From positions 2,784,001 to 2,848,000 of the forward strand of contig OY970296.1 of the NCBI GenBank assembly GCA_963716175.1: a stretch of 64,000 nucleotides of DNA, read 5' to 3'. The stretch comes from an uncultured Armatimonadetes bacterium (lineage in GTDB: Bacteria; Armatimonadota; Hebobacteria; Hebobacterales; Hebobacteraceae). Made by a program: the position numbers and the translations under genes. Within the stretch, counting starts at the first letter, position 1. Each line of letters starts with the position of its first letter. Positions 1 to 64,000 of the stretch are shown here, in pieces. The notes beneath the pieces are model-generated. The model ran no database searches and was not told where the DNA came from. It saw only the letters and a program-made list of their open reading frames with translations.

Positions 1-184
1 CTCCGCCACCCCCATCTTCCGGCAGATCTCCCCCACCCCCGTGCCCGCCTCCGCCTGCTGCAAGGCGAACACGATCTGGGGCTCCGTGTACCGTTTCCGC
101 TTCATCTCAACATCCTCCCGGAATGAGTTTCCTTACGCTTGCTTCCTCTCATTCTGGGTGGATCAGGAAATGGGGTGCAGGCCC
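1..184 (-). mobile_element. IS3-family element, left end and start of OrfA (runs off window)
   Basis: The minus strand from ATG at 105 reads MKRKRYTEPQIVFALQQAEAGTGVGEICRKMGVAE, a typical IS3/IS407 OrfA N-terminus. The end sequence (G)GCCTGCACCCC near 184 resembles IS407-group termini. Confidence 0.8.
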
Positions 185-657
185 CCTACCTGGGGGTCGG
201 GTACACCCAGGCGGAGGGTCAGTTCGGCGGCAGCATCGGCGTGGAGGAAGGCAACGACGTGGGCGTCAAGACTGCCCAGATCAACAATGCGGCCAACTTC
301 GTGGTCTGCGGTGACAGCGCCAGCATGCAGATGTGGACGGCACGTCTGGATGTCTGGCAGGTGTGCGCGGTGCAGTCGGGCTGCGCCGACTGGGTGAACT
401 GCTCGTGGACGCAGCAGTGCGGCATCGACCAGGCGCACGTCAAGCAGTTCTGGCACGACCCGTCGTACCGCACGAAATTCACCCGTCACCTCGGCGGCAG
501 CAACATCGGGTTTGCGGATGGTCACGCCGCCTGGTGGAACGCCGAAGCCTACATCGCCGCTGTGCCCCACAGGATCTGCCCCAACTGCGAGGTCATCCAG
601 CCAGGAGCGACGCTGGAGGGCACCTGCACCAACATCGTAGATTGCCCTGACTGGTGA
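185..657 (+). pseudogene. 3' half of a prepilin/H-X9-DG (DUF1559-type) gene, separated from its 5' half by IS3
   Basis: Contains CADWVNCS and RHLGGSNIGFADGHA motifs shared with the three intact paralogs. Lacks the FTLIELL N-terminus. Confidence 0.85.
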
Positions 658-697
658 CATCGGCGCGCTTCGTCTGCTCGTGAGCTCGGTGGGGTAA

Positions 698-734
698 GTG
701 AAGACGGGCCGCTTCCTGGGCGGCCCGTCTTCAC
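698..734 (+). terminator. Strong hairpin after the H-X9-DG gene
   Basis: GTGAAGACGGGCCGC / GCGGCCCGTCTTCAC is a 15-bp perfect inverted repeat with no clear U tract. Confidence 0.55.
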
Positions 735-769
735 CCTGTGGCCGCGTTCCTCTGTGGTAGCCGACGGAG

Positions 770-2466
770 GTGGCTTTGCCGAGAGCTCGAAGGGCCGAGG
801 CACCCACGGCCGCGCCCCGGCCACTCGCCGCCCAGGCGGTGACGGCCAGGGCCGTCCTGCTGGGTGCACTGGCCGCGGCCGGCTTCGCTACCACCGCCCC
901 ATACCTGTCGTTTCGGATGGGCGTGTGGCTCCCCGGCAGCGACTCTCTGATGGCAGGCCCGCTGCTCGTGCTCCTCGCGCTGGTCCTCATCAACGGCCCG
1001 TTGGTGCGGCGCTGGCCTTCGCGCGCGTTCTCCCGCACCGAACTGCTGGTGATCTATGCGATGCTGATTGTCTCGCTGGGGTGGCTCACGAGGGGTGGCC
1101 TTCCCTTCCTGGTATCGCTGGTCACCTACCCGTTCTACCGGGCGACCCCGGCCAATGACTGGCAGAACCTGATCTGGCCCTACATCCCGTCCTGGCTCCG
1201 GGTCAGCAGTCCTGAGGCGGTCGTCTGGTTCTGGGAAGGCCGTCCCGAGCACGCGGCTGTGCCGTGGTCGGCCTGGCGGCAACCGGCACTGGTCTGGTCG
1301 GCCTTCACCTGCGCTTTGATGGTGGCGATGCTCTGCGCGGCCTCGCTGCTGCGCCGGGACTGGATCGAGCGCCAGCGGCTGACCTTCCCCCTGGCGGATA
1401 TCGCGCTAGCCATCGCCGGAGAGCGGGAGGCGCCCACGCTCGCCACGAGCCTGACGCGCCGCCGTGTGTTCCTTCTCGGCTTCGCCGTTCCGACCGTGCT
1501 CGGTCTCTGCCAGTGGCTGCACCGGTTCTTCCCGGCTACGCCCGCGTTGGATATGTACATGATGCCGGTGGGGCGGGCCTTCTCAGGCCTCGGGCTCCCG
1601 TGGAGTGCGCTCTCCGATGTAACCCTTACCATCTCCTGGTCGGTGCTGGGCATCATGTGCCTGATCCCCAGCGAGGTGGCATTGAGCCTGGGGCTCTTCT
1701 ATGTGCTAAACAAGTTGCAGTTGCTGGGATGGGCCGCGGCCGGGCTGAGCCGAGGACCGGCCACCTCGTCCATCGACCCGGGAATGTTCACCGCGTTCGA
1801 GCAGGCCGGCGGTCTCATCGCCCTGGCCGGGATTGTGCTGTACGAGTCCCGGCATTCGTTCGCGGCGGCCTGGCGCGGATTGTGGCACCGGCCGGGCGAT
1901 GACACTGACCCCACGACCCCGATGTCCGGGCGGGCGGCCGTCCTAGGGTTCCTCGCGGCGAACACCTTCATGCTGTGGTGCGGGCTCCGCCTGGGCATAT
2001 CCTGGTGGTCGCCGTCGGACTGCCCGCAATGCTGAGCATGGTCTACCGCTACGGCGCCAGTGCACTGGAGCCATGGCCATTCACCATCGTGGGGGACGGA
2101 GCATTCGGGGACATCGATGCTGCGCTTCGCAACCCTAGCCCAGTAGTGACCTGGAAGTGGCTGGCGCTCTCCATCGGCGCCGGTCTCATGGTGGCCCTCG
2201 CCTGGCTCCAGCTGCACGTCTCCTGGTGGGCCGTGAGCCCGCTCGGCTTCGTGATCGCCAGCGGCTGGGCGACCGAGAATGAGCTGTGGGCGTGCGCCCT
2301 GATCGGCTGGCTGCTGACAACTCTGATCAAGCGGTATGGCGGACTGCGCCTGTACCGCACCCTCCGGCCGGCGTTCCTGGGGTTGGTGCTCGGCGACCTC
2401 CTCACGAGCACCGCCACCGGCATCCTCAACGTGATCTTGGACTACCGACGGCTGGTGGGCCAGTGA
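770..2466 (+). pseudogene. DUF6785/DUF6784-type polytopic membrane protein (putative transporter), internally deleted and frameshifted
   Basis: ORFs 770-2035 and 1975-2466 match the N- and C-terminal parts of the intact paralog at 49300-51327 (ELLxIYxML, W..ERLxFPL, RYGG). About 100 codons are missing at ~2010. Confidence 0.8.
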
Positions 2467-2913
2467 GGTGCAAGGATGTGACCAGTTTTCTCTGGTGAGG
2501 CGTCCTGTGTGTGTCGAGATCCCACGACACAGCACTGGTAGAGTAGGGCCTTGGCCGTCGGGCGGAGCTCTCCTTGCGGCATCGCAGATCGCGCAGCATC
2601 AGGTGGCCTTCCTGCGGTGACCCGGGAGGCCGCCAGCGACCGGCCCTCGCCAGCATGCCGATCATCAGGCCCCGTCCTGCATGTGAGCCACGACCCAGTG
2701 GGCCGAGAACGGCACCTACGGAGTCAGTCCTAGCGGTCTCACTGCCCGGCGACAAAGCCAGCAGGTAACAGGGACAAAGGCGTCATCCCGGGCCAGCTCC
2801 ATGTGACCTCTGGGTAGTCCCGTGGGCGCTCAGCACACGCACGCGACTTCAGCAGCCTGGTCGGGCTGCCGAAGTGTACTCCATTGCTGTGGTGAGCACG
2901 TTGGCTCGGCGGC

Positions 2914-3953
2914 TCATCTCGCCCCGCTCAGGTCCCAGGTGAAGCGACGGCCCTCGTCGCTCTGCTGAACCGAGAACTGCTTGACGGTGCTGCCGGACGG
3001 GATCAGGAAGTAGTACCGCGCCTTCGCTTCCTGCCCCGGTTCCACGTCCATGCTCACTGTCTCATCCCGGCTCGCGTACAGCAACTCCTGGTTCCAGTCC
3101 AGGTTCTCGCCCTCCGTGGTCCGCACTTTCGGTGCAAGGGCACTCCACCCCAGCGACTGCGTGTCCTTTGTCGGGTTCCGAAGAGTCATGTTGAGGACCA
3201 GGTAGCGCGCGCCCCCTCCGGGGCTTCTTCCTTGATGGCCCCGGTGGTATAGCTCGTAGAGTCGAGTCGCGCGTCCCACATCCCGACCGGGCAATACGTG
3301 CCTACCACCGCGGGCACATCCGCCAGCGCGGTCGCTCCACTCTTGTCCGCCGGGTCGCCGAATGGCGCCGCGAGCCCCTTCACCTTCTTGCGCAGATCAT
3401 AGCGGATCACCAGCTGGTCCTGTGCCTTCACGATCAGCTTGGGCACTTCGCCCCGCGCTGGAACGGTGATGATCGTGTAGGCGTCGAGCTTCTGCGCTGG
3501 CTTCAGGTCGAGGCTGAGCGCTTCCTGGGTCGACTCCACCCCGATGTTCTGCGGGTACTCGCGGTTTGTGTCAGTTGCGTCCACAGCGGTGAAGGAGCAT
3601 ACACTCCATCCGACCCCGCGCTCACTCGGCTGCGGGTTCTGTAAGGTGAAGTGCACTACCAGCAGCTTCTCCTCCGCCGTCGGCACGTAGTAGTCGGCCC
3701 CAATCCGCTTGCGCTCCGCTAGGTACTCGCAGCTCTTGAGAGTGAAGTTGATCGGGCTCTCTTTGCCCAGCGTGTAGGTCAGACCCAACTCCCCCTGGTC
3801 GCCCTTGAGTTGACTCGTCCCCTGCACGACCCGCTTCTGCGGCGCGGGCGGCTTCTTCTTCGCAGCCCCCGCCGCCACGCCGCCCATCACCGCCGCCAGC
3901 GTCGCCAGGCCCAGCACCAACGCCGCCGTCGTCCTCGCTATTTTCCCTACCAT
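2914..3953 (-). pseudogene. Secreted protein with two DUF4352-like Ig-fold domains, frameshifted near 3210
   Basis: Signal peptide and two homologous domains (LLVVHFTLQNP / YLVLNMTLRNP) split across ORFs 3186-3953 and 2914-3294 at a GC/C run. An IS110 sits in its RBS. Confidence 0.65.
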
Positions 3954-3974
3954 CTCAGCCTCCTATAATGCTGC

Positions 3975-4210
3975 AACTTGGATATCCGTACTGGTTTCAC
4001 CAGTATGGAGTGGGTTATAGTCTCCGGGCCGGGGCGTCGGGCGCGAGGTCTTCATTTCAGTTACGGCGCGACCGAGAAGAGGAGAATGACCCCTCGGCAA
4101 CCGGTCCGGAGCTTGGATTGCAACCTGCGGCACGACCGCGCAATTCAGGAGTCGAAGCGGGACCGGAGGCGACGAGGAGCTCCCGCGCTGGCGGCAGATC
4201 CATTGCCGAG
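3975..4210 (+). ncRNA. Putative IS110 bridge RNA
   Basis: A 5' hairpin (TCCGTACTGG/CCAGTATGGA) and two stem-internal-loop domains whose loops match target and donor sequences. Starts just downstream of TATAAT at 3964-3969. Confidence 0.7.
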
Positions 4211-4220
4211 GAGGTGGTGT

Positions 4221-5648
4221 ATGGCGGAAGCGAGGTTGTTGTGCGTGGGCATCGATGTCTCGTCGCGCTCCCTGGAGGTCGGCTTCTGCGATGGCAGCGG
4301 AGCGCCCATCGGCGGCGTGCAGTCCTTCCCCAACGACGCAACCGGCGCGGCCGCGCTCGGCGAGGCCGTGATGGTGATCGCACGCGCGTGCGGTCGCGGC
4401 ACCCAGGTGATGGCGGCGGTGGAGTCCACCGGCGAATATCATCGGGTGGCGGCGAAGGCGCTGCGGGCAGAGACGCGTCGGACGATCCAGGTGCACGTGC
4501 TCAATCCCCGCGAGGTCAAGTGGTTCCGCAAGCTGGAGCTCAAGGACACCAAGACCGACCGGGTGGATGCCGAGCTGATCGCCCGATTCCTGGCGAAGAT
4601 CCGCCCCCAGCCCCGCGCCCCCATGCCCGAGGGATTCGAAGCGCTCCAGGATGCCACTCGCACCCGGCGCCGCTGCGTGGAGGATCGCACCTCGCTCAAG
4701 AATCGGCTCCACCGGCTGCTGCGCACTCACTTCCCCGGCTATCGGGAAACGCTGGGTGCCAAGTTCAGCGTCCGCACCCTGGTGGCGCTGGCCGCCTGCC
4801 CCTCGCCCCAGGAGCTGCTCCGGCGGGGTGAGGCTCGCCTGAGTGAGTTGCGCAACTCCGACGGCAAGCGTGTCGGAGCCGCCTTCGCCCGGAAACTGAT
4901 CGCCCTGGCGAAAGCTGCCCCCGCGCGCCAACTGCCGATGATGGCGCGTCTCTCCATCCAGGACGCGGCCGTCCGCATCCTGCAACTGAATCGTTTCCTT
5001 CACGGCATGGACGCAGCCGTCGCCCAGGAGCTGGAGCGGCTCTTCCCAGATACGGTTCTGGCTTCGGTGCCGGGCCTGGGCCCGGTCTCGGTGGCTTCCA
5101 TCCTGGCCGAGACAGCCGACATCCGTCGCTTCCCGCACAAAGAGACTTTCGTGGGCTACTGTGGGCTCTATCCCATTGCCTGGGAGAGCGGAGACACCAA
5201 GCTGCGCTTCCGCATGACCCGCAAGGGCAACCGCATGCTGAAGATGACTCTGCTGGTGGCCTCGGCCGCCGCCCGCCAATACAACCCGGCGATCCGCCAC
5301 TTCTACGCCCGCCTGCGAGCCCGAGGCAAATCCAAGAAAGCAGCCGGAGGTGCCATCGCCCGAAAGATGGCTGAGATCGTCTGGGCCGTGCTCACCTTCA
5401 ATCAACCTTGGTCGGAAGAGATCGCCCTGCGCGGAATCGCTCGGGGAGAAGAGATGGCCCAGACACCGAAGGGGGAGCGACGCCTCACTGGAGATGCCGC
5501 GGGTCAAGCCCCGATGCAATCGGGACGACCACTCAAGGCGGCGTCGAGGTCTCGCGCTCCCCAGCGTAATTCTACCATCAGCGCTGGGAAAAACAAGCCG
5601 CCACATCTCCAACTTACTCGCTATGCCAGAGGCACGATTACCCCTTGA
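4221..5648 (+). CDS. IS110-family recombinase/transposase
   Basis: GIDVS, VESTG and KTDRVDA (DEDD), VPGLG, WESG, KGNRMLK and ARKMA motifs. RBS GAGGAGG before ATG 4221. Confidence 0.95.
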   Translation: MAEARLLCVGIDVSSRSLEVGFCDGSGAPIGGVQSFPNDATGAAALGEAVMVIARACGRGTQVMAAVESTGEYHRVAAKALRAETRRTIQVHVLNPREVKWFRKLELKDTKTDRVDAELIARFLAKIRPQPRAPMPEGFEALQDATRTRRRCVEDRTSLKNRLHRLLRTHFPGYRETLGAKFSVRTLVALAACPSPQELLRRGEARLSELRNSDGKRVGAAFARKLIALAKAAPARQLPMMARLSIQDAAVRILQLNRFLHGMDAAVAQELERLFPDTVLASVPGLGPVSVASILAETADIRRFPHKETFVGYCGLYPIAWESGDTKLRFRMTRKGNRMLKMTLLVASAAARQYNPAIRHFYARLRARGKSKKAAGGAIARKMAEIVWAVLTFNQPWSEEIALRGIARGEEMAQTPKGERRLTGDAAGQAPMQSGRPLKAASRSRAPQRNSTISAGKNKPPHLQLTRYARGTITP

Positions 5649-5899
5649 CATCAGTTATTGCATCTCCTCACCCGCCGCGTGCTCCTGGGCACTCCCGTTG
5701 CCCAGCCGTAAGTCGCCCGAAGCGCAGGCACAACCCCGGCCGCGATCTGCTTCCCACTACCGCGGCTGGGGGGCAATCACCTCCCCGCTCGGAGTTGCCA
5801 CGCGTCATCTCCGTGTAACAAGCTATCTGCATCGGGCGACGGTGCGATCGCCGTCGTAATCCGATATCGGCACGTCTGGAGCGATTCCGGCCGGTTCCA

Positions 5900-6060
5900 C
5901 GAGCCCCTGACAGCGGCAGGTGGACCCAGTCTACTCCCCGCTCAGCATCGCCTTCCGTCCTCGGTGGCCTCCCGCCTTAGGGGTGTCAGCGAGTGCAGAG
6001 AATACCGCGACTGCGGCTCACGAGCATCCTGGAAGCCAGATGGATTTCTGGACAGCGCGG
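5900..6060 (-). repeat. Dispersed repeat family, divergent partial copy 0
   Basis: Shares ACCCAGTC, TCAGCATCGCC, CCTCCC, AGGGGTGTCAGCGA and GATGGATTTCTGGACAG with the copies at 8960-9205 and 10220-10480. Confidence 0.65.
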
Positions 6061-6467
6061 GTTGAGCGCCACGTCTTCCCGGACGTCCGCATCACCGCGT
6101 ACCGCTTGGTCACCTGAGAGCTTGGCCCCTTTCCGGCTGGGGCCGGCCGTCGCACGCCTCGACGCGGGAGGGCGTCTCTGTGCCACAACTCGAGTAGCCC
6201 TGCCCGTCGCGCCGCGAGCGCCGTTCGGACTGCGTCGAAGGGAGCGCCATCAAGCCATCAGGAATCTGCCCTCTTCCTGGCCCACCAGGTGTCCCAAGCT
6301 CATGTGACAACCGCATGGTGTTCGCTCTGACCTGCAGCTAGCTCTGGTAGCAGGGGCCCGCTTTGTGGTATGGCCCTCCCGGCGAGGGCAGCAGGGACCG
6401 AGCGCGAGGAGATGGGCAGAGCCGGCGGGTCTGGCGCCAGCGATGCCGGATGCGAGGAGGGCAGGGA

Positions 6468-6965
6468 ATGGGGAAGGGCACGTCGGAGCGGTCAGCACGC
6501 GACGCTGTCTGGGTGGTGTTGGTCTGGGGTCGAGTAGCAGTGGGCCTGGTATTGGTTGCCACTGGCGGAGTCGCGTTCGGGCACGCCTGGACGCGGGAGT
6601 ACGTGTCCCTGTGGTGGGTGGGAGCGATCACACTCCTGGTCGGGATTCTGCTGGTCGTTTCTGGACTCTGTGCACGCAGCCGGCCCGCTGACATCACCCC
6701 GCAGGCTGCGATGCCAGGGGAAGCTCCGCCGCCGCAAGAGCCGCTGGTTCCGCTGTTGGGAGCGTTGCTGGTCTACAAGTACCAGCGGATCACCCACAAG
6801 CAGCTCAACGAAGCCCTGGCGCAGCAGCGCAAGGAGCAGAAAAACAGGCGGCGGCTGGGTGAGATACTCCTGGAGATGGGAGCAATCACTGAGCCGCAGC
6901 TGGAGGAAGCGTTGGCGCAACAGCGTTTGGTCCTGGACGAAAGGGCCCCAGGGCAGGAGAGCTAG
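6468..6965 (+). CDS. Two-TM membrane protein with C-terminal MshEN (c-di-GMP-binding) domain
   Basis: Two hydrophobic helices, then LLGALLV...LNEALAQQ and RLGEILLEMGAITEPQLEEALAQQ (MshEN tandem motif). RBS GAGGAGG. Confidence 0.85.
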   Translation: MGKGTSERSARDAVWVVLVWGRVAVGLVLVATGGVAFGHAWTREYVSLWWVGAITLLVGILLVVSGLCARSRPADITPQAAMPGEAPPPQEPLVPLLGALLVYKYQRITHKQLNEALAQQRKEQKNRRRLGEILLEMGAITEPQLEEALAQQRLVLDERAPGQES

Positions 6966-7007
6966 AACCCGGGTTCCGAGCATGCGCGCTGGCGAAGTCT
7001 CACCGCC

Positions 7008-7077
7008 GACGGCCCCGGGCACCCCCGACTCCCGCTACCCCCTCGGCGAGGAGTCAGTGGCCGGGGTTCCGTCGCGT
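7008..7077. repeat. Dispersed repeat family, hairpin-only copy 1
   Basis: GACGGCCCCGG..GACTCC..GCTACCCC..GGAGTC..CCGGGG..CGTCGCG, homologous to the copies at 8964, 10221 and 32748. Confidence 0.8.
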
Positions 7078-7495
7078 GGGGCGAGTCGAGGCAAGTCTAG
7101 TACCGGCGCTGGCTGCAGCTGTCCGTTCGCGGGCCTCACTTGGAACCTCATGAGCCGCGGCCAGCAACACGCCGCCCACCAAGGGGGGTGGCGGAGATGC
7201 GAAGTGTGACGACGCGTTACATCGCGCCCTTCCGCCGCCTAAAGCGCGCCCGACCGGGAGCCGGGCTCGCCAAACCGACCATCTGGAGGCGCGGCGAAGG
7301 CGGACGCCCCTAGGCACTGACACGACACGGTCCCAGCCGCGGGAGCGAGCCAAGCCGTACGTTCGTTCCCATTCAGTCGTGTGAAGTGGGCGTCCGGGCT
7401 TCCTCCGCATTTCCGACGCGCTCGCACCAGCGGTACTCAACGATCCCGCTGGTCGCCGACACCCAGCACCCGCCTCGCGGGAATTCGCCATCGGG

Positions 7496-7972
7496 CTATA
7501 CGACCCACTCGACCCGCGGCGCGCTGGCGCTGTGCTCGGAATCGGTACTCGTGCCGGCCCTGCGCGGCGCGCGAGCCTGGCAGTGTCGCCGGGAGAGCTG
7601 TTCCTCAAGTACGTCGGCCAGCTGTGCGCTTGTAACCAGCCCCATTCTCACCAGCACGCGGCCCAGGCGTTCCCCGCTTTTCTCCTGATGCTCGAGGGCG
7701 GCGGCCAGGTCCGCCTCCGAGATGAGGCGATAGTTGATCAGCATCTGCCCCAGCAGCGGCGCGGCCTCCAAGTCCGAGTCCGCCACCGTGCCGGGCCGGA
7801 TGTGGATGCGGTGCCACCGGCGGGCCGCGTGGAGCACAGTCAGAACTCCCAGGATGAGCACCAGAGCGCCGACAAGCAGGAGGAGGGCGTCCCCGTCCTC
7901 CCACGTTTCGCCGAGGACGATGCCGCCCATGAGTCCGAGTGCGCAGGCCAGGCCCAGTTGGTGCCGCTTCAT
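7496..7972 (-). CDS. Two-TM membrane protein with MshEN domain
   Basis: LLGQMLINYRLISEADLAAALEHQ and RLGRVLVRMGLVTSAQLADVLEEQ. Confidence 0.85.
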   Translation of the reverse strand: MKRHQLGLACALGLMGGIVLGETWEDGDALLLLVGALVLILGVLTVLHAARRWHRIHIRPGTVADSDLEAAPLLGQMLINYRLISEADLAAALEHQEKSGERLGRVLVRMGLVTSAQLADVLEEQLSRRHCQARAPRRAGTSTDSEHSASAPRVEWVV

Positions 7973-8089
7973 CTGCCGCCTCCATGGCGAGCAGGACTCA
8001 TTGCAGTACTCTCTTCCCCTTCTGCGCTGTTCGCTGTGCCAGTGCGCGACTTACCGGCACCGCCGCCGCGCGTGCCGACGCTGCTCTCA

Positions 8090-8518
8090 TCAGCCACGCG
8101 CCGCGGGCTCCCGTCTCGTCTGGCCACGCTGCTCCTGTATGACCTGGGCCAGCTGGTCTGCAGTGATAAGGCGTATGCCTATGAGCACGTCGCCGAGTCG
8201 TTTCGTCGTCCCTCGCTGCAAGGCGAGGGCCTCGCCAAGGCCTACAGGAGAGACCAGGCCATGGCGAACCAGCAGGTCCCCCAGCAATGGCGCCGGCGAC
8301 TCGGCCTCCACGTCGCACGACGTCGTCTCCAGGCGCCCTGTCGCCGTGATCGGACGCTGCCAACAGCACATATCCGCGATCACCATTAACGCCCCTGCCA
8401 GAACAGCAAGGGCTCCCGCTGACCACAGTGCCCGGCCGCCACCCCTCCAGGCATCGCCGAACAACACAGCGGAGAACAGGCACAGGGCTATCCCTATGCC
8501 AGACCCAACGTGTTTCAT
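8090..8518 (-). CDS. Two-TM membrane protein with MshEN domain
   Basis: LLGDLLVRHGLVSPVGLGEALALQ and RLGDVLIGIRLITADQLAQVIQEQ. Confidence 0.85.
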   Translation of the reverse strand: MKHVGSGIGIALCLFSAVLFGDAWRGGGRALWSAGALAVLAGALMVIADMCCWQRPITATGRLETTSCDVEAESPAPLLGDLLVRHGLVSPVGLGEALALQRGTTKRLGDVLIGIRLITADQLAQVIQEQRGQTRREPAARG

Positions 8519-8959
8519 TGTCCCGCTCCGGAGCGAGGCGCGGAGCCGACTGCTTCCTCCATAGCCTCACCGCCAGACCAGCACCGCTCGCGTCCGGTGA
8601 GACCACCAGTGTGGTCCCTCGAACTGGGGGTCACTGCCATCTCCTACCATCGCAGTCGAAAGCCGCTCCGCTCGCCTCCTCAAAAGGATACGCCGACCCT
8701 CCGTCACCACTGGCGGAAGCGCCGGCGCTGTATGTGAGCCCTGCTTCTACCGCGGTTATTCCACAGTGGGCGGCTGGTTCGAGGGCCCCCCGACAGGCGA
8801 AGGGGCGACCCTCACACGGAGCGCTCACTCCCGTCGCACGTACCAGCAGGCTGGTGTCAGATCGCAGCCGGGCCTTCCCTCCGCGGGCAGACTAGTCGCC
8901 TCAGCGAAGACGACATCCTGCAGCTGTTTGTGCCGGCTGTCCATGTCAGCCGCCCGTGG

Positions 8960-9205
8960 AGCCGGCCCCGGGCCCCCCGACTCCGCTACCCCCTCGGCTT
9001 GGGGTCGCTGTTCGGGGTTTCGTCGCGTGTGGGGGCAGCAGCCGGGCCACGGTGGCGATCACCGGCAGCCCCACCCAGTCCAATCTCAGTTCAGCATCGC
9101 CGCCCAACTTCGCCGCCTCCCGAAACAGGAGCATCAGCGATCGCCGAGAATGCCAGGTTCTGCGCCCCAGTGAGGCTCTGGCGGGCGGATGAGTATTTGG
9201 ACAGG
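8960..9205 (-). repeat. Dispersed repeat family, copy 2
   Basis: Hairpin, LDWVGLPVIATVARLL-coding segment and GGATGAGTATTTGGACAG terminus. Confidence 0.85.
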
Positions 9206-9296
9206 AGGGGGGCATCGCCGCTTGATACAGGCAGAATGCCCGGATAGAGTTCCGGGGGTGCACACCGGTGAAGACATCATCCCCGGGAGGGAAGCC

Positions 9297-10016
9297 ATGG
9301 ATAAGATCCGGACGCTCATTCTGACCGGACAGAACATGCACGAATGGAAGCGGTCGGCTCCGTTCTGCTGGCTTCTTCTTCAGAACACCGGCCGGTTCGA
9401 TGTGACGCTGACGACGAACCCGTCGGAGACGCTGGAAGACGCCGGAAAGATCAAGGAGTTCTCGCTGCTGTTCTCCGATTACGCAGGCCCGGATTGGAGT
9501 CCGGCGGCGAAGGAGAACATGGAGGCGTTCGTTGCCGGCGGGGGAGGACTGGCGCTGTTTCACGCAGCCTGTATTCCTTTCAAGGGGTGGAAGGCGTTCG
9601 AGACGATGGTACCGTTTCTGTGGCGCGAGGAGGGGGGACACGGCACGTTTCACGAGTTCCTGGTCACGATCACCGACAGGGATCATCCGATCACGAGGGG
9701 TCTGAGCGATGCGCGCACGACCGATGAGCTGTACCATCGGATGGCGCACCTGTACGACAATCCTTACCGGGTGCTGGCAACCGCATTCGCCTCGCTGGCG
9801 GAGAAGGGCACCGGCCGGGACGAGCCGATGATCATCGTGTCGGAGTTCGGCAAAGGGCGGGTATTTCAGCAGATGCTCGGTCACGTCTGGGAGCGGGACC
9901 CGGAGAAGCCGGACGACGTCGCGCTGAGCATGATCTCACTGGAGAACCCGTTCTTCCAGCGGACGCTGATTCGAGGCTGCGAGTGGGCGGCGACTGGCAC
10001 CGTTACGGTCGAGTGA
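9297..10016 (+). CDS. ThuA-like (class I GATase-fold) protein
   Basis: LILTGQNMHEW, GGGLALFHA, HPIT, DELYH and GKGRVF..LGH motifs. RBS GGAGG. Confidence 0.85.
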   Translation: MDKIRTLILTGQNMHEWKRSAPFCWLLLQNTGRFDVTLTTNPSETLEDAGKIKEFSLLFSDYAGPDWSPAAKENMEAFVAGGGGLALFHAACIPFKGWKAFETMVPFLWREEGGHGTFHEFLVTITDRDHPITRGLSDARTTDELYHRMAHLYDNPYRVLATAFASLAEKGTGRDEPMIIVSEFGKGRVFQQMLGHVWERDPEKPDDVALSMISLENPFFQRTLIRGCEWAATGTVTVE

Positions 10017-10219
10017 GTCCTTCGAGGGGCGGAGAGGATACCGCACGGCGCAGGCGCACAGGGTCGGCATGGTTGTGCACCCTCGAAACTCTATCCCGAG
10101 GGGAGTCCTCTCTATCAGAGACTGTATCCTGGCGCCGCGATCGGCGGCGCGGGTCCATGACAGCGCGGGATGCGGGCGTTGAGTAGGGTTGATGCCTAAT
10201 CCGCCGGACCATCCTGGAA

Positions 10220-10480
10220 CGACGGCCCCGGACACCCTCGACTCCGGCTACCCCTCGTCTGGAGTCACTGGCCGGGGTCTCGTCGCGGATGGGTCCGGCA
10301 TGGCACAGCAGCCGCGCCACGGTGGCAATGACCGGCAGCCCTACCCAGTCCAGTCTCAACTCGGTATCCTCGCCCATCCTCGGCGCCTCCCAGCACAGGG
10401 GTGTCAGCGATCGCCGAGAGTACCACGATGGGGGCTGCAGGAGCGCCCTGGGGGGCAGATGAGTTTCTGGAGACAGCACG
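10220..10480 (-). repeat. Dispersed repeat family, copy 3
   Basis: Direct repeat of 8960-9205. RBS GGGAGG and ATG at 10377 on the minus strand. Confidence 0.85.
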
Positions 10481-10528
10481 GCCCCGGCACTCCCCTTCGC
10501 GAGCTCTGCTTGGCCGGCGCGGCCCCGA

Positions 10529-11656
10529 TCACGCCGGACTCGGCCGATCGCGCCTCATCGGGCTCTCTGTGAGCCGCCGCATCACGCCGGCGGGAGTCAG
10601 CGCGACGATGGTGTCCACTGCGTTGGTGTCAGCCGGGGCCAGGTGGTCAGCGCGAATCAGGTTCACGTTCAGGTAGCCCGCTGGCACCTCGCCCCAGATC
10701 TCGTCCTGCCTCTCGTAAAGGTACAGCCTAGCGCCATCCGTGAGCAGGATCTTCTGGCACTCGGTGAGTCCGAGTCTCGCCACATAGTCGCTGGCCTGCG
10801 AGAACACATCCTGCAGGCCATGCCCGATGCCCTTGGCCTCGCACACGAGGACACAGCGCTCCTTGACCGTGGGCGCACCCCAGAAGGCAGCCAGATCGAT
10901 CTTGTGCCACTCCACTGCGAGCAGCTGCTCTGACCAGCCCAACGAGAGGAGCAGAGGCAGAATCATGTGGGCGACCACCTCATGTTCCGTGGGCCGGCCG
11001 CTGCGCTCGCCGTGGGCGAGGTACCACTGGGAGAGACGCCGCTGGCGCTGGATCGCGACGAGGACTGTGTCTACGGATTCGTTGGGGACGCCCCGGGAGA
11101 AGAGCTCGTGGCCGAGGGCGTCCATGCTGAGCGGCGGCGGGGGCGGCGGCGGCAGAGGCCGCAGGGGACGCGAGCGCAGCTGAGCAAAGAGCGCTTCCAC
11201 TCTGTCGAGCACGGCGCGGTCATTGAGGGCGGTGAAGGTGGGGATCTGCTTCCTTTGGGCAAACAACTCCTGGGATGGAGTCGGCTGCAGTCGCTGCAGC
11301 TCCCCCTCCAGGTGCCCCTGCCAGATCACACGGCGCGTGTGCTGCAAGTCCCACCCATAGACGTCGTCGAAGGTCTCGCTCCAGGCGTAGCCGTCCTCGA
11401 CCGCCAGCCCGATCGCCACGACCCGATAGCCCGAACGCAGCAGGATGATGTCACCGGCCTTCACATCCTCTGCGAAGCGCCGGACCTGGCCGACCTTGTT
11501 GGCCGTTTCCTCACCACTGAGGACGCGCGCGTAGTAGACGGCCTTTTCATAGGGTCCGTACCTTCCGGGCCCCATGAACATGAGGTCGTGGTTGAGGAAG
11601 AGCTGCGCGTAGTTGCGCCGTGGCTCACCTGCGGCGATCTGCCAAACGTTCGGCAC
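10529..11656 (-). CDS. Putative restriction-type endonuclease (N-terminal putative DNA-reader domain, C-terminal HsdR_N-like PD-(D/E)XK domain)
   Basis: EHEVVAHMILPLLLSLGW, KIDLA, CEAK and LLTDG motifs. N-terminus has a WQIAAG..GDIILL..IG pattern. GTG start with GGAGG. Confidence 0.7.
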   Translation of the reverse strand: MPNVWQIAAGEPRRNYAQLFLNHDLMFMGPGRYGPYEKAVYYARVLSGEETANKVGQVRRFAEDVKAGDIILLRSGYRVVAIGLAVEDGYAWSETFDDVYGWDLQHTRRVIWQGHLEGELQRLQPTPSQELFAQRKQIPTFTALNDRAVLDRVEALFAQLRSRPLRPLPPPPPPPLSMDALGHELFSRGVPNESVDTVLVAIQRQRRLSQWYLAHGERSGRPTEHEVVAHMILPLLLSLGWSEQLLAVEWHKIDLAAFWGAPTVKERCVLVCEAKGIGHGLQDVFSQASDYVARLGLTECQKILLTDGARLYLYERQDEIWGEVPAGYLNVNLIRADHLAPADTNAVDTIVALTPAGVMRRLTESPMRRDRPSPA

Positions 11657-12098
11657 AGCGGCCTCCAAGAGCACCTGCTGATGGCCCTTTCTGTGGGAAG
11701 CCAGGTGGTTCCTATACCGCGCCACTCCCGGCGGCCACGACTCTGCCGGCCGAGGTCGCAGCCATGCAGGGCGGCCATGCGCGCTACAGCCCCCACCAAG
11801 TCGGCGCCGATCAGGGCCCCGCAAGATGGCGCGCCGCGCGACCCGGCGGCCCCCGCCCTAGACCGGGATCACCGCGGCTGAAGGTGTCCGGCGCTCATAG
11901 CACCGTTGGAGCAGACGATCTGTGACCGATGGATCGCCTTCTCTTACCGCTGGGCGAGTCCGCTCCAAGGCACGCATACTGAGCACCTGCTCCTCGCACT
12001 ACACCAGAAAGGGGATGCGGAGCCCGAAGGCGCCGCCCACTGTTCCACCAGAGGCCCTCGACGCCGCCACCTGCTAGCACGCAGCCACTAGGCCTCGC

Positions 12099-12506
12099 TC
12101 ACCGAGCCGCGAACCAGGCCAGGAGAGCAGCGGGATCTACGATCGCAATCCCCCGGAACTCCCCCAGGCCCAGCAGGTGCCGGTCCCCGGAGACGATCAT
12201 CTCCGCCTCTGCCGTCACCGCGCATTCCAGGAACCTGTTATCCTCCGGGTCAGCCTCGACCTCCCCGATGCGCTCCCGGGGGGTCACGAAGGCTACCCTC
12301 TCACCCTCGCTCACCATCGCCAGGAACTCCTGTGCCTCCTGCTTCGCGTGACCGAACCGGGCCAACACCTCCAGGTACTCGGCCACGATTTCGTCGGAGA
12401 GACAGAGCACGAACTGCCCGTCTCGCCACAGCTCCATCACCTCGCGTGGTTTGCCGCCGAAGAAGCTGGACGCCAGCACGTTCGTGTCGACGACGATCCT
12501 AGGCAC
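12099..12506 (-). CDS. PIN-domain toxin (VapC-like)
   Basis: VVDTNVL, DPEDNRFLECA and IVSGDRHLL motifs. Confidence 0.9.
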   Translation of the reverse strand: MPRIVVDTNVLASSFFGGKPREVMELWRDGQFVLCLSDEIVAEYLEVLARFGHAKQEAQEFLAMVSEGERVAFVTPRERIGEVEADPEDNRFLECAVTAEAEMIVSGDRHLLGLGEFRGIAIVDPAALLAWFAAR

Positions 12507-12840
12507 GCGAGGCGGCCCGCCTTGTCCGTCTCGCCTCACGCACCTCCCGCACCAGCCGCGGGATATCCTCCGCCCCGTAGCCGTACCGCTCCGCTCGCTG
12601 GCGCAGCCGCTCCCACAGCTGGTCGAAGCGTTTGGCGAAGGCATCATCTCCCTGCCGCCGCTGCTCCAGCCAGCCTCTGATGTCATCCGCCCGGAAGCGC
12701 CACTCCCGGCCCACCTTGAACCCAGGCAGCTTCCCCTCTCGGGCGAAGCTGAGCACTGTGACTTCGTGCAGTTTCAGGTACGACGCAACCTGCTTCACAT
12801 CAAGCAGTTCCGGCAGTCCCCGCGGCGCTTGCTCACTCAT
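12499..12840 (-). CDS. Excisionase-type HTH protein, probable antitoxin
   Basis: LLDVKQVASYL...GKLPGFKVGREWRF; overlaps the PIN gene start. Confidence 0.85.
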   Translation of the reverse strand: MSEQAPRGLPELLDVKQVASYLKLHEVTVLSFAREGKLPGFKVGREWRFRADDIRGWLEQRRQGDDAFAKRFDQLWERLRQRAERYGYGAEDIPRLVREVREARRTRRAASRA

Positions 12841-13139
12841 CAGTCCGCCTCCTCCGGCCCATGGGTATTGCCATATTATACCACATCTAACAAAGCGCAG
12901 GAAAATATTCCAGAGCACTACCGTTTGACCGGCCCCTCGTTTTCCCGAAACCGGACATCGGCCTCTGTCGATCGCTCGTGAACCAGGCACGGCAACCTTG
13001 CGGGACCCCAGCAACTGGCGACATGGGGATATCTGCTCCGGCCTTGACATCCGTCCAAAGCCGACACGCGTCTGGCGGGAACTGACGGGGACGATCAGGC
13101 GGAAGATGGGGCGCGGCCGCCAACCAATCAGAGCGCGGG

Positions 13140-13930
13140 CGCTACTGATCCGCTACTGGACCGGCACGCTTGGGCTGCGCGAACCGCGCCCGATCCGACA
13201 CCCCGTGCAGCGTCGCCAGGAGCATGCATCGCAGGCTCGGCCGGAACAGTTTCGCCAATAAGCATGCGGACAAATCGCCGATCACCCACACCTGCCAATG
13301 GGGCGGGGAAATGCGCGAAAACCCTGGGAACCCCCGGGATTCCGCTACCAAACCGCTACCATTCCGCTACCCCAGTCAATCGCGGCCTCGGCTTGCGGGC
13401 CGCTGCGTTCGCCGCCTCCTAGTGGGTGATCGCGTTCCGGGGTTCCGGCCAGATAACAGATGTTGTGCTGCCTTGTTCCCCCGTAGGCACCTGCTCGTTA
13501 TCTCAATTCTGTGAAACCGGACATTGCTGGACATTGAGGCCGTATCCAAGCGTCACCAACACACGCGCCACCCCAGAAGGCGCGGGAGTGCCATCGCTAC
13601 CGATCACCCGCCACCCCGAATTCGCGAACGAGCGCCCCGCTGGCTGGCAGCGGTACACTCGGACCGGGCCAGAAAGGGCACGCGGTATACCCTCGGTACA
13701 CCTCGCGGTATACGCCTGGTACACCTTTCATGCACTCTGGGGCTCCCGTTGGTATACCGGAAGTACACCCCCCTGGGGCAGGCCTTACGAGCGGCGGAGA
13801 CGCGCTTTTTCCAGCGATTACCTAGCCTTTTCGCCAGTCCAATCGCGGACAGGACGGCCCAAGGCGGGGCGATCTCTCCAGAAACACCCCGATTCAGTAC
13901 ACTTTCGGTATACGCTTGCGCTACCGAGCC
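13140..13930. repeat. Non-coding short-repeat region (CGCTACC and GGTAYAC arrays)
   Basis: CGCTACC three times at 13343-13371. GGTACAC/GGTATAC in ~11-bp phase at 13652-13770. CAATCGCG three times. Confidence 0.6.
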
Positions 13931-14460
13931 AATCGCGACGTCCGCTTACCGGCCGACCTGAGGCCCCGGGCCATAGCGGTGCGAGATGATGCTAGGCCTC
14001 ATGAGCGAATCTGTGCCGCCGTGTCCAGCTGACGGCGATACAGCCACTCTGGCAGTATTGACCTGGATCACCTGCCGTACCGACTCGGATTCGCCATTCC
14101 CATGCTGGTCTTGGCATACCGTCGTGCCCGTAGTGTACCAGAATTCATCCGCAGCCCCAAGGTGTCCAGAAACCGTCTGTGGATGTCGAGCGCCTGTGAG
14201 GTCAGTCGGCCGGCCTCGGAGTGGCCTGGTCTTCCGGTGGCGACAGAGGTCCTTGTTGAGGATCGCTGAGGCCATCCAGACTGGGTCGCGAAGTCGGATG
14301 CTGTGGCCACACGGACAGCACACCCCGACCATCCGGAATGGCCCGGCCTCTGAAGGCAGTGCCTCACGATCTCGCAGACTCTACATAGCGGCACAGAGTT
14401 GAGCGCTTGGTCGGAGGTGTCTGCTGTCCTCCGGGCACGACAAGAAGCTCTGAGAGGGTC

Positions 14461-14488
14461 TTGACAAGGCCCTGCGGGGTGATACAGT
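14461..14488 (+). promoter_or_regulatory. Sigma70-like promoter
   Basis: TTGACA-16 nt-TACAGT upstream of the GYD/CBS genes. Confidence 0.5.
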
Positions 14489-14615
14489 CGGGCCATCGCA
14501 GCAAGGCCCGCGGCCTGGTGGCTCCCCTGCTTGTAGCAGAGCGAAGGCCCTCGGTAGGGGGGACGATGGGGAGCTGAGGGGCGGGCAAGAATAAAGCTGG
14601 CAGCGACCTGGAGGT

Positions 14616-14661
14616 GGCGCCTGCTTCGTCCTATCAGACGAAGGGGCGCCTTTGTCTTTTT
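14616..14661 (+). terminator. Intrinsic terminator inside the 5' leader of the GYD gene
   Basis: GGCGCCTGCTTCGTC-loop-GACGAAGGGGCGCC followed by TTTGTCTTTTT. Confidence 0.6.
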
Positions 14662-14696
14662 GGGCCTGGCGGGAGAGCGAGAAAGGGGGTGAACAG

Positions 14697-14954
14697 ATGA
14701 CGTTCGTCACTTTGGCGAAAGTGGTGCCGGGAAGAACGAAGGAGGCGATGGACAGCCTGAGGGGGTTCTCATCGCTTCCAGGAGGGGCAAAGGTCCTGAG
14801 CTGCTATGTGACCTTCGGGCGCTATGATGCGGTCTGCATCCGGGAGGCTCCGGATCTGGCCAGCGCCAGCCGGGCTATGCGGGCCCTCGTGGAGAGAGGA
14901 CCGATCACCACGGAGACCATGGTAGCCCAGTCTCCGGAGGAGTTCCTGAAGTAG
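14697..14954 (+). CDS. GYD-domain protein
   Basis: YVTFGRYDAV..EAPD and TETM motifs; about 85 aa. Confidence 0.8.
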   Translation: MTFVTLAKVVPGRTKEAMDSLRGFSSLPGGAKVLSCYVTFGRYDAVCIREAPDLASASRAMRALVERGPITTETMVAQSPEEFLK

Positions 14955-14964
14955 GGGATAGCTC

Positions 14965-15363
14965 ATGGTCACAGCCCGGGAGATCATGACCAAGGAGGTG
15001 ATAAGCACTCGGCCCCACTGCAGGGTGGCGGAGGTGATCCGGGTCCTCTACCACCAGGGGATCAGCGGCCTGCCGGTGCTGGACGAGGAGAAGCAAGTGA
15101 TCGGGATGGTGACGGAAGCGGATATTCTGGGCCTGAAGAGCGGGCAGGAGCTAGTCCGAGATATCATGTCGGCGCCGGTCTGCGCGGTATGCGAGGAGAC
15201 GCCGCTGGAGGAGATCGCGGCCCTGCTCAGGGAGAAGAAGATCAAGCGGGTCCCGGTGGTGAGGGAGGGCAAGCTGGTGGGCATCGTCTCCCGGGCGGAT
15301 GTGGTGAGAGCGCTGGCGATGGTGAAGTGGGGAGAGCATGGTGGGCGGGGAGATGTGAGATAG
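14965..15363 (+). CDS. CBS-domain pair protein
   Basis: AREIMT, ISGLPV, GMVTEAD and IKRVPVV..GIVSRAD motifs. Confidence 0.9.
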   Translation: MVTAREIMTKEVISTRPHCRVAEVIRVLYHQGISGLPVLDEEKQVIGMVTEADILGLKSGQELVRDIMSAPVCAVCEETPLEEIAALLREKKIKRVPVVREGKLVGIVSRADVVRALAMVKWGEHGGRGDVR

Positions 15364-15373
15364 GAGACGGGGG

Positions 15374-15487
15374 ATGGCGCCAAGGGCGAGAGACATCATG
15401 GCCAAGGGGGTGCCTGTGCTCCGGGAGGGCAAGCTGGTGGGCATCGTCTCCCGGGCGGATGTGGTGAGGGTGATCGCGGGCGGCTGA
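15374..15487 (+). pseudogene. Collapsed second CBS gene
   Basis: MAPRARDIMAKG|VPVLREGKLVGIVSRADVVR; 46-bp exact repeat of 15263-15308 at 15423-15468. Confidence 0.75.
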
Positions 15488-15673
15488 ACCCCAGGCCTGG
15501 TCTGTCTGGCCCAGGGCTCGGCACCCGACAGCAGTTGAGTCCCGGGGCCGGGCACGGGGCGGGGACCGGCAGAGGCAAGAAGAGTTGTGGCCACAGCTTC
15601 TCGAGCAGGACAGCGCCCCGAGCTGTGGTTCGGTCCCCGCCCTCTTGTCTTAGGTCCGCCCATCCGCTGGTAG

Positions 15674-16141
15674 GTGGGGGAGGACTACCCCTACTATGTT
15701 ACCCGCGGCTTCGGCCCTGACTTCGTGCGGCAGGAGGGGTGGCTGTGCGACCGGGATGCGGGTGGGCAGATCCTGCGGCACCCAGACGGCCGGCCCCGCC
15801 TCGCGTGCCTGTGCGGGGCGGTGGTCGAGGGGAAGCCAGATTGGACGCAGCCCTGCTTCACGGAGGGTGGCAGCTTCTGGACCAATGACATGACAGAACT
15901 GCTGCGCAGCACGCCTCCCCGCGCCGCCGGGATGACGATGCGCAGCCACTGTCACCGGGAAGGTTATGAGTCGCTGGGGTTGGTGCCCTTGCGGGCCCAG
16001 GGGCAGAGCTACGGACTGCTGCAGTTGAACAGCCGGACCCCAGGGCGGTTCACGGCAGCGCAGATCGCCTCCTATGAGGGGCTGGCGGGACAAGTGGCGG
16101 CTGCCGCGGCGGCGCGGATCGGGCAGTTGCCGGCAGCGTGA
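15674..16141 (+). CDS. Cys-rich GAF-like sensor domain (standalone or fragment)
   Basis: DYPYYVTRGF, CLCG, FTEGGSFWTN and EGYESLGLVPLR..GLLQLN motifs. Confidence 0.65.
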   Translation: MGEDYPYYVTRGFGPDFVRQEGWLCDRDAGGQILRHPDGRPRLACLCGAVVEGKPDWTQPCFTEGGSFWTNDMTELLRSTPPRAAGMTMRSHCHREGYESLGLVPLRAQGQSYGLLQLNSRTPGRFTAAQIASYEGLAGQVAAAAAARIGQLPAA

Positions 16142-16243
16142 GGCGGGCGGAGAGGATCCGACTGAGCAGCGCGGTACGCTCTAGTGTTCAAGCTCCGGAC
16201 TGTACCCCGGTCGCGCCAGGAGAAGGGCGGAGGGGGAAGGGCA

Positions 16244-16339
16244 ATGCACCTCAACATCTGGGTGTTAGTGCTTGCGGTCCTCTGTGCGCTGCTGGTGGGA
16301 GGGGCCGTGGTCTATGTCGCGTGCTGCCTCAGGAAGTAG
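16244..16339 (+). CDS. Small single-TM peptide
   Basis: MHLNIWVLVLAVLCALLVGGAVVYVACCLRK with a purine-rich RBS. Confidence 0.4.
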   Translation: MHLNIWVLVLAVLCALLVGGAVVYVACCLRK

Positions 16340-16382
16340 CTCGGGTCCGGGAAGATCGGGCCTGGGCGGAGAGGAGAGAGCG

Positions 16383-16676
16383 GTGACGGAGCCAGTGGCA
16401 GAGGTGGTCAGGGGGAAGCGGTTTGAGCTGGTAGACGGCGAAGGAAGAGTGCGGGCCGCCTTGGTGCTTCACGAAGACGGGACCCCTGGACTGGACCTGT
16501 GGGATGACAATGGGAATGTGCGCGCTACCTTAGTACTGAGCAGAGACGGGATACCGCGTTTGAACCTGCTGGGGAAGACGGGGGAGGTCCGGGCTGCTTT
16601 GGGATTCGGTACTGACTGGAGGGTAGGGCTTGTGCTCAGTGACCCGCACGGGCAGGTGCTCTGGTCGGCGCCGTAG
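16383..16676 (+). CDS. Hypothetical protein with ~22-aa beta-hairpin repeats
   Basis: GxVRAxL repeated three times; RBS GGAG. Confidence 0.65.
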   Translation: MTEPVAEVVRGKRFELVDGEGRVRAALVLHEDGTPGLDLWDDNGNVRATLVLSRDGIPRLNLLGKTGEVRAALGFGTDWRVGLVLSDPHGQVLWSAP

Positions 16677-16934
16677 GGGGCGCTCCGGCACTTGTGGTGA
16701 GGTGGTGACCAAGTCTCTTGGGCGGCGAGAAGGAACTGGCGAGAGGTGAAGAACTGGGGCAATAGCGGGCTGCTACTAGCCGCAGCTCTTGCCTAGTGCA
16801 TTGCAGAAGTCCCCGATCTGAGTGCTGCGCACTGTCGGCTCGTCACAGAGCGCGGGCCGGTTTGGCTGGATGACCTGCCTCCCCAGCGTTATCACGCGCT
16901 ATGTCAGTCCTGAGGCGTACAGAGGCATTAGCTC

Positions 16935-17057
16935 CAGGCTCTGCGGCGTGAGGGATTCGGGTATCGCACGATCGCTGCGACCTTGGAGGCCGAGGGATAC
17001 CCCACAAAGCGCGGCGGCAAGTTGCAGGCGAACACGGTGCGCCGGCTGCTGCGATCA
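16935..17057 (+). pseudogene. Serine-recombinase (recombinase-family) HTH fragment
   Basis: Reads EGFGYRTIAATLEAEGYPTKRGGKLQANTVRRLL. Confidence 0.6.
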
Positions 17058-17131
17058 GCGCAGGTGCAAGGGCGAGTGCGCTATGGCGAGAGCGCGAAGG
17101 GGGTTCATCAGGCGCTCATTCTGGGGATGCG

Positions 17132-17485
17132 ATGATGCTGTGGCTAATCAGCGCGGCGCTGATAGTGACAAGCTTTCTGTGGCTTGCCGTCGTGGTGAGC
17201 TTGATAGGTGTACTCGGCAAGCAAATGTCACTTTGGATTGTAGCGGGCACGGTAGTCTTGGTGATCGCTTGGCCCTGGTTAGGAGTGCGCGTCAACGACT
17301 GGCTTGTAGACCGCGGGTGCCATGATGACGCAGGGCGAGCTGACAACCTGGTGGGAGGCGCTGCGGGTGTGGTGGCAGTCGCAGGACCCCGAGGAGCTGG
17401 GGGCCGCGCTGTTGGGTGTGAGGGCGGCAGATCGGGAGGCGGTGCTGGCCGAGGTTTCCTACGATGGTTTGCGCGCTCGAGGTGA
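17132..17485 (+). CDS. Small two-TM hypothetical protein
   Basis: Hydrophobic N-terminal ~55 aa; the C-terminal extension is doubtful. Confidence 0.35.
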   Translation: MMLWLISAALIVTSFLWLAVVVSLIGVLGKQMSLWIVAGTVVLVIAWPWLGVRVNDWLVDRGCHDDAGRADNLVGGAAGVVAVAGPRGAGGRAVGCEGGRSGGGAGRGFLRWFARSR

Positions 17486-17725
17486 GGCAGCTCCTGGCGC
17501 GAATGGAGGCGCTGGCGCGGGCGGCGGAAGCTCGAAGACTGACGTGATTTCGGCGGCATAAGTATTCATCTGCAGGGAGAGAGACTGATGCGAGCAGGGG
17601 ATCGGAAACGGAAGCGGATGCGGAGACAGCGCCGGAAGCAGATCGCAAAGTCGGCGCGGAGCATCCGGCAGCGGTTAGGGGCGAGGGATCGGTGCCGAAT
17701 GTGATGCGCAAGGAGCGAGAAAGAG

Positions 17726-18094
17726 ATGAAGCACTTCGTCGGATGCCGGCAGGAATCATTGCACTGCGTGGTCACCATCCAGGAAGAGGGACAGGAACCC
17801 CGGCCCCTTCCTCACATCGTGCGGCATTCGCCAAGGGGCTTCGAATGGTCTTATGGCGGCTCGGGGCCAGCCGATCTGGCGCTCTCCCTGCTGACCGAGG
17901 TGGCCGGCAGGGAAGTGGCCGATCGCTGGTACCAGATGTTCAAGCACGATGTGATCTCTCAGCTGCCGCCCCCGGGTTGGCGGATCGCCGCAGCGGATAT
18001 CGAAGCATGGCTGCCAGCGGCCCGGGCCGGCCTGCACGATAGGTCAGTGCGGGCGGCCCTGGTCCATGTCTTACCCCTGGAGCCAGCGCAGTGA
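17726..18094 (+). CDS. DUF6166-family protein
   Basis: RHSPRGFEWSYGGSGPADLALSLL and YQMFK motifs. Confidence 0.75.
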   Translation: MKHFVGCRQESLHCVVTIQEEGQEPRPLPHIVRHSPRGFEWSYGGSGPADLALSLLTEVAGREVADRWYQMFKHDVISQLPPPGWRIAAADIEAWLPAARAGLHDRSVRAALVHVLPLEPAQ

Positions 18095-18356
18095 ATGGGG
18101 TGGTGGGGCGGGCCAATCGGCGGTTGCATCCGACCTCGGCCCCCGGCTCACCCCCGCTCGAGCGTCCCTCCGTGACCGGCTGTGGTGGTGAACATGAGCG
18201 TTGTGGATCGCAACCCCGGGCTTCCTGCTGGGGGTGGCGGCGGCGTTTCTCTCGTAGGCGGCGTCGCGCTAGCTATTGGTGAAGGCAGTAGGCTACTCGT
18301 AACAATCGGCGCAGCAGGGGCGGCGCCAAAGGAGCGAGGGGAATGAGTAGGAGCAG

Positions 18357-18611
18357 ATGGGCAGTATAAGATCAGGGTCTCGGGACAGGAGTGGCAGACA
18401 GACGGATGTGATAGACAGACTGGCGAAGAGATTCGGGAAGTATGCGCTGGTGGTGGCCGTGGGCAGGCGGGCCGAGGATCTGCTGGAACGGACCGGCGCT
18501 TCGGGGGGGCCAAGCGGGGGCCGGCTGATCGATCGGGCAATCACCGAGATCGCCCGCGGCGACGTTCGCATCAGGGGCGGGAAGCCTGGGGAAGAAGAGG
18601 ATTTGGCGTAG
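18357..18611 (+). CDS. RNA polymerase omega (RpoZ)-like protein
   Basis: IDRLAKRFGKYALVVAVGRRAEDL...AITEIARG matches the omega pattern; RBS AGGAG. Confidence 0.6.
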   Translation: MGSIRSGSRDRSGRQTDVIDRLAKRFGKYALVVAVGRRAEDLLERTGASGGPSGGRLIDRAITEIARGDVRIRGGKPGEEEDLA

Positions 18612-18634
18612 CCGGACCCCAACACTCGCGCGCT

Positions 18635-18823
18635 ACGCTCGCCTTTGGTGAATGGCATAAGCAACAGTACCTCAGCAGAGGGACGCCCCGCTGCGCGCAG
18701 CTGTGCCGGCGGGATGGCGAGTACTTCTTGCATGTGAGCTTCGAGTTCCAAATCGAGGCGATGGCTCGGGGCGAGGAGTAGGCGTACCTAGGGATCGACT
18801 GGGGCGTGACGAAGCAGGCGGCG
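18635..18823 (+). pseudogene. TnpB/Cas12f-like nuclease relic
   Basis: Reads TLAFGEWHKQQYLSRGTPRCAQLCRRDGEYFLHVSFEFQIEAMARGEE*AYLGIDWGVTK (WED strand and RuvC-I), with an in-frame stop. Confidence 0.65.
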
Positions 18824-18999
18824 CCCGGCGGTCGCCCGGATTCGGGATCTTAGCAGCGGGGTTCTGTGCAGAATACGTATCTACAAATCAGCACGGGGGG
18901 CGCGCCCCGCCTGAGATCGTCGCCCTGCATGCCCTGAGGGGCTCGCAGAACCGGCAATCGCAGTTGCCGGTTGCAGGTCACAACCGAAAGGACAGAGGA

Positions 19000-19362
19000 A
19001 TGAGCATGGCGAGGGATGAGCAATACCGGCGGCGGCGCAAGGCGGAGGCGGAGAGGCTAAGGCTGACCGGCAAGGTTGGCGCGCTCGAGCTGGAATTGCA
19101 GGATCTGGCGGCGGACCTGGCCGAGGCCGAGGCGGCCGCCAAGGCTGACCTAGATCAGCGGCGCCGCCGATTGCAGGAGCCGGACGCCAGCATCCGCCGG
19201 CTGCGAGTGCTGGGTGAAGAACTGCCCTCGCCCCTGGGAAGGGTGCTGACCTGCCATGACCGGAAACACCACACCCTGGAGAGGACCCGGCAGCGGTTGG
19301 CCGGAGTGGAAGAGCAACTCGGCGAGATAGCCCGGGCTGACCAGGCGGGAAGGGAGCAGTAG
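19000..19362 (+). CDS. Coiled-coil hypothetical protein
   Basis: RBS GAGG and a heptad-rich charged sequence. Confidence 0.45.
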   Translation: MSMARDEQYRRRRKAEAERLRLTGKVGALELELQDLAADLAEAEAAAKADLDQRRRRLQEPDASIRRLRVLGEELPSPLGRVLTCHDRKHHTLERTRQRLAGVEEQLGEIARADQAGREQ

Positions 19363-19643
19363 TGATGCTGCGTGATGGGGACGAAGAGGAATGAGAATAC
19401 GATGCATCCGGTTGTGGTGGTCATCTTGCCCTGAGACCGTTGCACCCTTGCTCTGAACATATCTCCTGGTGTAGTGTGGGCACTCCATTGCGCCGGAGGA
19501 TGAACCCACGTGTGGTGGCCAGACTGCGACGGGGCTGTTCACAGTGGAGCGGCAAGATGCTGTCGCCCCAGGGCTTCTGGCCCGTTCTGACGGTGCAGAT
19601 CAGTTTCGGAACACTGCCTGCACATCCTTGCGCTCTGACCCCC

Positions 19644-19955
19644 TCAGAGCAACTCCCGCGCCGGAAGGCTGAACACCTTCAGGCCCAGAGTGTGTTGCTG
19701 CCGGCTGCTATGCAGCGCCGTCAGCGTCTCCAGTACGGGCCCGACCTGCACTTGGTGAACGCACGCGTAGATCATGGTGCAGTCCCCTGGCCAGACCGGT
19801 GTCCCTTCGTGCCGTCCGGTCTCGCCGCACCCGGTGACCCCCCGGTGGATCGTATAGCGGTCCACGCCCGCAGCCTGGATGCGTCGGAGCACTTCATTGC
19901 ACGTTCCGCTCTCGCAGATGATGATCAGGAACTCCCTGTCTCTATCCTCTGGCAT
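19644..19955 (-). CDS. P-II-superfamily (PG0541-like) protein
   Basis: RYTIHRGVTGCGETGRHEGTPVWPG motif. Confidence 0.75.
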   Translation of the reverse strand: MPEDRDREFLIIICESGTCNEVLRRIQAAGVDRYTIHRGVTGCGETGRHEGTPVWPGDCTMIYACVHQVQVGPVLETLTALHSSRQQHTLGLKVFSLPARELL

Positions 19956-20191
19956 CTTCTCTCGCCTCCCTGGCGTCGGCGCTGCCGGCCAGCCGCTCTT
20001 TCCCAGACTGAAGCGCGAGCCGCCAAGCAATGCGACGCTCAGTGGCCGTACCGTCTGAAGTGCCCAAGAGCCGCTGAGACCGTGCTTCTGGGCCCCCAGC
20101 ATTCGTCTCGGCGATTCTGCGGCAGGAACGCGGCCGCTTTCGACTCCGGATCACAGCATGAAGAGCGACGTGCCCTTCGGCCCCCGCCGGC

Positions 20192-20431
20192 CTAAGCGGG
20201 CGGGGGATTGGCGGGCGCGTAGCTGCGGCAATAGGTGCTTGCGGATGCGTAGGTCGGGTAGTGAGATTCGCCCGGCGCGATGGGCCGGTTGACGGCTTTG
20301 CAGAGCGAGACCCTAACGTCGTAATGGGCGCAGTCCGTGCAACGCCGCAGCACCGTCCGACAGCTGGAGCAGGTGGCAGTCTTCTCGTCCGCGCTCTGCA
20401 CCTCTTTGCACTTCGGGCAGGTGATCCTCAT
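20192..20431 (-). CDS. Small multi-CxxC zinc-binding protein
   Basis: CPKC, CSSC, CTDC plus two further Cys; RBS GAGGTG. Confidence 0.7.
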   Translation of the reverse strand: MRITCPKCKEVQSADEKTATCSSCRTVLRRCTDCAHYDVRVSLCKAVNRPIAPGESHYPTYASASTYCRSYAPANPPPA

Positions 20432-20850
20432 CTGCTCTCACCTCTCTCTCATCGCATGGGCTGGTTACATCGAATCGGCACTGTCATTCTCCCAGGCCTT
20501 AAGCAGAGACTCGGTCCTTACCATGCCATGCCAGCAGTCCAGGAAGGCGGGTTCCCGCAGCCGAGCGACGAGTGTGCCAGTACCTCGCTATTGAGCCGCC
20601 CAGAGGCGACTCCGTTGCTGACGAGCCTTGGGGGACGGCGGCCACCGTGGCGGCAGGAAAGGCCACATGGGCCACGAGCCGGATGAGAAGACGAAACCAA
20701 CGCAAGAGATCATGGGGCCGACGGGACTGAAGAAGGTCGACGCGTCTCTGACCCGGCTGCCGTGCAGGTCTCATGCCACGTCTCCAAGGATCGGCTGGCC
20801 TGCTCAGCGGGGTGACTCAGAGGTACCACAGAACGACGTGCATCCGCCCT

Positions 20851-21002
20851 TAGTGTACCAGAAATAGGCCGTGGCACAAGCGGCATTCCCTGGTGTAGCG
20901 TCGGCTTCGGTTCCGCACTAGGGTGAGCCCGCGTGCGGGTGTCGAGCGCGCGTGAGACCGCTTTGAGGGCACTCTGGGGCACGGATGAGTTTCTGGACAC
21001 CA
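20851..21002. mobile_element. MITE-like mini element
   Basis: Inverted ends TAGTGTACCAGAAAT and (reverse complement) TGGTGTCCAGAAACT. The same terminus motif recurs at 6040, 9190, 10460 and 14132. Confidence 0.45.
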
Positions 21003-21190
21003 CGCGTTTTCATAGATGCCGTTCCGGGCCCATCAGAACAGGGGCGGAACAGTCCTGTGGCGCTCGGTCCGTGTCAGGCGGGCCAGCATAGGCTGGCGCT
21101 GGCAGATCGGCGACTCCTCGGCTGGAGGAGCCTGTCCCTGGGGTGAGTGCTGAGCATGGGCTGGCAACTGCGCCCGCGGCCTGATTCCTG

Positions 21191-21526
21191 AACTGGCCCC
21201 AGGGGCCTCGCGCCAGGCGGTAGGGGCCTGGGCAAGCGAATCGGGCTTGACAGGCGCGGGTGCAGGTAGTAGCGTGAGTCTGGCCTGATGCAGGCAGGTT
21301 GGCGGCCCATGGGTGAGTCGGCGGCCTTGCTGGTTGTGTTTGCGAGGGCCTCTTTGGCAGAAGAAGGCGCGCGTGAGCGCGCCTTTTTGCATGGCCGGAC
21401 GAAATCGGATCTGCTCAAGAGACATAGCGATGAGCGGGGAGGAGGTGTAGCAGGGAGAGGAGAGGATTGGCCTTGATCGTCTGACCTGGCTGGGAAGGTA
21501 CGAGACCTTTTGCAGGGAGGAGTGTG
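21191..21526 (+). promoter_or_regulatory. Conserved promoter + leader with internal terminator (copy 1)
   Basis: TTGACA(21247)-17-TAGCGT and terminator AAGGCGCGC-GTGA-GCGCGCCTTTTT (21364-21388). About 15 mismatches in 336 nt versus 29676-30011. Confidence 0.8.
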
Positions 21527-22558
21527 ATGACAGGAAGAGGGAGAGGATTCACGCTGATCGAGTTGCTGGTCGTGATCGCGATCATTGCGATCCTCGCAGC
21601 CATGCTGTTCCCAGTGTTTGCGCGAGCGCGCGAGTCGGCTCGCAAGATCCAGTGCTTATCGAACGTGAAGAACATCGCCATGGCGTTCCAGATGTACCTC
21701 ACCGACTTCGAGCGGCTGCCGCCCAGTGAGCACAGTGCCGAGGCTAGAGCGTGGGTCGACGACTATTGCAGCCCAGACTGTGACCAGGCTTTGCTGTGCC
21801 GCATGACCGCGGCAAACCCTTATCTGCGGATGCCGGTGATCCTGGACGAGTACGTCAAGAACCGCGACGTATGGCGGTGCTCGAGCGCGAAGTTTGTGAA
21901 CAGCACAATCGCTATCAATACCGGCATGCCTACTTGGATGGCGTACTTCGCCAGGGGCATGGCCGACGACATGTGCCCCAGGCCCAGGCCGTGCACGAAT
22001 GTGTTCCCCCCTGGATGGGGTGGTCTCGCCACCGACACCCTCGCGCAGGGCTGGGACAACGGCTGTGGACTCGGCAGCGGGGCCTTTGACCAGAGCCTCG
22101 CCACTCCGTACTACGACCGCGACCTGAAGATGAATCAGATCGATGACGTGACGAAGCGGGTGGTCGTCGGGGACGGAGGCGTGGACCTCGAACCCTGGCG
22201 CACCTCCGGGTTCGCCTATCCCGATTACTCTCGATTTGATCAGCTCCTCCCCGCCTGCGGCAGCAGCGGCAACTGCTCGACTGACCCGTCCTGTGGCAAC
22301 GCCGCGGTGGCCGCGACCTGTAGCCCCCTGAGCCTGTGTTTTGACGGCGATGGAAAATTCGGATGGGATGCAAACTACAGACAGACCTTTGCCCGCCACA
22401 TGGGCGGCTCCAACCTCGGCTTCGCCGATGGCCACGCCGGGTGGTTCCCCGCTGAGAAGATCCTCTTCGGCGGCTGGAACAACTCGGGCTATGCCACGGT
22501 GCCGTTGGTGTTCGAGGGTTTGGAGTGCTGCTTCTTCCCGACCGACCAGCCCAGATAA
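21527..22558 (+). CDS. Prepilin-type N-methylation / DUF1559 / H-X9-DG protein
   Basis: [23 protein letters not shown] and [14 protein letters not shown] motifs. Confidence 0.95.
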
Positions 22559-22566
22559 CATTCGCG

Positions 22567-22592
22567 GTCGGAGCGCCCCCGGGCGCTCCGAC
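22567..22592 (+). terminator. Hairpin after prepilin gene
   Basis: GTCGGAGCGCCC / GGGCGCTCCGAC inverted repeat. Confidence 0.5.
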
Positions 22593-22879
22593 GTGATGAA
22601 GGACCCTGCCGTGGAGACGCACTACCCATCAGTGCGCCGTGCCCGCCTTTGCCAAGGCGGGTAAGCTTGTCGGCCGGGGATGGACATGAGCAAAGCTGCG
22701 GGTGTCAAATGGCGATGGGACATCCCTGAGCGGCTTCTGGGCTTGCGTGGTAGGCGGGGTCGGTCTATGGTGTGGGACCTTTCAGCACCTCTTCGGGCGG
22801 AACGGACGGCGCTGTGCCGCTACGCGTCGGGCTGCTACTTCCCGCTTGTCGCGATAGGACAGCCGTTTCTCGCGTCATA

Positions 22880-23010
22880 ACATTGGTTCGCGCGCGGCGA
22901 GTCTCAGTGTCGGACAGGCACGCAGCCAGCTCATCCTCCCATACGGCGAAAGCGTTCTTTGGGCCGACTACCAGAAGGCGTGTACTGCGGATGGGCTGCC
23001 CTACGGTCTT
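22880..23010 (-). pseudogene. SNF2-like helicase fragment
   Basis: LLVVGPKNAFAVWEDE resembles SNF2 motif Ia. Confidence 0.4.
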
Positions 23011-23819
23011 CAGCACTCGGAGTCGAATGCCCGAAATATCTGTAGGCGTTCGCCAAGCTCACGTATCTCTTGGTCGAGCTGGATATCGAAGGCACTGCCA
23101 ATCGTCCCAAGATGCACGAGCAGGAGGGCACACGCGGTTCCCACGGCGCGGAATGCAGCTTGCCAACTCGGTCCAAACCACACGGCAACCGGCGCGGTGT
23201 CAGTCGGCGACGCCTTGACCAGGTAACGCGCTAGTGCTATGGGAGCTGCATGAACGCCTGGGCAGAGCTTCCGATAGACACCGTACCAGATGTCCGCCTC
23301 AAGCTCGGACAGTTTCACACGCTCCTCCATCTTGATATCTCTCCAGTACCTACGCTTGCCCCTATGCTTGCCACGCTGCTGCCATGCGAGGGGGTCATCC
23401 GGAGTGGGCACGCCCACAATGTCGGTCGGCCGTAGTGGCAGTTCCCCACGACCCTGTTTCTTCTCTTCGGGCATGTCTATCTGCCGCTCGATCTCTTCGA
23501 TGTAAAGGTATAACGCCGTGCGGTTGTTCCTGACTGCACGCGCGTTCACAACCGCCTCCATCATTTGACGCAATAGGACATCCGCCTCCAAACCCCATCC
23601 CTCGCGGCAAAGAACAACCGCCCCCTCGAAGGAGCCATGGATCACTGAAGTCAAGTTCTGCAGAATCACACCGAGGATTGCATCCATGCTTCCGGGCGGG
23701 AACTGCTGCGGCATGGCATCGATGGCAAAGCGCAGCACGGCGCGGGATTCAGTCGCGACCGCGAGCGCGCTGTCGATCTCCGCCGAGTCTCTTGCTTCGT
23801 CAGGAGCATTCTGCGACAT
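23010..23819 (-). CDS. DUF5677-like protein
   Basis: A.VLLRQMME and YRKLCPGVH motifs. Confidence 0.65.
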   Translation of the reverse strand: MSQNAPDEARDSAEIDSALAVATESRAVLRFAIDAMPQQFPPGSMDAILGVILQNLTSVIHGSFEGAVVLCREGWGLEADVLLRQMMEAVVNARAVRNNRTALYLYIEEIERQIDMPEEKKQGRGELPLRPTDIVGVPTPDDPLAWQQRGKHRGKRRYWRDIKMEERVKLSELEADIWYGVYRKLCPGVHAAPIALARYLVKASPTDTAPVAVWFGPSWQAAFRAVGTACALLLVHLGTIGSAFDIQLDQEIRELGERLQIFRAFDSEC

Positions 23820-24802
23820 GCGAGTGCCCAGGTGAGTACCTGCATTCCGTGGAGCAAGAGCCTGCCCCTGCCAGCGCGCATCCCTGCGCCCTGCTGGCCT
23901 TCCGAGATCTCCAGCGCCAGAGCCAGGCGGCGCGATTCACCTGTCTTGACCTTCGCTCTCTGCGCCTCCCCCCGGGGCAGTCACAATCACCGCAGCCGCT
24001 TTCGGTTCCCTGCCGTCCTCACCGCGGAGCAGGATGCGGCTATCAAGTGCGCTTGGGACACAGGCGGGGGGACCAAGCCAACGCTCTCCATCTGATCGAC
24101 GGTGGCACAACACCGGGGATGGCCGGGACGGGAACGGCCCCGGCTCACAGGATTGCCAAGCAGACACACTCTCCACCGTAGACAGGCGCCCGAAGGCGCC
24201 GCCCAAAGGTCTCATATGGTAGAATGATCCTCGCCCGCGCACAAGCTCAGGAGCCCCTCAGGGGTGTCCCATCGCTACTTGACACCGACACGGTGGGCCG
24301 CGATCGCTCCTTCCGGGTACACGACGGCCCAGCGTCGATGGCGGCAGTATGACCGCCACTCCTGTGAACCAATGTCCTAAGCCAGGTCGGCCGTCCGAAA
24401 CAGCCTAGGACGTTCTCGGTCACTGGTTCTGCAGATCGTCCCGCAGCAGCTGAAGCGCGCGTGAGAAGACGCTACGGGTGATGTGCCAGACCCTGGGCCA
24501 CTCCCCAGGTCCGACTGGATATGGGAAGCCCAGACGCTTAAGCTCTGCGATTGCACGCGAGCCGCCCTCATCTGGTGGGTGCGTAGGTGGCAGATTGCGC
24601 AGATGCTGCACTCTCCGCATTGCGGCCACCGCCTCAGTGCCGTGCGAGTACCCCAGGTGCTGGACATAGGCCTCCAGAATACTGAGGGTGTGTCCGGCCT
24701 TGATGACATCAGCCACGTCGCTCGGCAGCTCCGCCCGCATCGCTCGCTCGTTGAGCTTCGCCATCAACTCCGCGATTCCCATCACTCGGCTGTGGTAGTC
24801 AG

Positions 24803-26256
24803 GATGGTGTCCCGTTCATAGTTGAAGGTTGAGGCGGCTCTCTCCAGCCCGGTTCTGATAGAATCGGGTAACCCAAAGCTTGAAAAGGAGAGAACCGCCG
24901 TGAGAAGAGAGTATCAGGTTGTGGGTCGCAAGGGTAGTGCCGCGCTGCGCCAGTTTCTGGCGAGGGAGGGGGCGGCGCTGGTGCCGATGATGGAACTGCT
25001 GGAGGCGGGGCAACTCGCCGTGGAAGAGCTAGTGGGGGAGATGGGAAAGGCGGCGCTGGAGGCGGTGCTGCTGATCTCAGCCGAAGAGGTGGCGGGGCCG
25101 GCGCATCCGGGCCGGCCGGGCGGGGTGATCCGGCGCCATGGCGAGCAAGGCGGGATAGTCGCGCTGGGGGGCCAGAAGGTGCGGGTGAGCAAGCCGCGGT
25201 TGCGCCGGAAGGGCGGCGGGGAGGGGGCTGAGGTGGCGGTGCCGGCTTATGCCGCGATGCAGTCCGATGAGAGGCTGCGGGAGCGGATGCTGTCGATTGT
25301 GATGCGAGGGGTGAGCACGCGCCATTACCAGGAGGTGGTGCCGGAGCTGGCGGAGCGCTGCGGGGTATCGCGCTCGGCGGTGAGCCGGCAGCTGCAAGAG
25401 GCGAGTGCGGAGGCGCTGCGGGAGCTGTGCGAGCGGCGCTTCGATGACCTTGACCTGTTGGTGATCTACCTGGACGGCAAGCACTTCGGGGGCCACCAGG
25501 TGGTGAGTGCCATCGGAGTGGACGCAGCGGGCTGCAAACACGTCCTGGGCCTCACCGAGGGGGCCACGGAGAACGCGGTGGTAGTGAAGGGACTGCTGGA
25601 GGAGCTGGTGGAGCGAGGGGTGCGCCCGGAGCGCAGACGGCTGTTGGTGATTGATGGCTCGAAGGCGTTGCGCAAGGCGATTGATGATGTCTTCGGCAAG
25701 CAGCATCCGGTGCAGCGCTGCCAGGCGCACAAGCGCCGGAACGTGCTGGGCTACCTGCCCAAAGAGATGCAGGGGCAGGTGGCGGCGGCGCTGCGGGCGG
25801 CGTGGAAGCTGGAGCCCAAGGAAGGGATGGCGCGGCTGCACACCCAGATCGAGTGGCTGGAGCGAACTCATCCCAAGGCCGCGGCCAGCCTGCGGGAGGG
25901 CTTGGAGGAGACCTTCACCATCGCCCGACTGGGGCTGTCGCCGATGCTGCGCACCTGCCTGACCACCACCAACATCATCGAGAGCTCGCTCTCGGGGGTG
26001 GAGGGTCGCACCGGCCGCGTCACCCGCTGGCGCTCGGGAGAGATGGCCTTGCGCTGGGCCGGGGCGGCCGCGCTGGAGACCGAGCGCAGCTTCCGCAAGA
26101 TCATGGGGCACAAGGGCCTCTGGATGCTGAAGGCCGTGCTGGACGAAGGCCAGTCGCTTAGCGACCGGTCGCAGATCTCAGTTGACGAGGGCCGTGTCGC
26201 GGCCTAAGATACGCGAGAGGGACCGCCCAACCTTACACTACGGGCGGGACATAATC
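24803..26256 (+). mobile_element. IS256-family element
   Basis: TIRs GATGGTGTCCCG.. / GATTATGTCCCG..; 9-bp TSD GGTAGTCAG at 24794-24802 and 26257-26265. Confidence 0.92.
24900..26207 (+). CDS. IS256 (Mutator) DDE transposase
   Basis: GVSTR, IYLDG, VIDGSKAL, QRCQAHK and TTNIIES motifs. Confidence 0.95.
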   Translation: MRREYQVVGRKGSAALRQFLAREGAALVPMMELLEAGQLAVEELVGEMGKAALEAVLLISAEEVAGPAHPGRPGGVIRRHGEQGGIVALGGQKVRVSKPRLRRKGGGEGAEVAVPAYAAMQSDERLRERMLSIVMRGVSTRHYQEVVPELAERCGVSRSAVSRQLQEASAEALRELCERRFDDLDLLVIYLDGKHFGGHQVVSAIGVDAAGCKHVLGLTEGATENAVVVKGLLEELVERGVRPERRRLLVIDGSKALRKAIDDVFGKQHPVQRCQAHKRRNVLGYLPKEMQGQVAAALRAAWKLEPKEGMARLHTQIEWLERTHPKAAASLREGLEETFTIARLGLSPMLRTCLTTTNIIESSLSGVEGRTGRVTRWRSGEMALRWAGAAALETERSFRKIMGHKGLWMLKAVLDEGQSLSDRSQISVDEGRVAA

Positions 26257-27184
26257 GGTAGTCAGCGCCGTCGGTGCAGTCCCCGCGCAGGCGTTTTAGA
26301 GGCCCAAATGAGACCAAGTCGAACAGCCTGAACCGGTGCACCCTCTCCCACTCGACGTTCAGCGCCGACAGCAGATCCTCCACATCGATGTCTCCCGTCG
26401 CCTGTCTCGACGTCGGGCTCTCGATCAGCTGGGGCTCAAAGCATATCGGAGCACCTGGTCCCGCGCGGCATCGGTAGGGAATGAGTGCACCCGGATCCTT
26501 TCCCAGTTCACAGAGGCCGCTACACTCACGCCGGTGAAGGCCTGCCTGGTCCGTCGCGATAGGGTGGGTCTTGAGGTGACGAACGTGAGCGCACCTCTCC
26601 CAAGGGTCAGGTACAGCGCATGTGCCGCAGACAGCCAGGGTCGTCTCGGGCGTCCCCTTCGAGTCCAACGGGCAGATGAGATCGCCATTGGACTGCTTGC
26701 GGAAATCACATGTTCGCGGTAGGCACCCGACGAGCAGCTCTCCCTTATCGGAGGTGATCATGCAATCGCTGTCTGAGACGGAGCCGGAGTCGAGTTCGAG
26801 TATTGTCTGCTTCACAGCGTATTGTCGAAGCGCGCGGGACCACTTCACACTAAGTGTCTCATCCTCAGGCTGTGACCCAGCCTTCAGGCTCTCACCCAGT
26901 TCCCAACTAGTCAGGAACCACTTCGTGGCCAACCCCTGGGAAGCTGCCGGTGAACTTACTTCCAGGACGAAGCTGAGCCAGAGAAGTTTCCGTAGATGTC
27001 GCGGCTGATCGACCTGGCCTCGAACGGAGTACTCGCGGCCGTCTGCCGTCAGGTATCTGAACTCAACTGCACAGGAAAGGCTCGCCGGATTCATATCGCC
27101 CTAAGCTAGGCTTCTGTTCTGGTGATGTCAGTTCGTTAGGTCACGGTCGCCTCCTTCCCTCATCACTGGGATCACGGCTGTCAG

Positions 27185-28271
27185 TGTCGGCCGCCGGGCT
27201 AGACTGTACCACGCGTAGTCGCCCCATGTGTACCACCTGATCGCCGGGGGTGGGTACCACCTCACAGTCGGGGGGTGGGTACCACCCCGCCGGCGCCAGC
27301 TGGGTCGTTGCCACAAGGCATTCCCTCCTGACCGATTCCTCGGTCGGGAGGAGATATGGAGCGACTCAGCGTGCATCTCATCGTGGACATCCCACGGCCG
27401 GCTCCGAAGGAACGGCCGGAGCCGGTATGTATCGGTTGCGCGCCGGCCAGTCGGTGCGCGCCATCTGTCGGGACCTGAGACATTCGCGTCGTACGGTCCG
27501 CCGCTACCGGAAGCTGGCGGCGGCGAAAGGCTATCTGGACCCTTCCCGGCCCTTGCCGGAGGCCGCGGAGGTGCTCGCTGGCCTGGGGCCGGTCTGCTCG
27601 CCGCCGAGCAGTAATGTCTCGAGTGTGGAGCCCTATCGAGAGGTGGTGCAGAGCCTGCTGGATCAGGGGATCGAGATGGTGGCGATCCACCAGCGGTTAG
27701 TGCGCCACCACGGCTACTGCGGCTCGTACAGCTCGGTGCGCGGCTTCGTGCATCACCTCCGGCCCCGCGGCAAGGAGGCGGTGGTGCGCCTGGAGATGCC
27801 CCCAGGCCAGTGCGCCCAGGTGGACTTCGGGGGCGCGGGCAAGCTGCGAGACCCCGCCACGGGGCGGCTGCGGCAAGCCTACTGCTTCGTGATGACGCTG
27901 TGCTACTCCCGGCACCAGTACGTGGAGTTCGTCTTCGATCAGAGGATGGAGACCTGGATCGGCTGCCATCAGCGCGCCTTCGAGAGTTTCGGAGGCGTGC
28001 CCAGGGAGCTGGTCATCGACAATGCGCCGGAGGCGCACAAGTCTCAAGGCCGCGGTGCTGCGGGCGGCGCTGGAGGACCAGAAGCTGGCCGAGCCCTACC
28101 GGAAGCTGGCTCAGCACTACGGCCTCCTGGTGCACCCCTGCCGCCCGCGCTCGCCCCAGCACAAGGGGATCGCGGAGAATGGCGTGCATTACGTGCAGCG
28201 GAATCTGCTCGCCACGGAGCAGCCCGGGGATCTCGCCGAAGCGAATCGCGCCGCGCGCAGCTGGGTCATGG
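27185..28271 (+). mobile_element. Truncated IS21-family element (istA pseudogene)
   Basis: TGTCGGCCGCC end with four GTACCAC boxes. IstA motifs PG..AQVDFG, L.YSR, DN..LKAAV and P.HKG.AE. Frameshifted and cut by an rve element. Confidence 0.85.
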
Positions 28272-29676
28272 TGCCTGTGTCGGGGCCCTATAATACCGCC
28301 ACGACAGGGGTTTCCTCAAGTGCCCATGCCGTAGCCTTTCCTCAGGCAGCTAGCTCATAGACGGTGATCCGCTGCTCAGGGAAGTGCCGCAGCCGGATCG
28401 GGTGCCGTAGCGTTTTCGCCGAGCGGTCGGGCTTCTGCCAGTTGCCTGCTTCGTAGATCATCGAAGGAGTCGCACCGCCCAACCGCCGATGGCATCGGTG
28501 TTGGTTGTAGTACACCTCGAAGTCCATCAGCAGTTCGCCCAGGTGATCCAATCCCCGGATGAGGGGCACCCGCGCCAGCCACTCCCGCTTGAGGGTCCAG
28601 ATGAGACGTTCCGTCACCGCGATAGAACCATGCTTGCCCACTGCGCCGAGGCGGTGCTTGATGTCCCAGTCCCGGAGCAGCTTGGCGAATCCCTCGGCTG
28701 TGAAGATGCCCTCCTGGTCGCTGACCAGATGCTTAGGGGGCCCGTGGTGCAGGAAGGCCTCTTCCAGCACCTCAACCACCCAGCTGGCATTGGAACCTTC
28801 AAGCGGGACGACGGCCATCACCGCCCGGGAGAAGTGATCAATGGCTACCAATACCCAGGTGGGCCAGACCCCCCAGAGCCACACCCGGGTGCGGTCCACC
28901 GACCATACGTGGTTGGGATAGCGGGCGATGGTCTGCCTGGGCTCTCCAGGTTCCTTCGCCTGGGCCGGCGTTGGAGTCGAGGCCTCGGGCCTGGGACGGA
29001 GGAGGATGTCCCGAACAGTGGTCGCCGAGATGAACACTCCCAGCGCCCACAGCGTCATCGCCGTCCGATGCCGGCCCCACATGGGGTTGCGCGTGAAGAT
29101 GTCCCAGATGAGCTCTGCGATCTCCCTGGGCGTCTTGGTGACGGGTTCGGCAGCCCTAATGCGACCTCCAACCTTGCCTTCTTGGAATGCCTTGAGCCAG
29201 CGCTGAACGCTTGAGGGCGCTACCCCGAAGGTCTCCTTCACCCTCCGCTTCGGGATCTGGTAATACTCGATCAGCCAGAGCAGGCGCAGCCGGTCCACAA
29301 GAGGATAGGGCCGTCGGGGCCTTTCTTCCCCCAGCCGCTTCGCCATTGCCTCCAGACGTGCATCCCGAAACGCCACCGCATCCTCCAGCACCATCACGCG
29401 TGCCTCCAGCTGTGCCACTCGTCCCGCCTCCCCGCGGGCGCAGGCCCGTTCCAGGCTGAGACCTCTACTGCGGGCCGCCCACCGGGCGCTTACCACCAGA
29501 GCACGCACGATCAACGACACCGACGCCTCATAGATCTCCGCCGAGCTGACTCCCACAGAAAGAGAGAACGGCGCCCGAAGGCGCCGCCCACCGGTCCCAG
29601 ATCATACTGGAAGGAAGTCAACCGAGACAAGCCCGAGACGCTCTCAGGGCGGTCCTAAGGGCCGCCAACACCCGCA
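28272..29676 (-). mobile_element. rve/integrase-core (IS481/IS3-like) element, copy 1
   Basis: ORF 28342-29556 with HTH, WSVDRT, IDHFSR, SDQE and TERL motifs. Ends TGCCTGTGTCG / TGCGGGTGTTG. Confidence 0.85.
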
Positions 29677-30011
29677 ACTGGCCCCAGGGTCCTCGCGCCA
29701 GGCGGTAGGGGCTTGGGCAAGCGGATTGGTCTTGACAGGCGCGGGTGCAGATAGTAGCGTGAGTCTGGCCTGATGCAGGCAGGTTGGCGGCCCATGGGTG
29801 AGTCGGTGGCCTCGCTGGTTGTGTTTGCCAGGGCCTCTTTGGCAGAAGAAGGCGCGCGTGAGCGCGCCTTTTTGCATGGCCGGACGAAACCGCATCTGCT
29901 CAAGAGACATAGCGATGAGCCGGGAGGAGGTGTAGCAGGGAGAGGAGAGGATTGGCCTTAATCGTCTGACCTGGCCGGGAAGGTACGAGACCCTTTGCAG
30001 GGAGGAGTGTG
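29676..30011 (+). promoter_or_regulatory. Conserved promoter + leader with internal terminator (copy 2)
   Basis: TTGACA at 29732 and terminator at 29849-29873; near-identical to 21191-21526. Confidence 0.8.
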
Positions 30012-31106
30012 ATGACAGGAAGAGGGAGAGGATTCACGCTGATCGAGTTGTTGGTGGTGATCGCGATTATTGCGATTCTGGCAGCGATGCTGTTCCCCGT
30101 GTTTGCGCGAGCGCGTGAATCGGCGCGCAAGATTCAATGCCTGTCGAACATCAAGAACCTCGCCATGGCCGTGCAGATGTACCTGACGGACTACGACCGG
30201 CTGTGGCCAAAGGAGCACCGTCCGGAGGTGATCGCCGGGTCGCATCCGGATAACCCCGATTCGACCAACGGTTGCGCGATGTCGGCCGGCACCAGGATGA
30301 ACCCGTACCTGCAGCCGCCGGTGATCCTGGATGAGTACATCAAGAACCGGGACGTGTGGAGTTGTCCGTCCGCTCGCGCCAGCGCCTCCTGGTCCATCCT
30401 GAATCCGCTGGGGATGGACTGGTGGGTACGGGTCAACACGGTGGACCCACTCAGCTGGGGCGAGGTGGGTGTGGGGCAGTGCGGTGGCGGCAACTTCCCT
30501 CCGGGTTGGGGCGGCGACGTGACCGACACCATTGCTCAGGGAAGGAGCAGCGGGGATAGTCCGGGTGCCTTCCACAACTCGCTCAACGTGATCGCCCTGC
30601 GCGAGGTCAAGACCGCCGAGATAGGCGATCCGGCGAAGTACGTGATCGCGGGCGAGTGCCAGATCGGCCAGCCCGTCTGGGGCCCCCTGGACGTGGCCTA
30701 CCCGGATGCCTCTGCCATGTGCGGGGCCAACCCGGGCTCGCTTGCTTGCTGCGGCGGCAACTGGGTGGACTGGGCAAACTGCTCCTGGAGCGTGGACTGC
30801 GGCGCCGCACACGACCTCAATTACGCCGACACCGAGATCCGGAAGGAGTACGGGAGGCCGCGGCACATGGGCGGCAGCAATGTGGGCTTTGCCGACGGCC
30901 ACGCCTCCTGGTACAACTCTGAAGACATCCTCGCCAACTACGCGCCGGACCAAGGCGTCGTCGACGGCGGAGCCTTCCGTTACCAGTGCTACGGCGTCCC
31001 GGGGGCCGGCGCGGCGCGGGCAAAGCGGGACACCTGGGGCGGCTTCCAAGGCGGCATCTGCGGGATGTGGGGCGCCTTCGGGCTTGTACCACAGGGCTGC
31101 GGCTAG
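30012..31106 (+). CDS. Prepilin-type N-methylation / DUF1559 / H-X9-DG protein
   Basis: [26 protein letters not shown] and [14 protein letters not shown] motifs. Confidence 0.95.
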
Positions 31107-31142
31107 CCAGCCGCCACCGCATGAGGCCGGATTGAGACACCG

Positions 31143-31172
31143 GACGGCCCCGGAGATGTTTCCGGGGCCGTC
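31143..31172 (+). terminator. Hairpin after prepilin gene
   Basis: GACGGCCCCGGA / TCCGGGGCCGTC inverted repeat. Confidence 0.5.
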
Positions 31173-31241
31173 TCTCCGTGAGGTGACCTCTTCCACCGAG
31201 GTCGCCCGCGGTCTCGCGACCGGAGGGCGGCGACCGAGGAG

Positions 31242-32369
31242 GTGAGTGCGATGGAGGGACCGCGGGCGCCCCGGCGAGGTGAGCTAGCCCAGGTGGCGCA
31301 ACTGCACCAGGCAGTATTCGGCGTGATCCGGCGGCCGGAACCAGAACAATCCCCTCCGCCGGCCCGCCTCCGCGCGGTACGGGGGAAGCGGGTGCTGATC
31401 GTGGCCGAGGAGGGCCGACCCGTGAGCCGCGCCGCGGTGTACTACGATACCGCCTCCATGTTCGGTTGCCGGGTGAGGACGGCCAGTATCAGTGGGGTGT
31501 GCACCCATCCCGAGTGCCGGGGGCGCGGCTATGCCAGTCGCATCCTCGAGCGCTGTCTCTCGGACGCCGTTGCTCGCCGAGCGCGCGTGTTCATTGTTTC
31601 CGGCGATCGCGGTCTCTACCAGCGCGTTGGGTGCCGCGCGGTAGGTGCAATGCGGAGCATGACGCTCCGGGCAGCGCAGACATGGCCGGCCGCGGATAGG
31701 GTCTCTGTAAGGAAGGCCGGGCTCGGGGACCGGCCCATGGTGCGCGCGCTCTACGACCGGGAGCCGCTGCGCTTCTGCCGGTGCGCGGATGGCTGGGCGG
31801 AGTTGGAGGCGGAGTGGCAACGAGGGTGGCCCGAGACCTGGATCGTCGAACGGCGCGGCGTTGCCCTTGCCTATCTGTGGCTTGGGCCCCTGTGGAGCCC
31901 GCCTCGCCAGGGCGTGCGTGAGGTCTACGAGTACGCGGGGTCTCGCCTCGCCCTCGTGGAGGCGCTGCCACGGCTGATGGCAGTGATGAACCTTCGTGAG
32001 CTGTCGCTCGCCTTCTCCGCCCTGGAGGAAGAGCTGTCGTCACTACTGGCCGAGCGCGGAGTTCGCACTGAGGCCGCCACGCTGCCCGGCACGCACCGCC
32101 TGCTCGATCTGCCCGGACTCATGCGGGACCTGACACCATATCTCGCGGAGCGGCTCCCGAAAAGCATCCAGTGCGGTCTGTCCTTCGGCCAGGACCGCGA
32201 TCGATGCTGCTTCTGCCTGGGAGAGGAGCGGGCCGACCTGGAGCTAGGGGCCTCGGTGGAACTGGTACTGGGCAGTCCCCGGGCACCGGTGGTAGGACGG
32301 CAACTGGGAGAGGTGTTGGCGCAGGTATTCCCGGTGCCGTTCCCCACACCTGGGATGAACATGGTGTGA
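31242..32369 (+). CDS. GNAT acetyltransferase (Eis-like architecture)
   Basis: VCTHPECRGRGYA and GLYQRVG motifs. Confidence 0.85.
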   Translation: MSAMEGPRAPRRGELAQVAQLHQAVFGVIRRPEPEQSPPPARLRAVRGKRVLIVAEEGRPVSRAAVYYDTASMFGCRVRTASISGVCTHPECRGRGYASRILERCLSDAVARRARVFIVSGDRGLYQRVGCRAVGAMRSMTLRAAQTWPAADRVSVRKAGLGDRPMVRALYDREPLRFCRCADGWAELEAEWQRGWPETWIVERRGVALAYLWLGPLWSPPRQGVREVYEYAGSRLALVEALPRLMAVMNLRELSLAFSALEEELSSLLAERGVRTEAATLPGTHRLLDLPGLMRDLTPYLAERLPKSIQCGLSFGQDRDRCCFCLGEERADLELGASVELVLGSPRAPVVGRQLGEVLAQVFPVPFPTPGMNMV

Positions 32370-32441
32370 CGGATGGGAACGCATCCCATTGCGCCAATCG
32401 CAGTCACGCCCTGAGCGGCCAGGAGGTCGTGGGGCCCCAGT

Positions 32442-32664
32442 GTGTGGGTGTCAGACGGCGATGGAACCGGTCTGGGACACCGACAGCAAGGAGACAGAGC
32501 CGCCGACAGGGGACAGCGAGTCGGCCTCCACCGCGGACGCAGCCTAGCTAGGCATATGTGGGATTACCGCGTCAGCATTCCCCCGGCCCGGCTGTCTGCA
32601 GTTGCGCCTGTGAGAGTGAGCGCAGACCCTGCTAGGTGGTTCCATCGCCGCCTGACACCCACAC
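32442..32664. repeat. 27-bp inverted repeat pair (MITE-like)
   Basis: GTGTGGGTGTCAGACGGCGATGGAACC (32442-32468) and its complement at 32638-32664, with one mismatch. Confidence 0.7.
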
Positions 32665-32822
32665 CTGGACTGAGCGGGCCTGCCCGTGATCGCCACCTTG
32701 GCCTGGCTGCTGCGCCGGGCCGACGCGTGCGACCCGCTGTGCATTCGCGACGGAACCCCGTGCAGTGATTCCGCGCCGAGGGAGTAGCCGGAGTCGGGGG
32801 GTGACCGGGGTGCCGAACCGCG
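32665..32822 (+). repeat. Dispersed repeat family, copy 4 (inverted relative to copies 0-3)
   Basis: LD*AGLPVIATLAWLL segment followed by the same hairpin. Confidence 0.8.
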
Positions 32823-32961
32823 CTCTCATCTGGGTATGGCGGAGTGCGGGAGATAGCCGACCCAGGCAAGCCCACAACCCGCTCAAGGCGGCCCTACTGG
32901 CACCCAGCACACGCAGGATGCTTCGATCCGAACGCCCTCGTGGGCTACGCCGTGTATGACG

Positions 32962-35529
32962 TCATCCCGCTCGCACCACCTTGACATCCTCGGCCCCGAT
33001 CTTAAGGCTCAGCCGCCCTCCCGGCGCGTCGAGCTTTTCGCCGGAGAGCACCTCCGTCAGCGCCGCCGGCGCCGAGTCGAAGCTGACCGTCGTCCGCTGC
33101 ACCGTGTCGCTATCATTGAAGAGGGTGAAGTACATCTGCCCGCCGGACTTGCCAAAGCGTTCCACGTACACCTTCGGGTTGTCTGATCGCGCTAGCGTCA
33201 CCGGTTCCCAACCGGCCGCGCTCAGCGTCTTGATCACGGGGATGTAGGTCTTGAACAGAGGGCGGTCACGGTCGTACAGCTCGGGCCGCCGCCAGTACGG
33301 GTCATCCGAGGCATTGTGACTGAAGAAGCTTGGGAAGATGCCGTAGGCGGCCGACCGCTTCATGTATCGCTCCACCCACTCCTTGGGGAATTGCTCGAAG
33401 CGCGTGTTCTGCAGGAGCAGGTAGGGCCGCTGGTAAGAGAGCGCCCGGAAGTAGCTGAGGGTCTCGTCCGATGGCGGTGAGTACTTCCCCCCAGCAGCCC
33501 AGCTCATCTCGATTCCCATCACGTCGAACCAGGCACAGCCCCAGGGGAACTCAATGGGAAGCGAGTTCGCGAAGGTCATGAGTTGTCGCCCCCACATGCG
33601 TCGCGCCAGGTCCTTTGCGAATTCCGTCGTGTTGAAGATCCCCAACTGGCAGACGCGCCCCTGCCGGTCAAAGACGAGCGGCGTCTCGGCGCTACGGAAG
33701 TGCTCGCGCCGGTAGTTTCGTTGGCTCGCAGCCATCTCGAAGCTGTCCACGTAGACCCCACTGAGCTTGGGGTTATCCCGGAGCGATCGGTTCACGGCCT
33801 CCCAGTTCAGGCTGTACTTGGCATCCTGCCCCGTTCGGCCCAGCGCCGGGCTCGGGTTCAGGTAGTAGACGACGCCATCGCACCAGGGCGTGTTTCGGAT
33901 GTCGCCGACCCAGTTGCCCTGGGAATCCTTCTCAGCGGAGACCATCGCGGCCTTTGCCTCCTGCTGGCCCGCCGCTGCCTGTTGCTGCGCGTAGGCGAAG
34001 GCGCTCTCCGGCGTGCGTTCCACTTCCTTGGGCAGCGCCAGCCACCAGCTCATCGGCTCGATGTAGACGAAGGTGTTGATGCCGTGCGCGCTGTCGAAGG
34101 GGACATTATCGTCGCCCTCCTTGAACTGAAAGCCGAAGTCCTCCCAGCCTTTCACCGTGGCGATGTCGGAGAAAGGCATCCAGATACCTTCCCGCGTGTT
34201 GCGCTTGGTGAAGCACTGCGGGAAGAGCTGGTAGTAGGTGGCCAGCGCGGAGCGAAAGCCCCAGCTGGGATCCGGCCGGTAGAGCACCAAGCTGAAAGTT
34301 GCGGAAGAGGGGAACTTCGCGGTCTCCTTTGAGAGCCCGAGATCGAAGGCCGCGTACAGCTCCTTCGAGCTGGCGTCGTATCCGAACCGCACCAGTCGGG
34401 GCACGTCCAGCGGCACCGCCATCGCCACCGCGTCCCGCGGGCCGGCGATGCACGCCAGGGGATAGCGCGAGGCCGAGCCATTTGCGCCGGCCCCAATGTT
34501 CCCGACGTTCTGGTACTTCTGCCCCGCCTCGATTCGCCGTGCCCTCCTCTGATCGTCGTACCAGTTCCACCCGATGGCGTCCACCGGATAGGTGAAGTAG
34601 ACTGTCACCGCCCGGTCCCGGCCGGTGAGGGCCTGCACCGTGCCATCGATACGAATGCTGCCGACATCTCCGGCCCGATAGCTCACGGTGAGCCCCAGTT
34701 CCAGGCGGGCCTCCCGCGCCTCATAGACAGCGCCGCCGGCAGTCCTGTGCCCGTTGCCCTGGGGCCGGTAAAAGCTCGAGTTAGCGGCTGCGTCGCGGAG
34801 CAGGAAGCCCCCCACCGCGTCCGTGACGACGCCACCGTCCTGGGCGAGGCGCAGCACGAAGCCCGGCGCCTTTCCCACCTGGAGCGTCACCGCCGGCAGC
34901 TTGGCCGACTGGCGGACGGTCTGCACCGGGATGGCGTCGAACTGATCAATGCCGTCGGCGGCGTCTGCGCTCCACAGGCGGAAATCGTCGAACCAGGCCG
35001 TACCAGAATGGTTGCGGAAGATCCCGCAGACGTTGATCGCGCACACCGGCTTGGAGGGGATGACCGTGACCGTGGGCTTCTGCCAACCGTGCGTTCCCGT
35101 ATCGAACGGCGCCGTCTGACCCCAGAGAGGAGTGCCGTCGACGTACTCCAGGTCCAGGTAGAGGGAGTAGTCGTTGTCCGGTCCGCCGGAGATCTTGCTG
35201 GCTCTGCTCCAGCACTCGACCGTGATGGGGAGCGCGGCCTTCTGGTCGAGCTGAAGGCGATACACGAGGCCGCGCTGGTCCTCGGGGGAGGCATTGGCGC
35301 AGCGGGCGCAGTAGCGGCCGGAATGCGGGGCCTCTGCGTCCACCTCATACCCCGACTCCCACTTGCTCCAATGGGCAAAGTCGCCACCCGAGACGCTTGC
35401 TAGGTTACCATTCTGCAGGCGATCTGCGCCCGCAGCCATCGAAAATGAGAGAGCCTTCTTCATCACGGTGCCATGGGCGAACACATTGGTGCTTGAGAGT
35501 AGGATGAGCAGCAGCAGGCATAGTCTCAC
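32962..35529 (-). CDS. Secreted protein with CBM-like N-domain and probable glycoside-hydrolase-like barrel
   Basis: Signal peptide, NG.....W..D...PHSG / FDD CBM-type pattern and GVYVDS motif. Confidence 0.7.
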   Translation of the reverse strand: MRLCLLLLILLSSTNVFAHGTVMKKALSFSMAAGADRLQNGNLASVSGGDFAHWSKWESGYEVDAEAPHSGRYCARCANASPEDQRGLVYRLQLDQKAALPITVECWSRASKISGGPDNDYSLYLDLEYVDGTPLWGQTAPFDTGTHGWQKPTVTVIPSKPVCAINVCGIFRNHSGTAWFDDFRLWSADAADGIDQFDAIPVQTVRQSAKLPAVTLQVGKAPGFVLRLAQDGGVVTDAVGGFLLRDAAANSSFYRPQGNGHRTAGGAVYEAREARLELGLTVSYRAGDVGSIRIDGTVQALTGRDRAVTVYFTYPVDAIGWNWYDDQRRARRIEAGQKYQNVGNIGAGANGSASRYPLACIAGPRDAVAMAVPLDVPRLVRFGYDASSKELYAAFDLGLSKETAKFPSSATFSLVLYRPDPSWGFRSALATYYQLFPQCFTKRNTREGIWMPFSDIATVKGWEDFGFQFKEGDDNVPFDSAHGINTFVYIEPMSWWLALPKEVERTPESAFAYAQQQAAAGQQEAKAAMVSAEKDSQGNWVGDIRNTPWCDGVVYYLNPSPALGRTGQDAKYSLNWEAVNRSLRDNPKLSGVYVDSFEMAASQRNYRREHFRSAETPLVFDRQGRVCQLGIFNTTEFAKDLARRMWGRQLMTFANSLPIEFPWGCAWFDVMGIEMSWAAGGKYSPPSDETLSYFRALSYQRPYLLLQNTRFEQFPKEWVERYMKRSAAYGIFPSFFSHNASDDPYWRRPELYDRDRPLFKTYIPVIKTLSAAGWEPVTLARSDNPKVYVERFGKSGGQMYFTLFNDSDTVQRTTVSFDSAPAALTEVLSGEKLDAPGGRLSLKIGAEDVKVVRAG

Positions 35530-35531
35530 AG

Positions 35532-38253
35532 TTAGGCTCCTGGTGGTAGGGCCTCTGGCGACCCGGACCCACGCTCGCGCCTGAGAATCGGTTTGCGCTT
35601 CTCCGCGGCGGCGGCCGTCACCGCCACGATGCGGGCGCCGCTCTCCAGCAGGGCGGGCGCGGGCACGAAGAGCAGCTCACGAACCTTCCGCTCCGGGTAG
35701 GGGTTGCCCCATTCCCGCACTAGGTAGCGGCCGCCGTGGGATTCGACTAGCCAGCATGGGTCATCGAGACGAACGGGCAGGGAGGCGACATCGGCAGACA
35801 GCACCTCTCTCCCATAACGGACCGGGATGGGTTCCATTGTGCCGTCCTCATATCGCACCTGCCACTCACCCAAGGGAGTCCCGGCCGAACTCATGTGATC
35901 ACTGGTCATAGCTAGATAGAGTGCCACGATCTGCGCACCTACTGGGAGACGCGTGGCGCGCTGGGCCAGCGCTCGGTCGAGATCCTGCCGCTTCCCACCG
36001 CGTTCGAGCAGGAAGTGGATAGTGTCGCCCGGATGTAGCGCCTGCAGCGCGGCCGCCGCTTCCTGCGCACCCTGGTGGACGGAGAGCACGTAGCCATCAG
36101 GAGGGATGGCGGCGTTCCCAACGCCGGTCTGCACCTCTGCCACCTTGCCCCCGCGGACGGTCACCTCCACGCCGTACTGGTTGGTCTGGGTGTGGCCATC
36201 GCCGTAGCCGGGATGATAGAGCACTAGCTGGTCGGCCCCTCGGTCGGTGTCCTCGCCCTCGATGCGGAAGGCGCGACCATCGGGCAGCTCGACTAGCAGC
36301 AGCATCGGTTCACTCCCCCCAAGCCACTGCCCCTGCGCGTCGAGCACCGTCACCCGGTCGCCGGGGTGAAGGGAGAGCAGCCGTTCGGCCTTGTAGCCAT
36401 CGCCCCCCGGGTGGGCCGAGAGCACGAAGCCACCCGGCGGAATCGCATGATCGCCGGCGCCTTCGTTGCTCACCTCCAGCACGACACCGTTCGCCGCCAC
36501 CATCACCTCGCAGCCATAGCTGTTCGTGCCGGTCCGCTCCTGCGGCGCGGCGTAGAGGATGAGTTGCCCTTCCCCTCTCTCGGTGTTCACCCCGTCGAGC
36601 GCGAGGGTAGGCCCGCCGGGAAGTCGCACCCGAGCGGCCCCCGCGGCGGACGTCAGCGGCTTGCTATTTTCCGGCAGAGGCGGGAGAACCACTGGGTGCG
36701 CCGTGTCCAGAGGCACGCCGAAGGACTGCTGGCGCGCGGCACTTACCCACTGGCGCGTGGGGCCAGTAGGAGAGAGCAACAGCGCGGTGTCACTGGGGAA
36801 CGCTAAGCTGTTACGGCGCCAGAGCACGCCGTTGACCGCGTGCTGGGCGGCCCCAGTGAGTTCCGGTTCCGGGCGCACCGCCGACGATGCAACCGATGCG
36901 TTCCACGTGGCCTGCGCGTAGAGCGCGGACACCGGGCTGAAGGTCGGCGTGGCGAAGCAGCCCGGCGGGTCGGCCCAGATCGTCCCCAGGGTAGGCGCCT
37001 GCCGCGCCGAGGCGAAGCGCACGAACGAGAAGGGCGTCTGCCATGGGCTGGCCCACACCGTGAAGCCCTGGGAGCGGAGGTAGTCCAGCCCGGGATAGGC
37101 CGGCAGCGGGTCGTAGAACCAGTAGTCCAGGATCACGTCCTTTGGGATCTTGGCGAGGGCCGCGGCTGTGTTCTGTGGCGGACCGCCGTTCGCGGGGCCG
37201 GCCGGCGCGCCCAGTTCCTTCTCCAGATCCGGCGAGATCAGCATGTCATGCCAGATCACCATCTTCACCCCACGTGCCTTCAGGAACGAGTCCACTCGCT
37301 CGATGTGCCGCGCCAGGAGCGTGGTCACGTCATAGCTCTCGGCCGAAAGCCAGGTGAACAACTCCCACGCCTCGTCCATGCCGCAGTGGAAGTACTCTAC
37401 CGGGCCGTACACGTCGAGCATCTCGAAGAGAACCGGATAGATGAACTTGTCGTAGGTCTCGTCATTGCGGATATCGAGGCCGCCGTGTTGCGTATACGGC
37501 ACCTTCTGATAGCCCCGGTCAACGTGCCCCAGCAAGTTCAGGTAGCCCATCGGTCTGATCCCCAGGCTCCACCGCGTACTCCACCACCTCGCGCGCCTGG
37601 GCCTTGGTGAACCGCTGCCCCTGTGCCATGGTTGGATCGAAGTTGAGCACCACCTGGGGCCCGAACTCCATCGCCACATAGGTGATGTGTTGCCGCGCCA
37701 GCAGCTTCAGCGTCTGCCGGTAGTCCTCGAGACTGTGGACCCACGCGCCCTCGATCATGAAGGCCCGGAAGGTGGTGTCCGGCCAGTCACGTATCCCGGG
37801 GATGGTCACCAGGTAGCCCTCTGGCGTCCGGCGCGCCTGTCCCAGAAGCACCGCCAGTGTATGCACCGCCCAAAACGCGCCCTGCGCGTCATGCGCCTCC
37901 AATGACACCTCACCACGCCACGCCGCGACCGTGTACTCCTCAGGCCGAGTGAGATCCCCCGGCGCCAGCGCCAGCCGGATCACTGTTCCGCGCTTGCCCG
38001 TTGCGGCCTGGGGGCCGAACAGCGTGTCCACCTCCCGCCGCATCAGCGCGGCCGGGCCCGCCAACTCGGCCGAGGCCTCCACCCGGATCGGCAGTCGCAC
38101 CTGCAGCTCCGTGGCCGGTCTGACCTCCCGCGGCTGCGGCCAGAGCAGCGAAACGGGATCGCTCCAGGACGATGAGGCCGCGCCGGCCGGCAATGCCGCG
38201 AGTGCGCTCAACCCGATCATGACAGCGACAGCGAAGAAGCCCTTCTCTGACAC
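35532..38253 (-). pseudogene. GH20-family hexosaminidase-like protein, frameshifted near 37570
   Basis: LWPQP, EEYT, IRDWPD..FR, N.LGH, HCGMDE and WHDM motifs, plus two C-terminal repeats (IPPxGxVLSxH). Split over two frames. Confidence 0.75.
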
Positions 38254-38421
38254 AGCGCTCCCCTGGAGACGGCTCAGATACTGCTGACTTCGCCAGGCAA
38301 GGGGATATCCTCCTCTCCCGCGCAGCCCACCAGCCGGTTGGCACTGGAAACTCGGCTGATCCGGTGGCATGGGAAGCCGCGGTTTGACATGGTGGGACAG
38401 AGGCGGCGATGACGGCACCCG

Positions 38422-40629
38422 CTATCGTCTGTGTACTTTGTAGGCCACGTCGGTGGTGAGTCCCGGCGGCGTGGTGATGGTGATACGGCCGTCGGTTGAC
38501 GTCACATCTGACCTGCCGACGACGGCGCCGGTGGCCGTGTCCCACTGTTCGATGCGGTAGGCGCCCGGAGCGAAACCAGCCAGGACGATCTCGCTGGGGT
38601 TGACGGCCTTGGGCGCGATGCCGCTGCGATGGTTCCACCAAGTGTGCTCCTTATTCTGCACCCACACCAGAGCCGAGGCGGCGTTCGCGAGTGCCAGGAC
38701 GCGGAGGTCCGGCCCGTTCAAGTAGTTCGTGAGGCGATAGGAAACGTAGAACCAGTCCGCCCCGGTGTCTTCCACGGTGATAGTGTGAGGGCCGGCCGGA
38801 ACCTCTATGGTGTACGCCCGGTCATACTGGCGCATGGTTCGGTGATCGTCGGGCGACGTGTCTGGGAAGTCGGCGGTGAGAAGCTTCGCGCCGTCGCGGG
38901 AGATGGTGAGCGCGGCGCCCCCGTAGCCAGAGACGCCGGAGACCAGCACCTCGAAGGTGCCGGCCGCGGGGTAGTTCACCTGGAAGGTGGTGGGGTTGTG
39001 CCAGCTGGGATGGTTCATCACTCCGTGCAGGACGCGGCTGAGAGACTCGAAGTTGGCGACGCTGCCGTCATTGCGGACCGTACACGTCTGCGGCCGATTG
39101 TAGACAGAGCCGTCGCCCCAGCTCTCCCCAGGTGGCTCGATAGTGGTGCTGGCATACGTCTTCGGATTCTGGCCTGGGTCATACTGCACGGTGGCGGGTG
39201 CGGGAGAGTAGTCCTCCTTGGGCCAGTCAATGCCGGCCACGTAGGCGGCGATTGGGCTGAACTCGCGATAGAGCTGTCTGGGCTCCACGTAGTTGTCCCA
39301 CCACCAGAGCATGGCGGTGCCCGCGGAGAAGGAGTGCACGGCCGCCCACAGGCCGTTGTGCAGGTGAATACCCTCGGTGTCGGTGGTGTCGCCTCTTCCG
39401 GTCACATCGGCCCCGAACTCGCCGAAGTAGTGGGGCTTGTGATATCTCGCGGCCTTATCGAGATCAACGGAGCTCACCGTGCCGGCGAGGTCCTTGGAGC
39501 CATAGCTGTGGGACTGCACGAAATCCATCTCGGGCAGGCCGTCCACCGCCGGATCACCTGAGGTGTCGCCATAGCTGGTGGTCATGAGGTGCGCCCAGGG
39601 ATCAATGGAGCGAAGATACCGGCCCATCTCCCGGTGCCAGGCGGCGATGTTGGCGGAGTTGTACCCAGTGACACCGTCCACCTCGTTCCAGAACTCCCAG
39701 GCGAAGACGGAGGTGCTATATCCCCACCTAGCGACCAGATACCGGAGGCGCTGCTGGAAGAAACGCCTGGCCTCGGCGTCGGTGAAGAAGTCGGCTGGCG
39801 CGGCGCAGGGGCCGCCGTTGGCCTGGTTGGAGGGATACCGGCTCCAGTTGCCGTCCTCGCCCCCGGCGGCCAGGGAGTTGAAGGACTCTATGCACATCAG
39901 GGCGCGAATGCCCAGGCGCTCGCCCAGGTTCAGGATATAGTCTATGCGCCACGAGGCCTGCTGATCGTAGCGGCCCAGGCCGTTGCCTTCCCCGAGATGT
40001 TCCAGGCCAAGCTTGTTCCAGTCGTTGATCAGCCAGAGCCGGAGATAGCTGGCGCCGTGGCTGCCAAGACCGCCCATCCAGGTGTCGTAGTCATAGGTTC
40101 CACCTTCTCCGGGCCAGCAGACATTCTCTCCGATGGGGAAGTACGGCGCGCCGGAGTCGAGCTGAAAGTAGGACGGTGAGGCGCTGCGGCGGACGTAGCC
40201 GCCGCTTTCCGAGGCGCCCACGGAGAAGGCACCCGCGCCCAGACGCCGCAGGCCCGATGCATCCCGGACGGTGACTTCATAACGATAGCGCCCCACCTCC
40301 CCCCAGGCGAAGCGGATCTTGAACGCAGGCATGCCGGAGGCGGTGAGGATCTCGCGCCCGTCTGCGTCCCGCGAGCGCACAAACGGCTGGTAGAAGAACC
40401 CGGGCACACGAACGGTTTGGCCGGAGGGAGCGGTGAAGACGCCGACAATGTCAACCTCAGCCGGATCGTAGGGGTTCCCATAGAGGCCGGGGGATGAGAC
40501 GGTCAACTCGATCTTCTGAAAGCGGCCGACCGAAGACGCACTCTGACTGACCAGTTGGGCGTTTGCTGCAGGAAAGGCCAAAAGTACTAAGACGATAGCG
40601 GCCGGGAATGGTGCGAAGGGCTTCTTCAC
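38422..40629 (-). CDS. DUF5060 + GH5-like (clan A) secreted glycoside hydrolase
   Basis: NPYDP, ARWGYS..WEFWNE, SHSY, FGEFG and WWWD motifs. Confidence 0.85.
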   Translation of the reverse strand: MKKPFAPFPAAIVLVLLAFPAANAQLVSQSASSVGRFQKIELTVSSPGLYGNPYDPAEVDIVGVFTAPSGQTVRVPGFFYQPFVRSRDADGREILTASGMPAFKIRFAWGEVGRYRYEVTVRDASGLRRLGAGAFSVGASESGGYVRRSASPSYFQLDSGAPYFPIGENVCWPGEGGTYDYDTWMGGLGSHGASYLRLWLINDWNKLGLEHLGEGNGLGRYDQQASWRIDYILNLGERLGIRALMCIESFNSLAAGGEDGNWSRYPSNQANGGPCAAPADFFTDAEARRFFQQRLRYLVARWGYSTSVFAWEFWNEVDGVTGYNSANIAAWHREMGRYLRSIDPWAHLMTTSYGDTSGDPAVDGLPEMDFVQSHSYGSKDLAGTVSSVDLDKAARYHKPHYFGEFGADVTGRGDTTDTEGIHLHNGLWAAVHSFSAGTAMLWWWDNYVEPRQLYREFSPIAAYVAGIDWPKEDYSPAPATVQYDPGQNPKTYASTTIEPPGESWGDGSVYNRPQTCTVRNDGSVANFESLSRVLHGVMNHPSWHNPTTFQVNYPAAGTFEVLVSGVSGYGGAALTISRDGAKLLTADFPDTSPDDHRTMRQYDRAYTIEVPAGPHTITVEDTGADWFYVSYRLTNYLNGPDLRVLALANAASALVWVQNKEHTWWNHRSGIAPKAVNPSEIVLAGFAPGAYRIEQWDTATGAVVGRSDVTSTDGRITITTPPGLTTDVAYKVHRR

Positions 40630-40705
40630 GTTGTACCCCTTAGCTGGGTGAGCTGCGGCCCCACACCAGTGAGCAGGATGCTTCGGGCAACGAACTCGCG
40701 CCGGC

Positions 40706-42101
40706 TGCGGGTGTTGAGGCCTCGTGAGACCGCAATCTGGGCAGGATACTGGCCATCGACGCCGCTCAGGCAGCCAGCTCGTAGACAGTGATTCGCTGCT
40801 CAGGGAAGTGCCGCAGCCGGATCGGGCGCTGGAGCGTCTTCGCCGAGCGATCGGGCTTCTGCCAGCTGCCTCCCGCGTAGATCATCGAAGGAGTCGCGCC
40901 GCCCAGCCGCCGATGGCACCGGTGCTGGTCGTAGTACACTTCGAAGTCCACCAGCAGTTTGCTCAAGTGATCCAGTCCCCGGATGAGCGGCACCCGCGCC
41001 AGCCACTCCCGCTTAAGCGTCCAGATCAGCCTTTCTGTCACCGCGATAGAACCATGCTTGCCCACTGCACCGAGGCGATGCTTGATGTCCCAATCCGTGA
41101 GCAGCTTGGCGAACACCTCGCCCATGAAGATACCCTCCTGGTCGCTGATTAGGTGCTTCGGGGGTCCATGGCGCAGGAAGGCCTCTTCCAGCAGCTCCAC
41201 CACCCAGCCGGCATTGGGGCCTTCCAGCGGGGCGATGGCCGTCACCGCCCGGGAGAAGTGATCGATGGCTACCAACACCCACGTGGGCCAGACTCCCCAG
41301 CGCCACACCCGGGTGCGGTCAACCGACCACACATGGTTGGGATAGCGGGCGATGATCTGCCGCGGCTTCCCCGCCTCCTTTGCCTGGGCGGGCGCGGGAG
41401 TTGATGCCTGCGGTTTCGGGCGCAGGAGAATGTCCCGGACGGTGGTGGCGGAGATGAACACGCCCAGCGCCCACAGCGTCATCGCCATCCGATGCCGGCC
41501 CCACATCGGGTTCCGAGCGAAGATATCCCAGATCAGCTCCGCGATCTCCCTGGGCGTCTTGTTGACGGGCTCGGCAGCCCTCCGGCGACCTCCGACCTTG
41601 CCCTCTTGGAAGGCTCTGAGCCAGCGGTGAACACTTGAGCGAGCCACACCGAAGGTATCCTCGACCCTCCTTTTCGGGATCTGGTAATACCCGATGAGCC
41701 AGAGAAGGCGCAGGCGATCCAGCAGCGGATAGGGCCGTCGCGGCCGCTCCTTCCCGAGCCGTCTCTCCAGCACCTCCAGGCGCGCATCCCGGAACGCCAC
41801 CGCGTCCTCCAGCCTCATGACGCGTGCCTCCAGCTGCGCCACCCGTCCCGCCTCCCCGCGGGCGCAGGCCCGTTCCAGGCTGAGAGCTCTACTGCGGGCC
41901 GCCCACCGGGCGCTCACCACCAGCGCCCGCACCATCAAAGACACCGATGCTTCGTAGATATCCATCTTGCCGACTCCCCAAGAGAAGAGGGAACGGCAAC
42001 CGAAGGCGCCGCTCACCGGTCCCAGATCATACCGGAAGGGAGTCAGCAAAGACAGGTCCACAGCCCGCTCAGAACGGTCCTACGGACGCCCAACACCCGC
42101 A
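40706..42101 (-). mobile_element. rve/integrase-core element, copy 2
   Basis: ORF ending at 40766 is closely homologous to 28342-29556. Perfect 11-bp TIR TGCGGGTGTTG. Confidence 0.88.
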
Positions 42102-42126
42102 AGCGGGAACACAGCTATACGCAGGT

Positions 42127-43686
42127 TCAACCCCCGCGGTGGCCGAATGGGAGAAAGGAGTAGCTAAACCGGTGCCAGGTCCTTCCACCGTCCTGGGACC
42201 GGTATACCCCTCGCCGTGAGCCGGCGTAGATCCTGCGCGGGTCAGTGGGGTCAACGGCGATGCATGATACCGCGCTGCGCAAGGCCCTCCAGGTCACCCC
42301 GAGGTCCTCCGACGCGTAGAGCTGATTCTCGACGAGAAGGTAGATCGTGGGCGGAACGGTGGGCGCGCCGGCGACCCTTGGATCCCCTCCCTCTGGACGC
42401 TTGAGGCGGCGCCAGTGGCGGCCTTCGTCGGAGGAGACCAGCAGACCCCACCAGGTGGCGACCGCTACGATCTCGGGGCTTCCGGGGATGATCGCGATGT
42501 CATCTATCTGCTCACCCGAGTCGTACTCCACATCCACAAGTAGGGGGATAGTGACTTTCTCCCAGGTCTCTCCAAAATCGCGCGTGCGGCATAGCGCCCC
42601 GCGCCACGTTTCCTCGCCGGCCTCTGTCCCGCTGATACCATACTCAACGGCGAGCATGACAACCCCGGGCTGTTTCGAGCTGGCAGCCAGCAGGTAGGGG
42701 AAGGCGCGCACCCGCCCTCTGGCCTCAGTCCTCGGAAGCTTCAAGGGCCGCTTCTCCCAGTCTCCCACTTCACCGCTGCGGTCGACCCACAGCGTCTCAA
42801 AGGCGTGGTCGTGCTTCGCGTAAATGGCGCTCCTGGTTGAGAGAACGTAGTCTGGAGGGGGCAGGCCAGCCACCGGATGCCAGGTCCTACCGGCGTCGCG
42901 GGATTCCAGGAGGTTCGTGGTCAGGGCATTCGGCATTTGAAGGCCCGCCCACACCAGCATGGCATTGCGCACGTCTGCGACCACCATGGTGGCGGGCCTT
43001 CCCAGCGACCCACAGCGCAGATAGCGGAGGATCGTGGTTCCCGGGCCAGCGGCGAAGAGCCCGGCTCGCGTCGCCACGTAGACCCGCCCCGACGGCGAGA
43101 CGCTCAGTTGTTCGATGCTCTGCGCTCGTTCGGCGAAGTCAGTCACCGCGTATCTCCCCATGAACGCGATTCCAGCCGTCACGAGCGTTGCCAGAGTGAC
43201 GCGCATGACTATCCTCGTCCGGCGGTGGGAGACGATAGCGTGAACAATGACGGCCCACATCATCGGCACGGGGAAAGCCGCGGCTGCCACAGTCAGCGGC
43301 AGCGCGACCGACCACAAGAGGATCGACGAGTCTGGACGAGCTCGAACGAAGCATACGAGGAATACGAGCGCGCCGCAGAAAAGGGCTGCCGCCCTGGCAC
43401 CCAAACCGATAAGCAACCAGGAGCACACGGGCCTAGGCGGGCGCGCCTGACGCGCGAGGATGCCTCCTGCCACTGCCGCTACTAGAGGCGTGAGACAAGC
43501 AGGCACCAACAGCAGCAGTCGCAGGTGCCAAGGCCATGGTCCGATGATAGCCTCGTGGATACTGATGATCAGGAAGGCCGCGAGCACTAACTCGGGGAAA
43601 CAGGCGAAGATGGCCGAGAGCAGCGCTGCCTCGACCACGTCAAGTCGCGTGCGCCACACAGAGCGGGGAACTTGGTGCGCCGTCAT
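42127..43686 (-). CDS. Membrane protein with C-terminal BNR/Asp-box beta-propeller
   Basis: About 5 TM helices, then repeated SxDxGxTW boxes. Confidence 0.8.
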   Translation of the reverse strand: MTAHQVPRSVWRTRLDVVEAALLSAIFACFPELVLAAFLIISIHEAIIGPWPWHLRLLLLVPACLTPLVAAVAGGILARQARPPRPVCSWLLIGLGARAAALFCGALVFLVCFVRARPDSSILLWSVALPLTVAAAAFPVPMMWAVIVHAIVSHRRTRIVMRVTLATLVTAGIAFMGRYAVTDFAERAQSIEQLSVSPSGRVYVATRAGLFAAGPGTTILRYLRCGSLGRPATMVVADVRNAMLVWAGLQMPNALTTNLLESRDAGRTWHPVAGLPPPDYVLSTRSAIYAKHDHAFETLWVDRSGEVGDWEKRPLKLPRTEARGRVRAFPYLLAASSKQPGVVMLAVEYGISGTEAGEETWRGALCRTRDFGETWEKVTIPLLVDVEYDSGEQIDDIAIIPGSPEIVAVATWWGLLVSSDEGRHWRRLKRPEGGDPRVAGAPTVPPTIYLLVENQLYASEDLGVTWRALRSAVSCIAVDPTDPRRIYAGSRRGVYRSQDGGRTWHRFSYSFLPFGHRGG

Positions 43687-43756
43687 CCCGCTTGCTGTTT
43701 CGGCACTTCAGTGTAGAGTGTCAGCGAAAGTGGGACAGAAGGGGGTCTTGGGTTAG

Positions 43757-44070
43757 CTACACCTCCGGCATTCCCGCTCTTGTATCTGTGCATCCTCCCC
43801 TCAGCCTTCGGTAACGTTCCCGGCGCGCGATCACGGTGCGGATCTGCAACGCCTTTCGCCGAGCCAGGATCTCCTCCCTCCTCGCAAACCACACACCGTC
43901 CGGGGTGACGTTGTGCAGCACCTCGTGGTAGCGCGCCGAGTTGTAGTGGGCCACAGACTGGGCAATCGCCGCCCACCGTTCTCCCGGGCTCATCCGGACC
44001 ACCAGCTCTACGTCGTCCTTCATGGTGCGCTGCACCCGCCCAGTTTTGCCGGTGGTCTGGGGATGATGGG
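43757..44070 (-). pseudogene. IS3/IS481-type transposase C-terminal relic
   Basis: HPQTTGK..R..RTMK and YN..RYHE.L.NVTP motifs. Confidence 0.75.
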
Positions 44071-44457
44071 AGCGGGACCGTAGGGGCCGCAGCCTGTCCG
44101 TGTCAACCGCCCGCGAAGCCGGCATCAGTGGGGTGCTATCGCTCCTTCCCGGCCTACTCCCTAAGCCAGACGCCCTATGCGGATCCTCCAATCGGCGCGG
44201 GTCGCCCACAGGCAGATGGCCACGCTTACCACCTAATGTCGCCTAAGTCGGAGTTTGCAGCGGGAAAGTAGGCACAGCGTTCGCGCTGTGCGAGTGTGCC
44301 GCACATCAGACCCCGAGGCCGGCAGGCTCCAGGCTCATCTTCTTGAGTTCGGAAGCGCCGCCAGACCCCTTCGCCACTGCAATCCAGGTCCCTGAGAACG
44401 CTGCCTCGGGATTCCCGAGATACCGCAGGATCAAAAGGGTGCCACTGGACGGGACGG

Positions 44458-45846
44458 CTAGGGCTTGGGTTTGTCGTTTGAGGATAGGATGCGCTTCATG
44501 GGATTGTCCTCGACTACGACGTAGCTGGCGACAGCTTGCTGCCCGCCAGGCAGGTCGTGACCGATATGTACTGCGTACCTGCACGCGGGTGGCCACCGCG
44601 TGCCCTGTGGGAATGGGCACAGATAAAGGCCGGCGGGTGCGATGAACATGCCATAAGTGGGGGATCCCCGCCAGAACTGGCTGTCAGCAGTCGGAAAGCC
44701 TGGAGCAGACCTGAGCCGTCGGAGTTGCCGAACATCATCTTCGAGCTCCATCCCAACGCTGTAAGAGTCCGTGACCAAGCTCCCCGGTGCCCGGCACTCA
44801 TCGGCAACCTTCGCCAGGAGTGTCTCAAAGCGAGCGGGCTCACGGCCGTGGACCCAGAGCTCCCGCGCACTTCCCTCCATACGAGGTGCCTGCACTTCGC
44901 CCAAGCGAGAGGCTAGCTGCTGAGCCGCCTCACACCGCGTAACAGCAAGCGCTGATGCAAATGCGCGCGCCATATACCGCTCACCGGGCGGGAAGTCGGA
45001 ACACCGCGCGATGTTGCGCATGAGGGTTTCGCCGGCCTCATAGGAATCAACGTCATCAACGTTGGGGCCGCTGTTGGCGAGTCCGCGCATTGCTGAGGTG
45101 AACCGTCCTATGTCTCCGTATGGTCCAGAGAACGCGGCATATTGCACGATCGCTTCCGCAATCGCTAGCAGGACTAGAGCGGCCACGAAGCGCTGGAACG
45201 CTGGAACCAGCCGGATGGCGCGAGATCGCATTGCGGACGTCACGCGCGCCAGGAACAGCAGCCACGCGAGCGATAGTATCGCCACGAGCCCCAGTCTGAG
45301 CGGTCTCTCAGATGCCCAATACCATAGGAGTACTGACCACGATGGTCGCGATACGAGGGCTCCAGTAGGGTGAGCGTGCGGCCAGATGGAAGTTGGGCTG
45401 ACTATGGGCGAAAGGACCGCACTGATCGGTACGTAGTAAGCGCTCCCATATAGAAGCGCGATCAGCATTAGCTCATATTGCCGCCGCCGAGCGAGGCCAA
45501 AGACCATCCCGGCAAAGCCAAGCAGCACAGCATTCCCGAGCAGCGCACCTAGAAGACTAGTCGGCAGTTCCGTCGACAAGAGAGCGTGACCATTCCCGCC
45601 CGTCAGACGTGCGACACACACAGCGAGCACCGCATTCATGGCGAAGAAGAACACGGGCCCGGTGTATGTGTGCCCGGTCTCCCCCTTCAACTGCCTTGGG
45701 AGTTTGGCCGCGAATACTCGCGGCATGAACACGACATGAGCAAGGGTCCGAGGGTAGAAACCCAGCTCAAGCCACGTGCTCTGCACGACCTGTGTGAGGG
45801 CGGGTAAGCGCGACCAATCGATCATGGCCAGCTCCCTCTTGGCCAT
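44458..45846 (-). CDS. Hypothetical multi-TM membrane protein (DUF3667-like N-terminus)
   Basis: RTL..V.F.P and Y.GPV.FF followed by several TM helices. Confidence 0.55.
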   Translation of the reverse strand: MAKRELAMIDWSRLPALTQVVQSTWLELGFYPRTLAHVVFMPRVFAAKLPRQLKGETGHTYTGPVFFFAMNAVLAVCVARLTGGNGHALLSTELPTSLLGALLGNAVLLGFAGMVFGLARRRQYELMLIALLYGSAYYVPISAVLSPIVSPTSIWPHAHPTGALVSRPSWSVLLWYWASERPLRLGLVAILSLAWLLFLARVTSAMRSRAIRLVPAFQRFVAALVLLAIAEAIVQYAAFSGPYGDIGRFTSAMRGLANSGPNVDDVDSYEAGETLMRNIARCSDFPPGERYMARAFASALAVTRCEAAQQLASRLGEVQAPRMEGSARELWVHGREPARFETLLAKVADECRAPGSLVTDSYSVGMELEDDVRQLRRLRSAPGFPTADSQFWRGSPTYGMFIAPAGLYLCPFPQGTRWPPACRYAVHIGHDLPGGQQAVASYVVVEDNPMKRILSSNDKPKP

Positions 45847-46375
45847 TGCAGCGACAGATTGCTGCCGCTGCCTCCCGGTCCCCCATCATCCACGCTGCTG
45901 TCTCCCCCACCTGTCCTGCCTAGGCAGAATGTCGGTTGCCCGATCATGTCATCGGCTCACTATTGCCCAGACTGGCCCATTGTAACCCGGTGCGGGTCTG
46001 GCGGCAAGGTGCTGAAGGAATCAGAGTGATGGAGCGGCGGGGTTTTGGCATGCTCGAATGCTTGCTGAGGAAGCCGCAAGCCCAGACCGCAGGTTCCGCG
46101 TCTTCCGCTAGGCATTCCGACTCAGCGCGGAAGATTCGACGAGGCTCAGGCTGAACATCGCAAACGTCAGTCAGATGCATCTACTCATAGGAAACTGGTC
46201 TTTCGGTGCTGGGCCGGCCATACGCATTCTCCGCGTTCGCGAATCCTGAGTACGCGCTAGTGTTACTTGTGATGCCGAGATACCTCCTGTGCCTTAGCAC
46301 ACATGTCTCTCATCGCGCGCGGTGGCTACATAAGCGCCGTTCTGGGCCCACAGCGCTGACTCCCAAGCCTTCCGA

Positions 46376-47689
46376 TCAGGCCCGCTCGAATCGCGGCAGA
46401 TGCTGCGCCTGCGCCGCGAGTAACTCGCCCGCCAGCTGCGTCGCCATCTCGACGCTCTTGACCCAGCCGTCAAGGATAAGCGCCTGGATGAACTTCTGGC
46501 GGCTGCACTCTAACGCGGCCTCGATGACCGTCTCAACCCAGGCCAGCCGGGTGGCGAGAGTGCCCATCACACCCGAGGGGAGAGGCCGCTGTGCGATCGG
46601 CTTCAGGCCGCTGCCCGTGGCCATTGCAGGCGCCTCTATGACGGCCTCGGGTGGGAGGTTCGGGGCCTGACCGCCATTGGGCATGTTGGTGGAGAAGATC
46701 TTCCCGCCATCGGTGCGAACGCTCTCCACGATATCGGTCACTTGCTGTAGCTCTCCCTCGCCGCCGGCGTGCTCGAAGTAATCTTCCTCCAGCGGTTCCT
46801 TGGAGAAGGCCCGCTCCCGCATCTGGGCGTAGATCCTGTCTCCGGATGCAATGATGTCCTCAAAGGGATGCCACTCCACGCCGACCTTCTTCCCGCCCAC
46901 TGTCCCGTCGGGGAACAGACTCGGGAAGAATTCCATCACGTGTCCGTCGCCCACCGCGGGAAACGCGCCGAAGACTCTGAGCAACTGCCAGCACAGTGTC
47001 CCAGGCTGGTAGCCCTTCGCTAGCGCCTTGTCAGCGATCTCGCGCAGCCGCGGCATCGCGTCTTGGCCGCGCACCCGCGCCTCGAGGAACCAGGTCAGAT
47101 GGTTGAGCCCAACGGCCGTGTACTGGAAGTCACCCCAATCAGCCCCGACCTGCCTGCATAGGTCTTCCCCGACCGACCATACGCCGCTGCACAGCCCGAT
47201 CATCTGCGCCCCGGTTGCTTTCCGAACAGCACGACAAACCGCGGTCATCGGGTTGGCGTAGTTGAAGAACAATGCCCGGGGCGCCAGGTCGAGGACATCC
47301 TCGGCAATCGCCACCATGGGTGGGATCATCCGGAGACAGCGCGAGGTGCCGCCTGGCATAACTGAGTCGCCCACTGGCTGGTAGATCCCATACTTGCGGG
47401 GGATGAACACATCCTGCTCCCACGCCCGTCGGCCGCCCACCGCAATCGTGGTGACCACCACGGTCGCGCCTGGCAAGATGTCCCGTCGATCTGTCGCCGC
47501 CGAGAGCCTGATGGGAGCTCTCTTGGCCTCGATCACCTTCTTGGAAAGCCCCTCGGCTATGGCCAGGGCGTCTGGGTCTATGTCCACGAGTCCCAGCTCG
47601 CACTCCCAGCCTCGCTTCACCACGTCCGTCACCAGAGCGCCCGTGAACATCGCGCTGCCCGCGCCGACCAGAACAACCTTCTCTCTCAT
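46376..47689 (-). CDS. Glycoside hydrolase family 4 (NAD+/Mn2+-dependent)
   Basis: VGAGSAMF, IPRKYG, NYANP, GLC and GLNH motifs. Confidence 0.93.
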   Translation of the reverse strand: MREKVVLVGAGSAMFTGALVTDVVKRGWECELGLVDIDPDALAIAEGLSKKVIEAKRAPIRLSAATDRRDILPGATVVVTTIAVGGRRAWEQDVFIPRKYGIYQPVGDSVMPGGTSRCLRMIPPMVAIAEDVLDLAPRALFFNYANPMTAVCRAVRKATGAQMIGLCSGVWSVGEDLCRQVGADWGDFQYTAVGLNHLTWFLEARVRGQDAMPRLREIADKALAKGYQPGTLCWQLLRVFGAFPAVGDGHVMEFFPSLFPDGTVGGKKVGVEWHPFEDIIASGDRIYAQMRERAFSKEPLEEDYFEHAGGEGELQQVTDIVESVRTDGGKIFSTNMPNGGQAPNLPPEAVIEAPAMATGSGLKPIAQRPLPSGVMGTLATRLAWVETVIEAALECSRQKFIQALILDGWVKSVEMATQLAGELLAAQAQHLPRFERA

Positions 47690-48070
47690 CGCTTGGCTCC
47701 TGCCTCACGTTTGTCGCCCGAGAAACGCCAGTATGGGGTCACCAGGGACCGGCGAGCTGGCTCTGCGCCATGCCGCACTCCCGCCACCGAAGCAAGCAGC
47801 AGGTGCAGAGATGACCCGGGGCGAACGCGCCAGGTGAATTAGGCGTTCCAGACCGTCGGACCTGCAAAGGGCCGAGGTGGCTAAGCGCGAACGGCGTGGG
47901 CTTGCCAGGAGAGACAGGCAAGCGGATAACGGAGTGTGGGGCCCGGCAGACCCCAGGTGAAGGGAGGTGAAGGAAAGACAGCTGATTCTGTCGTCGACTG
48001 TGATCGGCTCATACTTCGGATGCTTGCGGTGCATCGTTTCGTGAGCTATCCCAAGGAGGTGAGGAGTTCC

Positions 48071-49165
48071 ATGTTGGCACACAGACGACGTGGGTTCACT
48101 CTGATTGAGCTGCTGGTCGTCATCGCGATTATCGCGATCCTCGCTGCAATGCTATTCCCGGTCTTCGCACGGGCGCGTGAATCGGCCCGCAAGATCCAGT
48201 GCCTCTCCAACGTGAAGAACATCGCGATGGCGATCCAGATGTACCTGAACGACTACGATGATAGGCTGTGGCCGGGAGAGACGCGCCAGGAGGTTCTTCA
48301 GTACTTCGCCGAAGGTCCTGGTGGCGGCGACCCGAGCCAGATCTGGTGCCCGGCCTCTGACGGGCAGCGCGCCTACTGGGCCAACCCATACCTAAGGACC
48401 CCTGTACTCCTTGACGAGTACATAAAGAACCGCGATGTCTGGAACTGCCCCAGTTCCCGTATGCGTGCAGGGGCCACCTTTATCGTACCCTACGCAGACT
48501 GGTTTGGGTACCTGAAGGCGACCGAGGGGCAGTGGGGTGAGTCGCAGGGCTTTGGGCCATGTGATCAGTCATGGCCGCAGGGATGGGGCGGCGCGGTCAC
48601 GGACTCCATCGCGCAGCAGCGTCTGGCGGGAGCGATCGACGCGTGGACTCAGAACAACTCCGAACAGAATGCCTTCGTGCAAAGCATCGGCACGCTCCCG
48701 TGGAAGGACACGGGTGCTGGGTTCAGCGGCCTGCGCAGCATGTCTCAGGTTGGGGATGCCGCCTCATTCGTCGTATGCGGAGATGCCGGACCGTGGACCG
48801 ACTACTATGACGGCCTCGGTCCCGCGGCCTATCCAGACATCTGCGCCGCTGAGTGTGGGAACGAGATCTGCGCCTCGGCGGACTGGGCGAACTGCTCCGA
48901 CGCGGCGAGTTGCGGGCTGGTGGCCCCCAAAGACTTCCTGTCCAAGCCTGACTTGATGAGGAAGTACACCCGGCATATGGGTGGCAGTAACCTCGGCTTC
49001 CTCGATGGGCACGCACAGTGGGCCGCCGCCGGACAGATCGTCTCAATGGTGGCGAACCGGAAGATCCAAGGCATCTATCCTTGGGGCCCGAATACCCAGG
49101 GGTATGGCGCAATCTGGGCTACCGGCTTCCATCAGTGCTACCCGAATGTGCCGACGCTGTTCTAG
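48071..49165 (+). CDS. Prepilin-type N-methylation / DUF1559 / H-X9-DG protein
   Basis: GFTLIELL and [14 protein letters not shown] motifs; RBS AGGAG. Confidence 0.95.
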
Positions 49166-49299
49166 GCTGGCTTGAGTTCGCTTGCGGCGAATGGACGGAT
49201 GTGAACGGGCGGAGCGGCCTGCTCGGCGCTCCGCCTGAGCTTCGCGAGCGCTTCCTCTGCAGGCAGATAGCGTAGCGTCCGCGCTCTAGCCAGAGGAGC

Positions 49300-51327
49300 T
49301 TGCCTATGGTCCCGATCGAGAGGGGCAGGAATGGCTCGGCAGAGCCCACCCGTTCCCTGGCGACGGTCAGTAGCAATTCGGAAGGCCGACGCAGCGCGGA
49401 GGCGCGGCTACCGAGACAGGGACAAGTAGTCACCTGGCGGTCCGTTCTCCTTGCCCTCGTGATCATGCCGGCGCAGGCCTGGTGGATCGTCCAGATGGAG
49501 GTGATCCGCAGCAACACCTGGCCCTCAATGCTCTCCCTGCCACTCGAGACGCTTTTCATCGTGCTCCTGCTCGTAGCTGCGAACGCCCTCTTGAGGCGCC
49601 GGAGGCCCGCATGGGTCCTATCCCAGGGGGAGCTCCTGACAATCTACCTGATGCTGGCCATCAGCGGGGTGATCGTTGGCTTCGGGCTCCTCCAGCAAAT
49701 CATCTCGTGGGTCATCGCTCCGGTCGGCCGCGCCAGGCCGGAGAACCAGTGGGACAAGCTTTTCTGGAGCTACCTGCCCGACTGGCTGGTGCTCAAGGAC
49801 AAAGAAGAACTCACATCGCTCTTCGACGGCGGGAGCTCCTTTCTGACTGCCGATCATCTGCGGGAGTGGGCTCCGGTTGCGCTGTCATGGAGTGCCTTCT
49901 TCGTCGCCTTCTTCACGGTCATCATGTCTCTCAACGTGCTGCTGCGCCGACGGTGGATCGAGGAAGAGCGCCTCGCCTTTCCTTTGGTCCAGGTCCCATT
50001 GGCTATCACTGAGCCCGCTGGGAGGCTGTTCCGCAGTCGGCTGATGTGGCTTGGCTTCGGACTGGCGGTGTCTCTGGGTTTCCTCAACGGACTCCATACC
50101 CTCTTACCGAACATGCCGGGCTTCCAACCCGATCTGAGCGCCGCCAACGAAGTCCTGGGCCGACGCTGGAGCTGCTTCCAGCAGCACGGGGGTACGTTCT
50201 GGCCTCCCTATCTGTGGGCCATCGGGGTGTCCATCTTGATGCCCCTCGACGTCTCCTTCTCCTACTGGTTCTTCTTCTGGCTCGTCAAAGTGGAGCAGTT
50301 GCTGACCCTGGTATGGGGATGGGACGTGGCCCCCGATGCGCCCTTCGTCTACCAGCAGGCTGCCAGCGCTCTGGTCGCGATCGGCATCTACGCCCTATGG
50401 TCAGCGCGCCGGCACCTGCTGCAGGTTGTTAGCCGAGCTGTGCGGCCTGGTGCGGAGATGGGTGACTCCGGTGAACCGCTGCAATACCGGTGGGCACTCG
50501 GCCTCCTGGTAGTCTCGGTGGGTTTTCTGAGCGTCTTCGTATCCCGGGCCGGGGCCCCGGCATGGCTCGTGCCAGCATACTTGGGTCTCTACCTCAGTGC
50601 CAGCCTCGCGCTATCCCGGATCCGGGCGGAACTGGGAGCGCCGGCCAACGAGATCCACGACGCCGGGCCGCACCAGGTGCTGACCCAAATCGTGACCCCA
50701 GCGTCCTTCCCCATCCCGGCGCTCACCGTTCTCACGTTGCTGGGGTGGACGTCACGAAGCTACGGCATAGACCCGACGCCCTTCCAGATGGAGGGGTTCA
50801 AGATGGCCGAGCGGACAGGTCTTCGTACTCGAGGCCTCGTGGGCGCTACCTTCGTCGCGGTCGTGGCGGGCCTGGTGTTTGGTTACACCGCTCTCCTCGT
50901 CCCCCTCTACCATCTGGGCGCAGACAGCAGCAAGCTGCAGTTCAACAACAGCGGAGTCTACGCCTTCGCGGAACTCCAGACCTGGCTGACCGGCGTCGCG
51001 CGGGCGCCCGGTTATCGCAGCCTCGCGATGGGGTGGGGCCTGCTTTTCACCTTCTTCCTCTACGCGATGCGCAGCCGGTTCCTGTGGTGGCCGTTCCACC
51101 CGGTCGGATACGTCCTGGCACCGATGTGGTTTACTCATCACCTGTGGCTGTCCGTGTTCATTGCTTGGCTGACCAAGCTGCTGCTGCTCAGGTACGGCGG
51201 CATGCGCAGGTACGTCGCGGCCTTGCCTTTCTTCCTGGGCCTCGTACTCGGCGACTGCGTGATAGGAAGCATATGGGCCCTGGCGAATCTCGCCTTCCAT
51301 ATCCCTACCTTCAGTGTCTGGATGTAG
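49300..51327 (+). CDS. DUF6785/DUF6784 polytopic membrane protein (putative transporter)
   Basis: About 16-18 TM segments; WIEEERLAFPL, RIRAELG, WWPFHPVGY and RYGG motifs. Confidence 0.85.
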   Translation: MPMVPIERGRNGSAEPTRSLATVSSNSEGRRSAEARLPRQGQVVTWRSVLLALVIMPAQAWWIVQMEVIRSNTWPSMLSLPLETLFIVLLLVAANALLRRRRPAWVLSQGELLTIYLMLAISGVIVGFGLLQQIISWVIAPVGRARPENQWDKLFWSYLPDWLVLKDKEELTSLFDGGSSFLTADHLREWAPVALSWSAFFVAFFTVIMSLNVLLRRRWIEEERLAFPLVQVPLAITEPAGRLFRSRLMWLGFGLAVSLGFLNGLHTLLPNMPGFQPDLSAANEVLGRRWSCFQQHGGTFWPPYLWAIGVSILMPLDVSFSYWFFFWLVKVEQLLTLVWGWDVAPDAPFVYQQAASALVAIGIYALWSARRHLLQVVSRAVRPGAEMGDSGEPLQYRWALGLLVVSVGFLSVFVSRAGAPAWLVPAYLGLYLSASLALSRIRAELGAPANEIHDAGPHQVLTQIVTPASFPIPALTVLTLLGWTSRSYGIDPTPFQMEGFKMAERTGLRTRGLVGATFVAVVAGLVFGYTALLVPLYHLGADSSKLQFNNSGVYAFAELQTWLTGVARAPGYRSLAMGWGLLFTFFLYAMRSRFLWWPFHPVGYVLAPMWFTHHLWLSVFIAWLTKLLLLRYGGMRRYVAALPFFLGLVLGDCVIGSIWALANLAFHIPTFSVWM

Positions 51328-51413
51328 CGGGTCCACGTCGGACCACGTGGCCGACAACTTGACTCGGTAAGCGGACCTGCACCATGCGGGATATCAGAGA
51401 AAGGGAATGTGAT

Positions 51414-52775
51414 ATGAGGCAGAAGGTCCTCATCATCGGAGCTGGCAGCGCATATTTCACTCGGAAGCTGCTCGTGGACCTCATCCAACGGAACGAGGCG
51501 CTGACCCTGGGGCTTGTTGACGTGGACGCAACCGCGGTGGAGATGGCCGACAGGCTGTCCCGCAAGATGATCGCCCTCAAGGGCGCGCCCATCGAGGTGC
51601 AGTCATCCACAGATCGGCGCGATCTGCTTCCTGGAGCCACCGCCGTGATCAGTACGATAGCTGTCGGCGGCCGTAGAGCCTGGGAGACCGATGTGCAGAT
51701 CCCCCGCAAGTACGGCATCTACCACCCGGGCGGGGATACGTGTATGCCGGCCGGCACTGTGCGGGCGCTGCGCGTTATCCCTCCGGCGATAGATATCGCG
51801 AAGGATGTCCTGGATCTGGCACCACAAGCGCTCTACTTCAACTATACCAACCCGATGGCTGTCGTCTGCAGGGCGATCCGCAAGCATACCGAGGCCGATG
51901 TGATTGGGCTCTGCACTGGCGTCAGGGACGTTGCCGAGTGGCTCGCTGGCATCCTCGAGGTGCACAGGTCGCGCATGCGTTACAACGCGGTCGGCATCAA
52001 CCACCTCACCTGGTTCACCGAGATACGCGTGGATGGCGAGGATGCGAAGCCCCAGTTGCGCCAGATCGCCGTCGACCGCGTCGCTCGCGCCCGGAAGCTC
52101 GCCAAGTCGGTTGACGACACCCCGGACAAGGCCGAGATCCGGGGGCAGATCTGGGGACTTCACCCCTTCTCGTGGGGGATGTTTCTGCTGATGGATGCAT
52201 TCCCGGCGGTGCTGGATGGCCACGTCGTTGAGTTCTTCCCCCACCTATTCAGAGGCAAGAGAAGCTACTACGGAATGACGCTCGGACTCGGCTTTGAGGA
52301 GCATCGGGCCTCGGAGGACCAGACCTATGCTCACATGCAGGAGGCTGCCTTTTCCAACGATCCGCTGCCGCAGGACTACTGCGAACAAACTGCGGGAGGC
52401 CATCGCGAGGATGTCATCGACGTCATGTACAGCATCAGGAATGATGACGGCGCGACTTACGCGGTGAATCTGCCGAACAGGGGTCGCATCCCTGAGCTAC
52501 CCGATGCCTGTATCCTCGAAGCGCTGGCGGCGGCGACCGCGGATGGGCTACGCCCCCTTGCCCAGCCTCCGCTCTCCCCAGGCGTGCTCGGCACATTGGC
52601 GACGCGCTTTCAGTGGGCGGAGGCAACGGTGGAAGCGGCCGTTGAGGGCAATCGCGACAAGGTCGTCCAGGCTCTGATCCTCGACGGTGCAGTTGACTCC
52701 TATGAGGGCGCCGAGGCGCTGACGGACGAGCTGCTCGCCGCCCACGCGCAGCACCTTCCACGCTTCTCCAGGTGA
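51414..52775 (+). CDS. Glycoside hydrolase family 4
   Basis: IGAGSAYF, IPRKYG, NYTNP, GLC and GINH motifs. Confidence 0.93.
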   Translation: MRQKVLIIGAGSAYFTRKLLVDLIQRNEALTLGLVDVDATAVEMADRLSRKMIALKGAPIEVQSSTDRRDLLPGATAVISTIAVGGRRAWETDVQIPRKYGIYHPGGDTCMPAGTVRALRVIPPAIDIAKDVLDLAPQALYFNYTNPMAVVCRAIRKHTEADVIGLCTGVRDVAEWLAGILEVHRSRMRYNAVGINHLTWFTEIRVDGEDAKPQLRQIAVDRVARARKLAKSVDDTPDKAEIRGQIWGLHPFSWGMFLLMDAFPAVLDGHVVEFFPHLFRGKRSYYGMTLGLGFEEHRASEDQTYAHMQEAAFSNDPLPQDYCEQTAGGHREDVIDVMYSIRNDDGATYAVNLPNRGRIPELPDACILEALAAATADGLRPLAQPPLSPGVLGTLATRFQWAEATVEAAVEGNRDKVVQALILDGAVDSYEGAEALTDELLAAHAQHLPRFSR

Positions 52776-52809
52776 GGCGTCGGCGGACCAAAGAGAGAGG
52801 AGGCCGATT

Positions 52810-54225
52810 GTGGCACCAATTTTCTACAGCCCGCTGGATCCCCCCGGCGTGAAGGAGATCCACCATTCCGCGTTGCGAGTGCTGCACGAGGTCGGGGTGC
52901 AGGTTGAATCCCGCGACCTGCTGTCGCTGTTGGCCGACCATGGGGCGGACGTGGACATGGCAGAGCAGCGGGCGCGCTTCGCACCGGCACGCGTGCAACA
53001 GTTCGTTTCTGACTCGGAGAAGTATGACTGGGATGGTCACCAGCCCAGCTTCGGCTGTTACGCTGGGATCTACGCCTGCCTCTACCTGAACCCCTGGACA
53101 GATCAACTCGAGCCCTTCACAGAAGACGCTCTGCGTGACTACATCCGGCTGGCGAACGCGCTGCCCGAGATCAGCGGGGTCAGCCTGCTGGGCCTGCCGT
53201 TCACGCCGGTTGGCATTCCTGCCGCCTACGCTCCGCTCGCGGAGAAGCTCTACGCCTGGAAGTACGGCGCCGGGCCCTCGGGAACGGTTCAGTTCACCGG
53301 GCTCTGCCCGTATCTCGAGGAGATGTACGCACGTCGGGCACAGGAGATCGGGCAAAGCCTGAAGGACTGCTTCGGCGCGGTGGGTTATCTGGTCAGTCCG
53401 CTACGGCTGGCGCGGTCGGAATGCGAGCAACTGCTGTACTTCAGGTCCCGCGGCCTACGGATGCACATCGGTCATATGCTGTCTATGGGAGCGTCGGCGC
53501 CAGTCACCACCGCGGGCGCTGCGGTTCTGAAGCTCGCGGAGTCCCTGTTCCTGGGCATTCTCCACAGGGCGCTGTGGGGCGGCCGGTCCTTCCACGTCGG
53601 AGGGTTCGGTGTAGTGATGGATATGCGGAGCGCCCACAGCATGGGCGGGCGACCTGAACGCGCCGTCGTCAAGGCGATACTCGCGCAGGTGGCGCGCTTC
53701 TACGGAGTGCCATCCGGCGCAGGCGGAGGCCTCACTGACGCGAAGGAACCCTCGGCGCAGGCAGGGATGCAGAAGGCCATGATCTCGGTGGCAGCTCTTC
53801 TGTCCTCCGGAAGCGCAGTCCTGGACGTGGGTCTGCTCTCGCTCGACGAAGTATGCTCTCCTGAACAGATGATCTACGACGTCGAGCTGGCAAGCGCGAT
53901 TCGCCGCATTGTACGGCCGGTCGAGATCAGTCCGGAGACATGTGCCGTCCAGGACATCAAGGAGGTCGGCCCGGGAGGGAACTTCCTCGGATCCGACTTG
54001 ACCGCAGAGCGCTTCCGCCAGGAACTCTGGGAACCGCAGGTCTGGGACCGGCAATCGCTCCAGGACTGGAGAGCATCGGGGGCGTACCCCGAGCGAGAAC
54101 GAGTCAAGGAACGCATTCGCGCTCTGCTGTCTGCTCCGTTCGAGGACCCGCGCATGACGCCGGAGTGCGAACAGGACCTGAGGGCTATAATAGGTCGCGC
54201 AGTCGGGGCAGTAGCTGCGGTGTGA
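52810..54225 (+). CDS. MttB-superfamily (trimethylamine methyltransferase-like) protein, non-pyrrolysine
   Basis: IH..ALRVL.EVGV, SPL, MGASAPVT.AG, TDAK...QAG..K and VGPGGNFL motifs; no in-frame amber codon. Confidence 0.9.
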   Translation: MAPIFYSPLDPPGVKEIHHSALRVLHEVGVQVESRDLLSLLADHGADVDMAEQRARFAPARVQQFVSDSEKYDWDGHQPSFGCYAGIYACLYLNPWTDQLEPFTEDALRDYIRLANALPEISGVSLLGLPFTPVGIPAAYAPLAEKLYAWKYGAGPSGTVQFTGLCPYLEEMYARRAQEIGQSLKDCFGAVGYLVSPLRLARSECEQLLYFRSRGLRMHIGHMLSMGASAPVTTAGAAVLKLAESLFLGILHRALWGGRSFHVGGFGVVMDMRSAHSMGGRPERAVVKAILAQVARFYGVPSGAGGGLTDAKEPSAQAGMQKAMISVAALLSSGSAVLDVGLLSLDEVCSPEQMIYDVELASAIRRIVRPVEISPETCAVQDIKEVGPGGNFLGSDLTAERFRQELWEPQVWDRQSLQDWRASGAYPERERVKERIRALLSAPFEDPRMTPECEQDLRAIIGRAVGAVAAV

Positions 54226-54500
54226 AGCTGATCTGCTGTCGCCGGGATTCGACGGCACAGACAGTCTCCCCGTGCAATGCCGAGAGAAGGGGTCTCACTT
54301 GAGTACCCGGATCGTCCTGAACCCAGTGCCGGTGACGCCAGAGACAATGAGGCAACTGGAGCGGATGGGGGTGGTGATTCGGGAGTCGACTCCGCACAGA
54401 AGTGCCAATCTGGGTCCACTGGCTGTGGTCTCATCCACGGTTGACATCCGCACTAGGCCGCTCTCTGGGGCTCGCATGCAGCTTCATCATGGGAGCCTCA

Positions 54501-56366
54501 TCAATTGGGGAGTTGGAAGGCACGGCTGGCGTAGACGGCCGTCTGGTCGCGGGTGACGAGGGCGGAGGGGCGGTAGCCGTCCCAGTAGCCCTGGACGATG
54601 TTCTCGCCTTTGAGGTACTCGATGTACTTGTAGGCCCAGAAGCCGATGGGGACATCCGGGAAGCTGGGGGTCTCGGGAGGGAAGTAGTTGGCGAGGCCGG
54701 CGTCGCCGGTGGGGTCAACGGAGGCGCGGGCCACGAACACGGACATCTGGGCGCGGTCAACGGGGGCGGAGGGGCGGTAGCCGTCCCAGTAGCCCTCGAC
54801 GATGTTGTTGGCCTTCGCATACTCGATGTATTTGTAGGCCCAGTGATCGATTGGCACATCCGCGAAGGAGGGCTGGGCGGGGCCGGAGGGGACGTTGGCA
54901 TCATCGCCGGCGAGGGCGCGAGAGATATACACGGCCATCTGGTCACGGGTGACGGTTTCAGCGGGACGGTAGTTGCCGTCGGGATCGCCGAAGACCACGC
55001 CGCCGTTGAGGCAGGCGTCAACGTCGTAGTAGGCCCAGTGGGTGAGGGGAACATCGGGGAAAGAGAGGCGGTCGCGGAGGAAGATGTCGCCGAAGTTGTT
55101 GGTGTCGCCGGCGATGAGATCATCGCCGAAGGAAGTGAAGACGACGTAGCGGCCGTCGGAGGAGAGGCGAGCATAGTTGGAGTCCATATCGGGGAGGTAG
55201 CAGTCGAAGGTGCGGGTGACGGTCTGGGTGCGGGCGGCGACGCGATCGCGAAGGAAGCAGTTGCTATAGTAGGTGCTCTCGCCGGTGTAGAGGTCCGGGG
55301 AATGGGAGGAGAAGGTGACGAAACGACCGTCGGCACTGATGCTGGGATAATCGGGGTCGGCCCCCTCGGCGAGCTGTTGGCCGGAGTCGGTGAGGCTGAC
55401 GCGCTCGGTGGTTCCGGCAACGCGGTCGCGGAGGAACACGTCGTCCACGTTGTTAGTATCCCCCGGGACGAGGTTGTCAGCCCTGGAGATGAAGGCGACG
55501 TAGCGGCCGTCGGCGCTGATGGCGCCCTGATAGCACACGTTGTTGGCGGGAGCGCCTTGCGGGTCGAGGGTGATGCACTCGGTGATGCCGAGGACTAGGT
55601 CGCGGACGTAGATCTGGCGGTCGGGGACGGCGACCCCGGGGACTAGGTTCTGTGCCCAGGAGCCGAAGACGACGAAGCGGCCTTCCGCGCTGACGGCGGG
55701 GAAGTCCCAAGCATCGCAAGCGTCGTCGGCCTGATCACCGGAGGTGGAGACGCTGACGCGCTCGGTGGCCCCACCGACGCGGTCGCGAAGGAAGACGTCG
55801 GTGACGTTGTTGGTGTCTCCGGCGACGAAGTTGTTGGCACCGGAGATGAAGGCGACGTAGCGGCCGTCGGCGCTGATAGCGGCAGAATGGGAAGCGCCAT
55901 CGGCCTGCTGGCCGCCCGAGGTGACGCTGATGAGTTCGAGGGTGCCGGCCTCGCGGTCGAGGAGAAAGACGTCCCCGATGTCGTTGACGTCATTGGCGAT
56001 GAGGTTGGTGGAGTCGGAGTCGAAGACGATGAAGCGGGCGTCGGGGGTGATGGAGGCGGCCCAGGCGCCGGCGTTGCCCAGCTCGCCGTCGAGGCCGACG
56101 TCGACACCGATGGTGGTGCCAGCGACGCGATCGCGGAGAAAGACGTCCCAGGAGCCGTTGGTGTCATTGGGGACGAGGTCGGTGGCGGCGGAGGCGAAGA
56201 CGATGTAGCGGCCCTCCGCGCTGACGTCGGGGAAGAGGGATTCGCCGTTGGCCTCGGCGCCGGTGCTGGTGAGGCTGACGCGCTCGATGTGGCCGGCGAG
56301 GGCGGGGAAAGGCGGGGCGAGGCAGAGGAAGATAAGGAGTGCTTGCACCCAAGGCCGAGGGTTCAC
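54501..56366 (-). CDS. Secreted TolB/PD40-like beta-propeller with C-terminal SLH domains
   Basis: Repeated ISADGRYVAF..NLV.GDTN..DVFLRDR and three FPDVP..HWA / G..DG.YRP..VTR.QMA repeats. Confidence 0.9.
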   Translation of the reverse strand: MNPRPWVQALLIFLCLAPPFPALAGHIERVSLTSTGAEANGESLFPDVSAEGRYIVFASAATDLVPNDTNGSWDVFLRDRVAGTTIGVDVGLDGELGNAGAWAASITPDARFIVFDSDSTNLIANDVNDIGDVFLLDREAGTLELISVTSGGQQADGASHSAAISADGRYVAFISGANNFVAGDTNNVTDVFLRDRVGGATERVSVSTSGDQADDACDAWDFPAVSAEGRFVVFGSWAQNLVPGVAVPDRQIYVRDLVLGITECITLDPQGAPANNVCYQGAISADGRYVAFISRADNLVPGDTNNVDDVFLRDRVAGTTERVSLTDSGQQLAEGADPDYPSISADGRFVTFSSHSPDLYTGESTYYSNCFLRDRVAARTQTVTRTFDCYLPDMDSNYARLSSDGRYVVFTSFGDDLIAGDTNNFGDIFLRDRLSFPDVPLTHWAYYDVDACLNGGVVFGDPDGNYRPAETVTRDQMAVYISRALAGDDANVPSGPAQPSFADVPIDHWAYKYIEYAKANNIVEGYWDGYRPSAPVDRAQMSVFVARASVDPTGDAGLANYFPPETPSFPDVPIGFWAYKYIEYLKGENIVQGYWDGYRPSALVTRDQTAVYASRAFQLPN

Positions 56367-56730
56367 GCTCTCCCTCCTGATCTGAATCTGGCGCACGCGG
56401 CGCTCTGCCCGGCTGGGGTGATGCGCCGCACTCACGATGGGCGGTGGGCAGGAGTCTCTACTGCCAGGCTACGCCGCAGCCCGAGGTGTGTCAAGAGGAA
56501 GCTGCCGCCCGTTGCTCCTGCTAGAGACCCGCGAGAGCGGCCAGAATGGCACTGTAGGTGCCGGTATGGCGCCACTCAAAAGGAGCCTGTGGCCTCATAG
56601 CGCTTACCCCAACGTTTGCTGCCGGTGCCCGGTCGACAGGACGAAGTCACTTCTGCGGGGAATCTAACGTAGGCTCACTTCCGTCGCCCTGTGTCGTCCA
56701 GGCTGGCCGTGACAGAGAGGGATCGTTCCC

Positions 56731-57480
56731 ATGCGACACAGCCGTCCAGAGGCATCAGCGAAGGCGCGTAAGCTCCTGTTCCTGCTTGGCGGGAGCAGCG
56801 AGATCTTCGATGCCGTCGCCGAACACTTCGTGCCTGCGGCGGGTGGGGCCGACGCGACCATTGCGCTGCTGCTTAGGGCCGGACCGGGGTGGCAGGAGTA
56901 CGTGAGCCAGTACGCCCAGCCCTGGACGCGACTGGGCGTGACTCGCCACCACGTGATCGTGCCGGCCGATGATGACGCTCTAGATCAGGAGGAGGCATGT
57001 ACGAAGCTGCGGGACGCTACTGGGGTCTTCATCGGGGGCGGCGACACGGCTGTTTACCACAGTCTGTATGCCACCGAGCCAATCCGGAGCATCGTCCGTG
57101 AGTCCTATCAACGAGGCGTGCCGATCGCTGGCCTCTCTGCTGGAGCTATGCTTCTGCCGGAGATCTGCGCGATCCCTCCACGTGATTCCGGCGATTCCCC
57201 AGCCAGAATCCTCCCTGGACTCGGCTTGCTCAGCGGCCTAATCATCGGGGTCCATTTCACCGAACGCCATGCCCTGCCTCACGTTCTCGAGACAATGGCA
57301 TCGACGCGCACCTCGCGGGCCCTTGGCCTTGATGAGAAGTCCTGTGCACTACTCGTCGACGGTACCCTCGAGCGGGTCCTCTGCGGGTCCGTCTACCAGA
57401 TCGCGATGACCGACTTCGGGAGCAAGGCCCATACGTTGGAGCGGATCGCAGGGAGCAGAGAGCCAGTGGACAGCGCTTGA
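56731..57480 (+). CDS. Peptidase S51 (cyanophycinase/dipeptidase E-like)
   Basis: VFIGGG, GLSAGA, VHF and GLDE motifs. Confidence 0.88.
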   Translation: MRHSRPEASAKARKLLFLLGGSSEIFDAVAEHFVPAAGGADATIALLLRAGPGWQEYVSQYAQPWTRLGVTRHHVIVPADDDALDQEEACTKLRDATGVFIGGGDTAVYHSLYATEPIRSIVRESYQRGVPIAGLSAGAMLLPEICAIPPRDSGDSPARILPGLGLLSGLIIGVHFTERHALPHVLETMASTRTSRALGLDEKSCALLVDGTLERVLCGSVYQIAMTDFGSKAHTLERIAGSREPVDSA

Positions 57481-57560
57481 GGTCGCCCCCTTCCCTCTGA
57501 CATCAGATGTGCCGTTCTCGCGCCACAAACCTCGTATATTGGCTGTGGGCGGTCCCGAGG

Positions 57561-58487
57561 CTAACCTGCCTGATCGCCGGCCGGCTGGAGCATCCCCTCC
57601 AGCTTCTCAACGGCGGCCAGCTTGGTGCGCACATCCGAATGCAGGTAGCGCGCGGTGGTCCCGATGTCTGCGTGCCCCAGCAGTTCCTGCACGGTGCGGA
57701 TGTCGGCCCCGGAGCGGATGAGGTGGGTGGCAAAGGTGTGGCGGAGTTTGTGAGGGGTGATGCCTCTGCCTGAGAGGCCTGCTTTCCCCAGGGTGCGCGC
57801 CAGCATCCGGCTGATGGCCCGGCCGCAGATGGGCTCCCCGAACTGGCTCACGAAGAGCCGGTGGCTCTGGGTCTTGACCCGGTGGGGCAAGTAGTGCTCA
57901 ATGGCTGCCACGGCCTGATCGGCCAAGGGCACCACTCTCTCCTTCGCCCCTTTCCCGTGCACCAGCAACTGGCGGTTCTCCAGGTCCAGATCCTCCAGGC
58001 TGATCTGGGCGATCTCGCTGCGCCGCATGCCGGTGGAGAGCAGCAGCACCACCAGGCACTTGTGCCAGGGGCGCCCGGCGGCCTCCAGCAACCGCTGGGC
58101 ATCTGCTTCCGTGAGCGTCACGGGCACCTGCTGTTCGAGTCTGGGCAGCGGCAGCCTGCGGGCGGGATTGCCCGAGACATGGCCCATGTCCTGGAGGAAG
58201 CCGAAGAAGGAGGACAACACCCAGAGCTTCCTTCTCACCGTCAGGGGTGCTCGGTGTGACAGGCTCACCGCGAACTGCATCACCTGCTGGCGCGTGATCT
58301 GATCGGGAGGGGGCGGCTGACCCAGGCGCTGGGAGAGGCACTCCGAGAAGGCGCGCAAGTCGCGGCGGTAAGCCTTGACGGAGATAGGAGCGCAGCTGCG
58401 ATAGCCCTTGAGATACTCCAGGAACATCGCCACCGCCTCCTCAAAGGAGAGCGTACCGGCCCGGATGGCGTCGTGGGGAGCGGTCAT
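57561..58487 (-). CDS. Tyrosine recombinase (XerC/D-like) 2
   Basis: TGMRRSE, GKG, HKLRHTFAT and LLGH..TTARY motifs. Confidence 0.95.
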   Translation of the reverse strand: MTAPHDAIRAGTLSFEEAVAMFLEYLKGYRSCAPISVKAYRRDLRAFSECLSQRLGQPPPPDQITRQQVMQFAVSLSHRAPLTVRRKLWVLSSFFGFLQDMGHVSGNPARRLPLPRLEQQVPVTLTEADAQRLLEAAGRPWHKCLVVLLLSTGMRRSEIAQISLEDLDLENRQLLVHGKGAKERVVPLADQAVAAIEHYLPHRVKTQSHRLFVSQFGEPICGRAISRMLARTLGKAGLSGRGITPHKLRHTFATHLIRSGADIRTVQELLGHADIGTTARYLHSDVRTKLAAVEKLEGMLQPAGDQAG

Positions 58488-59449
58488 GGCTGTGCTCCCT
58501 CCTCCGTCTGCGGTATGCTCTCCCCGAGCAGACCCGTCAGCCTCCCGACGGCCGCCAGCTTCGTCCGCACATCTGAGTGCAGGTAGCGGGCCGTCGTCCC
58601 CAGGTCGGCATGGCCCAGCAGCTCCTGCACGGTGCGCACGTCCACGCCCTTGTGGATGAGCTGGGTAGCGAAGGTGTGGCGCAGCTTGTGAGGGGTAATC
58701 CCCTGGCCCGCCAGCCCCGCCTTCACCAGCACCTGGTCCAGCATGGTGTTGATCACGTGGCCCCGGATGGGTTGCCCACGGGAGTTCACAAAGAGCCGCC
58801 GGCTCTGGGTGCTGGGCCGGTGGGGCAGGTAGTGCTGGATGGCCGCCACGGCCTGACGGGTGAGGGGGACGATGCGCTGCTTGGCTCCCTTGCCGTGCAC
58901 CAGCAGCTGCCGGTTGGTCAGGTCCACCTCCTCCAGGCTGATCAGCACCGCTTCGCTTCTGCGGATGCCCGTCGCCAGCAGCAGCATGATGAGGCACCGA
59001 TGCCAGGGGAGTTGGGCCGCCGCCAGGAGCTGCTGCGCCTGCTCCTCTGAGAGCGTCACCGGGATGTGCTGCTCCAGCTTCGGCAGGGGCAGTCTCTTGG
59101 CGGGATTGCCCTGGAGATAGCCCATATCCTGGAGGAAGCCGAAGAAGGAGGAGAGACAGGCCAGCTTGCTGCGCACCGTGATCGGGGACCAGTGCGACAG
59201 GGAGATCGCGTACTGGATCACCAGCTGGCGGGTGATCGCAGCCGGAGCTGGCAGCGGCCCGGGCTGCGAGCAGAGGAACTGCTGGAAGTGACGCAGGTTC
59301 CCTGCGTAGGCTTGGACAGAGGCAGGAGCGCAGCTGCGGTAGCTCCGCAGGTACTCCAGGAACATCGGCACCGCCTGCTCCAGGGGGAGCTCGTTCCCGG
59401 TGGAGGGCGGCGCGGCACGGGCCGCTTCGGCCTGGGCACGAGTGGTCAT
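58484..59449 (-). CDS. Tyrosine recombinase (XerC/D-like) 1
   Basis: TGIRRSE, GKG, HKLRHTFAT and LLGH..TTARY motifs; RBS AGGAGG; ATGA overlap with the paralog. Confidence 0.95.
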   Translation of the reverse strand: MTTRAQAEAARAAPPSTGNELPLEQAVPMFLEYLRSYRSCAPASVQAYAGNLRHFQQFLCSQPGPLPAPAAITRQLVIQYAISLSHWSPITVRSKLACLSSFFGFLQDMGYLQGNPAKRLPLPKLEQHIPVTLSEEQAQQLLAAAQLPWHRCLIMLLLATGIRRSEAVLISLEEVDLTNRQLLVHGKGAKQRIVPLTRQAVAAIQHYLPHRPSTQSRRLFVNSRGQPIRGHVINTMLDQVLVKAGLAGQGITPHKLRHTFATQLIHKGVDVRTVQELLGHADLGTTARYLHSDVRTKLAAVGRLTGLLGESIPQTEEGAQP

Positions 59450-59645
59450 GGACGCCTCCTTTAGTAGGTCGTCTGCGGCGTCCAATACATCACTTGAAGA
59501 CCCGAACAAGTCCAGGCCTTTGTGCAAGTATTCTGTGGGGTGGGCCCTAGTGCAGGTATTTCGTATCCCCTCGATTTCGGGCCAGGATGGCTCTAGGAGC
59601 CACGAGAAGGGTGGAGTGGGCCGATAAGCCGAGGTCGCGATTCAC

Positions 59646-59910
59646 CGGTGGAGGAACGGTGGAGGTTTGGTGGAGGATTTCGGGCGTGTCTTGCGGTTTT
59701 GGCGCGATTACGCGCTGGTTTCCAGGGCAGACGATGGTGCCGTTTCGCTAGGCGATTGCTGACAAAAAAGGCTCCCGCGGCTGCGCGAACGCGTGCTCGC
59801 CCCGACCCAGCTGCGGTGGAGGATCGGTGGAGGAACGGTGGAGGGTAGGTGCCGATCGCGGTGGAGGAACGGTGGAGGGTGCGGTGGAGGGGGCAGAGCG
59901 GGCGGTGGAT
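59646..59910. repeat. 11-bp-phased CGGTGGAGG repeat triplets
   Basis: Three triplets starting at 59646, 59814 and 59859. Confidence 0.8.
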
Positions 59911-60047
59911 GGTGGGGGGGAAGGGACCGGCGGATCACCCTCCCTGCGTGTTGCCAAGGTGTCCGGGGATATCGGCGTGTGTCTGGTAGCTGCCGCGCGT
60001 GGAACGGTGGCGGCCGGCTCGCGGCAGTGAGTGGAACGGGTCGCGGC

Positions 60048-61085
60048 TCAGCCCGCCGGCGGCTTGCGGGTTCGGCCGGGCCGCCGGTAGTAGGTGCGCT
60101 GCCGGGTAGCATCGCCACAGGCGGTGCTGCAGTACTGCTTGTTGGCGCGTCCGGGGTAGAACAACCGGCTGCAGCCCGGGCACTGGCGCAGCAGCTCACG
60201 TCGCTGCACGAGTTCCCCCAGCTGAAGATAGATCGGAGCCATCAGGTCGTGGAAGTGCACGACCCGGACGACGTCCAGATCCTCTCCACCGGAGTCGGCC
60301 TCCGGCGATCTTGGCGGAGTGTCAATGGGCCAGTAGATCCGCCATGACCTAGCGACGCGGGCCTCCGCTTCGGTGAGCTGGCGGGCAACCAGAGCCGCAG
60401 CCCACAGGCAGCAGTCCTTTCCACTCATCGGCTCGAGTCCGGCTGGCTCCCGGCCAGGCCCGGAGTCGCCTTCCGCAGTCACCGGGACCGGGAGCTGGGG
60501 GTCGGCGACATCGCGGAACAGCCTCCCCTCAACGATGTAGATGTCGGCTATTTGCTTCCCCACCGGCACCCCGCCCAGGAGGCGCCGCAGAGAAGGCAGG
60601 TCGTTCTGCCTCAGGCCGAGGTAGAGATCGTAGGTGAGCCGGAGCTCCCGCGCCTGCTCGCGGACCCACCACAGCGGCTCGCAGGCGAATCGGAACACCT
60701 CCTTGGGCAGCAGCCGCCGGTCGGTCGGCCGCAGGCGCGCCGCCCAGCTAGGGAGGGGCCCCTCATCGGTGTCGGCAACCCCTGCCAGCGGCCCATAGCG
60801 ACGGTAGAACGCGACCACCTCATCGTCCGAGGGAGACTGCTCGCGGCCGAACAGATGCATGACAGTGGTGAGAAGATCCCGCTCCTGCAGAGGCTGGTAG
60901 AGAGAGGAGTCGATCAGGTCTATGAGCGCAGTGTCTCCCGCACCCTTGAAGTACTCGACCATGCGGTGGTCGTCGACAACCCCGGTGGCAGGTGCCTCGC
61001 CCTCCCGCAGCCGCCGTAACCGGGCCTGAACCCCGTACTGGCCCCCTCTCGTCAGTTCCCGCGGTGTCTTCCGCTTATCTGCCAT
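60048..61085 (-). CDS. Protein with C-terminal CGNR-type zinc finger
   Basis: LRQCPGCSRLF..ANKQYCSTACG..TRQR motif. Confidence 0.75.
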   Translation of the reverse strand: MADKRKTPRELTRGGQYGVQARLRRLREGEAPATGVVDDHRMVEYFKGAGDTALIDLIDSSLYQPLQERDLLTTVMHLFGREQSPSDDEVVAFYRRYGPLAGVADTDEGPLPSWAARLRPTDRRLLPKEVFRFACEPLWWVREQARELRLTYDLYLGLRQNDLPSLRRLLGGVPVGKQIADIYIVEGRLFRDVADPQLPVPVTAEGDSGPGREPAGLEPMSGKDCCLWAAALVARQLTEAEARVARSWRIYWPIDTPPRSPEADSGGEDLDVVRVVHFHDLMAPIYLQLGELVQRRELLRQCPGCSRLFYPGRANKQYCSTACGDATRQRTYYRRPGRTRKPPAG

Positions 61086-61092
61086 CTGTCTC

Positions 61093-61151
61093 TCGCTAGA
61101 GAATTATTGATAACACACGTCGTCAGTCGCTAGGAAGCTATTGACAACACA
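61093..61151. promoter_or_regulatory. Direct-repeat operator between divergent genes
   Basis: TCGCTAG-N5-TATTGAYAACACA occurs twice, 34 bp apart; the second copy contains TTGACA. Confidence 0.6.
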
Positions 61152-61236
61152 TCATTGGAGTCGTACCATACAGCAGTTTATACCACAGTCAGCGGCCGGA
61201 GTCAAGGGAGAGGGACCGGCCAGGGAGATCACAGTC

Positions 61237-61884
61237 ATGTCCACAACACAGCAGCAACCACAGCCATGGGCGCAACTGCCGGGCGAGAGCGGACCCGCCT
61301 ATGAGGCCTTTCGCACCTTCCTGGAGCTGGGATCCAGGCGCAAGGTCGCGGAGGTGGTGCGCCGCTTGGGCAAGAAAGAGAGCCTGATCTGGCGCTGGGT
61401 CAGCCGTCACGACTGGCGGCACCGGGCATGGCTGTGGGAGGTGCGCCAAGCAGGGGAAGACGAGGCGGCCGTGCGCCAGCATCGCGAGGGGGTGCTACAA
61501 GAGCGGCTGGAGGATCTCGATCGCATGGGGCGGGCCTGCCTGGCCTTCTTTCGCACCATGGTGCGCCGGGACCCGGAGACCGGCGAGGTCAGCTTCGACG
61601 CCCGCTTCACTCCCCAGGTCGCGCTGCGGTTTCTCGAGCTCGCACTGAGAGCGCAGGGGGCCTTCGAGCGGCCGGCCGCTGAGGACAAGTCCGATGAGCG
61701 GCCGTCGGCCGACCTGTTTGGGCTGGCCGATGCAGAGCTGATGGAACTGATCGATCTCGCCCGAGAGCGGGCCGACCAACAAGACCAGAGAAAGGACGAG
61801 AGCAATGAGTCAGACCAGGGCAGCACGCAGCAGGAACAGCACGAGGAGGAAGACCGCGAGGAAGACCGGGCCGAGCGCGACTGA
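61237..61884 (+). CDS. Phage protein, probable terminase small subunit
   Basis: W..LPGES..AYEAF..F, HTH and W...HDW..RA..W pattern; lies upstream of the methylase and TerL. Confidence 0.65.
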   Translation: MSTTQQQPQPWAQLPGESGPAYEAFRTFLELGSRRKVAEVVRRLGKKESLIWRWVSRHDWRHRAWLWEVRQAGEDEAAVRQHREGVLQERLEDLDRMGRACLAFFRTMVRRDPETGEVSFDARFTPQVALRFLELALRAQGAFERPAAEDKSDERPSADLFGLADAELMELIDLARERADQQDQRKDESNESDQGSTQQEQHEEEDREEDRAERD

Positions 61885-63133
61885 TCGCCTCCAGCTCGAC
61901 ATCACCCAGGTGGCGATTGAGCGGCTCCGGCCCTGGCCGGGCAATCCACGGGCGATGCCGGCCTCCGAGATGGAGAGCTTGCGCCGGTCGGTGTCTCACT
62001 GGGGGATGGTGGAGCCGTTGGTGGTGCGTCGCTCCGATCAGCTGGTGATCGGCGGGAATCAACGATTGGAAACAGCGAAGGCGTTGGGAATGGCAGCGGT
62101 GCCAGTGGTGTATGTCGAGCTGTCAGATGCCGAGGCGAAGGCGCTCAATCTTGCCCTCAACCGGATCCGGGGAGAGTGGGATCTGCCGAAGCTGGGGGAG
62201 CTGCTGGAGGATCTCCAGCGCCTGCCCGAGATCGACGAGAGCCTCACCGGCTTCAGCGGCGATGAAATCGACGCGCTGTTGGCCGAACTCGAACGCGATC
62301 GGGCCCCCGATCCCCGGGAGGAGAGCTTCCCGGAGGCGGCGGAGGCGCTGCAAGCATGGCGGGAGCAAGCCCCGACGAGAGTCAGCAAGGGAGAGCTATG
62401 GCAGCTGGGGCGGCACCGGGTCTACTGCGGGGATAGCCTGGCACCGGGAGGGCTCGAGCGTCTCTGCAATCGCGAGAAGGTCGACCTGGTGCTGACCGAT
62501 CCGCCCTATGGGATTTCGTATCAGTCGACGCTGGCAAGACGAGGCCGGCGTAAGAAGGCGATCGCCAACGATGGTCAGGAGGAGTTCGAGGGGTTTCTGA
62601 ATCGCGCGCTTCCTGCCATCAGATCGGCGATGAAGCGAGGCGCGGCCCTCTACTGGTTTGCCGGGGGTGGTGGAGGAGAGCCGGTGCTGGCGAAGGCCCT
62701 GCTCGCGATCAGCCAGCACTTCACCCTCCTCAATACCATTGTGTGGGATAAGGTAGATCCCGGGTTGGGCTGGCGATGGCGCCGAAGCTGGGAGGCCGTC
62801 ATCGAGGCCTCCGTAGGCCGGCCCCGGATCTGGCATGGAGGCACTGCTAGGCGCAATGTGCTGCGGTTCCCCCGTGCCATTCCCCAGAGCGAGGATCATC
62901 CCACCCCGAAACCGATCCCGTTGCTCGCCGAGCTCATCCTGGCGGCCGCTCCCGCCCGGGGCACCGTCCTTGACCCATTCGCCGGCTCCGGCTCCACCTT
63001 GATCGCGGCGGAGCGCACTGGCCGCAGCTGTCTGGCGGCGGAGTTAGAGCCGCGCTATTGCGATATCGCGCTCGCCAGGTGGGAGGCAGTCAGCGGAGGC
63101 CGCGCCCAGCGGCTGGAAGGCGGTGCGCGATGA
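61805..63133 (+). CDS. ParB-N + N4/N6 DNA methyltransferase (phage type)
   Basis: NPR..IGGNQR, TDPPY, HPTPKP and LDPFAGSGST motifs. Confidence 0.92.
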   Translation: MSQTRAARSRNSTRRKTARKTGPSATDRLQLDITQVAIERLRPWPGNPRAMPASEMESLRRSVSHWGMVEPLVVRRSDQLVIGGNQRLETAKALGMAAVPVVYVELSDAEAKALNLALNRIRGEWDLPKLGELLEDLQRLPEIDESLTGFSGDEIDALLAELERDRAPDPREESFPEAAEALQAWREQAPTRVSKGELWQLGRHRVYCGDSLAPGGLERLCNREKVDLVLTDPPYGISYQSTLARRGRRKKAIANDGQEEFEGFLNRALPAIRSAMKRGAALYWFAGGGGGEPVLAKALLAISQHFTLLNTIVWDKVDPGLGWRWRRSWEAVIEASVGRPRIWHGGTARRNVLRFPRAIPQSEDHPTPKPIPLLAELILAAAPARGTVLDPFAGSGSTLIAAERTGRSCLAAELEPRYCDIALARWEAVSGGRAQRLEGGAR

Positions 63134-64000
63134 CCACCGCTAATGCCCTGCCCAATGATGGCGATGGCTACCTGCGGCTGCTGGATCGCGCGCAAGAGGT
63201 GCTGTCCCTGCGGTCCGATCCCCGGCGCTGGATCGAGGCGAACCTGTGGCTGCGCAGCAAGGACCAGCGGATGGTGCCCTTTCGTCTCTGGCCGGCGCAG
63301 GCCCACTGGTATGAGCGTCGCTCCCACTGGGACGTCATCTTGAAGGCCCGCCAACTGGGCTTCACCAGTATCATCGACGGCTGCTTCTTCGCCGACACGG
63401 TGCTGCGGCCTAACACCACCTCGGTCATCGTTGCCCATGACCTGGACTCCAGCGAGAAGATCTTCGCCACGGTCCGGGGATTCTGGGAGCGGCTGCCGGA
63501 AGACGAGCGGAAACGCATCGGTGAGCCTCGCTATCTGACCCGCAGGGAGCTCTACTGGCCCTCCCTCAACAGCCGCTTCTGGGTGGGGACGGCCGGATCG
63601 GTTGCTTCCGGCCGGGGCCACACCATCAACAACCTGCACTGCTCGGAGTTCGCTTACTGGCCCGACCCGGAGCGGGCGTTGGCGGGACTGACGGAAGCGG
63701 TGCCCTTGAGCGGCCGGATCGTGATCGAGTCCACCGGCAACGGAATGGGCAACCCATTCCACGATCTCTGGATACAGGCAAAGCAGGGAGAGAACCCCTA
63801 CCGGCCTCACTTCTACCCTTGGTGGTGGGATCAGGGCTATCGGATGGCGGGCCCACCGTTGGGGGAGCTGATTGAAGAGGAGCAGCACCTCAGAGATACC
63901 TGCAATCTGGATGACGACCAGCTGCGGTGGCGGCGGGAGAAGAGGAAACACCTGCGCGATCGATTCGCCCAGGAGTACCCCGAGAACGATGGTCACTGCT
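63130..64000 (+). CDS. Terminase large subunit (partial, runs off window)
   Basis: Translated by eye: VILKARQLGFT (Walker A), GRGHTINNLHCSEFAYW (Walker B), IESTGNG and FAQEYP. Confidence 0.9.
   Translation, partial: MTTANALPNDGDGYLRLLDRAQEVLSLRSDPRRWIEANLWLRSKDQRMVPFRLWPAQAHWYERRSHWDVILKARQLGFTSIIDGCFFADTVLRPNTTSVIVAHDLDSSEKIFATVRGFWERLPEDERKRIGEPRYLTRRELYWPSLNSRFWVGTAGSVASGRGHTINNLHCSEFAYWPDPERALAGLTEAVPLSGRIVIESTGNGMGNPFHDLWIQAKQGENPYRPHFYPWWWDQGYRMAGPPLGELIEEEQHLRDTCNLDDDQLRWRREKRKHLRDRFAQEYPENDGHC

Follow-up and report, generated by a model that had tools for sequence, protein, structure and literature searches.

A putative promoter split between the ends of an IS110-family insertion sequence from an uncultured sediment bacterium

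Results

The element and its recombinase

The window (the whole 64-kb stretch of DNA that was analysed) contains an insertion sequence of 1,708 bp and, to its left, the gene at whose start it lies. The features of this region are as follows.

3186..3953, minus strand: target gene, at whose Shine-Dalgarno site the element lies (GGAG, then 6 nt and ATG)
3960..5667, plus strand: IS110-family insertion sequence; block present in all four genomic copies, counting one flanking CTCC repeat
3960..3961, plus strand: CT, the probable core dinucleotide, at the left end; repeated at 5664-5665
4210..4214, plus strand: Shine-Dalgarno sequence (GGAGG) for the recombinase gene, with 6 nt between it and the ATG at 4221
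4221..5648, plus strand: gene for a DEDD/serine bridge recombinase (transposase) of 475 aa, identified by Pfam PF01548 and PF02371 and by PDB matches

The recombinase matches the full profile of PF01548 with residues 9-172 (E = 5.3e-29) and PF02371 with residues 278-362 (E = 2.1e-20), and its PDB matches are ISCro4 (9t56, 1.4e-17) and IS621 (8wt6, 5.7e-16). Residues D12, E68, D113 and D116 are invariant in a three-protein alignment, and the E and D..D motifs align with those of ISCro4. The motif GLGPVSVAS holds two candidates for the nucleophilic serine, S290 and S293; the alignment with ISCro4 puts the T/S one position off. On its domain content the element is a member of the IS110 family and, judged from its sequence, the block at 3960-5667 is an intact insertion sequence of the IS110 group.

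The 4.56-Mb genome holds four near-identical copies, three of them intact. One copy is 1,706 bp long and the other three measure 1,708 bp, and their flanks are unrelated. The other copies could have contradicted the boundaries given in the original prediction, and instead the same ends are found in all four. The gene is preceded by a non-coding left end of 261 nt (3960-4220), and the right end extends 19 nt past the stop codon. The ends read CTCCTATAAT... and ...TTGCATCTCC, without terminal inverted repeats, and CTCC, found at both ends of each of the four copies, is the sole repeat.

The original prediction took CTCCT as a core shared by the two ends. These five bases are indeed present in the window at 3960-3964 and 5664-5668, but the core is probably CT, and the fifth base past the right end is T in three of the four copies and C in L003. 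The relative L036 has CTCT at its left end and CTCC at its right, with only CTC common to both, so that the repeat required in common is CT(C) only. Most likely CT alone forms the crossover core, and the following CC belongs to the right donor and right target; that it is CT and not TC is probable by analogy with IS621. The sequence of the joined ends is unaffected by this correction: wherever in the repeat the crossover falls, a single CTCC remains and the spacer is 17 nt. The 17 sequencing runs listed are all of DNA, in the form of Logan contigs. Metagenome contigs over 3400-6200 (X1-X4) gave no joints, neither of a circle nor of an empty site, and break at the ends of the element; their depth is low and cannot reveal rare circles.

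The predicted junction promoter

Two promoter hexamers lie at opposite ends of the element, in the same orientation.

3964..3969, plus strand: -10 half of the predicted junction promoter, TATAAT; from the sequence, with 18 left ends compared
5645..5650, plus strand: -35 half, TTGACA; holds the recombinase stop codon TGA (5646-5648)
5651..5667, plus strand: 17-nt spacer, consisting of the left-donor TATTGCAT, the core CT, and CC
3975..3977, plus strand: predicted start of bridge RNA transcription, 6-8 nt past the -10 by general sigma-70 geometry

TTGACA is followed by TCAGTTATTGCATCTCC, which runs to the right tip. When the ends are joined through a single CTCC, TTGACA-17-TATAAT is generated, which agrees with the consensus at 12 of 12 positions. 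The coordinates originally given for the two hexamers and the spacer are exact, and so, at the level of sequence, is the claim of a perfect sigma-70 consensus with 17-nt spacing at the junction. The same pattern (TTGACA-N17-TATAAT, up to one mismatch) is absent from both strands of the linear 64-kb window (0.00 expected from 100 shuffles), and a consensus scan of the linear region 3700-5900 gave no promoter-like sites. The host sequence beside inserted elements supplies little. At spacings of 16-18 nt, 15 left flanks match the -35 hexamer at 0-4 of 6 positions and 15 right flanks match the -10 hexamer at 0-4 of 6, mostly 0-2. Integrated copies thus appear to be without a good promoter. In the host genome there are 12 perfect TTGACA-N16-18-TATAAT sites and none of the reversed control pattern. 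The host would therefore be expected to read the TTGACA/TATAAT consensus, its sigma-70 specificity being deduced from consensus enrichment only.

The conservation of the two halves was examined in relatives from two of 40 related genomes and in 14 metagenome loci at 49-91% identity. A protein search of 401 genomes, phylum-wide, gave nothing further than G010 and G013. More distant relatives at 23-30% identity (Treponema, Fibrobacteraceae), found on genome contigs, were too distant for comparison of the ends and were not used. L045 (27% identity) and L040 (left end truncated, right end absent) were excluded from all end tables, and L022, whose left end is truncated with a 34-nt deletion, from the left-end counts. 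TTGACA and the 17-nt length of the spacer are both invariant, in 16/16 right ends and down to 49% protein identity. All 18 left ends begin CTC(C/T)TATA(A/G)N, with TATAAT in eight, TATAGT in seven, TATAAC in two and TATAAG in one. The sixth position of a -10 hexamer is normally important. C or G occupies it in 3/18 left ends, so that the -10 is not under absolute selection. In 8/8 close elements the gene ends at the TGA within TTGACA. In L041 and L044 (49-54% identity) the stop codon precedes the -35 by 326 and 391 nt, respectively, and TTGACA, though non-coding there, is kept; a coding constraint is therefore no explanation for this hexamer.

The left-end RNA

The region downstream of the predicted start can be folded as listed below, all on the plus strand.

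3985..4009: 5' hairpin of the left-end RNA, from a minimum-free-energy fold; poorly conserved, helix 1 being 58% paired
4047..4091: target-binding loop, from stems with compensatory changes and from cognate versus non-cognate guide matches
4047-4050/4088-4091: outer stem of the target loop, with an inner hairpin at 4062-4076
4051-4063: left-target guide, followed by the right-target guide AGAGGAG at 4078-4084 and the handshake position at 4085-4086
4100..4167: donor-binding loop, with stems 4100-4107/4160-4167 and 4111-4114/4155-4158 and an inner hairpin at 4127-4139
4115-4126: left-donor guide strand of the donor loop, AUUGCAACCU
4147-4151: right-donor guide AGGAG of the donor loop, followed by the handshake guide UC at 4152-4153

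The structure has 34 pairs and is 86% paired in relatives. Its covariation score is 0.204, compared with 0.123 for shuffled alignments (0/500 reach 0.204) and with no more than 0.075 after sliding of the partners. The left-target strand matches its own flank with a local score of 7.19, compared with 4.70 for non-cognate flanks, and none of 5000 permutations reaches the observed sum. Similarly, the right-target guide runs 2.73 nt past CTCC on its own flank and 1.19 nt on non-cognate flanks (permutation p about 5e-5), and the donor-loop handshake scores 1.38 against left-target positions -1/-2, compared with 0.54 (p about 0.0003-0.003). In L036 the right-donor guide GAAGAG matches that element's own CTCTT left end, a compensatory change. 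For the element in the window, the left-target guide scores 9, 6, 4 and 5 on its own four flanks, a good fit in two. The left match shifts by 1-5 nt relative to the core in this subgroup, which is not predicted by the IS621 model. On this modelling, the left end has the fold of a bridge RNA of the IS621 type, its two internal loops carrying guides that fit target and donor. No Rfam family matched 3500-6200 at E up to 1, and bridge RNAs appear to be without representation among the Rfam models matching here.

Two further pairings proposed by RNAalifold were dropped. One joined the first CTCC to the recombinase Shine-Dalgarno sequence, and this CTCC is upstream of the predicted start. In the other, AUUGC paired with GCAAU within the donor loop; this pairing is disrupted in L043, and it falls on the donor guide.

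Target sites

At all four genomic copies, GGAG, a gap of 6-8 nt and ATG open minus-strand reading frames of 180-434 aa. The same start-region arrangement is found at 7/11 metagenome relatives; L035, L037 and L038 do not have it, and the flank of L044 is too short. The element thus targets Shine-Dalgarno/start-codon regions in one orientation, as IS900 does.

Discussion

Promoters rebuilt by circularisation have been described for several IS110/IS1111 elements (PMC11187229; PMC12288879). In IS621 the right end carries the -35 and the left end the -10, and the circle reunites them across the core (Durrant 2024, PMC11208160; PMC13626964). The original prediction had cited this expression of the IS621 bridge RNA from the circle as established, and it is in print in these two papers. 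ISPpu10 and ISEc21/ISEc11 have the same disposition of hexamers, forming a promoter, Pjunc, on the minicircle (PMC12288879, PMC11187229). The evidence for those promoters comes from reporter measurements or PCR detection, whereas the one described here is predicted; ISEc11 differs also in belonging to the IS1111 group, with its guide RNA downstream of the gene, compared with the IS110 group for the present element.

In the chromosomal form of the element the predicted promoter is split: the -10 comes first inside the left end, and 17 nt separate the -35 from the right tip. A crossover between the two CT cores would release a circle, its right end abutting the left through a single CTCC and so creating TTGACA-17-TATAAT. 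Transcription from about 3976 would then yield the bridge RNA and, without a terminator in between, the transcript would probably also carry the recombinase mRNA. Bridge RNA and recombinase would be boosted only in the excised form and so drive re-insertion, the target loop reading the Shine-Dalgarno/start-codon region of leftward genes. The in silico evidence makes it highly probable that the hexamers are the two halves of one promoter; from this arrangement we infer the circle, the activity of the promoter, the start and the extent of the transcript. A point against is provided by ISPpu9 of Pseudomonas putida, also of the IS110 family, which makes minicircles by recombining at a shared dinucleotide and is described as having its own promoter and no junction promoter (PMC12288879), so that members of the family can lack one. 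The present element differs from ISPpu9 in having a perfect junction promoter and no recognisable internal one.

Other explanations of the two hexamers were considered. The same promoter could be formed mainly in head-to-tail tandem copies instead of free circles. The tandem junction would be identical in sequence to that of the circle, and the present analysis therefore cannot separate the two forms, but the documented intermediate of the IS110 family is a double-stranded circle (PMC11208160, PMC13626964, PMC12288879, PMC11187229). The four genomic copies are separated by distances of 32 kb to over 1 Mb, with none in tandem, and we consider a mainly tandem origin very unlikely. Outward -35 boxes at the ends of insertion sequences are known in other families, and here too the hexamers might act separately in the integrated state, TATAAT with a -35 in the flank and TTGACA as the outward -35 of hybrid promoters for downstream host genes. 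Low-level transcription of integrated IS621 is reported in PMC13626964. However, the hexamers offered by the flanks at 16-18 nt are poor (15 flanks per side, at most 4 of 6 positions), the scan found no promoter in the linear arrangement, and a strict distance of 17 nt from the tip makes sense for the joined form only. Independent action of the two boxes is rated very unlikely, slightly less probable than the tandem arrangement.

The likeness to a promoter might also be incidental to another function. The donor loop does read the left-donor TATTGCAT of the spacer together with the core, and the TGA within TTGACA serves as the stop codon in the close elements. The hexamer, though, is placed at 18-23 nt from the tip, beyond the donor-guide match (ATTGCA, -7 to -2), and is retained as non-coding sequence in L041 and L044. 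Agreement at every consensus position with optimal spacing is very unlikely as a by-product, and of the three alternatives this is the one to which we give least credence. A promoter split between the ends and completed by their joining is thus preferred to each of them.

The closest model for the whole element is IS621 of E. coli (IS110 group, PDB 8WT6). The two share the same pair of protein domains, the CT core (probable here) and a long left end encoding an RNA with the target loop followed by the donor loop. In both, the 5' strands of the loops have the sense of the top strand, the 3' strands are complementary to it, and handshake positions are present. The proteins are only distantly similar (E = 5.7e-16, best stretch residues 279-397), and the recombinase here has 475 residues compared with 328 in IS621, its C-terminal tail ending at the stop codon inside the -35. 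The targets differ, being REP elements for IS621 and Shine-Dalgarno/start-codon regions here, and this subgroup has in addition a variable distance of the left target from the core and an extra conserved hairpin at the right end.

Although a clean case, the perfect-consensus junction promoter is of an ordinary kind, the switch having been demonstrated before in IS621, and the known mechanism is unchanged by it. What the locus offers is a well-delimited and apparently active lineage of RNA-guided IS110 elements from an uncultured high-GC sediment bacterium, adding one more natural pair of bridge recombinase and bridge RNA with readable guide and target examples, the target loop being naturally aimed at translation-initiation regions. 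The variable left-target register and the conserved right-end hairpin are details for the specialist.

Other features of the element

One further structured feature was found near the right end.

5472..5558, plus strand: conserved structured RNA hairpin; 29 pairs, 94.7% paired, seven pairs changed on both sides

In this lineage the hairpin sits within the C-terminal tail of the recombinase reading frame. On the recombinase-sense strand it could be an insulator for the junction promoter, or an RNA bound by the recombinase in excision. A pairing of its loop GGAGA with the conserved segment UCUCC of the left end was dropped, there being no covariation in relatives.

IS900 of Mycobacterium avium subsp. 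paratuberculosis enters translation-initiation signals in one orientation (title of Doran 1997, cited in PMC8141618) and carries a complementary-strand reading frame, hed, that spans the whole element (PMC8141618). The likeness to IS900 in target choice and in the antisense frame is drawn from descriptions, not from sequence. Here an antisense frame at 3963-5651 spans the element. Its codons are aligned with those of the recombinase and, set against hed, it is interrupted in 5/10 relatives (L035, L036, L037, L038 and L044). For these reasons it was rejected as a real gene and is probably a high-GC artefact. The left end rebuilds a Shine-Dalgarno sequence on the minus strand (TAGGAG), and the TAG of the antisense frame overlaps the rebuilt site. 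With the frame free of stops up to this point, translation of read-through host transcripts could still continue into the target gene, in the manner of hed. That the lineage limits harm at gene starts in this way and carries a third functional RNA module is a doubtful suggestion, which we consider improbable.

Boundaries and promoter halves

The window belongs to a genome assembled as one 4.56-Mb contig, in which there are four copies of the element; these were oriented before comparison. Other copies might have defined different ends from those originally proposed, and all four give the same ones: the block common to them is window 3960..5667, and the flanks are unrelated on either side. Three copies are 1,708 bp long and differ at no more than 3 positions. 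The fourth, L004 (G000:C1:782977-784690), is 2 bp shorter, and the 2-bp deletion splits its recombinase ORF in two near residue 232-236, leaving the ends intact; L004 is probably non-autonomous. The main features are as follows.

Features of the window copy and its left neighbour
3186-3953, - strand: target gene, encoding a 255-aa protein
3964-3969, + strand: TATAAT, putative -10 hexamer
4210-4214, + strand: GGAGG, Shine-Dalgarno sequence six bases before the recombinase ATG
4221 (ATG) to 5646-5648 (TGA), + strand: long ORF of the recombinase
5645-5650, + strand: TTGACA, putative -35 hexamer
5651-5667, + strand: TCAGTTATTGCATCTCC, 17 nt between TTGACA and the right tip

Both hexamers and the 17 nt stand on the window sequence where the original prediction had placed them, and the joined ends are thus predicted to read TTGACA-17-TATAAT. 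The recombinase stop codon falls within the TTGACA. The 475-aa product matches PF01548 (DEDD_Tnp_IS110, 5.3e-29) and PF02371 (2.1e-20), as well as the solved recombinases of ISCro4 (1.4e-17) and IS621 (5.7e-16).

The core requires a correction. The ends had been thought to join through CTCCT, and that pentamer is indeed present at both ends of the window copy (3960-3964 and 5664-5668), but the common repeat is narrower. CTCC occurs at both ends of all four genomic copies and is followed on the right by T in three; in the metagenomic relative L036 the left end is CTCT and the right end CTCC, and therefore only CT(C) need be common to both. Cleavage in IS621 is described as adjoining a CT core, and by analogy the core here is probably CT (3960-3961 and 5664-5665), the next CC being part of the right donor and of the right target. 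The choice of core dinucleotide makes no difference to the excised form, which retains one CTCC and a 17-nt spacer between the hexamers.

The putative promoter in the joined and linear forms

No TTGACA-N17-TATAAT site with one mismatch or fewer exists on either strand of the linear 64-kb window (expectation from 100 shuffles, 0.00), and a consensus scan of linear 3700-5900 gave no promoter-like sites. Where a -35 would be needed, the left flanks match TTGACA at 0-4 of 6 positions (n = 15); where a -10 would be needed, the right flanks match TATAAT at 0-4 of 6, mostly 0-2 (n = 15). Genome-wide there are 12 perfect TTGACA-N16-18-TATAAT sites, compared to none for the pattern read backwards, which suggests that the host RNA polymerase uses this consensus.

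Conservation in relatives

Of 40 related genomes searched with the protein, two (G010 and G013) have close relatives at 67-72% identity, and a sample of 401 genomes from the phylum added none beyond these. Metagenomes contributed 14 loci at 49-91% identity; one further locus, at 27%, was dropped. TTGACA followed by exactly 17 nt finishing in TTGCATCTCC is found in 16/16 right ends, and all 18 left ends start with CTC(C/T)TATA(A/G)N. The -10 hexamer reads TATAAT in 8, TATAGT in 7, TATAAC in 2 and TATAAG in 1, so that three of the 18 lack the T at the sixth position, which counts against the promoter reading.

Conservation of the -35 might be ascribed to the recombinase gene, as the stop codon of the eight closer elements is the TGA inside this hexamer. 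In L041 and L044, however, TTGACA-17 is present although the ORF has already ended 326 and 391 nt upstream, so the -35 cannot be put down to coding constraint. It is also 18-23 nt away from the right tip, beyond the bases matched by the donor guide. Among the eight closer elements, indels notwithstanding, the frame of the recombinase is open as far as that TGA (window 5646-5648).

A copy in G013 (L022, G013:C193, locus 1265-2932) is decayed. Its left end lacks the initial ~50 nt, -10 included, a 34-nt deletion takes out the hairpin of the donor loop together with the right-donor guide, and it adjoins the end of an upstream ORF. The window's own genome has two more IS110-family recombinase genes at ~30% identity, G000:C1:2848895-2850052 (-), ~0.9 kb past the window's end, and C1:45070-46215 (-).

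Bridge RNA and its guides

Fourteen left ends were aligned and a consensus fold was obtained with RNAalifold. It consists of a 5' hairpin followed by two stem/internal-loop/hairpin modules. Over six helices (34 pairs counted) 86% of cells are paired and 14 pairs are changed on both sides. Their covariation score, 0.204, exceeds that of shuffles (0.123; 0/500 reach 0.204) and that obtained with partners slid (at most 0.075). Family-wide support is poor for the 5' hairpin, with 58% paired, compared with 94-100% in the four helices that flank the loops.

The first module (4047-4091) has the properties of the target-binding loop described for IS621 (PMC11208160). Its 5' strand is identical in sense to the left flank, with exact matches of 11 nt in L034, 9 nt in L041 and 8 nt in L032 and L035, and that of the window element matches the flank of the genomic copy L002 at 9 of 10 positions. 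Cognate pairs (n = 16) have a mean local score of 7.19 and non-cognate pairs (n = 195) one of 4.70; 0/5000 permutations reach the observed sum. The 3' strand, AGAGGAG (4078-4084), is complementary to CTCC and the adjacent right-flank bases; past CTCC the match extends 2.73 nt in cognate (n = 15) and 1.19 nt in non-cognate pairs (n = 175, permutation p ~5e-5). Of the window element's four flanks, two are a good fit to its left-target strand and two a poor one. The left match runs straight into the CT core (offset 0) in L035-L038, L043 and L044, and lies 1-5 nt further away in the window's subgroup (guide 4051-4063), L041 and L042, a variable offset which the IS621 model does not predict. In every case the start-codon complement (TCAT) falls within the stretch that matches.

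The second module (4100-4167) has those of a donor-binding loop. Its AUUGCAACCU is discontiguously like the right-end tip ATTGCATCT, and its AGGAG (4147-4151) is complementary to the left-tip CTCCT; in L036, where the left tip is CTCTT, the counterpart is GAAGAG. The two bases 3' of AGGAG are complementary to the last two left-flank bases more often in cognate than in non-cognate pairs (1.38 vs 0.54, p ~0.0003-0.003), and so behave like the handshake guides reported for IS621.

Relation to IS621

A promoter reconstituted on the circle was cited from the outset as an established mechanism for IS621, and it is in print (PMC11208160; PMC13626964). In IS621 the junction of RE with LE rebuilds the promoter across the core, and RNA-seq shows a start at the sigma-70-like promoter (PMC11208160); integrated copies have weak, read-through transcription, and the circle boosts both bridge RNA and recombinase (PMC13626964). 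Junction promoters are described for several other IS110/IS1111 elements in accounts which give ISPpu9 as a counter-example without one (PMC12288879; PMC11187229).

The anatomy, conservation, RNA structure and guide matches are shown here by sequence comparison, and the IS110-group features that could be tested are present, except that the nucleophilic serine could be narrowed only to S290 or S293. The element is predicted to work like IS621: integration would split the promoter and excision would rebuild it. A circle would form, its promoter would be active, and transcription would start near 3976. Parts of the region are covered by 17 DNA metagenome runs in the form of assembled contigs; contigs from four of these, compared with it, contained no joints, though at low depth they would not reveal rare circles. 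The recombinase may be co-transcribed from the joined promoter; no terminator-like sites were found on the + strand from the left end to the recombinase gene. The split junction promoter is well supported in silico as a real feature, its mechanism being one already known.

Target choice and the neighbouring gene

On the minus strand of the left flank, all four genomic copies have GGAG, 6-8 nt and an ATG, opening ORFs of 255, 434, 180 and 301 aa. The same arrangement is found in 7/11 metagenomic relatives; it is absent in L035, L037 and L038, and the flank of L044 is too short to judge. The element thus inserts on a gene's Shine-Dalgarno sequence, in one orientation, and rebuilds it (TAGGAG). 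In this it is like IS900, which reportedly 'targets translation initiation signals' (title of Doran 1997, cited in PMC8141618). The 255-aa product of the window's target gene has no Pfam match. The window copy, L002, L003 and L004 each lie directly upstream of the leftward gene's Shine-Dalgarno, severing the gene from its upstream DNA, and a consensus scan found no outward-facing promoter in the left end.

Right-end hairpin and antisense frame

A conserved RNA hairpin occupies window 5472-5558 (+), ~90 nt upstream of the -35, and has counterparts in the relatives at L041:1925-2005, L042:2459-2539 and L043:1907-1984. Its outer stem is GGGGAGCG/CGCUCCCC in the window, with compensating pairs instead in L041-L044. 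A covariance model from six close sequences recovers it in 15 loci, with 29 pairs, 94.7% paired and 7 changed on both sides, counts biased towards the model to which the alignment was fitted; in the same fitted alignment the covariation score is 0.111 vs 0.036 in shuffles (0/500). In the group of the window element the hairpin is part of the ORF tail, but it is non-coding in L041-L044; the C-terminal ~60 recombinase residues overlie it in the eight closer elements, and the protein ends earlier in L041 and L044. Its G-U pairs point to the recombinase-sense strand. It has no Rfam match.

The complementary strand carries an open frame spanning the whole element (window 3963-5651, -, 562 aa), which recalls the IS900 frame 'hed'. 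Its start is 12 nt past the right-junction GGAG, and its stop, a TAG, overlaps the rebuilt Shine-Dalgarno of the target gene. The frame is almost full-length in L001, L031, L032, L034 and L041 and broken in 5/10 relatives; its codons are aligned with those of the recombinase, and it is probably the usual high-GC artefact.

Follow-up and report, generated by a model that had tools for sequence, protein, structure and literature searches.

An IS110-family insertion sequence with a bridge RNA whose target guides appear to read Shine-Dalgarno and start-codon sequences

Judged from its sequence, the segment at 3960-5667 of the window (the whole 64,000-nucleotide stretch of DNA that was analysed) is a 1.7 kb insertion sequence of the IS110 family that encodes a recombinase of the DEDD/Ser type and carries a bridge RNA in its left end, at about 3976-4195. 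The sole long sense ORF of the element, at 4221-5648 on the plus strand, is the IS110-family recombinase gene of 475 aa, preceded by a ribosome binding site GAGGAGG (4209-4215). Its product matches the Pfam domains DEDD_Tnp_IS110 (5.3e-29) and then Transposase_20 (2.1e-20), and the NCBIfam model NF033542, "IS110 family RNA-guided transposase", with 225 bits against a cutoff of 140 over positions 1-342 of the 343 in the profile. Among PDB chains it matches ISCro4 (1.4e-17) and IS621 (5.7e-16); the relationship to the latter is distant, with the best stretch in the C-terminal domain, and the window recombinase is ~150 aa longer. Residues D12, E68, D113, D116 and S323 are invariant in an alignment of three sequences, and an ESG motif of the protein is aligned with the ISCro4 chain. 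The five residues would presumably correspond to D11/E60/D102/D105/S241 named for IS621 (PMC11208158).

On the minus strand an ORF of 562 aa, similar in layout to the hed ORF discussed below, runs from 5651 to 3963 and takes up 99% of the element. The gene into which the element is inserted lies beyond the left end, also on the minus strand (3186-3953), and specifies a protein of 255 aa with a signal-peptide-like N-terminus. Its ATG is at 3953-3951, seen on the plus strand as the CAT at 3951-3953 of the flank CATCTCAG (3951-3958), and is preceded by a spacer (3954-3959) and by a retained Shine-Dalgarno (SD) sequence, AGGAGG, at 3964-3959 of the minus strand.

The tetranucleotide CTCC stands at both junctions of the element, at 3960-3963 and at 5664-5667, and the same junction structure is present in 4/4 genomic copies: at the left junctions CTCC is followed by TATAATGCTG, and at the right junctions TTATTGCAT-CTCC is followed by the flank. 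Donor and target have a short core (CT) in common, and a long target duplication is absent. The CT at 3960-3961 is the crossover core; the CC that completes the left CTCC opens the right donor arm, the right target arm begins with the same two letters, and the left donor arm ATTGCAT (5657-5663) adjoins the right CTCC copy. This position of the core follows from the metagenomic relative L036, which has CTCT at its left junction and CTCC at its right, so that exchange must take place to the left of position 4 and the core must be the first CT. When the element and one CTCC are removed, the minus strand yields exactly the string that an earlier sequence-only reading of the locus had reconstructed as the empty site.

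The genome is a single contig of 4.56 Mb with 66% G+C and contains four copies of the element at ~100% identity, of which the three intact ones are identical. The remaining copy, L004 (G000:C1 about 782977-784690), lacks 2 bp relative to these, and a frameshift splits its recombinase gene into two frames covering residues 1-236 and 232-475. Among the sequencing runs listed for the stretch none is of RNA. In the contigs of four DNA runs neither an uninterrupted (empty) site, nor a circle junction, nor joints were found; loose ends at 3960 and 5675 in the DNA-run contigs (X1) match the flanks of the 783-kb copy.

A close homologue was found in 3/61 genomes of relatives and in 3/401 genomes of the phylum, the only carriers among those searched being the element's own genome (G000), G010 and G013, and one metagenome scan yielded 14 loci with 49-91% protein identity. 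The left ends of 14 elements were aligned, those of the window, L031-L038, L023 and L041-L044. Omitted from this alignment (A2) were L039, a near duplicate of L037 with just 2 nt of left flank, L040, which is truncated at the 5' end, L045, which is only 27% identical, and L022, which has a divergent left end and a 30-nt deletion in loop 2; L025 was used for its right flank only and stood outside the shuffle tests. Relatives from a genome-contig scan were set aside since they showed only 23-30% identity and were nearly all from Treponema. The omitted L022 (L022:1313-1560, genome G013) is probably a decayed copy, in which the 30 missing nucleotides belong to the donor-binding loop and the first ~60 nt of the left end are replaced by unrelated sequence.

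The 14 homologous left ends share one fold, on which RNAalifold and a pair count on the curated structure agree. It consists of 42 pairs, with 94.0% of cells paired (88.7% in shuffles) and compensatory changes on both sides in 13 pairs (6.0 in shuffles); 0/500 shuffles reach the observed pairing percentage or the observed count of compensated pairs, although these tests, like the shuffle tests of the guides below, overstate significance because the homologues are related. In a control in which the partner was slid by 1-3 columns pairing collapses to 29-44%. A 5' stem-loop (3987-4007, helix 1) precedes two internal loops. The target-binding loop (loop 1, 4047-4091) is closed by an outer stem (4047-4050/4088-4091) and contains a compensated inner hairpin (4063-4075). 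Its 5' strand (4051-4062) includes the left target guide CAUUUCAG (4053-4060) and ends with UU at the canonical core-binding positions (4061-4062), and its 3' strand includes the right target guide AAGAGGAG (4077-4084), followed by the handshake position at 4085. A connecting stem (4092-4096/4173-4177, helix 6), which shows no variation, is placed round the donor-binding loop (loop 2, 4100-4167); the latter has stems at 4100-4107/4160-4167 and 4111-4114/4155-4158, an inner hairpin at 4127-4139, and the handshake guide UC at 4152-4153.

The two-loop bridge RNA proposed by the sequence-only reading is borne out by this fold, and its two loops are considered real because the fold displays the layout stem, left guide, stem-loop, right guide known from IS621 (PMC11208158). 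The strings on which that proposal was built are found where it had placed them: CATTTCAG at 4053-4060, GAGGAG at 4079-4084, GGTC at 4047-4050, AGGAG at 4147-4151, and ATTGCA at 4117-4122, the last being repeated at 5657-5662 in the right end. Closure of loop 1 by GGTC/GACC is also supported, with the GACC at 4088-4091, so that the stem encloses both guide strings; G-C is replaced there by A-U in four sequences and by C-G in one. The GACC at 4070-4073 was tried as a partner of the GGTC at 4047-4050 and was ruled out, since covariation in the 14 homologues backs 4088-4091. The segments on either side of the two loops, 4028-4042 before loop 1 and 4181-4195 after loop 2, form a partly compensated basal stem. 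A search of Rfam 15 returned nothing at threshold and no bridge RNA family among its matches, the best being malK-I at 18.9 bits (gathering 60.3, E = 1.5).

The donor-binding loop fits the ends of the element itself. The left donor guide AUUGCAAC (4117-4124) has the same sense as ATTGCATC at the right end, with agreement at 7/8 positions, and a 2-nt linker comes after it; AU-UC-AGGAG (4143-4151), the right donor guide, complements CTCCT+AT of the left end when two bases are skipped. Together these guides fit a circle junction ATTGCAT-CT-CCTAT in the pattern of IS621, which has an 8-nt left donor guide and a right donor guide of nine RNA bases on seven DNA bases (PMC11208160, PMC11208158). The earlier assignments of the 5' string of loop 2 to the right end and of its 3' string to the core and left end are both upheld, and in L036 the exceptional left junction is compensated in the right donor guide, where RNA GAAGAG, in place of GAGGAG, faces DNA CTCT. 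The ends also hold the two halves of a putative sigma-70 promoter of the circle junction, recognised as a sequence match: a TATAAT -10 box with which the left end opens (3964-3969) is completed only in the circle by a TTGACA -35 box in the right end (5645-5650), 17 nt from the last base of the element. Joined ends would form TTGACA-17-TATAAT, and the arrangement of TTGACA, 17 nt, end of element is found in 13/13 complete right ends. A junction promoter of the sigma-70 type drives the bridge RNA of IS621 (PMC11208158). In the integrated form a promoter and terminator scan gave a sigma-70-like match on neither strand, and one weak terminator-like site that is within chance.

The right target guide at 4077-4084 is complementary to CTCCTCTT, and the CTCCTCT of the right flank is the antisense of a Shine-Dalgarno sequence. 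Guide and flank change together among the homologues. The guide AGAGGAG faces CTCCTCT in the window and in L032, AAAGGAG faces CTCCTTT in L031, GAAGGAG faces CTCCTTC in L035 and L037-L039, AUGAGGAG faces CTCCTCAT in L041, and GCCGGAG faces CTCCGGC in L044. Over the four variable guide positions 36/52 cells pair with the right flank, as compared to 23.5 in label shuffles, a match reached by 4/20000 shuffles. The 3' string of loop 1, proposed earlier to be complementary to CTCCTC, is accordingly a right target guide for CTCCTC(T) that tracks the right flank, and loop and target sequences do covary across homologues in that the guide-flank matches exceed those of label shuffles. A further contact follows the handshake rule of IS621, by which target position 7 is complemented by the base next to the right donor guide on its 3' side (PMC11208158): here the first handshake nucleotide (4152, directly after the right donor guide) pairs with position 7, the base directly left of the core, at 13/16 sites, with U-A, G-C and C-G pairs all represented. 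The second handshake nucleotide pairs with target position 6 at 9/16 sites, and the combined total is reached by 8/20000 label shuffles.

As the sequence-only reading had held, the element sits at SD-ATG sites. All four of its own sites (4/4) show GGAG, 6-8 nt, and ATG on the gene strand, followed by ORFs of 180-434 aa, and the same arrangement is present in five metagenomic relatives (L031, L032, L034, L041 and L042); at every SD-ATG site the recombinase gene and the target gene lie on opposite strands. Pfam gives no match in the window's own 255-aa target protein, and in 4/5 other target proteins scanned Pfam domains begin at the N-terminus. Two own-site targets have full-length N-terminal domains, Isochorismatase (10-172 of 180) and DNA methylase, the remaining two have signal-peptide-like N-termini, and the domains found in relatives are YlbF at L034 and GCV_H at L042. 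The target ORF of L043 looks unreal. Since CC follows CT in both donor and target, GGAG is rebuilt on both sides of the element and the gene keeps UAGGAGG-spacer-ATG. The earlier statement that insertion preserves most of the ribosome binding site is therefore too modest, the whole SD core being kept with GGAG regenerated on both sides.

Other relatives, L035-L038 and L044, have the same GGAG-reading guides, yet their sites are away from start codons. Four of these (group B; L035:900-944, L036:900-945, L037:800-841 and L038:900-944), which are 65-68% identical relatives, are inserted directly after a semi-conserved motif of ~35 nt with a short hairpin (GGTGA.ACC...GTGGGC..GTA.CG, then CTCC). 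The motif looks like a small repeat used as target, because the flanks further out are unrelated.

The location at SD-ATG sites might reflect survival rather than aiming, if insertion took place at any CTCCTCT and only harmless intergenic copies persisted; selection against intragenic insertions after the event could alone enrich for intergenic SD sites. Of the 949 occurrences of AGAGGAG in the genome, only 95 have an ATG 3-11 nt further on with an ORF of 100 codons or more, a small share that speaks for an enrichment of the occupied sites in SD-ATG contexts, to which selection after insertion could have added. By the same count ~90% of the motifs are away from ATG-ORF starts, many of them probably within genes, where insertions would be lost. 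Survival in place of aiming is nonetheless judged unlikely, since CAU is kept in the left guide of 9/14 aligned RNAs, since this guide covaries with the spacer, and since the relatives that lack CAU at this place (L035-L038 and L044) are those found away from starts.

The left target guide, through its conserved CAU, appears to match the start codon and the bases that precede it, although shifted by 1-4 nt from the canonical register. A 5' strand of loop 1 with CU as its last two bases is found in L035-L038, L043 and L044, where the left flank agrees in register at 5-7/8 positions (for example, CUCGUAACGCU against CTCGTAGCGCT); UU or GU takes its place in the window-type RNAs, L041 and L042, and the in-register match there is 1-2/8. 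With a canonical-register model the four occupied sites rank from 2,804th to 32,338th among 68,746 CTCC sites, and a canonical in-register left guide was ruled out for the window-type RNA on account of these poor matches and ranks. A different candidate for the left guide, UAUAGUCUCC at 4015-4025, was rejected as well, being nearly invariant, showing no tracking of the flank, and lying outside the supported loop.

When extra bases are permitted between the matched flank and CTCC, RNA CAUUUCAG is matched by CATCTCAG with one extra base at the window copy and three at L002, another of the four genomic copies, RNA CAUUUCGG of L032 by CATTTCGG with two, and RNA CAUGUCAGUU of L034 by CATGTCAGTT with four, as counted from the 8-mer CATGTCAG. 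The nine RNAs with CAU supply the ten CAT-anchored sites that were scored, and for these the match of an RNA to its own flank averages 3.5/5, as compared to 1.53 for other RNAs. A flexible-offset model, in which 0-5 extra bases are allowed before the core, ranks the L002 site first among the 68,699 CTCC sites of the genome. The score of the window copy is equalled or exceeded by just 44 unoccupied sites, that of L004 (~424th) by 423 and that of L003 (~2,530th) by 2,529; the latter two, both own sites, have a poor left-guide match under the model. Because it was framed after the sites had been seen, the flexible-offset model is a supported hypothesis and not a demonstration.

A more economical explanation would have recombination proceed in register only, from the core and the right arm CTCCTCT as a half-match, with the similarity on the left due to chance or to the shared composition of start regions. 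It draws on the in-register left-arm matches of the window-type RNA, which are at chance level, on the poor left matches at L003 and L004, and on a preprint reporting that core and one arm suffice for IS621 insertion in vitro, a property that could account for L003 and L004. Against it, the RNA changes follow the flank changes in L034 and L032, the observed CAT-anchored match is reached by only 2/5040 label permutations, the L002 site ranks first genome-wide in the flexible-offset model, and CTGAG or CTGAA precedes ATG in just 15/2170 GGAG-ATG-ORF candidates, yet in 2/4 occupied sites. In-register recombination as the full account thus seems improbable, somewhat more so than survival without aiming. 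The earlier remark that CATTTCAG is close to the flank stands insofar as this string covaries with the start-codon-proximal flank, but it needs to be qualified in that the string is 1-4 nt off the IS621 register and fits L003 and L004 poorly. That the left-end RNA is a relic which no longer guides the copies is highly implausible: although one of four copies is frameshifted, the three intact copies do not differ from one another, relatives of 49-91% identity show compensated stems, and the guides fit their own donor and their own targets.

The element is probably an active-looking, bridge-RNA-guided member of the IS110 family that is aimed at SD-ATG sites through the guides of its target loop, in a manner resembling the behaviour of IS900. 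By analogy with IS621, excision would produce a circle in which TTGACA of the right end and TATAAT of the left end meet across the junction, and the promoter so formed would transcribe the left-end RNA, with a start expected about 7 nt after 3969. The donor loop pairs with the junction ATTGCAT-CT-CCTAT, as sequence and covariation show, and on the same kind of evidence the 8-nt right guide AAGAGGAG of the target loop pairs with CTCCTCTT, the template strand of the Shine-Dalgarno sequence. The nucleotide after the right donor guide matches the base just left of the core in the way of the IS621 handshake guide, and the CAU-bearing left guide matches the start codon and the bases before it. This last pairing would have to tolerate 1-4 extra DNA bases before the core, and SD-ATG spacers of different length could thereby be accepted. 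Crossover at the CT within GGAG would place the element between SD and ATG, antisense to the gene, with GGAG regenerated twice.

The ATG of the antisense ORF lies 12 nt behind the host GGAG captured by the insertion, and the ORF terminates at a TAG (3965-3963) that shares bases with the regenerated SD. No stop interrupts this frame in L031, L032, L041 or L034, in the last of which it ends 21 nt earlier, nor in the sequence available for L033 and L042; in L035-L038 and L044, the relatives away from start codons, it is interrupted by 12-23 stops. The three codons that would be stops on the antisense strand are all avoided by the RBS-targeting recombinase genes (P about 0.06-0.08 each, from genome usage), and the recombinase genes of L035, L036, L037 and L044 have 3-6 such codons. 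Long antisense-open frames are common in this genome (72/500 GC3-rich ORFs), and since in addition few lineages were compared, the tie between the antisense ORF and RBS targeting is suggestive only. An NCBIfam search with the antisense ORF gave 0 families. Directly behind the captured host SD there is also a mini-ORF of two codons, GGAG-ATG-CAA-TAA (5651-5667, minus strand), which is in frame with the long antisense ORF that begins 3 nt later.

The antisense ORF may let host transcription and translation pass through the element to the interrupted gene. The proposal that insertion cuts target genes off from their promoters is doubtful for this reason, the ORF being of full length and conserved. 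A broader and more tentative reading, which we regard as possible but not as the likelier outcome, combines both features: the start region would be read as two words with elastic spacing by an element that is built to be passable. For the two words, the right guide and the handshake may fix the crossover in GGAG, and the CAU guide may pair with the start codon and the preceding 5-7 bases; elastic pairing of a left guide in spite of 1-4 extra DNA bases is a mode undescribed for IS621. For passability, ribosomes could run through the 1.7 kb and re-initiate at the interrupted gene, so limiting polarity.

The resemblance to IS621 (Durrant et al. 2024, PMC11208160; Hiraizumi et al. 2024, PMC11208158) covers a left-end RNA made up of a 5' stem-loop and two internal loops, loop 5' strands of the same sense as the left arm and 3' strands complementary to core and right arm, the core CT, an 8-nt left donor guide with a 2-nt linker, a right donor guide of nine bases that faces seven of the DNA, a handshake base next to it, and a sigma-70 promoter across the circle junction. 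Against the published features of IS621, the right target guide is 7-8 nt here and 4 there, the left guide ends with UU in place of CU and is 1-4 nt out of register with the flanks, and there is an extra basal stem, before loop 1 and after loop 2, that is absent from the IS621 descriptions examined. The natural target also differs, being a REP sequence for IS621 and a translation start region here.

A start region is likewise chosen by IS900 of Mycobacterium avium subsp. paratuberculosis, the target consensus of which is CATG N4-6 CNCCTT. IS900 was reported to target translation initiation signals by Doran et al. (1997, Microbiology 143:547), and start-signal targeting by an element of the IS110 family is thus already in print in the title of that report. 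Its hed ORF spans the whole element on the strand opposite to the transposase and depends on host signals (PMC8141618). The two elements are alike in having a DEDD transposase, translation-initiation targeting and an opposite-strand ORF, a likeness drawn from published descriptions of IS900. They differ in that the antisense ORF here has an ATG of its own 12 nt behind the captured SD, unlike hed as described, and in that the host here is an uncultured sediment bacterium. The element can be said to have the class of mechanism of IS621 and the targeting habit of IS900. A literature search that covered articles apart from their supplements found nothing linking bridge RNA with IS900 and no start-codon or RBS targets of bridge RNAs, and start codons are unmentioned in the consulted part of a 2026 preprint on bridge RNA diversity. 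Two features could be new, the elastic register of the left guide and an antisense ORF that is tied to RBS targeting.

Elements of the IS1111 type with seekRNA, such as ISEc11 (Siddiquee et al. 2024, PMC11187229), share the principle that a non-coding region supplies the RNA by which a DEDD transposase is brought to a specific site, with different elements choosing different sites; their RNA lies downstream of the transposase gene and they have subterminal inverted repeats, whereas the RNA here lies upstream, in the left end. ISPpu10 of Pseudomonas putida (10.64898/2026.03.19.712850) is an IS110 element for which target choice is also reported to require more than guide pairing; its additional layer is conserved intergenic sequence and structure, and here the corresponding layer would be the spacing to the start codon.

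The window element connects the 1997 report on IS900 targeting with the discovery in 2024 of bridge RNA in the IS110 family. Its guides can be read directly as a complement of the Shine-Dalgarno sequence and a complement of the start codon, and this would offer a molecular explanation for a targeting habit of the IS900 type. Should the out-of-register left guide be real, natural bridge systems tolerate bulged targets, and such tolerance would matter for off-target prediction of bridge editors. Should the antisense ORF be kept open for host expression, the unexplained hed ORF would be given a function.

Additional genes of the family were seen in the course of the analysis. Two further IS110-family genes of the same genome are each ~30% identical to the window recombinase, one just past the end of the window (L029, G000:C1:2848895-2850052) and the other at L030 (G000:C1:45070-46215). 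In the metagenomic relative L038 (L038:1201-1710) the recombinase frame stops after 170 codons, and the left end with its guides looks intact.

Follow-up and report, generated by a model that had tools for sequence, protein, structure and literature searches.

A leader cassette of about 400 bases, including the first codons, is carried nearly unchanged by three prepilin-like genes of an uncultured wetland bacterium, and was probably copied onto these three gene lineages by ectopic recombination. Two of the genes (A and B) lie in the window, i.e. the whole stretch of 64,000 nucleotides analysed, and the third (C) lies 2.7 Mb away in the same genome. Copy A (21167..21565, forward strand) comprises an upstream region, a putative promoter, the 5' UTR, the start codon and the first 14 codons, 21565 being the final A base identical to B ahead of the first difference. 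Copy B (29676..30050, forward strand) is 96% identical to A over 375 nt and has lost its 5' end to an insertion sequence (IS), while copy C (G000:C1:115275-115673, minus strand) matches copy A at 95%; the three cassettes are 95-96% identical across 375-399 nt.

Both genes in the window encode prepilin-type DUF1559 proteins: gene A (21524..22558, forward strand) one of 344 residues counted from a GTG, the likely start being the ATG at 21527, and gene B (30009..31106, forward strand) a DUF1559 / H-X9-DG protein of 365 residues from GTG. They score 33.9 and 33.8 bits against PF07963 (cut-off 21.2 bits), 39.4 and 27.6 bits against PF07596 (gathering score 23.3 bits), and 32.3 and 32.1 bits against TIGR02532 (cut-off 16.3), and each has the prepilin cleavage and methylation motif (G|FTLIE) at its N-terminus. 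The C-terminal H-X9-DG motif of B is recognised by TIGR04294 (21.6 bits, cut-off 19); for A this profile reported nothing at E 0.001 or better, and the motif is readable in the translation. The genome holds 47 such paralogs, which share at the protein level a near-identical N-terminal block of 45 codons (N-block; 21545..21679 in A and 30030-30164 in B, both on the forward strand). Proteins A and B are identical over 47 residues. At the nucleotide level the 135-nt block shows a mean of 22 base differences among the 47 paralogs (84% mean identity), with 18466 synonymous and 2469 non-synonymous codon differences over all paralog pairs.

Aligned without gaps at an offset of 8485, A and B show 15 differences over 333 bases of non-coding DNA (21191-21523 against 29676-30008; 95.5% identity), within a few bases of the roughly 15 in 336 given by an earlier, sequence-only reading of this DNA, which had also correctly described the first 39 coding bases as identical (no difference from the GTG, 21524-21562). 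In the next 102 bases (21563-21664), where about 16 mostly synonymous sites had been reported, 14 bases are changed, in 13 codons, and every change is synonymous; the 100 bases that follow hold 33 differences. Beyond the N-terminal block, where that reading had called the gene bodies highly divergent, the two proteins are 40% identical over 275 aligned residues. A repeat search recovered the pair as a 300-nt repeat at 96%. The central observation, that the non-coding leader is more conserved than the best coding block, is borne out by comparing the 15/333 leader differences with 13 changes among the 38 third positions of codons 15-52 (Fisher p 2e-7): the contrast is beyond chance. Third positions also differ between codons 1-14 and codons 15-52 (0/14 against 13/38, p 0.011). 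Expressed as divergence, the A-B leader stands at about 0.046, the synonymous sites of the N-block at 0.60 (0.64 for A-C and 0.19 for B-C), and those of the bodies at about 1.0. MaxChi with permutation detected a breakpoint signal for A-B (p 0.004) and A-C (p 0.036), and none that was significant for B-C (p 0.11); the first third-position difference falls in codon 16 for A-B and A-C, and in codon 31 for B-C.

At the other end of the cassette, 28 of the 41 bases upstream of 21191 differ between A and B, giving the A-B match a sharp 5' edge. Copy A matches copy C from 21167 and copy B from 21191 on; the 21 bases further 5' in A and C are absent from the rest of the window. An all-against-all comparison of the 600-nt upstream regions found the leader in just 3 of the 47 paralogs (A, B and C) and in none of the other 44, the nearest relatives of each body included, and a search of 40 related genomes gave no match. 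ORFs within the leader show synonymous to non-synonymous differences of 1:5, 2:9 and 4:7 and match no Pfam family, which indicates that the leader is not coding.

The bodies have a different history. Those of A, B and C rank only 25th-39th among one another's 46 paralogs, at 33-40% identity, while the closest paralog bodies in the genome are 45-58% identical. In a tree of 42 bodies (five short ones were dropped), the AU test rejected an A+B+C clade (p 0.0015), as well as A+C (p 0.020) and B+C (p 0.031). Leader and body histories therefore disagree, in line with the first of the two alternatives offered by the sequence-only reading. Sister bodies A+B were not rejected (p 0.42), so for this pair it is the rate contrast that makes the case. 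Under that alternative, bodies were swapped behind a common leader by recombination in the N-methylation motif. A joint in the conserved N-terminal block is supported (codon 14/15, A against B and C; 21565/21566), but the exchange probably ran the other way. The genome holds no near-identical body donor; the bodies of A, B and C have relatives in other organisms at 82%, 81% and 85% identity, which carry other signal peptides (MTGRGRG is restricted to A and B among 204 proteins fetched). Since the leader is present in three copies and the bodies have their own outside relatives and no donor, the leader cassette was most likely copied onto three old gene lineages.

We propose that the cassette reached three different genes of the 47-member family by ectopic homologous recombination (gene conversion). 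It would consist of some 80 bases of upstream sequence, the sigma-70-like promoter, a 5' UTR about 245 nt long and the initial 14 codons. The 3' joint lies within the 135-base N-block, a conserved segment able to serve as homology; in gene A it falls at codon 14/15, and in the comparison of B with C it is close to codon 30. At the 5' joint no homology is detectable, which weakens the case for a simple conversion with two ends, and a search for a Ku gene found none. The copying is older than the split from a sister strain and was followed by a drift of about 4-5% at a near-neutral rate. Four further paralog pairs, 74-100% identical over most of the coding region and unalignable in their flanks, would fit recombination as a habit of the family; with a synonymous divergence of 0.31-0.72, though, these pairs are no longer young, and mere decay may explain why the flanks do not align. 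As a likely consequence of the copying, three unrelated bodies would now be under one regulatory input.

It is quite unlikely that A, B and C are instead old duplicates whose leader has been kept near-identical by strong purifying selection, as a structured regulatory RNA of the attenuator or riboswitch kind. What speaks for this is a set of recurrent elements inside the leader. A putative sigma-70-like promoter (TTGACA-N17-TAGCGT; 21247..21275 in A and 29732-29760 in B, forward strand) has both hexamers unchanged in A, B, C and the orthologous sister-strain metagenome contig L021, its spacer holding all the differences. It was missed by a consensus scanner because the second hexamer matches at only 3 of 6 positions, and a TTGAC[AG]-N16-18-TAnnnT arrangement is present 260-335 nt upstream in 12 paralogs. 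Downstream, a GC hairpin followed by T5 (GGCGCGC-GTGA-GCGCGCC; 21366..21388 in A and 29851-29873 in B, forward strand) resembles a terminator; its sequence is identical in the same four copies, and other paralogs' leaders have similar hairpins in the same relative place, with stems that are altered yet still pair. About 80 nt before the start codon lies a purine box, GGAGGAGGTGTAG (21438..21450 in A and 29923-29935 in B, forward strand), complementary to the 3' end of the 16S rRNA, GATCACCTCCTTTC. The motif GGAGGTG occurs 60-200 nt ahead of the N-block in 36 of the 47 paralogs, against about 2 expected, and a 16S-complementary box 85-135 nt ahead of it in 34 of the 47. Since promoter, hairpin and box recur in other paralogs' leaders, the cassette is likely under some ordinary functional constraint.

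The near-identity of the three leaders, however, is not matched by a slow rate. Between copy C and contig L021 the leader differs at 12 of 339 bases (3.5%) and the flanking intergenic DNA at 31 of 926 (3.35%), a comparison of 12 with 31 differences on one orthologous contig that moderate constraint could escape; coding DNA differs at 5 of 376 (1.3%). The leader thus evolves as fast as the flanking non-coding DNA, with no special constraint. This, together with the absence of the leader from the other paralogs and related genomes, goes against the suggestion in the sequence-only reading that the leader RNA is very strongly constrained. The leader belongs to no Rfam family (the two Rfam matches obtained were at chance level, both elsewhere in the stretch) and its fold energy is not unusual (z -0.75). 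Selection on an RNA would also need a separate explanation for the lack of any synonymous change in codons 1-14.

Transport by an IS, in which an element beside the original gene carried the adjacent leader to new sites, is very doubtful. Three IS elements lie in the DNA separating A from B: an IS256-type element (24801..26256, forward strand; Mutator-family transposase 24822..26207, PF00872 104.8 bits) with copies 99.9-100% identical elsewhere in the genome; a fragment of an rve-type IS (27185..28266, forward strand; rve 43.3 bits on ORF 27250..28293) with a 77% identical copy at G000:C1:1494561-1495611; and another IS with an rve-type transposase gene (28341..29676, minus strand; gene 28342..29556, Pfam rve 54.9 bits). 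This last element adjoins copy B exactly at its 5' edge, and copy C is preceded, at a distance of about 200 nt, by a remnant of a same-family transposase gene. But the IS at B truncates the cassette, and so arrived later: its other genomic copies are 73-86% identical with the same ends, and their matches to it stop at 29676/29677. The remnant near C is parted from the cassette by 200 nt of unrelated DNA, and no transposase remnant was found upstream of A. Moreover, the 3' joint is in frame in the N-block and at different codons per copy, which needs homologous recombination.

A programme of variation, in which a dedicated recombinase or directed gene conversion actively exchanges the body behind a single expression site, as happens when pili vary antigenically, is very improbable. 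A large family with an invariant 5' block usable as a recombination site, one leader on different bodies and mobile-element genes close by would all fit such a system. Yet the paralogs are not silent cassettes: all 47 lie in open frames, a GGAG-type RBS and a start codon precede the block (upstream sequences read by eye), and 36 have a box of their own. Among the 12 neighbouring ORFs the sole recombinases recognised by Pfam are the IS transposases, A and B are in direct orientation with no invertase seen near them, and the genome contains no body donor. The copies have drifted by 4-5% and are older than the strain split; we found no sign of programmed switching.

An assembly artefact, with leader copies or leader-body joints made chimeric in assembling a repeat family, is hardly credible: leader and body are paired in one assembly, a 57-base stretch at the joint is identical in all three copies, and the short public contigs break there, none spanning a leader-body joint. 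But the copies are not collapsed duplicates, since any two of them differ at 14-16 of 315 positions, scattered from end to end; the independent contig L021 has the same copy C leader with its upstream flank (ending before the start codon); public contigs with exact matches exist for parts of leader A and, separately, of body A; and even mispairing would leave three leaders and three unrelated bodies.

A bolder extension of recombinational copying, which we regard as unlikely, would make the invariant N-block an adaptor by which any of some 47 bodies could be plugged anew into another gene's regulation. Promoters and bodies would then be shuffled continually in the population, the three-copy cassette being one outcome that became fixed; this cassette would also represent an undescribed class of leader (promoter, short terminated RNA and non-initiating 16S-complementary box) setting the expression of the family.

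Several known systems resemble parts of this arrangement. The DUF1559 / H-X9-DG proteins of Planctomycetota and their relatives have the same prepilin motif, conserved helix and variable body, the C-terminal H-X9-DG motif and large paralog families, whereas the Pfam match here covers just the first 42-86 of 268 profile positions (2-42 in A, 2-86 in B). Among the few papers located that mention DUF1559, we saw none that deals with shared leaders or recombination within the family.

The box recalls the STAB-SD of Bacillus thuringiensis cry3A, described in PMC4113751 as an SD-like, 16S-complementary sequence at -129 in a long leader that does not initiate translation. The box here is likewise complementary to the 16S rRNA, stands in the 5' UTR at a long distance from the start codon and would be non-initiating, a start codon following 4-12 nt after only 3 of 36 boxes. 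The likeness concerns one element, not the sharing of the cassette, and a stabilising role for the box would be hypothetical. In Bacillus the nuclease blocked by the STAB-SD is RNase J1; here, unlike there, RNase J1 was not detected in a genome that is 90.85% complete (TIGR00649: best score 21 bits, cut-off 400).

In Neisseria pilE/pilS and in the Moraxella Q/I inversion, variable pilin bodies are placed behind one promoter and a conserved N-terminal segment, with the exchange point in or near the conserved N-terminus. Switching in these systems is frequent and draws on silent cassettes that lack a promoter, or on a site-specific invertase. In the present family, in contrast, no paralog depends on another for its start codon or upstream region, no invertase was seen near A and B, and the copies have had time to drift by 4-5%.

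A further parallel is with the babA, babB and babC genes of Helicobacter pylori, surface-protein paralogs that share a conserved 5' region and undergo intragenomic gene conversion. Homologous recombination in that region, 60-240 bp from the start codon, yields chimeras in which a body acquires the 5' regulatory part of a different paralog and is regulated differently as a result (PMC4552749). Here too the paralogs share a conserved block that can serve as homology, and histories differ across the breakpoint (AU test, and MaxChi for A-B and A-C). The cases differ in extent and setting. The copied part here extends to about 360 nt ahead of the start codon and takes in a whole putative promoter, its three copies belong to three lineages with 33-40% identity within the 47-gene family, and the host is an uncultured environmental Armatimonadota bacterium. 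Phase-variable repeats or strain-to-strain variation would be hypothetical here; the one sister-strain contig has the same C leader, and the short public contigs span no joint. If recombination did spread the cassette, as seems most likely, the case is one of mosaic evolution of a well-known type.

Genes A (21524..22558, plus strand, 344 aa) and B (30009..31106, plus strand, 365 aa) each encode a protein with the prepilin N-terminal methylation motif (PF07963) and a match to DUF1559 (PF07596), both above cut-off, and protein B also passed the H-X9-DG model in the profile search. We compared the two genes base by base at a constant offset of 8485 bases. Ahead of the start codons, 15 of 333 non-coding bases differ, whereas the first 39 coding bases are the same; the following 102 bases hold 14 differences in 13 codons, all of them synonymous, after which the genes diverge (33 differences in 100 bases). 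On the other side, the 41 bases 5' of 21191 are unrelated (28 differences). Both edges of the shared stretch are sharp, and the near-identical non-coding leader in front of divergent pilin bodies that had been noticed from the sequence alone is confirmed.

The genome (G000; 4.56 Mb in a single contig, C1, 66% G+C) holds a third copy of this cassette of ~400 bases, which comprises upstream DNA, a putative promoter, the 5' UTR (leader), the start codon and the first 14 codons. Copy C (G000:C1:115275-115673, minus strand) is 95% identical. A and C extend 24 bases further 5' (from window position 21167) than B, whose homology begins precisely at the end of an rve-type insertion sequence (IS); the similarity of this IS to its other copies runs out at 29676/29677. 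The stretch that copy B lacks at its 5' end was found neither elsewhere in the window nor beyond the IS cluster. Copy B was thus shortened by a later IS insertion. The interval between A and B contains three IS elements or fragments, one of which, of IS256 type, is present at other sites of the genome with 100% identity. A transposase remnant at C ends ~200 nt before the cassette, and none was found upstream of A.

Two other features were observed near gene A. The 2.1 kb segment just upstream of it (18850-20960), where a P-II-like gene and a small Cys-rich ORF are located, recurs in inverted orientation at G000:C1:4504641-4506751 with 99.4% identity and matches part of 2899033-2900330 at 92-97%: it is a recent segmental duplication. 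Further on, inverted 82-nt repeats (22701-22782 and 24205-24286, 73% complementary) flank a DUF5677 gene (23010..23819); similar short stretches are found at several further sites of the genome, and this may be a small mobile element.

A and B belong to a large family, as 47 reading frames of the genome encode, give or take a residue, the same N-terminal block of 45 residues (N-block). The paralogs differ there on average at 22 of 135 bases, mostly synonymously (18466 synonymous codon differences versus 2469 others over all pairs). In G011, a genome of another genus of the same family, 20 of 42 N-block matches are identical over all 45 residues. The protein sequence of the block is thus frozen across genera while its synonymous sites vary, and that A and B agree over 47 residues, in a block common to the paralogs and kept in another genus, is a family trait and no sign of close kinship. 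Five members (G000:C1 3190833, 112973, 4059206(-), 169965(-) and 66706(-)) are probably pseudogenes, since their frames are short or frame-shifted after the N-block (9-167 body residues). When the 600 bases preceding each of the 47 N-blocks were compared all against all, only A, B and C had a near-identical leader, the next best pairs reaching 70-77%. Among 30 of the 42 G011 paralog matches, no near-identical common leader was found (the best match, 84% over 320 nt, may be an upstream gene).

The bodies, i.e. the proteins beyond the N-block, tell a different history, as the recombination alternative of the sequence-only reading had implied. In body similarity, A, B and C take only places 25 to 39 in one another's lists of 46 paralogs, with 33-40% identity. 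In a maximum-likelihood tree of 42 bodies, from which five shorter than 240 aa had been left out, A groups within a supported clade of 7 rows. C belongs to a supported 4-row clade nested in one of 8, and B is placed apart from both. A clade of all three bodies was rejected by the AU test (p 0.0015, log-likelihood 89 lower), as were A+C (p 0.020) and B+C (p 0.031); A and B as sister bodies were not rejected (p 0.42). Relatives in public metagenomes are far closer to each body (A 82%, B 81% and C 85% identity) than any paralog of the same genome, and carry ordinary signal peptides (e.g. MRRRKG, MARRRG, MHTRHKG), MTGRGRG being found only in A and B among 204 proteins fetched. Taken together, body ranks, tree tests and external relatives with other signal peptides indicate that the three bodies are old, separate lineages to which the cassette is a recent addition.

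The place where the two histories meet could be located for A, which diverges from B as well as C starting at codon 15. Up to codon 30, B and C differ by a single signal-peptide change, Gly to Arg, and they have rare synonymous variants in common. The MaxChi test with permutation detected the breakpoint for A-B (p 0.004) and A-C (p 0.036) but not for B-C (p 0.11), so that the proposed recombination within the conserved N-terminal block is supported, with a joint after codon 14 for A, and the breakpoint signal expected of it appears in two of the three pairs. Synonymous divergence over the 45-codon N-block is 0.60 (A-B), 0.64 (A-C) and 0.19 (B-C), and about 1.0 in the bodies; the leaders diverge by 0.044-0.051.

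We consider non-programmed ectopic recombination the simplest account of the copying. A 3' end within the N-block of one paralog would pair with the N-block of another, DNA would then be copied upstream through the leader, and the far (5') end would be sealed without homology. The homologous (3') joint is established; the sealing step is one that we infer. A Ku gene was not found in the genome. The ISs near B and C might have supplied breaks, yet the copies of the cassette are not consistently flanked by IS.

Near-identity of the leaders could also reflect simple constraint, and very strong constraint on the leader RNA had indeed been offered as an alternative to recombination. Evidence against it comes from L021, a metagenome contig of a sister strain, orthologous to the copy C locus and 96.9% identical to it over 1643 bases including flanks. 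Between C and L021, 12 of 339 leader bases differ (3.5%), compared to 31 of 926 in adjoining non-leader intergenic DNA (3.35%) and 5 of 376 in coding DNA (1.3%). On this single orthologous contig, the leader evolves like neutral DNA, and the 4-5% divergence of the paralogous leaders corresponds to an event slightly older than the split from the L021 strain. Over 315 common columns L021 has 12 differences from C and 9 from A, and informative sites conflict (2 versus 2), which could mean later exchange between copies, or noise. Constraint is further disfavoured by the lack of a leader match in the 40 related genomes searched, of an Rfam family matching the leader (a scan of 19000-32000 gave two chance-level matches only, unrelated to it) and of an unusual fold energy of the whole leader (z -0.75). 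Nor do ORFs within the leader behave as genes, and we rejected them as such. The duplex predicted for the initial portion of the leader against the remaining mRNA did not outperform shuffled sequence (47% of shuffles as good). Exact-pattern scans gave no match in the genome collection and one metagenome contig, L021. A search of sequencing runs listed ten, all DNA metagenomes with at most 0.29 of sampled words each, and no RNA run; contigs assembled from four of them were short, none bridged a leader-body joint and none had a chimeric joint, the pairing being known from one assembly.

Programmed switching of pilin-like bodies, as known from Neisseria and Moraxella with their functionally similar pilin systems, finds no support here. 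The paralogs do not look like silent cassettes, a Pfam search of 12 neighbouring ORFs gave no invertase, A and B have the same orientation, and the copies have drifted. Alternative joints were not observed either, in public contigs too short to reveal them.

In copy A, ~80 bases of upstream DNA at the 5' side of the cassette are followed by the putative promoter, TTGACA (21247-21252) and TAGCGT (21270-21275) with a 17-base spacer. Both hexamers are invariant in the four copies (A, B, C and L021), the spacer holding all differences. Then come a GC hairpin trailed by T5 (21366-21388), the purine box GGAGGAGGTGTAG (21438-21450; 29923-29935 in copy B), complementary to the 16S rRNA 3' end, a GGAGG ribosome-binding site, the start at 21524/21527, and finally the codons for the signal peptide MTGRGRG and the beginning of the mature protein. 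Some of these elements recur in the family. TTGAC[AG]-N16-18-TAnnnT lies 260-335 nt upstream in 12 other paralogs, and a similar hairpin with a T-run 137-232 nt upstream in 9 of 47, with stems that differ yet still pair; the hairpin is not conserved in G011 (1 of 30 paralogs). A shared design, with TTGACA-N17-TAnnnT ~300 nt upstream, ~110 nt, a GGCGCGC/GCGCGCC-type hairpin with T-run and then TGGCC, is found at G000:C1 371160, 1867161, 4391305, 2091156, 255661, 112973, 1002983(-) and 349549(-), besides A, B and C, in genes of different body clades. From its sequence, the hairpin unit is a candidate attenuator, or the end of a separate small RNA.

The box (consensus GAAAGGAGGTGA) is complementary to roughly the final 12 bases of 16S rRNA, and in most DUF1559 paralogs it lies 85-135 nt ahead of the N-block. 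GGAGGTG occurs 60-200 nt upstream in 36 of 47 paralogs, when about 2 would be expected, and the box is present in 21 of 30 G011 paralogs examined and in 6 of 7 from other relatives (loci L011-L020, L022-L051). A start codon follows at 4-12 nt in only 3 of 36, which makes it a non-initiating site. In this it resembles the STAB-SD stabiliser of cry3A (PMC4113751) and may be an element of that kind, although a search of the genome did not detect RNase J. The box may not be family-specific, as 463 of the 592 AGGAGGTG sites in the genome lie outside the classical ribosome-binding position and only 29 of those precede an N-block.

Traces of the N-block were also seen elsewhere. At G000:C1:3199385-3199916, sense-like copies of its start lie on the plus strand, and their wording ...TTGTTGGTGGTG is the rare synonymous variant of genes B and C; this interval has no match to TTGAC[AG]-N16-18-TAnnnT and, read by eye, no cassette-like leader sequence. 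Four paralog pairs (G000:C1 1944388/349549, 1203138/1205420, 4392554/4325499 and 1867161/1787111) are 74-100% identical over most of the coding region. Their identity runs from N-block to stop codon, the flanks do not align, and in one pair segments of 96-100% are interspersed with others of 74-84%. The pattern points to either conversion confined to coding sequence or ancient duplication with subsequent decay of the flanks, and exchange bounded by coding homology may be common in the DUF1559 paralog family. Given a body synonymous divergence of 0.31-0.72, exchange in these pairs was not recent, and flank decay is an alternative.

No new mechanism is revealed by these data. What they describe is regulation rewired inside a large paralog family without new sequence: 400 bases copied via a common coding block put three unrelated pilin-like proteins under one putative promoter. 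With A, B and C, the genome provides three naturally occurring pairings of one leader with different bodies which, together with the recurrent leader elements, offer an entry to how DUF1559 genes are expressed in Armatimonadota. The closest described case is the bab family of Helicobacter pylori, in which conversion in a conserved 5' region joins the regulatory 5' part of one gene to the body of another (PMC4552749). Here, unlike in bab, an entire promoter with its leader was copied, three copies stand on three distinct lineages, and the family is the DUF1559 family of an environmental bacterium.
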